From Pseudobdellovibrionaceae bacterium (lineage in GTDB: Bacteria > Bdellovibrionota > Bdellovibrionia > Bdellovibrionales > Bdellovibrionaceae), in NCBI GenBank assembly GCA_044359815.1, contig JBIKLL010000056.1, positions 1 through 18,760 on the forward strand: 18,760 bases of DNA. Direction: 5' to 3'. A program made the position numbers and the translations under genes. Positions 1-18,760 of this stretch are shown piece by piece; the stretch's first letter is position 1, and each line of letters opens with the position of its first letter. The notes under the pieces are model-generated. The model made no database searches. It saw nothing but the letters and a program-made list of their open reading frames with translations, and had not been told where the DNA came from.

Positions 1-1
1 G

Positions 2-532
2 GGATCACCAACAACAGAAGCCTTGAAGGCCTCTGAAAAACTGTTAGCCATGGGAATATACGCCAATGTGATTGTAGTGACTTCGCCTGATTTGCTGTGT
101 GGTATTTTGGGTCACGAATCTGAGTTCAGTTACCTGCGAAATGATTTAAACATTAATGGCGATCTGATCGTTAGGCCTCAGACTGAACTGAACGGTCATG
201 AATTTGTAACGGTCTCTGGAAAGCGAGTGCCAATTGTTTCTGTTCACGACGGTGAAATTGGATTGTTAGACAATTTGGGATCCATCGTGGGAGTCAGACA
301 GGAAGCCTTGGCTGTGGTGAAACATTCCAAGTGCGGAAAGCCTTCTGAAGTTTACAAATACCATCACATCGATGAGGCTTCGATCATTGAAGCTTGTGGT
401 AAAGTGCTTTCTGAAACTGCTCTAGAAGAAGTCAAAGTTTCCAGATCCGTCTTGGGTGAAGCAGAGCTAAAACCCAAAGAAGCGGCAAAATGGACTGACC
501 TTTGGCCATTGAATCCCGAAAGACGGCACTAG
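2..532 (+). CDS. C-terminal part of a pyruvate dehydrogenase E1 (AceE-type)/transketolase-like ThDP enzyme; 5' partial
   Basis: The frame is open from base 2 (GSPTTEALKASEKLLAMGIYANVIVVTSPDLL), so the TTG at 23 is not a real start. The segments 'EAL.A.E.L...GI.A.V..VTS' and 'VHDG...G...EVY.YH.ID...I' match the AceE/transketolase C-terminal domain. Stop TAG at 530-532. Confidence 0.75.
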   Translation, partial: GSPTTEALKASEKLLAMGIYANVIVVTSPDLLCGILGHESEFSYLRNDLNINGDLIVRPQTELNGHEFVTVSGKRVPIVSVHDGEIGLLDNLGSIVGVRQEALAVVKHSKCGKPSEVYKYHHIDEASIIEACGKVLSETALEEVKVSRSVLGEAELKPKEAAKWTDLWPLNPERRH

Positions 533-538
533 ATTTTT

Positions 539-1258
539 GTGAAATCACTGAGCCAGTTTAAATCAGATCAAAGAAAATCAGAAACCCAGATTTTGTTTGT
601 ACCTTTTTTTGGCGCGCATCGAGGGGCCTTGCAACGGCATGTGGAATTTGTGAATGGTCTTGGATTTGACTGTTATGCCATAAAGCTAAGGGACAGTTTT
701 GTTCCCAAGTTTGATCATTATTTTACGTCAGATCTGCGATTTGGCAAAAAACATGTGTGGACCGAGCAAATTGAATCAGCGCTTAACTTTATCAAGGGAC
801 CAAAAATTGTTTTTTCATTCTCAAACCCCACTGCCAGTGCCATCCAGGCAATTTCCAGACGCAACGCCAACGATATCAAAGCCCTGATTTGTGATGGTGG
901 ACCTGCAGAAAATTTTGTTGAATCGTTTGAAAACTATTTTTTGCATGAAATGCCGATTAAAAATCCTCTTTTGCGAACTACCGCTGCAAAATCCATTTCT
1001 TTACTGTGGCATCATCGCTTGGCCCACAGTGTGCATCAGGATTTAAATTTGATTCCTGAAGGTTTCAAGATTTTATCTATCAGGGGATGGCAGGATAAAT
1101 TAATCACTCCCGAAATGATCGATTTGATTTTTCAACCACACGCCAATTTAGACTGGCGAAAACTTTCATTGCCGAAGGCGGGTCATTTAAATGGTCTTAA
1201 GGACTTTAAAGGTGATTATGAACCTGTCGTTGCTGATTTTTTGAAAGAGGTTCAATGA
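539..1258 (+). CDS. Alpha/beta-hydrolase-fold protein, DUF829/TMEM53-like
   Basis: GTG start 6 nt after the upstream stop. Nucleophile-elbow-like 'IVFSFSN' (cf. DUF829 'H.FSNGG'), 'ALICDGGP', acid residue in 'RGWQDKLI' and His in 'KAGHLNG', in alpha/beta-hydrolase order. Confidence 0.65.
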   Translation: MKSLSQFKSDQRKSETQILFVPFFGAHRGALQRHVEFVNGLGFDCYAIKLRDSFVPKFDHYFTSDLRFGKKHVWTEQIESALNFIKGPKIVFSFSNPTASAIQAISRRNANDIKALICDGGPAENFVESFENYFLHEMPIKNPLLRTTAAKSISLLWHHRLAHSVHQDLNLIPEGFKILSIRGWQDKLITPEMIDLIFQPHANLDWRKLSLPKAGHLNGLKDFKGDYEPVVADFLKEVQ

Positions 1259-1884
1259 AGCAGTGGGAAGAAATTTTTAAACACAGATTACAGCAAGAGC
1301 CTCTGGGTGATGATCCGGCTCACGATTTTTTGCATTTTTTAAGAGTCGTTAAAACTGCAAAAATGCTTTGCCGTAAAGAAAAAGGAAATCTCAATATAGT
1401 CTTACCTGCCGCCTGGTTTCATGATTTGGTTAATGTTCCTAAAAATAGCCCACTCAGAAGCAAAGCTTCCCAATTGTCAGCTGAAAAAGCCCTGGAATTT
1501 TTGGAATCGGTAAACTATCCCCGGAAGTATTTTGATGAAATAAAGCACGCCATCGAGGCCCACAGTTTTAGTGCAAATATTCAACCCACAACATTAGAGG
1601 CCAAGATTGTGCAAGACGCCGACAGGTTGGATGGACTTGGAGCTATCGGTATTGCCAGAGGATTTGCAACAGCAGGAATTCTGAAAAGACCTTTTTACGA
1701 AATCAAAGACCCTTTTTGCAAAAAAAGACAGCCTGATGACATGAAATATACAATTGATCATTTTTATCAAAAGCTCTTTCAAACGGCCTATACGTTGAAA
1801 ACCAAAAGCGGCAAAGCCGAAGGCCGTAAGCGCACCCAGTTAATGAAAATTTATTTGAAGCAGTTGGGATTAGAAATCAAATAA
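1255..1884 (+). CDS. HD-domain metal-dependent phosphohydrolase (YedJ/YpgQ-like)
   Basis: Motifs 'AHDFLHFLRV', 'AAWFHD', 'AIEAHSFS', 'VQDADRLDGLGAIGIAR' and 'DHFYQKL'. ATGA overlap with the upstream gene. Confidence 0.92.
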   Translation: MKQWEEIFKHRLQQEPLGDDPAHDFLHFLRVVKTAKMLCRKEKGNLNIVLPAAWFHDLVNVPKNSPLRSKASQLSAEKALEFLESVNYPRKYFDEIKHAIEAHSFSANIQPTTLEAKIVQDADRLDGLGAIGIARGFATAGILKRPFYEIKDPFCKKRQPDDMKYTIDHFYQKLFQTAYTLKTKSGKAEGRKRTQLMKIYLKQLGLEIK

Positions 1885-1890
1885 ATTTCC

Positions 1891-1920
1891 TTGGCAGTTT
1901 TTAAAATTTACAGCTAAAGT
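1891..1920 (+). promoter_or_regulatory. Candidate sigma70-type promoter giving a leaderless transcript of the histone gene
   Basis: TTGGCA (1891-1896), 18-nt spacer, TAAAGT (1915-1920), then 6 nt to the ATG at 1927. No Shine-Dalgarno sequence in the 42-nt gap. Confidence 0.4.
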
Positions 1921-1926
1921 TTTTAA

Positions 1927-2403
1927 ATGCAAAATACTACAGACAAAGTTTGGCGCAAATGCAGTCGCTGCAAAAAAGACATCGAAAAAAACTCTAAATA
2001 TTACGAATGCAGTGTTACCACCTGCACTCATCCCAGAACCGGCTATGCTTTTTGTAGTGTAGGCTGTTGGGAAGCCCATGTTCCCGGTGCCAAACACCGT
2101 GATGCCGCAGCTATCGAAAAACGCGCACCCAATCTAACTTGGGATCCAGCGGGACCAGTGGCTGCACCGACCAGAAGGATCGCGGTCAATCAGCCGGAAG
2201 TCAGTTCATCCACTACAAAACTGCCCTTGGATGTTTTGGTTGTCGTTTCTAAAGTCAAAGATTACATCAAAGCCAAAGCTGACATGAACACATCAGATTC
2301 AGTCAAAGACTTGCTGTCTGAAAAAGTCCGTCAATTGTGCGACGACGCTATCGACAAGGCCCGCTCCGAGGGCCGAAAAACCGTCATGGACCGGGATTTT
2401 TAA
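1927..2403 (+). CDS. Bacterial histone with an N-terminal Cys6His2 (ZZ-like) zinc finger
   Basis: aa 102-158 (DVLVVVSKVKDYIKAKADMNTSDSVKDLLSEKVRQLCDDAIDKARSEGRKTVMDRDF) closely resemble the Bdellovibrio histone Bd0055 as I recall it, including the R-x-T-x4-D clamp (R150, T152, D157). The N-terminus has C12, C15, C28, C33, C43, C47, H51 and H57, followed by a Pro/Ala/Ser-rich linker. Confidence 0.9.
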   Translation: MQNTTDKVWRKCSRCKKDIEKNSKYYECSVTTCTHPRTGYAFCSVGCWEAHVPGAKHRDAAAIEKRAPNLTWDPAGPVAAPTRRIAVNQPEVSSSTTKLPLDVLVVVSKVKDYIKAKADMNTSDSVKDLLSEKVRQLCDDAIDKARSEGRKTVMDRDF

Positions 2404-2494
2404 TTAGCAAATTGGTTTAAGGCTTTTTTAAAATATTCATCCGAATTTTTGAAATACAAATTTAGCAACAGAATCCTGAGTCAGTTAGTAAAAA

Positions 2495-4141
2495 TCAGTT
2501 GTTCAGGTTTAGTTTGCGCATTTTCCACAACAGGTGCGCGATGTAGGGTCTGCGATTTTCTCCAGTCGTCACCATCAGCAGTTTTGTGATTTTAAGTGCT
2601 TCGGGGTCAGTGAACAATATTATCAGCATTTCTTGGATAAAATTTGTATTTAGGGTGATGTAGTTGTCAGTTCCCACGCCTAAGTTCATTCCCTTTTTTT
2701 CCCACCAAGAAAAAGGATGGTCTTTATAATCTTCAAATCGGCCTGTCAGTTTGTTGTTTGATGAAGGCAGTGATATCAAGTTTGCGCCTTTTTGAATCAT
2801 GCGATTTAAAACATCATGTTGATAATGCTCAACTTCGCGGGCGGTGTGAAATTTAGCTTTTACAAAATGTGTGTGCTCTTTGTCGTTAAGGGGGTTGCCC
2901 GCAAATAATTTATCCAAAACATATTTGTAGGGTCCCCAGTCCAACTCAATCAGTTCTTTGTATTCAGGATCAGCTGCAGTGATGGGTTTTCCAGCATAGT
3001 TTTTTTCAAAAATCGATTGGTAGATTTTGTGAAAATAAAAATTTGGATTAATCCCCAGGCTTAACCCATGTTCAACAGTGTCGATATGCCAAATATTCAT
3101 AGCATTATCCACAGCTTGGATTCCCTTTTTCAGTGTGTGAAATGTTTCTCCGTGATGGGATCTGATTTTAAATCCTCGGTATTGCAATTTCCGAAACCCG
3201 CGCTCAAATTCTTTGAAATGTTCTTTTCGGTACAGCTCGTTTTCGCTACCGACGGTGTCGACCTCGCAAACTATGCCTTGTAAATACGAATGATTGTCGA
3301 CCATCTTTACCAGGTCTTCAACTTGGGCTTCGAAATGTTCTTTTCGCGAGCTGTATTTTGTCGAATCAAAAAAAGTAGCTTCTTTACGAAAGCTGGGTGA
3401 CAGAATAAATTTAAATTTTGGATTTTGATCTTTAAATGTTTTAAATCCGTCATACAAACCTAAAACGACATCTTCACTGGTCAGGTTTTCACTGCCAGGA
3501 ACTTGATCAGCCGATGACGATGACGAACGCGACAGAGTGAATTTTAATCTGATGCTTCCGACATTAAATTTATTAAACAGTTCACTGGCGATGTGATAGG
3601 CGCACTCTGAATGAGCTTTGCGATCCACCAAAACCAGTTTTGGTAAATACAAAACGCTTAGGTATTTCATAAATCCTTCGCCGTCTTTGATGCGAATCAA
3701 TTTATCAACGTCTTCTACTGTTTTAATTGGCAAACAACTGCTGCCATAGTTTTCGACCAATTTCTTTTTGTAAATTTCCTTATGAGGTCCAGTCAGAAGC
3801 TCTTGAATTCTCGGAAATAAAAAATCCGCATTCAGTGATCCCGTTAAATGCAAATGATCGTCAGAAAATTTCAATGGAAAGTGTTTAAAAAACTCAAACA
3901 GTGCCTGCGAAAATTCATGGGCCAACAATTGCTGAATCTGCAGTTTGTTTTGCTGAAACTGTGATAATTGTTTTTGAAAATCCACAACAATTTCCCAGGC
4001 CCTGGGGGCTTCGCGCTTCAGAAATTCTGAATTCATCAATTTCAGAGTGTCAGACAGAGAAACACCATTGGTTTCACTGACAATTTTCATCAAATGTTTC
4101 ACAAGGATTTTATGTGTGATTTCGTCCAGTACGGGGTTCAT
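2495..4141 (-). CDS. Atypical adenosine/AMP deaminase-family amidohydrolase (548 aa)
   Basis: Metal and catalytic motifs in order: H96-L-H98 (HLHLTGSL), 'VDTVGSE', H329-x-x-E332 (SHHGE), H358 (EHG), 'LPSSN', 'HPF', D492 (GTDN). Extra N-terminal region of about 90 aa and an insertion of about 80 aa after H358. Confidence 0.85.
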   Translation of the reverse strand: MNPVLDEITHKILVKHLMKIVSETNGVSLSDTLKLMNSEFLKREAPRAWEIVVDFQKQLSQFQQNKLQIQQLLAHEFSQALFEFFKHFPLKFSDDHLHLTGSLNADFLFPRIQELLTGPHKEIYKKKLVENYGSSCLPIKTVEDVDKLIRIKDGEGFMKYLSVLYLPKLVLVDRKAHSECAYHIASELFNKFNVGSIRLKFTLSRSSSSSADQVPGSENLTSEDVVLGLYDGFKTFKDQNPKFKFILSPSFRKEATFFDSTKYSSRKEHFEAQVEDLVKMVDNHSYLQGIVCEVDTVGSENELYRKEHFKEFERGFRKLQYRGFKIRSHHGETFHTLKKGIQAVDNAMNIWHIDTVEHGLSLGINPNFYFHKIYQSIFEKNYAGKPITAADPEYKELIELDWGPYKYVLDKLFAGNPLNDKEHTHFVKAKFHTAREVEHYQHDVLNRMIQKGANLISLPSSNNKLTGRFEDYKDHPFSWWEKKGMNLGVGTDNYITLNTNFIQEMLIILFTDPEALKITKLLMVTTGENRRPYIAHLLWKMRKLNLNN

Positions 4142-4155
4142 GTCCCCAGGATAAC

Positions 4156-4728
4156 CTAACCGGCCTTAACTGGAAAGTATTGCAGCCATGTATTCGGGAC
4201 TTTTCCCAAGGCCAGTTCAAATTCTGCTGATGGCAGCCAATTAGGCATGCGAGGTTCTTTCATTAATGGCATTTTTGCTGATTGCGGAGTCCTGTTGGCT
4301 TTCTTTTGATTGCAATTTCGGCAGGCAGTAACGACATTTGTCCAGGACTTGGGACCATTCAATGATGCGGGCACGACGTGATCCAAGGTTAACTGTCTGT
4401 TGGGATGTGATTTGCCACAATATTGGCAGGTAAAATTATCGCGGATGTAAACGTTTTCTCGGCAAAACCGTACATGGGTTTGTGATCGCGGCCTTACATA
4501 AGTTTTTAATCTCATCACGCTGGGTAATTGAAAACTCATTCTGACTGAGCGAATATAAACGTCATGGTATTCAATGATTTCAACCTTGCCTTGAAACCAT
4601 AAAATCACGGCTTTTTGCCAATTAATAATTTTCATGGGTTCGTAGCTGACATTTAAAAGCAGTGATCTGGTAAAACCTCTCACTGTTTCGATACCTATAT
4701 GGTCGTCGGTGTCTGCTGCATCTAGCAT
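4156..4728 (-). CDS. HNH endonuclease (McrA-like, zinc-binding)
   Basis: 'RENVYIRDNFTCQYCG', 'LTLDHVVP', 'SWTNVVTACRNCNQKK' and the family N-terminus 'LLLNVSYEPM...W.KA'. The start is either ATG 4728 or GTG 4683 (preceded by AGGT). Ends 14 nt before the deaminase ATG. Confidence 0.93.
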   Translation of the reverse strand: MLDAADTDDHIGIETVRGFTRSLLLNVSYEPMKIINWQKAVILWFQGKVEIIEYHDVYIRSVRMSFQLPSVMRLKTYVRPRSQTHVRFCRENVYIRDNFTCQYCGKSHPNRQLTLDHVVPASLNGPKSWTNVVTACRNCNQKKANRTPQSAKMPLMKEPRMPNWLPSAEFELALGKVPNTWLQYFPVKAG

Positions 4729-4736
4729 CTACTATA

Positions 4737-4764
4737 GGATCGGCGGTTTTCAGCCCGTTTTCAA
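4737..4764 (-). promoter_or_regulatory. Weak candidate sigma28 (FliA)-type promoter for the HNH-deaminase operon
   Basis: Minus strand GCCGATCC (4744-4737; consensus GCCGATAA) lies 8 nt before ATG 4728. The -35 match is poor (TGAA at 15 nt). Confidence 0.3.
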
Positions 4765-4802
4765 GGCAGAAAATGCTTGAAATCACTGAATAAGAGTGAT
4801 TT
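4759..4802. repeat. Two adjoining inverted repeats in the divergent HNH/slyD intergenic region (possible operators)
   Basis: TTTCAAG (4759-4765)-N10-CTTGAAA (4776-4782) and AAATCACT (4780-4787)-N7-AGTGATTT (4795-4802). Confidence 0.4.
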
Positions 4803-4834
4803 ATGGATGCTCTAACAACAACTAAGGGAATCTC

Positions 4835-5302
4835 ATGCAAAAACGCGTTTTTTCGTTTAACTATACACTAAAAGACACAAAAGGCGCGGTACTGGACCAG
4901 TCTTCAGATGGACCTTTGGTATTCCTTGAGGGCGCAGGTCAGATCATCCCAGCGTTGGAAGCAAAAATTATCTTTATGAGTCCAGGCGACAAAACCAATG
5001 TTAAGTTAGCAGCCCAAGATGCCTATGGTTTACCTGATGAACGTTTGAAAATGGACGTTCCTAAAAAAGAATTGTCTCATATAGAGATTTCCATAGGATC
5101 GTTTTTACAGCTCCAATTGCAAGACCAACTAAAAGTCGTTCAAGTCACAAAAATCACAGATGACCTGGTTACTTTGGATGGCAATCATCCGTTGTCAGGT
5201 CAGGATTTGGAATTTGATATCGAAATGGTGTCTGTGCGCGAAGCTTCAAATGATGAAATCAAACATGGTCACGCACATGGTCCAGGGGGCCATCATCACT
5301 AA
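4835..5302 (+). CDS. slyD: FKBP-type peptidyl-prolyl isomerase, SlyD type
   Basis: 'YTLKD..G.VLD.S', 'PL.FL.GAGQIIPALE', 'DAYG', 'VTLDGNHPLSGQDL.F', and a His-rich tail HGHAHGPGGHHH. SD-like TAAGGG upstream. Confidence 0.93.
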   Translation: MQKRVFSFNYTLKDTKGAVLDQSSDGPLVFLEGAGQIIPALEAKIIFMSPGDKTNVKLAAQDAYGLPDERLKMDVPKKELSHIEISIGSFLQLQLQDQLKVVQVTKITDDLVTLDGNHPLSGQDLEFDIEMVSVREASNDEIKHGHAHGPGGHHH

Positions 5303-5784
5303 TGGCAAGTTTTGATATTGTTTCGGAAGTTAACCTGCAGGAAATCGACAACGCTATCAATCAAGCCCAAAAGGAAATTCTGAGTCGTTACGACTTTAAG
5401 GGTTCAAAAAGCGAAATTCAGTGGGATAAGAAAGAAATCACCATCCTAGGTGACGATGACTACAAAATGCAGGCAATGAAAGACATTGTTCAATCGAAAC
5501 TGCACCGGCGCGGCATCGATATAAGGGCCATCGAATTTAAGGACATCGAGCCTGCGGGTGGTCAAATGCAACGGCAAAAGGCGATTATAAAGCAAGGCAT
5601 TGAAAAAGAAGCTGCTAAAGAAATTATTAAGCATTTGAAGGAAACTAAACTAAAGGTTCAGCCACAAATTATGGACGACAAAATCCGTGTTACGTCCAAA
5701 AGTATAGACGAGCTTCAAGAAACCATAGCAATATTGAAAGTTAAAAACTTTGGATTGCCATTGCAGTTTATAAACTTCCGATAG
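5302..5784 (+). CDS. yajQ: YajQ-family nucleotide/cyclic-di-GMP-binding protein
   Basis: 'MASFDIVSEV', 'RYDFKGS', 'KQGI', 'KLKVQ..I..D.IRVT.K..D.LQ' and C-terminal 'LPLQFINFR'. TAATG overlap with slyD. Confidence 0.95.
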   Translation: MASFDIVSEVNLQEIDNAINQAQKEILSRYDFKGSKSEIQWDKKEITILGDDDYKMQAMKDIVQSKLHRRGIDIRAIEFKDIEPAGGQMQRQKAIIKQGIEKEAAKEIIKHLKETKLKVQPQIMDDKIRVTSKSIDELQETIAILKVKNFGLPLQFINFR

Positions 5785-5949
5785 GACCTTTAGTACTGCG
5801 CCATATAAGTTATTCAAACTAAGAATTAGACTTTTCGTTAAGTTTAACATTTGTTATGTTGGTTAAGTTCCGTGTTCGTTTCCTATTATGTGCTTTTGCC
5901 TTTGGAAATGTTCTCGAGAAACGCCCTAGGTTTTTTTGAAGGAGGTTCC

Positions 5950-6285
5950 ATGGGTAAAAAGTTATATGTAGGTAATCTTCCCTACTCAATCGATGATCAG
6001 GCATTAACTTCTGAATTTTCAAAATTCGGAACAGTTACGTCTGCAAAAGTTATTACTGACCGTGAAACAGGTCGCAGCAAAGGTTTCGGTTTCGTTGAAA
6101 TGGAAACTGATGATCAAGCTGAAAGCGCGATTTCACAATTGAATGGTCAGCCAATGGGCGGAAGAAACATTAATGTTTCTGAAGCTAAGCCCCAAACAGA
6201 TCGTCCCCGCGGTGGTGGTGGTCGATTCGGTGGTGGCGGCGGCGGTCGCGACGGTGGATTCCGTGGCAATCGTGGTCCAAGATAA
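5950..6285 (+). CDS. Single-RRM RNA-binding protein with a Gly/Arg-rich tail (Rbp type)
   Basis: The real start is ATG 5950 after AAGGAGGT (5939-5946), not the track's 5851. RNP2 'LYVGNL', RNP1 'KGFGFVEM', and tail RPRGGGGRFGGGGGGRDGGFRGNRGPR. Confidence 0.95.
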   Translation: MGKKLYVGNLPYSIDDQALTSEFSKFGTVTSAKVITDRETGRSKGFGFVEMETDDQAESAISQLNGQPMGGRNINVSEAKPQTDRPRGGGGRFGGGGGGRDGGFRGNRGPR

Positions 6286-6317
6286 TTCTAGATATTAGAT
6301 ACTATACTTAGACAATT

Positions 6318-6365
6318 AAAGCCTTTATGATTTTTTAACTATGATCATAAAGGCTTTTTTCTTTT
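6318..6365 (+). terminator. Intrinsic terminator after the RRM gene, overlapping the tesA start
   Basis: Perfect 14-bp inverted repeat AAAGCCTTTATGAT (6318-6331) / ATCATAAAGGCTTT (6344-6357) with a 12-nt loop, running into TTTTTTCTTTT (6355-6365). Confidence 0.65.
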
Positions 6366-6940
6366 CCGTCCTCAGTGTTTTTAGTCAAGAACCCAAAAAA
6401 ATTGTATTCGTTGGCGATTCGTTAACAGAAGGTTACGGAGTCTCGAAAGAGCAATCCTATCCTCATTTACTGCAACAAAAAATTGATAAAAGCCATCCTG
6501 GTAAATTTCAAATTTTAAATTCCAGCATTAGCGGATCAACGACGGCTTCTTTGGTGTCCCGAACAGATTGGGTGCTCAAAAGCCAACCCTATGCTGTGGT
6601 TATTGCACTGGGGGCCAATGATGGTCTTAGGGGGCAGGGCGTGGATTTAATTGATCAAAATATTTCCAACGCGATCAAGGTGTTTCAGAAAAACAAAATT
6701 AAAGTTTTATTACTTGGCATGAGAATGCCGCCAAATTATGGCATTGATTACACCGTCCAGTTTGATAAAGTTTTTAAAAAAATCGCTGATAAAAACAAAA
6801 CGCCGCTGATGCCATTTTTGTTGGACAAGGTGGCGGGTGATAAAGGCTTAAATCAAAGTGACGGGATTCATCCCAATGAAAAAGGACATCAAATTATGTC
6901 AGAAACTGTTTACAAATTTTTAGTAAAGAATTTGTTATGA
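6341..6940 (+). CDS. tesA: Exported SGNH/GDSL arylesterase / acyl-CoA thioesterase I / lysophospholipase L1
   Basis: Blocks 'FVGDSLTEGYG', 'NSSISG', 'LGANDGLRG', 'MPPNYG' and 'DGIHPN'. Short hydrophobic signal-like N-terminus. Adjacent to ybbA/ybbP. Confidence 0.9.
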   Translation: MIIKAFFFSVLSVFSQEPKKIVFVGDSLTEGYGVSKEQSYPHLLQQKIDKSHPGKFQILNSSISGSTTASLVSRTDWVLKSQPYAVVIALGANDGLRGQGVDLIDQNISNAIKVFQKNKIKVLLLGMRMPPNYGIDYTVQFDKVFKKIADKNKTPLMPFLLDKVAGDKGLNQSDGIHPNEKGHQIMSETVYKFLVKNLL

Positions 6941-7584
6941 GTCTGGAAGTTAAAAATGTTTTTAAATCCTACACCCAAGGGAATCAGAATATATCTGTAC
7001 TGAAGGGGCTATCGTTTGCTGCGAGTAATGGCGAAATCATCGCAATAGTAGGTCAATCAGGCAGTGGAAAATCAACCTTGTTAAGCTTGCTCAGCGGGCT
7101 GGATTCCAGCGATCAAGGTCAGATTATTATTAATGGAACCGACATCAATAAATTGGATGAGCGTCAAAGAACTCTGTTTAGAGCAAAAAACATCGGGATT
7201 GTGTTTCAGCAGTTTCATTTGATTTCACACCTATCGGCACAAGAAAACGTTCAATTGGCTTGCGAAATCGCCGGTGTAAAAAATGAACCTGAAAAATTAT
7301 TGCAGCGAGTGGGTCTTGGGCACCGGGTGGGGCATTTTCCCAGTCAATTAAGCGGTGGCGAATGTCAGAGGGTAGCCATTGCCAGGGCTTTGTCAGTGAA
7401 TCCAAAAATTCTGCTGGCGGATGAACCCAGTGGAAATCTGGATGAAAAAACCGGTAAAAGCGTAATGGATTTGTTGTTTGAGCAAGTCAGGAAATTGAAA
7501 ACAACAACTGTTTTGGTCACACATAATGCCGAATTGGCCAAAAGATGTGATCGGATTTTGATATTGGAAGACGGTAAAGTGTGA
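6937..7584 (+). CDS. ybbA: ABC transporter ATP-binding subunit (YbbA/LolD/MacB-like)
   Basis: Walker A GQSGSGKST, Q-loop 'IVFQQFHL', signature LSGGE, Walker B ILLADEP, H-loop VTH. ATGA overlap with tesA. Confidence 0.9.
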   Translation: MSLEVKNVFKSYTQGNQNISVLKGLSFAASNGEIIAIVGQSGSGKSTLLSLLSGLDSSDQGQIIINGTDINKLDERQRTLFRAKNIGIVFQQFHLISHLSAQENVQLACEIAGVKNEPEKLLQRVGLGHRVGHFPSQLSGGECQRVAIARALSVNPKILLADEPSGNLDEKTGKSVMDLLFEQVRKLKTTTVLVTHNAELAKRCDRILILEDGKV

Positions 7585-10097
7585 TTTTTCGTTGGATAAT
7601 TGCAGAACTTAAAAACAGCAAGAGGTTCACAATTTTATTTGTGGCCAATTTGGTTTTTGGACTGTCAGGCTTTATAGTTTTGCAAAGTTTAAAATCTTCC
7701 ATTGCTACATTGATAGACAGCAATACAAAAAACTACCTTAGCGCAGATTACAGCGTATCTGTTAGACGTCTGTTTTCAGATACAGAGCTAGAATCATTAT
7801 CCGCTGTTGTTAATCCCGATCAAAGCTCCCGGGCCTGGGAATTTATGACAATGATACAGAATCAAAAATCAGATTCTCGCCTGGTTCAAATAAAAGCAGT
7901 GAAGCAAAATTATCCGTTTTATGGGTCGCTGACTTTGGGCTCGCAGAAAATAATTAAGGGAACTGATCCCAAAGAAATTATGACTGATAAAAAAGCTTGG
8001 GTTTATCCAGAATTGTTAGTTCAGCTGAATATTAAAATTGGGGACAAAGTTAAAATACTGGGGCAAGAATTTGTTATTGCCGACACAATTGTTGATGATG
8101 CGACTCAAACGATGAGGCTTTCGTCATTAGCCCCCAAAATATATTTGGGTTTTGATCAGGTTCAATCAATGGGAATCAGTTCATTGGGTGTGACGTTGAC
8201 AGATCAAATGTATTTTAAGTTTTCTGAATCAGAATCAGTTGAGCCATTGATTCAAAAATTAAATCAATCAATCACAGATCCGGCAGTCCGATTTACCAGT
8301 CCCAAAGAAGCTAATCAGGATGTGTCAAGAGTGCTTAGCTATCTGTCGGACTATCTCAGTTTAGTTACAATGGCTGCGATATTTTTATGCGCGATTGGAT
8401 GTGCCTTTTTAATCAGATATTATTTAGGACAAAAAGTTAAAACCTATGCAGTGTACAGAGCCTTGGGAATGCCTCCGCTTTTAGCAAACGGGATTTATTT
8501 GCTGCAAATTGTGGTATTGGGTTTAGTGTCAGCTGTGGGGGCTTATTTGATTTCGCTGGTGTTGAGACCAAGCCTTAATCAAATGATGTCGGCATTTGCG
8601 CCCAAGGATTTTCAATTTAATGTGGGAAGTTCAGTTTTGTTTGTGGGACTGATCATTTCTTGCGTATTAGCGGTTCTAATGAGCACTCCGTTTTTAATTA
8701 GACTGTTTAAATCAAAGCCATCAGATTTATTTTCTGAATCCCAGCAGTTTGAAACTAAAACTACATGGCATGGATATTTTGTTTGGTTTTTGTTTTTAGT
8801 TTTTATGTTGATGCTTTGTTTTTGGCAGACAAAATCACTAAAAATGACATTTGTGTTTTTTGGATTGATGTTAGGTGCTGGGTTTTTTGTTGGCTCATTG
8901 GGATTTGCGTTGTTGAAGCTGCCATTGCGATTTAAAAATTGGGTTTGGCATTACGGGTATTTGTCATTTTCCAGAAAAAAGGCTTTAAGCCTGTCGTTGG
9001 TGGCAGTTATTGGCTTGAGTTCTTGTTTGCTGAATCTGCTGCCGCAGTTGAAAACAAATATTTATCGTGATTTCGAATCACCAAACATGTTGACCCTGCC
9101 TAATCTGTTTATGTTTGATATTCAGGACGAGCAATTGGGTCCCATCACAGAAGTCATTCAACAAAATAATTATAAAATTCAAAACCTATCCCCGCTGATT
9201 AGAGCCAGGATTATAAAAATCAACGATAAAAATTTTGAACGTAATCTGGATACAGGAACGCAGTTCACTCGTGAGCAAGAGGAAGACATTCGATTTCGTA
9301 ACAGAGGTGTCAATCTGAGTTATCGAGGACAGTTTGCCGATTCTGAAGAAGTCATTCAGGGCGATCCATCTTGGGAGCGACACACTGGGGGCACCCCTTT
9401 GCTGTCCGTCGAATATTGGTATGCAGAAAGACTGGGATTGAAAATTGGTGATGAGCTTGAGTTCGATGTGCAAGGAGTTGTGGTCAAAGGTAAGATTCAC
9501 AATCTGCGCAAGGTTAAATGGAACAGCTTTCAGCCTAACTTTTTTGTACTGTTTCAAGAGGGCGTTTTGGAAAGCGCTCCTAAGATATTCTTGGCAGGAG
9601 TTTATGGATCAGACAAAACCAATGACATAAAATTACAAAACGATATTGCCAAAGTTGCTGGGAATGTTTCTGTCATCACAGTTTCTGGGCTGATTCAGAA
9701 GATTTTAGAGCTTTCTGATCGCTTGACTTGGTCCATGCAAGCTCTGTCTTTGTTGACGCTTTTGGTGGGACTGGTGATTTTGTATTCGCTGGTTCAGTTT
9801 CAATTGCAGCAAAAGGCTTGGGATCTGAATCTGTTAAAACTTTTAGGAATCAATCCGAGTCAGCTGAGGTTGTACGTGTTGATCGAATATCTGGGGCCTG
9901 TGGCGTTAAGTATTTTTATCGGGTCATTCATCAGTACGTTGATATCTTGGGTGCTGATGAAGTTTGTGTTTTCTTCGACCTATGTGATTGATTGGTCCTA
10001 TTTGATTTTGGTGAACCTTTTGATCTTGGCGTTGACTTCAATATTAATTTTACTTTCGACGTCTAAAACATTAGACACAAAACCCAGATTGGCATAA
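7581..10097 (+). CDS. ybbP: ABC transporter permease with a duplicated FtsX/MacB-type architecture (YbbP-like)
   Basis: 838 aa with two periplasmic/TM halves and YbbP-type motifs 'YPFYG.L', 'PNLFMFDIQ' and 'RKVKWNSFQPNFF'. GTGA overlap with the ATPase gene. Confidence 0.88.
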   Translation: MIFRWIIAELKNSKRFTILFVANLVFGLSGFIVLQSLKSSIATLIDSNTKNYLSADYSVSVRRLFSDTELESLSAVVNPDQSSRAWEFMTMIQNQKSDSRLVQIKAVKQNYPFYGSLTLGSQKIIKGTDPKEIMTDKKAWVYPELLVQLNIKIGDKVKILGQEFVIADTIVDDATQTMRLSSLAPKIYLGFDQVQSMGISSLGVTLTDQMYFKFSESESVEPLIQKLNQSITDPAVRFTSPKEANQDVSRVLSYLSDYLSLVTMAAIFLCAIGCAFLIRYYLGQKVKTYAVYRALGMPPLLANGIYLLQIVVLGLVSAVGAYLISLVLRPSLNQMMSAFAPKDFQFNVGSSVLFVGLIISCVLAVLMSTPFLIRLFKSKPSDLFSESQQFETKTTWHGYFVWFLFLVFMLMLCFWQTKSLKMTFVFFGLMLGAGFFVGSLGFALLKLPLRFKNWVWHYGYLSFSRKKALSLSLVAVIGLSSCLLNLLPQLKTNIYRDFESPNMLTLPNLFMFDIQDEQLGPITEVIQQNNYKIQNLSPLIRARIIKINDKNFERNLDTGTQFTREQEEDIRFRNRGVNLSYRGQFADSEEVIQGDPSWERHTGGTPLLSVEYWYAERLGLKIGDELEFDVQGVVVKGKIHNLRKVKWNSFQPNFFVLFQEGVLESAPKIFLAGVYGSDKTNDIKLQNDIAKVAGNVSVITVSGLIQKILELSDRLTWSMQALSLLTLLVGLVILYSLVQFQLQQKAWDLNLLKLLGINPSQLRLYVLIEYLGPVALSIFIGSFISTLISWVLMKFVFSSTYVIDWSYLILVNLLILALTSILILLSTSKTLDTKPRLA

Positions 10098-10107
10098 TTG
10101 GTTTTAA

Positions 10108-11052
10108 GTGAATCATTCAGTAAAACAGGCGATATCAGCATTTGAAAATAATCAGTTAGTGGCAATCCCGACTGAAACAGTTTATGGTTTGGCAGCACCC
10201 ATAAATAATATCAAACTTATCGAGAAAATATTTTTTCTGAAAAAGCGACCGTTTTATGATCCATTGATTTGCCATATTTCCGATAAAAATCAAATTTCGC
10301 TTTTGAGTGATGATTTTGATCCTTTGCTGTTAAATTTAGCTCAGAAATTTTGGCCAGGGCCATTGACCTTTGTAGTCCCAAAGCTCAGCAGTGTGTCTGA
10401 TATGATTACCTCTGGTTTGGATTCAGTGGCTATCAGAATGCCGGATCATCCACTGACCCTTGAGCTGATCACAGAAATGAAAATTCCATTGGCTGCTCCC
10501 AGCGCTAACTTGTTTGGCAAAGTCAGCCCAACCAGTGAATCACATGTGACAGACAGTTTTAAACCCGATGATGTTTTTGTTCTAAGGGGTGGAGACTGTA
10601 AAGGCGGGATTGAATCCACAGTGGTCAAATTGGATAAATCCAAAAAGCAAATTGTGATATTGCGACCGGGGTTGGTGACTTTATCCATGTTAGCCCAGAA
10701 TCCCGATGTTCTGAAATCAGGTTACAGCGTTGTTCACAGTTTAAATAGTGCCCAGGAATCCCCTGGTCAACTGGCTCATCATTATATGCCAGACAAACCA
10801 TTGTGTTTGATTGATGAATCCAGCAACATGGATATGATCAAAAGTCAGTTTGCCACTTTTGATTTTTTGCAGTTACCTGCTGAAGCCGTATTGGCTGCCA
10901 GGGATTTGTATGGAAAGCTTAGAGCCATGGATAAAAAATCAGGACAGGCCATCTTGTTGAAAATGGAATCAGATTGGTCTGGCGAATTGTGGGACTCAAT
11001 CAAAGAAAGACTGCAGAAAGCCTCCAGTTTTGATTTCAGAAAGAAGCATTAA
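10108..11052 (+). CDS. sua5: L-threonylcarbamoyladenylate synthase, Sua5 (TsaC2) type
   Basis: 'AIPTETVYGL', 'K.RP..DPLI.H', 'FWPGPLT', 'AAPSAN', 'GIEST', 'LRPG', linker 'SPGQLAHHY', and a C-terminal SUA5-like domain. GTG start. Confidence 0.93.
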   Translation: MNHSVKQAISAFENNQLVAIPTETVYGLAAPINNIKLIEKIFFLKKRPFYDPLICHISDKNQISLLSDDFDPLLLNLAQKFWPGPLTFVVPKLSSVSDMITSGLDSVAIRMPDHPLTLELITEMKIPLAAPSANLFGKVSPTSESHVTDSFKPDDVFVLRGGDCKGGIESTVVKLDKSKKQIVILRPGLVTLSMLAQNPDVLKSGYSVVHSLNSAQESPGQLAHHYMPDKPLCLIDESSNMDMIKSQFATFDFLQLPAEAVLAARDLYGKLRAMDKKSGQAILLKMESDWSGELWDSIKERLQKASSFDFRKKH

Positions 11053-11913
11053 ATGGTCATTTTCAGAGTGATCATAAAAACCATTTTATTTCTGTTGTTG
11101 TTTTTTGCCTTTTTGTTTGGATCACTGGCTTTGCGATTGTATTGGAGATTTGGACTTACAGATCACGATAGCTATTTACTGACGCAACTGAAGTATAATC
11201 GCTTTATAAATTTATGGGTTTTATGGGTGATGAATGTCAGGGTTCAAATCATTAACCCACCGGATTTTAAAAATCATTATCTGATAGTCTCAAACCACAC
11301 AGGGTTTTTGGATATTTTTTTGATGAATGCTTACAGCACAGGTTTGTTTATTACCTCAGTCGAAATGCGAAACACACCAGTTCTGGGGTGGGTAACTGAT
11401 GCCGGAGGATGTTTGTATGTTGAAAGGCGAGATCGATCAAATATTTCAAATGAAGTTTTAAAAATCAGACATGTTTTGCAAAAAGGATTTAATGTTATTT
11501 TGTATCCTGAGGGGACATCATCTGACGGAGCCCAGGTTTTACCCTTTAAGCGAACTTTGATAACTGCGGCAGTGGGAGTTGTTCCAATTTTGCCTGCTGT
11601 TATAAATTATGACTTGGTCAATGATCAGCCTATGCATCACAAATACCGTAAGGCAGTTTTTTGGTATGGGGATTATCATTTTTCTACCAGTATAATTAGA
11701 GCCTTTGCATTGAAATCGATTAATTTGAGTCTGAAATTTCTAGAGCCCGTTAGCATCAATCAGACGGATAATAAGGCCGAGGTTGCCGAGATTTTGCATG
11801 AACGCATCGCCAGCCATTACAAAATTGTCCCATATCCCGAAGGAGTTCCCAGTGACTTTACAGTTCCTGAGTATCTGAGATCGCGTAAAAATTCTGCTGA
11901 GATTGAAAAATAG
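11053..11913 (+). CDS. 1-acyl-sn-glycerol-3-phosphate / lysolipid acyltransferase (PlsC/LPLAT family)
   Basis: N-terminal TM helix, H-x4-D motif 'SNHTGFLD', and 'YPEGTSS...LPFK'. Starts immediately after the sua5 stop. Confidence 0.9.
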   Translation: MVIFRVIIKTILFLLLFFAFLFGSLALRLYWRFGLTDHDSYLLTQLKYNRFINLWVLWVMNVRVQIINPPDFKNHYLIVSNHTGFLDIFLMNAYSTGLFITSVEMRNTPVLGWVTDAGGCLYVERRDRSNISNEVLKIRHVLQKGFNVILYPEGTSSDGAQVLPFKRTLITAAVGVVPILPAVINYDLVNDQPMHHKYRKAVFWYGDYHFSTSIIRAFALKSINLSLKFLEPVSINQTDNKAEVAEILHERIASHYKIVPYPEGVPSDFTVPEYLRSRKNSAEIEK

Positions 11914-12062
11914 TAAACTGTAAGGATCAAATTTTGCCTTCGGCTCGCATAAGTTCTAGCGCAGCCCAATTGATGATGTCTAAGTTTTAGTCGATTCAAC
12001 CCCTGGCTGCGAACGCAATCAATAATTAGGTTTTTTATGAAAGTTCGGATAATATTGCCGTC

Positions 12063-13301
12063 ATGAAAACTCAAAAATTCCTTCTATTTACCTCTGTATT
12101 AGTCCTATCAACTGCTTGTGCTGATCCATTCAAAGTAATGGTTATCAAAAGTCTTGAAGAAAGCATGAATAAAACCATTACCGAAGCCAATGATGAGAAC
12201 TTGACCCGAGAACAGATCGAAAGTTCACCAAACAGTGCTGAGCATGTGTTTGATCAGGCCAGAAACTTGGACTGGGAAGAAGTGAATGAAAAAATCTGCG
12301 AAAAGCTGTTAAACATGCCAGCAGATGATTTGAAGGTTTTTGAAAGCGAAGCGATGCATCCCAAGAATGCTGAAACTGTAAAAAAATGCCGAGAGCAAGT
12401 TGCAAAGAAAGCTGAAAATGCTTGGGAAGAAGAGCGAAAGCAAATGCAGCAGGAGGGTTCAGTAACACTTAGAGGACCTGTTTATCAAACTGATGATCCT
12501 GAATACAATCAGCCCAAAGACACATCGGATCCACAGACGCATTCACCCATTGATTTAAACGGACATGAAGACATTATTTTAAATACTAAGGTTAAGCGCG
12601 TTTCAAATATTCCTGGCCGCACAACTATTAACGGAGAAGTTGGTCCCAAGGAACTGGTGCTGACATTCGATGATGGACCAAATCCAATCTACACTCTAAA
12701 AATTTTGGAAATTCTGGATCAAGTAGGAGCCAAAGTTAATTTCTTTATGATGGGTCAAAATGCAGTGGCCTATCCAAATATAGTCAAAATGGTGGGTTCC
12801 AAAGGACATTCGGTAGGATCGCATTCTTATTCTCATCCTTATATGGGTCAATGGAATGCAAAGACCTGTGCATCAGGGAAAACCAAATGTGTTAATTCTG
12901 AAGCCGCCAAGAACGAAATCAAAAGAGCCCACAGTGCGATTTTTAAAGTCTTGGGATGGATTGATCCATTTTTCAGATTCCCTTATGGTGCCAGCGTTAA
13001 GAGCGTGAAATCTTTTGTCCACGAAAATCAAATGATCGATTTTTTTTGGAATATAGATTCATTGGATTGGAAGTCCAAATGGAGTGCCAAGAAAATGTTA
13101 AACCACGTGATTTCTGGTATCGACAAACAAAAACGCGGGATCGTTTTGTTTCATGATATTCAACGTAAAACAGTCGAAGCTTTGCCAGAATTTTTACGTT
13201 TGATTTCTGATCGTGGTTATAAACTGGTTGTCATAATGCCTGAGGATTTAAACGTAAGGATGAGTCATCCAATCGTTTCGCCAGAAATCAGTCTAAAATA
13301 A
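12063..13301 (+). CDS. Lipoprotein polysaccharide (peptidoglycan GlcNAc) deacetylase, CE4/NodB family
   Basis: Lipobox-like 'LSTAC'. All five CE4 motifs are present: TFDDGP, HSYSH, RFPYG, DSLDW and LFHD. N-terminal helical region of unknown family. Confidence 0.92.
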   Translation: MKTQKFLLFTSVLVLSTACADPFKVMVIKSLEESMNKTITEANDENLTREQIESSPNSAEHVFDQARNLDWEEVNEKICEKLLNMPADDLKVFESEAMHPKNAETVKKCREQVAKKAENAWEEERKQMQQEGSVTLRGPVYQTDDPEYNQPKDTSDPQTHSPIDLNGHEDIILNTKVKRVSNIPGRTTINGEVGPKELVLTFDDGPNPIYTLKILEILDQVGAKVNFFMMGQNAVAYPNIVKMVGSKGHSVGSHSYSHPYMGQWNAKTCASGKTKCVNSEAAKNEIKRAHSAIFKVLGWIDPFFRFPYGASVKSVKSFVHENQMIDFFWNIDSLDWKSKWSAKKMLNHVISGIDKQKRGIVLFHDIQRKTVEALPEFLRLISDRGYKLVVIMPEDLNVRMSHPIVSPEISLK

Positions 13302-14190
13302 TATCCCAGCCGGTCCCCATATTGGTTTGATCTAAAATTTGTGCTCCATCATGTAAAATGATGGTGCCACCGCCACCGTAGATTGAAACTATGCTGCCAC
13401 CCCAAAGCTCGATATTGCCCTGAAAATTGCTGATTTGTCTAATGGCCCCCGGCGATCTGATCAATATATTGCCTGACCCGTCGCTGATTGTATCAATGGT
13501 TCCTTGCCACATATCGATTGTGCAGTAGTCACAGTTTTCAACCAAATCAATGCCTGAAGACTTATAAAAGGTGTATTCGCCAGAAACTCCGGACATCAAA
13601 TTGATTTTTCCGCCATAGAAATAAAACTTTGTAAAATTGGAATTCAAAATATTGCCACCATCAAAATTTACGAACTGAGAGCTGGTGTAAACGTTCGAGC
13701 TGATGGTAGGGAGCTTTAATATTTTAGTAGATCGGTTGATCAGTGTTAAGTGAGTGCCTTTGCCCTTGAAGACCGAGCCAGAAGGCATTTCATTTTGCAA
13801 TCCAAGGCACACTGATGTTGCAACCGTAGGTTGAAAGTACAACAGTGAATTTAGGTTTTTGATTCCAATTTTTTTGAAAGTTCCTGTTGTGACTGTTATC
13901 TGGTTGGCTTCGGTGGTTACAAAGTCTGAATGTGTTGAGCTTTGAAGACTCAAACTGCCGGTAGCCGTTGATGCAGGATAAAGCTCAAAGGGGTAGACGT
14001 TTTCACCACAGGATGGATTTATTTTTGTAAGACTGACGATTTCTTCGTAACCGTAATCAAAAGATTGAATCTGTTCTACACTGGCAAGCTGCCTGACTGA
14101 GCTGTCTGGGCTTGAGCAGTTTTGAAAGCCCAACATCAGTACTAAAGTTAGACTAAACAATATTAAGGCTGGTTGGTTTGCATTCTTCAC
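13288..14190 (-). CDS. Hypothetical lipoprotein with an FQNC lipobox and C-terminal beta-solenoid-like repeats
   Basis: Likely start is GTG 14190 (VKNANQPALILFSLTLVLMLGFQNC); the track start is 14241. Repeats of 17-18 aa in the last ~107 aa. Its 3' end overlaps the deacetylase 3' end by 14 nt. Confidence 0.75.
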   Translation of the reverse strand: MKNANQPALILFSLTLVLMLGFQNCSSPDSSVRQLASVEQIQSFDYGYEEIVSLTKINPSCGENVYPFELYPASTATGSLSLQSSTHSDFVTTEANQITVTTGTFKKIGIKNLNSLLYFQPTVATSVCLGLQNEMPSGSVFKGKGTHLTLINRSTKILKLPTISSNVYTSSQFVNFDGGNILNSNFTKFYFYGGKINLMSGVSGEYTFYKSSGIDLVENCDYCTIDMWQGTIDTISDGSGNILIRSPGAIRQISNFQGNIELWGGSIVSIYGGGGTIILHDGAQILDQTNMGTGWDIILD

Positions 14191-14197
14191 TAGACTT

Positions 14198-14225
14198 TTA
14201 TCGGATGCTGTTTGGCAATAGTTGA
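14198..14225 (-). promoter_or_regulatory. Candidate sigma28 (FliA)-type promoter, leaderless
   Basis: Minus strand TCAA (14225-14222)-N16-TCCGATAA (14205-14198), then 7 nt to GTG 14190. No SD sequence. Confidence 0.45.
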
Positions 14226-14293
14226 GGAAAATGTGTCTCAAAGTATTGAACTGTTTAAAAACGAAACGCCTATATACGCAAATTGTCTCCAGT

Positions 14294-14308
14294 GTCTCAT
14301 TTTGAGAT
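14294..14308. promoter_or_regulatory. GTCTCA-N3-TGAGA palindrome (possible transcription-factor site)
   Basis: GTCTCA-TTT-TGAGAT at 14294-14308. Further half-sites: TGTCTCA 14234-14240, TGTCTCC 14284-14290 and TTTGAGATT 14348-14356. Confidence 0.4.
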
Positions 14309-14372
14309 TAGCTGCAGTTATAAGCCAATTTATATCAGCTGAGAGGCTTTGAGATTGCATTATAGCCATGCT

Positions 14373-15668
14373 ATGAAGCTTGGATTCCTGACCCTATTAT
14401 CGATAGTAATATCAACTGGCATCAGCCTGCAGGCCGTTGCCGCTTGCTATGAAGGTCTGCAAATACAGAAGCAGCGCCAGTTCAGAGGGTTTTCATTCAG
14501 AATGCTGCCCGATTCAAAAATTTGTGAAAAACACAGTGGCATTTATGTTTTTAGTAATTCAGAAGGCAAAAAACCAGTCAGCATTTATCACCGCGAGCTG
14601 GAGTATTCAATCAGTTACCAGAATCAATCTGATGCCACTGGCCCGGCCAACAGTTTTTGTCAGAGCATGGGATTTCAAAGAACTTTCCCTGCTGACAATG
14701 AGCTTTTTGACGTCATACAAAGCTTTGACACAATGGCCACTGTGGATTTGTGGTTGTTAAATATTTTGCAGATCGGAAGTGATTCGGTCTATCGACACGC
14801 TGAAAACGTACAGGTTCCCAAATTAGAAACCAAAGACGATGTTAATTTAGTAGTCCCCAGATTGACTTTGGGAATCAGCAATCGCTTTTATAAAACCATT
14901 GCCTGCCAAGGCTTGCTGCAGAAAAAATCTCAGAAGGCATCAGTGTTTTTAAAAGCCCGATTGGATCAAAATAAGTTCGCCAGATTGGGAACGGTGGCTG
15001 GAGATCTGCAGGGTGACCGAGAGCTGATTGAAATTTTAAAGCCTATCAAGCATGGGATCATGGTCAGCAGCAGGATCACTCCTGCATTGAGTGCCGATGG
15101 GTCTGTGATCATAGAAGAGTGTTTGTTCCGAAACAAAATTCAGTTTATGAATTTGTCTGCCAGTGATCGGTCGCAATGCACCCCTGGAGCGATCAGAGCA
15201 AAGTATTTGGATAAGGTCGCATTATATGCTGTGCCTGTCAGATTGGCCTTTGTACCCAAGGGCACTGAAGATGAATTTCAAGTGATGCTTTCTGTGGATA
15301 AAATGAGGCTCAACGCTGCTGGGCGAGCAGCCTGTACCTTGGCTGGTTTGAAATTTAATGAATCAAAAGTTGGTAGCATTGATTTGCTGACACCAAGGCT
15401 CAGAAGAATCAAAATCCCTATGTCTGATGTCAAAACTTTTGTCATAGAGAATTTTCCGGGTCACAGGCAGTCGCAAAACAGTGACCAATTATTGGTCAGA
15501 ACTTTTTCCATTCTAAAAAATGGTGACCTGGGAATTCAAAGCGAGAAGACCTTGAACTACAGAGACTATAATCAATCAGTTGAGATTCCTTGGAACAACA
15601 CGCGCAGTCCCGTCCCGTTTGGGAAACAATTACTTGTGGGTCTGAAAAGCGTGGAATGTGATCTGTGA
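14373..15668 (+). CDS. Secreted hypothetical protein with a probable internal duplication
   Basis: ATG 14373 gives a clean signal peptide (MKLGFLTLLSIVISTGISLQAVAA); the track start is TTG 14349. Eight Cys. No family recognised. Confidence 0.75.
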   Translation: MKLGFLTLLSIVISTGISLQAVAACYEGLQIQKQRQFRGFSFRMLPDSKICEKHSGIYVFSNSEGKKPVSIYHRELEYSISYQNQSDATGPANSFCQSMGFQRTFPADNELFDVIQSFDTMATVDLWLLNILQIGSDSVYRHAENVQVPKLETKDDVNLVVPRLTLGISNRFYKTIACQGLLQKKSQKASVFLKARLDQNKFARLGTVAGDLQGDRELIEILKPIKHGIMVSSRITPALSADGSVIIEECLFRNKIQFMNLSASDRSQCTPGAIRAKYLDKVALYAVPVRLAFVPKGTEDEFQVMLSVDKMRLNAAGRAACTLAGLKFNESKVGSIDLLTPRLRRIKIPMSDVKTFVIENFPGHRQSQNSDQLLVRTFSILKNGDLGIQSEKTLNYRDYNQSVEIPWNNTRSPVPFGKQLLVGLKSVECDL

Positions 15669-15685
15669 TCTGATATCTTTCTGCA

Positions 15686-16636
15686 ATGTCTAGAATTTTT
15701 CAAATTTTTTGCTTAGCTGCTTTTGGTTTTCTGTTGCTGAATGGCTGTCAGAAAAAGCCCCAACAAGAAGCGTCCCAAGATGTTCAATGTCAGGGTGGAC
15801 ACTTTTTTGGAAGTCAGATTGTAATGGGAAAAAGCATTTCAGATTCTGAGGATTTAGCTAAATACACAGTGATGGTTGGTTTTCAAGTCAGTGAAGGAAC
15901 AAAAATTTCGTCCCGAATTTGCACAGGCACTGTGATCGGCAGCAAAAAAGTTTTAACAGCTGCACACTGTGTGAAAGATGAAAATCCAAAAATTATTTTA
16001 TCTAACTACCATGTGATTTTAAACGCGAAACCAATCTGCAACGAAAGCACTCAAAGTGTAGTGTCTGATAATATTCTGGTTGAATCCTATAGAGTGCATC
16101 CAGCTTATAATCCCAGAAAATATAAATACGATATTGCTGTATTGAATTTGGAATCAGAAATTCCTAATTGGAAATCCATTGCCAAATTGCCAAAAGATTT
16201 TGAGCTAGATCCTGGTACCAAGGTGACTGCTGTGGGTTTTGGTAAAAGCGCTTACAGTGAAGAGCGCAGTCATTCACCGATTGAAATGAAAGTCGGCGAA
16301 ACTCAGATTGTTGATACTGATTTTTATGATAGCATCAATGTTTGGGCTAAAAAGAATGGCGCTGAAAGAAGATTTAGTTCTGATAAGCTGCGACCCAGTC
16401 CTGAAAACGATTTACTGTACATTGATCAGCGATCTGAGTCTGGAATTTGTATGGGTGATTCCGGTGGTCCATTATTTTACAGATCGGCATCTGGCTGGGT
16501 ATTAGTCGGCGTCGCTTCTTTGGTTATTGATGTGAACTCTGTGCCCAATAAAAAATCTGCAGGATACTATGATGCTTGTAAATCCTTAGGCGCTCACACA
16601 AATGTTTATCCTTATTTGGAATGGATTAACGACTGA
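15686..16636 (+). CDS. Lipoprotein S1 (trypsin/chymotrypsin-fold) serine protease
   Basis: Lipobox 'LLNGC', activation-like 'SQ|IVMG', catalytic triad motifs LTAAHC, YDIAV and GDSGGP, and C-terminal 'T.V..Y..WI'. Confidence 0.93.
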   Translation: MSRIFQIFCLAAFGFLLLNGCQKKPQQEASQDVQCQGGHFFGSQIVMGKSISDSEDLAKYTVMVGFQVSEGTKISSRICTGTVIGSKKVLTAAHCVKDENPKIILSNYHVILNAKPICNESTQSVVSDNILVESYRVHPAYNPRKYKYDIAVLNLESEIPNWKSIAKLPKDFELDPGTKVTAVGFGKSAYSEERSHSPIEMKVGETQIVDTDFYDSINVWAKKNGAERRFSSDKLRPSPENDLLYIDQRSESGICMGDSGGPLFYRSASGWVLVGVASLVIDVNSVPNKKSAGYYDACKSLGAHTNVYPYLEWIND

Positions 16637-17885
16637 ATTTTTGCCCGATGTCTTTACGGGCATGCATTCCTGGCCACTGAGCTAATTTGATTTGGTCGTA
16701 AGAATTTTTGATGGCTTCCTTCAGCGTTTCGCCAGTGCCAATTGAACCCAAAACCCTTCCACCTGATGTTAGAATCTGGCCATCAGATATTTTAGTTCCA
16801 GCATGAATGAAATAGGAATTTTTTGTTTCAGCAAAGGCGTCACCGGCAATGGCTAGATTTTTTTGAGGATTAGTGGGGTAGCCAGGAGCCGCCATGATCA
16901 CACAGCAAGCAGACTGATTTGAAAACTGTAGGGGCATCATTTTACCTTGGGATAATTCAAAGCAAGCCTTGGCAAAATCGCTATTTATTAATGGCAAAAT
17001 AACCTGGGTTTCTGGATCACCAAACCGACAATTGTACTCAAGCACCCAAGGATTTTCTTGTTCATCAATTATTAAACCAACAAAGACCACGCCACGGTAA
17101 AGCAGTTTTTCATTTTGCAATTGCTTAAGCGTTGGATTGACGACTTGGTCGATGATTTTCTGATTGAGTTTTTGTGAGATCGGAATGGGGGCAATGGTCC
17201 CCATTCCCCCAGTGTTCGGACCCAGATTGTTTTCATGCAGGCGTTTATGATCTTGGGCCAATGGCAACAGTTGATAGTCAACACCGTTGGTTAAAAAAAT
17301 ATAACTAAGCTCCCAGCCCTGGATAAAACCTTCTAGCAGAGCTTGATTGCCGGCACTGCCGAATATTTTTTTATCAAAACAATCAGCAGCGGCAGCTTCT
17401 AGTTCTGATAAATTTTGTGCCAGGGTCACGCCTTTGCCGGCAGCTAAACCATCGGCCTTAAAAACATAAGGGGGAGTAAAATTTTTTGCAGCATCAAGAG
17501 TTTGTTTTACTGAATTAACAATTTGAAAATGCGAAGTCGGAATCCCTGCGCGTTTTAAAAATTCTTTGCAAAAGATTTTTGAGCTTTCCAATTGTGCAGC
17601 AATCATGGAAGGGGCCACCACGTTGATTCCATTGGTTCTGAGAAAATCAGCTAAACCACTGGCCACAACATCATCTGGACCTATAAAGACAAAATTGACT
17701 GATGCTTTCAGGCAAAAGTCCTTCACTAATTCAAAGTTTTTCCAATCGATTGAAATGCATTCTGCGATTTTTGCGATGCCAGGATTGCCGGTGGCGCAGT
17801 AGACCTTTGAAACAGACTGGGATTCAACGAACTTTTTTACCAGGGCGTGTTCTCTGCCACCCTGTCCAATGACAAGTACTTTCAT
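16626..17885 (-). CDS. purD: Phosphoribosylamine--glycine ligase (GAR synthetase)
   Basis: 'MKVLVIGQGGREHAL', 'GNPG', 'KADGLAAGKGV', 'AQDHKR', 'GPNTGGMG', 'EYNCRFGDPETQ', 'GYP' and 'GGRVL'. Likely start ATG 17885 (track: GTG 17894). Confidence 0.97.
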   Translation of the reverse strand: MKVLVIGQGGREHALVKKFVESQSVSKVYCATGNPGIAKIAECISIDWKNFELVKDFCLKASVNFVFIGPDDVVASGLADFLRTNGINVVAPSMIAAQLESSKIFCKEFLKRAGIPTSHFQIVNSVKQTLDAAKNFTPPYVFKADGLAAGKGVTLAQNLSELEAAAADCFDKKIFGSAGNQALLEGFIQGWELSYIFLTNGVDYQLLPLAQDHKRLHENNLGPNTGGMGTIAPIPISQKLNQKIIDQVVNPTLKQLQNEKLLYRGVVFVGLIIDEQENPWVLEYNCRFGDPETQVILPLINSDFAKACFELSQGKMMPLQFSNQSACCVIMAAPGYPTNPQKNLAIAGDAFAETKNSYFIHAGTKISDGQILTSGGRVLGSIGTGETLKEAIKNSYDQIKLAQWPGMHARKDIGQKFSR

Positions 17886-17908
17886 GCCGGCCACAATAAC
17901 CTACAATT

Positions 17909-18760
17909 ATGGAAAATATAGTCTTTATATCAGGCAAAAGAACACCCTTTGGAGCTTTCGGTGGGTCACTGAAAGATATCTCTGCAACTGACCTCACAGT
18001 TTATTGTGCTAAAGCCACTCTGCAAGCGGCCGGTGCCAAGCCTGATCAGATTGATCACGTGGTTATCGGAAATGTCGTGCAATCAGGTGCGGACGCAGCT
18101 TATCTGGCCAGACATGTGGGATTGAAAACTGGCATTCCAGTTCCAGTTCCGGCTTACATAGTCAACAGACTGTGTGGCAGTGGATTTCAGTCTTGGGTGA
18201 ATGCGGCTCAGATGATAATGACAGGGGAAGCTACTTGCGTGTTGGCGGGTGGTACTGAACAGATGTCACAGGTTCCCTATATCGTCAGGAATGTCAGATT
18301 TGGTGGACTCAGAATGGGGCCCGGTGAACTGGAAGATTACATGACATCGGCTTTGACTGATCAATACACAAAAACTCCGATGGCTATCACCGCAGAAAAT
18401 CTGGGTGAAAAATATAAAATCACTAGGGATCAAGTGGATGAATATTCTGTTTTGTCACAGTCACGTTATAAGGCAGCTTTGCAAAAAGTAATTTTTAAAA
18501 CTGAAATTGATCCGATCACATTGGAAACAAAAAAGGGACCGCAGAAAATTGAAAACGACGAACACCCAAAACCAGATGTGACCTTGGAAAAAGTTAAGGC
18601 AATGAAGCCTTTGTTTAAAAAGGACGGTCTAGTAACTGCAGCAACAGCATCAGGTATTGTTGATGGCGCAGCTTGTTCACTGATTACGTCTGAATCACAG
18701 GCTAAAAAATTAGGTTTAAAACCAATGGCAAAATTGGTGGCTTATGCTTCCGCAGGTTGT
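17909..18760 (+). CDS. Acetyl-CoA C-acyltransferase (thiolase); 3' partial, not in the ORF track
   Basis: Manual translation from ATG 17909: MENIVFISGKRTPFGAFGGSLKDISATDL...GNVVQS...YLARHVGL...VNRLCGSGFQ (active-site Cys)...GGTEQMSQ...MAITAENL...DEHP...SGIVDGAA. Open for 284 codons to the window end. Confidence 0.95.
   Translation, partial: MENIVFISGKRTPFGAFGGSLKDISATDLTVYCAKATLQAAGAKPDQIDHVVIGNVVQSGADAAYLARHVGLKTGIPVPVPAYIVNRLCGSGFQSWVNAAQMIMTGEATCVLAGGTEQMSQVPYIVRNVRFGGLRMGPGELEDYMTSALTDQYTKTPMAITAENLGEKYKITRDQVDEYSVLSQSRYKAALQKVIFKTEIDPITLETKKGPQKIENDEHPKPDVTLEKVKAMKPLFKKDGLVTAATASGIVDGAACSLITSESQAKKLGLKPMAKLVAYASAGC

Follow-up and report, generated by a model that had tools for sequence, protein, structure and literature searches.

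The 158-aa open reading frame (ORF) described here, one of those in the 18,760-nucleotide stretch of DNA that was analysed (the window; contig JBIKLL010000056.1 of the Pseudobdellovibrionaceae assembly GCA_044359815.1), encodes a ZZ histone, a member of a class that was already published in 2024. To judge from its sequence, the product is an orthologue of Bd3044 in a Pseudobdellovibrio-like genome, that is, a new sequence and no new kind. Taking the parts of our interpretation jointly, we assign a probability of roughly 0.6 to a member of this class that would form an HBb-like DNA-binding dimer, carry two tethered, autonomous zinc modules and serve an accessory role. What the present analysis adds is the modular presence and absence of the two domains, an RR[IV][IV] motif in the linker, the basic character of the zinc module and a lack of conserved neighbouring genes. 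To our knowledge, bacterial histones are a recent discovery, with characterisation so far confined to HBb and HLp, and we know of no other bacterial histone variant with an added domain. Our literature search found no experiments on any ZZ histone.

The class was published as 'ZZ histones' by Schwab et al. (2024, Nat Commun, PMC11390915), whose account names Bd3044 of Bdellovibrio bacteriovorus HD100 and D0LYE7 of Haliangium ochraceum; elsewhere Bd3044 is described as the second histone of B. bacteriovorus (PMC12701072). The ORF product shares with other ZZ histones an N-terminal two-zinc domain (with C4 and C2H2 sites), a linker, and a fold of the bacterial-dimer type in its third helix (alpha3), with the RxTxxxxD signature. 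The sequence-only reading of this DNA had proposed just such an architecture, in which a histone fold resembling HBb is joined, as in Bd3044, to a two-zinc domain resembling ZZ, and this was borne out. Chance is no explanation for the pattern: homologues of the product comprise 163 database proteins at E<=1e-3, most of them aligned over the full length, and the conservation figures below refer to an alignment of 118 sequences, made up of 116 of 120 listed matches plus two entries entered twice. Proteins from complete B. bacteriovorus genomes (loci L017-L023) match over the full length (query 1-158) with E values of about 1e-48 to 1e-49 and 53-55% identity, and these loci presumably correspond to Bd3044. 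The source genome is uncultured, and the best relatives of the ORF product in our genome collection are 70-73% identical to it in the zinc domain. The features discussed below are listed in Table 1.

Table 1. Coordinates in the window of the ZZ-histone ORF and of the features within its product.
Feature	Position (nt)	Strand	Basis or remark
ORF, 158 aa, ATG start	1927..2403	+	ZZ-type histone, Bd3044-like; stop codon within span
N-terminal two-zinc cross-brace domain, aa 8-68, ZZ-like by fold, with 'FCS' motif F42-C43-S44	1948..2130	+	models, pLDDT mostly 81-93
Eight predicted zinc ligands	1960..2097	+	118/118 conserved save C43, 117/118
Flexible Ser/Ala/Pro-rich linker, aa 69-101 (~33 aa)	2131..2229	+	pLDDT <50 for 76-83 and 85-95
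Basic-aliphatic motif R83-R84-I85 (family RR[IV][IV]) in linker	2173..2181	+	homologue conservation
Alpha3-truncated histone fold, HBb-like, aa 102-158	2230..2400	+	PDB sequence and structure matches
RxTxxxxD 'RD clamp' R150...D157 with K151-T152 DNA-contact pair	2374..2397	+	R150, T152 and D157 118/118; K151 117/118

The C-terminal domain is the more readily placed of the two. A histone fold had been proposed for nt 2230-2400, and that proposal is upheld by matches to the PDB sequences of Bdellovibrio HBb (8cmp and 8fvx; E 8.7e-12 and 9.7e-12 over aa 102-157) and by Foldseek superposition of the model on HBb (TMt 0.80-0.85, rmsd 1.2 A, 54% identity), while VIA gave Z values of 7.4-7.5 against HLp, HBb and HTkC; the histone models of Pfam and NCBIfam returned sub-threshold matches only (E 0.007 and 0.004). 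With the 'bacterial dimer' histone HBb/Bd0055 (8cmp, 8fvx, 9ezz, 9f0e) the product shares the truncated alpha3, the RD clamp and the KT pair, but HBb is a single fold, whereas the ORF product has about 100 extra N-terminal residues and is thus a fusion variant and not a plain bacterial dimer histone. The R-x-T-x4-D pattern that had been claimed for the truncated alpha3 is present as R150-x-T152-x4-D157 and its three residues are invariant; the role of the clamp is taken from the HBb literature. The second helix of the fold (alpha2) spans 22 residues in the model (126-147) and not the roughly 25 that had been suggested. Positions at the dimer interface stay hydrophobic across the homologue alignment.

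Nine of the ten HBb DNA-contact residues named in the account of Hu et al. (2024) are kept in the ORF product. Counting K and R as equal, the equivalents of HBb S9, K10, K12, N22, K52, T53 and R57 are retained in 114-118 of the 118 homologues, that of S24 in 103 and that of K16 (K and R together) in 88, while the position of T8 is occupied by V, A or I in all 118. The fold has a net charge of about zero (mean +0.4), the HBb fold being the more basic of the two; because T8 is replaced and the net charge is near zero, affinity for DNA may differ from that of HBb. By homology to HBb, the fold would act as a handshake dimer that sits on the DNA backbone at the minor grooves and bends DNA without sequence specificity, and the predicted contacts are S108, K109, K111, K115, N121, S123, K151, T152 and R156.

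The N-terminal domain carries the ligand pattern C12-x2-C15-x12-C28-x4-C33-x9-C43-x3-C47-x3-H51-x5-H57, read from the ORF translation, which agrees exactly with the spacing and the extent (nt 1960-2097) given by the sequence-only reading. The expectation that these Cys and His residues would be conserved in homologues also held, with seven ligands (C12, C15, C28, C33, C47, H51 and H57) found in every sequence and C43 in all but one, and with ligand spacing identical in 116 of 118. Site 1 is predicted to consist of C12, C15, C43 and C47, and site 2 of C28, C33, H51 and H57, a pairing that we infer from the ligand order which Schwab et al. (PMC11390915) describe for the cross-brace of D0LYE7. 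The ligand order of the C4 and C2H2 cross-brace is that of ZZ histones, and six of the seven spacings correspond to the HMM positions of that paper; the exception is the third ligand pair, which its figure legend gives as C-x1-C (C51, C53; HMM 41, 43), whereas it is C-x3-C in 118/118 sequences here. H35 was rejected as a candidate ligand, being replaced by G in 74 of the 118 homologues. In the models the domain reaches to about aa 68 and takes in a strand at 62-66. Beyond the ligands, W9, K16, Y25, the C-S-V-S-T-C stretch, T38, F42, P53, R58, A62 and E64 are each conserved in at least 90% of sequences. The domain is basic throughout the family, with a mean net charge of +4.7 (range +2 to +8) for aa 8-68 among the 118 homologues; a basic residue occupies the positions of R10, K16, K17, R37, K56 and R58 in 106-118 of these, and the only conserved acidic positions are E49, D59 and E64 (104-117 of 118).

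The name 'ZZ' is a label at the level of fold only. Eukaryotic ZZ domains (PF00569; p62/SQSTM1, Nbr1, ZZZ3, HERC2, p300, dystrophin) have in common with the zinc module eight cross-brace ligands for two zinc ions, the latter predicted in our case. Yet the ZZ family PF00569 was not listed for the ORF product at E<=10 and is absent from the 25 Pfam families that most of the 118 homologues match at E<=1, while a profile of the zinc domain found no match among PDB sequences at E<=10. The two halves of the product fared differently in Foldseek, for the histone part lies close to HBb but the isolated zinc domain produced only weak ZZ matches and nothing at E<=1e-3 (E 0.04-1, TM 0.45-0.64), with p62 ZZ taking all of the top 12 rows. 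VIA values were similarly low (Z 3.4-4.6, none reaching 5); ZZ domains lead its list, with Nbr1, CPEB1, ZZZ3, p62 and HERC2 at Z 3.6-4.5, mixed with B-box, RING/U-box and zinc-ribbon structures.

A second likeness is to FCS/MYM-type (TRASH-like) fingers, which bind nucleic acid and share with the module an outer site of the form C-x2-C ... F-C-S-x2-C. Here F42 is invariant, C43 is present in 117/118 homologues, and S44 is conserved in at least 90% of a 17-sequence alignment. The family zf-FLZ (PF04570) matched the ORF product at E 0.03 and 14.2 bits, below its cutoff of 23.4; at E<=1, zf-FLZ was recovered in 26 and zf-FCS (PF06467) in 11 of the 118 homologues, with best E values of 0.0027 and 0.24. 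A zf-FCS structure appeared in the ESM Atlas at TM 0.55, and a TRASH domain (2das) and NosL occur in the fold lists. All matches to FCS fingers fall under the family thresholds, and the module differs from these fingers, which bind one zinc, in its predicted second, interleaved C2H2 site.

Between the two domains lies a low-complexity linker, as had been claimed, although its length had been put at about 45 aa and is about 33 aa when delimited by pLDDT; the boundaries were set at about aa 69-101 because residues 76-83 and 85-95 fall under a pLDDT of 50. The span from H57 to L104 varies between 29 and 90 aa across homologues. Within this variable segment an RR[IV][IV]-type motif is found in 108 of 118 linkers, with R (95) or K (19) at the position of R83 and conservation of I85 in 94/118. 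The motif stands a median of 21 residues before the histone fold (sd 3.9) and a median of 18 residues after the zinc domain (sd 10.6), and would mark a tail-like element that goes with the histone fold. In the full-length model both domains are predicted with confidence and make no contact with each other (pTM 0.44). A docking prediction with two copies of aa 96-158 and aa 1-75 as partner scored 0.00 in both runs, which had no controls, and is uninformative.

Distribution shows the two domains to be separable. Across the phylum, at least 146 of the 401 genomes sampled encode the fusion; in its own family it is patchy, being found in 26 of 53 genomes, while the short histone is found in 53 of 53. 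The source genome has two further histone folds besides the fusion: a short histone, 59% identical to the fold of the fusion and without an extended basic tail, and an HLp-like histone with a short Lys-rich N-terminus, the only Lys-tailed one, an orthologue of which was found in just 1 of 60 other family genomes. In the genus g78, both of the near-complete genomes tested (G128 and G050) gave no histone-fold match other than the fusion when searched with a three-histone profile (E<=0.1). Conversely, the zinc module was matched in all three genomes of the genus g47 (G004, G013 and G022; 98, 96 and 91% complete), in none of which the same profile found a histone fold; among these three, a stand-alone zinc protein was directly shown in G004 only.

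Stand-alone zinc modules of about 65-75 aa were also seen in four further genomes (G244, G253, G208 and G274), where tblastn with the histone domain of the ORF product at E<=10 found nothing within about 3 kb of the module. Such forms account for 3 of the 80 best genome-collection loci, and of the 150 best library representatives, 26 stop no more than 20 aa past the zinc domain; the nearest ESM-Atlas clusters to the module are proteins of 69-78 aa from Myxococcota. When short relatives of the zinc domain (39-125 aa) were sought through a word index, two proteins came up, a yield that an exhaustive profile search showed to reflect the sensitivity limit of that method.

Genomic context was examined at 19 relatives' loci, of which 16, together with 5 further loci, were scanned against Pfam, and no neighbouring gene was conserved across them. 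Neighbours recur in small groups only: FlgD lies upstream in 2, Rrf2/nitroreductase genes in 2, PGA_cap in 2 and a subtilase in 3; the Rrf2/nitroreductase ORF layout is also present at one unscanned locus and the PGA_cap layout at two more. Loci with common neighbours presumably belong to close kin. The HD-domain and adenosine-deaminase-like genes beside the present ORF do not recur in the relatives' loci. Since neighbours are not conserved, context offers no clue to function. An origin in defence or phage genes was rejected: searches of the PADLOC and PHROG families gave nothing at E<=0.1, tblastn against 50,697 phage records gave no match at E<=1e-3, and the GC content, at 0.38-0.46, is unremarkable. 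A promoter and terminator scan of positions 1700-2700 was uninformative, with three promoter-like sites against 1.8 expected and one terminator-like site on the wrong strand.

What the zinc module binds is the point on which explanations diverge. Eukaryotic ZZ domains are peptide binders, and the sequence-only reading had envisaged a histone variant with a built-in reader, the module recognising the N-terminal tail of another histone and a heterodimer with the short histone serving as a recruiting hub of the nucleoid. In favour of this, the ZZ domains of eukaryotic p300, ZZZ3 and HERC2 bind the H3 tail, in work cited by Schwab et al. (PMC11390915), and the source genome does offer two other histone folds, one closely similar and one with a Lys-rich terminus. 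As a general mechanism neither the reader nor the hub is supported by comparison among genomes, because in G128 and G050 no histone fold other than the fusion was found, whereas the module is present, and stands alone in G004, where histones were not found (G004, G013, G022). Moreover, the short histone lacks an extended tail, and the tailed histone was rejected as a general ligand because it is rare, at 1/60 genomes against 26/53 for the fusion. According to the section of Schwab et al. (PMC11390915) on this class, residues of the eukaryotic peptide pocket are not conserved in ZZ histones, and a second histone is present in just 50% of proteomes with a ZZ histone. We therefore regard the reader and hub as very improbable, although a heterodimer with the short histone may yet form in the source genome, where the two folds are 59% identical. 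Because the module occurs alone, also where no histone was found, its ligand would not be a histone tail, and the ligands to ask about are therefore DNA, RNA or a non-histone protein.

Among these, our best guess, and a tentative one, is that the module makes a second, non-specific contact with nucleic acid or phosphate. Its basic character speaks for this guess, while the peptide binding of eukaryotic ZZ domains and the conservation of E49, D59 and E64 speak against it. Almost as probable is that the module recruits a non-histone protein: the histone dimer would anchor on DNA while the zinc module brought in a specific protein or peptide terminus, a partner to which the stand-alone form would bind away from DNA. 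In fold searches the module does come closest to peptide-binding ZZ domains (p62, Nbr1, ZZZ3, HERC2, p300), residues of surface type such as W9, K16 and Y25 are very strongly conserved (at least 90%), and recruitment modules would typically sit on a long flexible tether; but no candidate partner gene is conserved nearby in the 19 relatives' loci (16 scanned against Pfam), the eukaryotic pocket residues are again those reported as not conserved in that section of Schwab et al. (PMC11390915), and a uniformly basic module fits nucleic acid at least equally well. That the Cys-rich module is instead a switch, which senses zinc or oxidation and tunes the activity or stability of the histone fold, with the stand-alone form acting as a small redox- or metal-responsive protein, strikes us as quite unlikely. 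The conservation of six Cys and two His residues, and the weak likeness to FCS/TRASH-like fingers (zf-FLZ in 26/118 and zf-FCS in 11/118 at E<=1, with TRASH and NosL), would be in keeping with such a role, but those likenesses are all below family thresholds, the models show no contact between the domains (pTM 0.44, linker pLDDT <50), and metal or redox genes are not linked to the ORF in the 16 scanned loci, save for the Rrf2/nitroreductase pair beside 2.

We favour, then, a DNA-bending histone dimer to which the zinc module, an autonomous unit as its distribution suggests, has been fused. If that module does contact nucleic acid, the two additional heads tethered to each dimer could let it bridge or loop DNA. 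The ZZ histone is most likely an accessory, low-abundance nucleoid protein. On its accessory status Hocher et al. give 37% against 67%, with lower abundance, and Schwab et al. (2024, PMC11390915) report, in the part that deals with expression, a low level of the ZZ histone in B. bacteriovorus; the bd3044 transcript peaks in late growth phase.

A bolder reading, which we consider rather doubtful, is that the 'ZZ' module, rather than being an accessory to histones, represents an autonomous family of small basic two-zinc proteins (65-80 aa, in Bdellovibrionota and Myxococcota) that act on their own on nucleic acid or chromatin and were captured by a histone, making the fusion a DNA bridger, composed of a histone dimer and two tethered zinc heads, and RR[IV][IV] a DNA contact resembling that of a histone tail. 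If this were true, the fusion would be a Rosetta stone for zinc proteins of the bacterial nucleoid that form a class not yet described, and if the stand-alone module is itself nucleoid-associated, it would constitute a further family of bacterial chromatin proteins.

The ORF encodes a ZZ histone, a class already defined by Schwab et al. 2024 (PMC11390915) as an N-terminal ZZ-type domain with C4 and C2H2 sites followed by a C-terminal bacterial-dimer-like alpha3 histone fold, and counted as one of five alpha3 subfamilies (PMC12701072). On translation, the ORF, its ligand pattern and its C-terminus (G-R-K-T-V-M-D-R-D-F) are all as the sequence-only reading described them. The indexed protein database holds 163 homologues at E<=1e-3, mostly full-length matches, whose named sources are Bdellovibrionales or Bdellovibrionaceae. 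We aligned 118 rows, comprising 116 of the 120 listed homologues and two entries present twice (P0066 and P0116 were excluded as partial). That reading depended on conservation of the N-terminal Cys and His residues, and each is kept in 117-118 of the 118: C43 in 117, and C12, C15, C28, C33, C47, H51 and H57 without exception. Ligand spacing is the same in 116/118, R150, T152 and D157 of the fold are invariant, and H35 is without conservation. The Fig. 4 legend of Schwab et al. places the third ligand pair at C51 and C53 (HMM positions 41 and 43; C-x1-C), whereas this pair is C-x3-C in all 118 homologues and the other six ligands fit the published HMM numbering; the mismatch could reflect either an error of numbering or a difference between subfamilies.

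The histone part falls below threshold against Pfam CBFD_NFYB_HMF (E 0.007) and NCBIfam archaea_histone (E 0.0038). Against PDB sequences, residues 102-157 match the short Bdellovibrio histone HBb (8cmp and 8fvx, E 8.7e-12 and 9.7e-12), and further Leptospira HLp (5e-8) and Thermococcus HTkC (4e-5). An AlphaFold2 model built from the homologue alignment (mean pLDDT 78.8) is confident in both domains, with helices at 110-118 and 126-147 in residues 110-158; residues 76-83 and 85-95 lie below pLDDT 50 and, at a pTM of 0.44, the two domains are not predicted to pack against each other. Foldseek aligns the C-terminal part with HBb (E 1.5e-4 to 6e-4, TMt 0.80-0.85, rmsd 1.2 A, 54% identity), besides HLp and HTkC, and VIA-align gives Z 7.4-7.5 for all three. 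The proposed architecture, a histone fold plus a ZZ-like double zinc finger, is right, with close Foldseek matches of the fold to HBb and weak ones of the zinc part to ZZ domains.

The DNA contacts of HBb are N22, R57, S9, T53, T8, S24, K10, K12, K52 and K16, its clamp is R51-D58 and its interface comprises L31, I35, L38, V11 and I59 (Hu et al. 2024, PMC11317129). With a numbering offset of 99, nine of these ten contacts are retained in the window protein, the exception being T8, which corresponds to V107 and is V, A or I in 118/118 homologues. Equivalents of S9, K10, K12, N22, K52, T53 and R57 are kept in 114-118 of 118 (K and R taken as equivalent), that of S24 in 103 and that of K16 in 88 (K+R). 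Interface positions remain hydrophobic, and the charge of the fold is near neutral (mean +0.4). The retained contacts and hydrophobic interface lead us to infer, by homology, dimerisation and DNA bending, and binding of DNA as an HBb-like dimer, without sequence specificity, is likely.

The zinc domain is modelled with block-mean pLDDT of 81-93 over residues 8-70 and shows four strands (8-11, 18-20, 24-28 and 62-66) and one helix (45-55); from the full-length model its best Foldseek row is the p62 ZZ domain (E 0.044, TMt 0.61). A separate model of residues 1-71 (17 sequences, pLDDT 77.8) yielded no Foldseek match at E<=1e-3. The head of that list consists entirely of ZZ domains, p62 filling the top 12 rows ahead of Ada2, dystrophin, p300, BIG, PRT1, HERC2 and KCMF1. 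VIA reaches Z <=4.6 (RSC subunit, Nbr1, CPEB1 ZZ, ZZZ3 ZZ, p62, HERC2) and mixes in B-box, RING/U-box and ribosomal zinc ribbons. Pfam ZZ (PF00569) is missing both from the families listed at E<=10 for the window protein and from the 25 most matched by the 118 members at E<=1, where weak matches were to C1_2 (33), zf-FLZ (26), VATC (19) and zf-FCS (11); a zinc-domain profile found no PDB sequence at E<=10. The conserved residues F42-C43-S44 form an 'FCS' motif, and zf-FCS/MYM proteins appear among ESM Atlas structure rows at TM 0.55, ranked after the ZZ histones themselves. 'ZZ-like' therefore serves reasonably well to label the fold of a cross-brace domain with two zincs, whereas sequence gives no support for membership of the eukaryotic ZZ family, to which the fold matches are weak.

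The linker is Ser/Ala/Pro-rich and variable, the H57-L104 span ranging from 29 to 90 residues, and contains an RR[IV][IV]-type motif in 108/118 homologues. Because this motif keeps a nearly fixed distance from the fold (median 21, sd 3.9) and a variable one from the zinc domain (median 18, sd 10.6), it belongs to the histone module, much as a short tail would.

The ORF is preceded by an HD-domain protein and is convergent with an adenosine-deaminase-like ORF, after which lies an HNH endonuclease ORF. Neighbours vary across 19 loci of relatives (16 Pfam-scanned), being shared by small groups of loci only, and no defence, phage or compositional signal was found. Further along, an ORF whose product has an RNA recognition motif of eukaryotic type adjoins DUF520 and an FKBP-type isomerase.

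Coordinates of the features discussed (window positions, or positions in fetched loci L002, L003 and L025; G000 is the genome of the window and C33 and C99 its contigs)
Feature	Location	Strand	Details
ZZ-histone ORF	1927..2403	+	158 aa, ATG start
Eight-ligand span	1960-2097	+	C12-x2-C15-x12-C28-x4-C33-x9-C43-x3-C47-x3-H51-x5-H57; translation
Adenosine-deaminase-like ORF	2495-4141	-	548 aa; partial match, E 2.9e-9, profile positions 24-221 of 330
HNH endonuclease ORF	4156-4728	-	
RNA recognition motif ORF	5851-6285	+	144 aa; RRM_1, E 5.8e-25
HBb-like short histone	L002:1480-1674 (G000:C33)	-	64 aa; 59% identical to fusion in fold
Third histone	L003:1480-1674 = G000:C99:38513-38707	+	65 aa, short Lys-rich N-terminus; PDB sequence match
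Stand-alone ZZ gene	L025:3021-3233	-	
SWIB/MDM2-domain gene	L025:2639-2989	+	Pfam E 1.6e-28

The window is part of contig C51 in a 91% complete genome of 2.95 Mb and 125 contigs. This genome has three histone folds: the fusion, an HBb-like histone, whose gene is convergent with a DNA-ligase-like ORF and overlaps its end by 4 bases, and an HLp-like histone. The last matches Leptospira HLp best among PDB sequences (E 1.1e-8, ahead of HBb at 1e-5), and has an orthologue (59% identity) in just one, G415, of 60 further genomes from the family; Schwab et al. assign bacterial FtF histones chiefly to a different class of this phylum (PMC11390915). Among the matches listed from the species collection, the closest ZZ loci belong to Pseudobdellovibrio/Pseudobdellovibrionaceae MAGs (zinc-domain identity 70-73%). 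Across the phylum sample, 357/401 genomes have a match to the window protein and at least 146 (36%, counted from listed rows) a full-length fusion, in agreement with the 37% of Bdellovibrionota genomes reported for Bd3044, the ZZ histone of B. bacteriovorus, against 67% for Bd0055, or HBb (Hocher et al. 2023, PMC10627809). Within the family, 26 of 53 other genomes have the fusion and a short histone, two a stand-alone zinc protein and a short histone, and 25 a short histone only; presence and absence of the fusion both occur inside single genera. Short histones of four genomes in families f23 and f24 (loci L110-L113; G100, G025, G087, G073), open frames of 66-78 aa, are 56-67% identical to the ZZ-histone fold, similar to or above the window genome's own short histone, which may bear on the lineage that gave rise to the fusion.

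Expression of the ZZ histone in B. bacteriovorus is very low (PMC11390915), Bd3044 is less abundant than Bd0055 and cannot compensate for it (PMC10627809), and transcripts of both genes peak late in growth phase (2025 preprint, 10.1101/2025.09.24.678257). Our literature search for experimental work on a ZZ histone found none.

The zinc module also occurs by itself. Four genomes (G244, G253, G208 and G274) match residues 1-70 only, their ORFs stopping ~10 aa past a conserved A-I-E-K-x-A-P stretch, and a tblastn search (E<=10) with the histone domain of the window protein found no match within ~3 kb. The best 80 ZZ loci of the species collection comprise 77 fusions and 3 stand-alone genes. When 1.84 billion representatives were searched exhaustively with a profile, 281 zinc-domain proteins came up at E<=1e-3; among the best 150, 69 have a histone fold, 26 end <=20 aa after the domain and 55 continue into other tails, several of these being obvious fragments of fusions, cut short or frameshifted. 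In P0209 (218 aa), P0168 (140 aa) and P0127 (134 aa) non-histone tails follow, one with a Cys-rich C-terminus and one with hydrophobic helices; these may be genuine alternative fusions, or artefacts of metagenome assembly or of frameshifts. In the ESM Atlas, the feature clusters nearest to the module (76, 80 and 145 members; scores 0.90-0.91) are hypothetical proteins of 69-78 aa from Myxococcota. Schwab et al. use neither 'standalone' nor 'stand-alone' in their main text. In G253 the stand-alone gene is convergent to a SWIB/MDM2-domain gene with a long Lys/Ala-rich N-terminal tail, a single case, the locus L027 of the same genus having other neighbours.

Schwab et al. compared the ZZ-type domain with HERC2, p300 and ZZZ3, raised the idea of histone-tail binding and argued against it, because pocket residues are not conserved and a second histone is present in only 50% of proteomes. 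The sequence-only reading had taken the module to be a reader, with the protein as a hub that could heterodimerise with the short histone and recruit partners. A profile of the three histone folds shows a second, short histone in G009, G384 and G098, and only the fusion in G128 and G050 (genus g78, 99% complete). In genus g47, G004 encodes a stand-alone zinc protein of ~71 aa, and with the same profile G004, G013 and G022 (98, 96 and 91% complete) yield no histone, from which we infer that the matches in the latter two are zinc-only. The tail-reading hub is not borne out as a general mechanism by these genomes, and we consider it very improbable.

This modular distribution, alone, fused, or where no histone was found, argues that the zinc module has a ligand of its own, other than a histone tail. 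A non-histone protein partner is a tentative candidate, close behind nucleic acid. Our first guess, at a probability of about 0.4, is nucleic acid, because the module is uniformly basic: the net charge of residues 8-68 averages +4.7 (range +2 to +8) over the 118 homologues, and six positions (R10, K16, K17, R37, K56 and R58) carry a basic residue in 106-118 of them.
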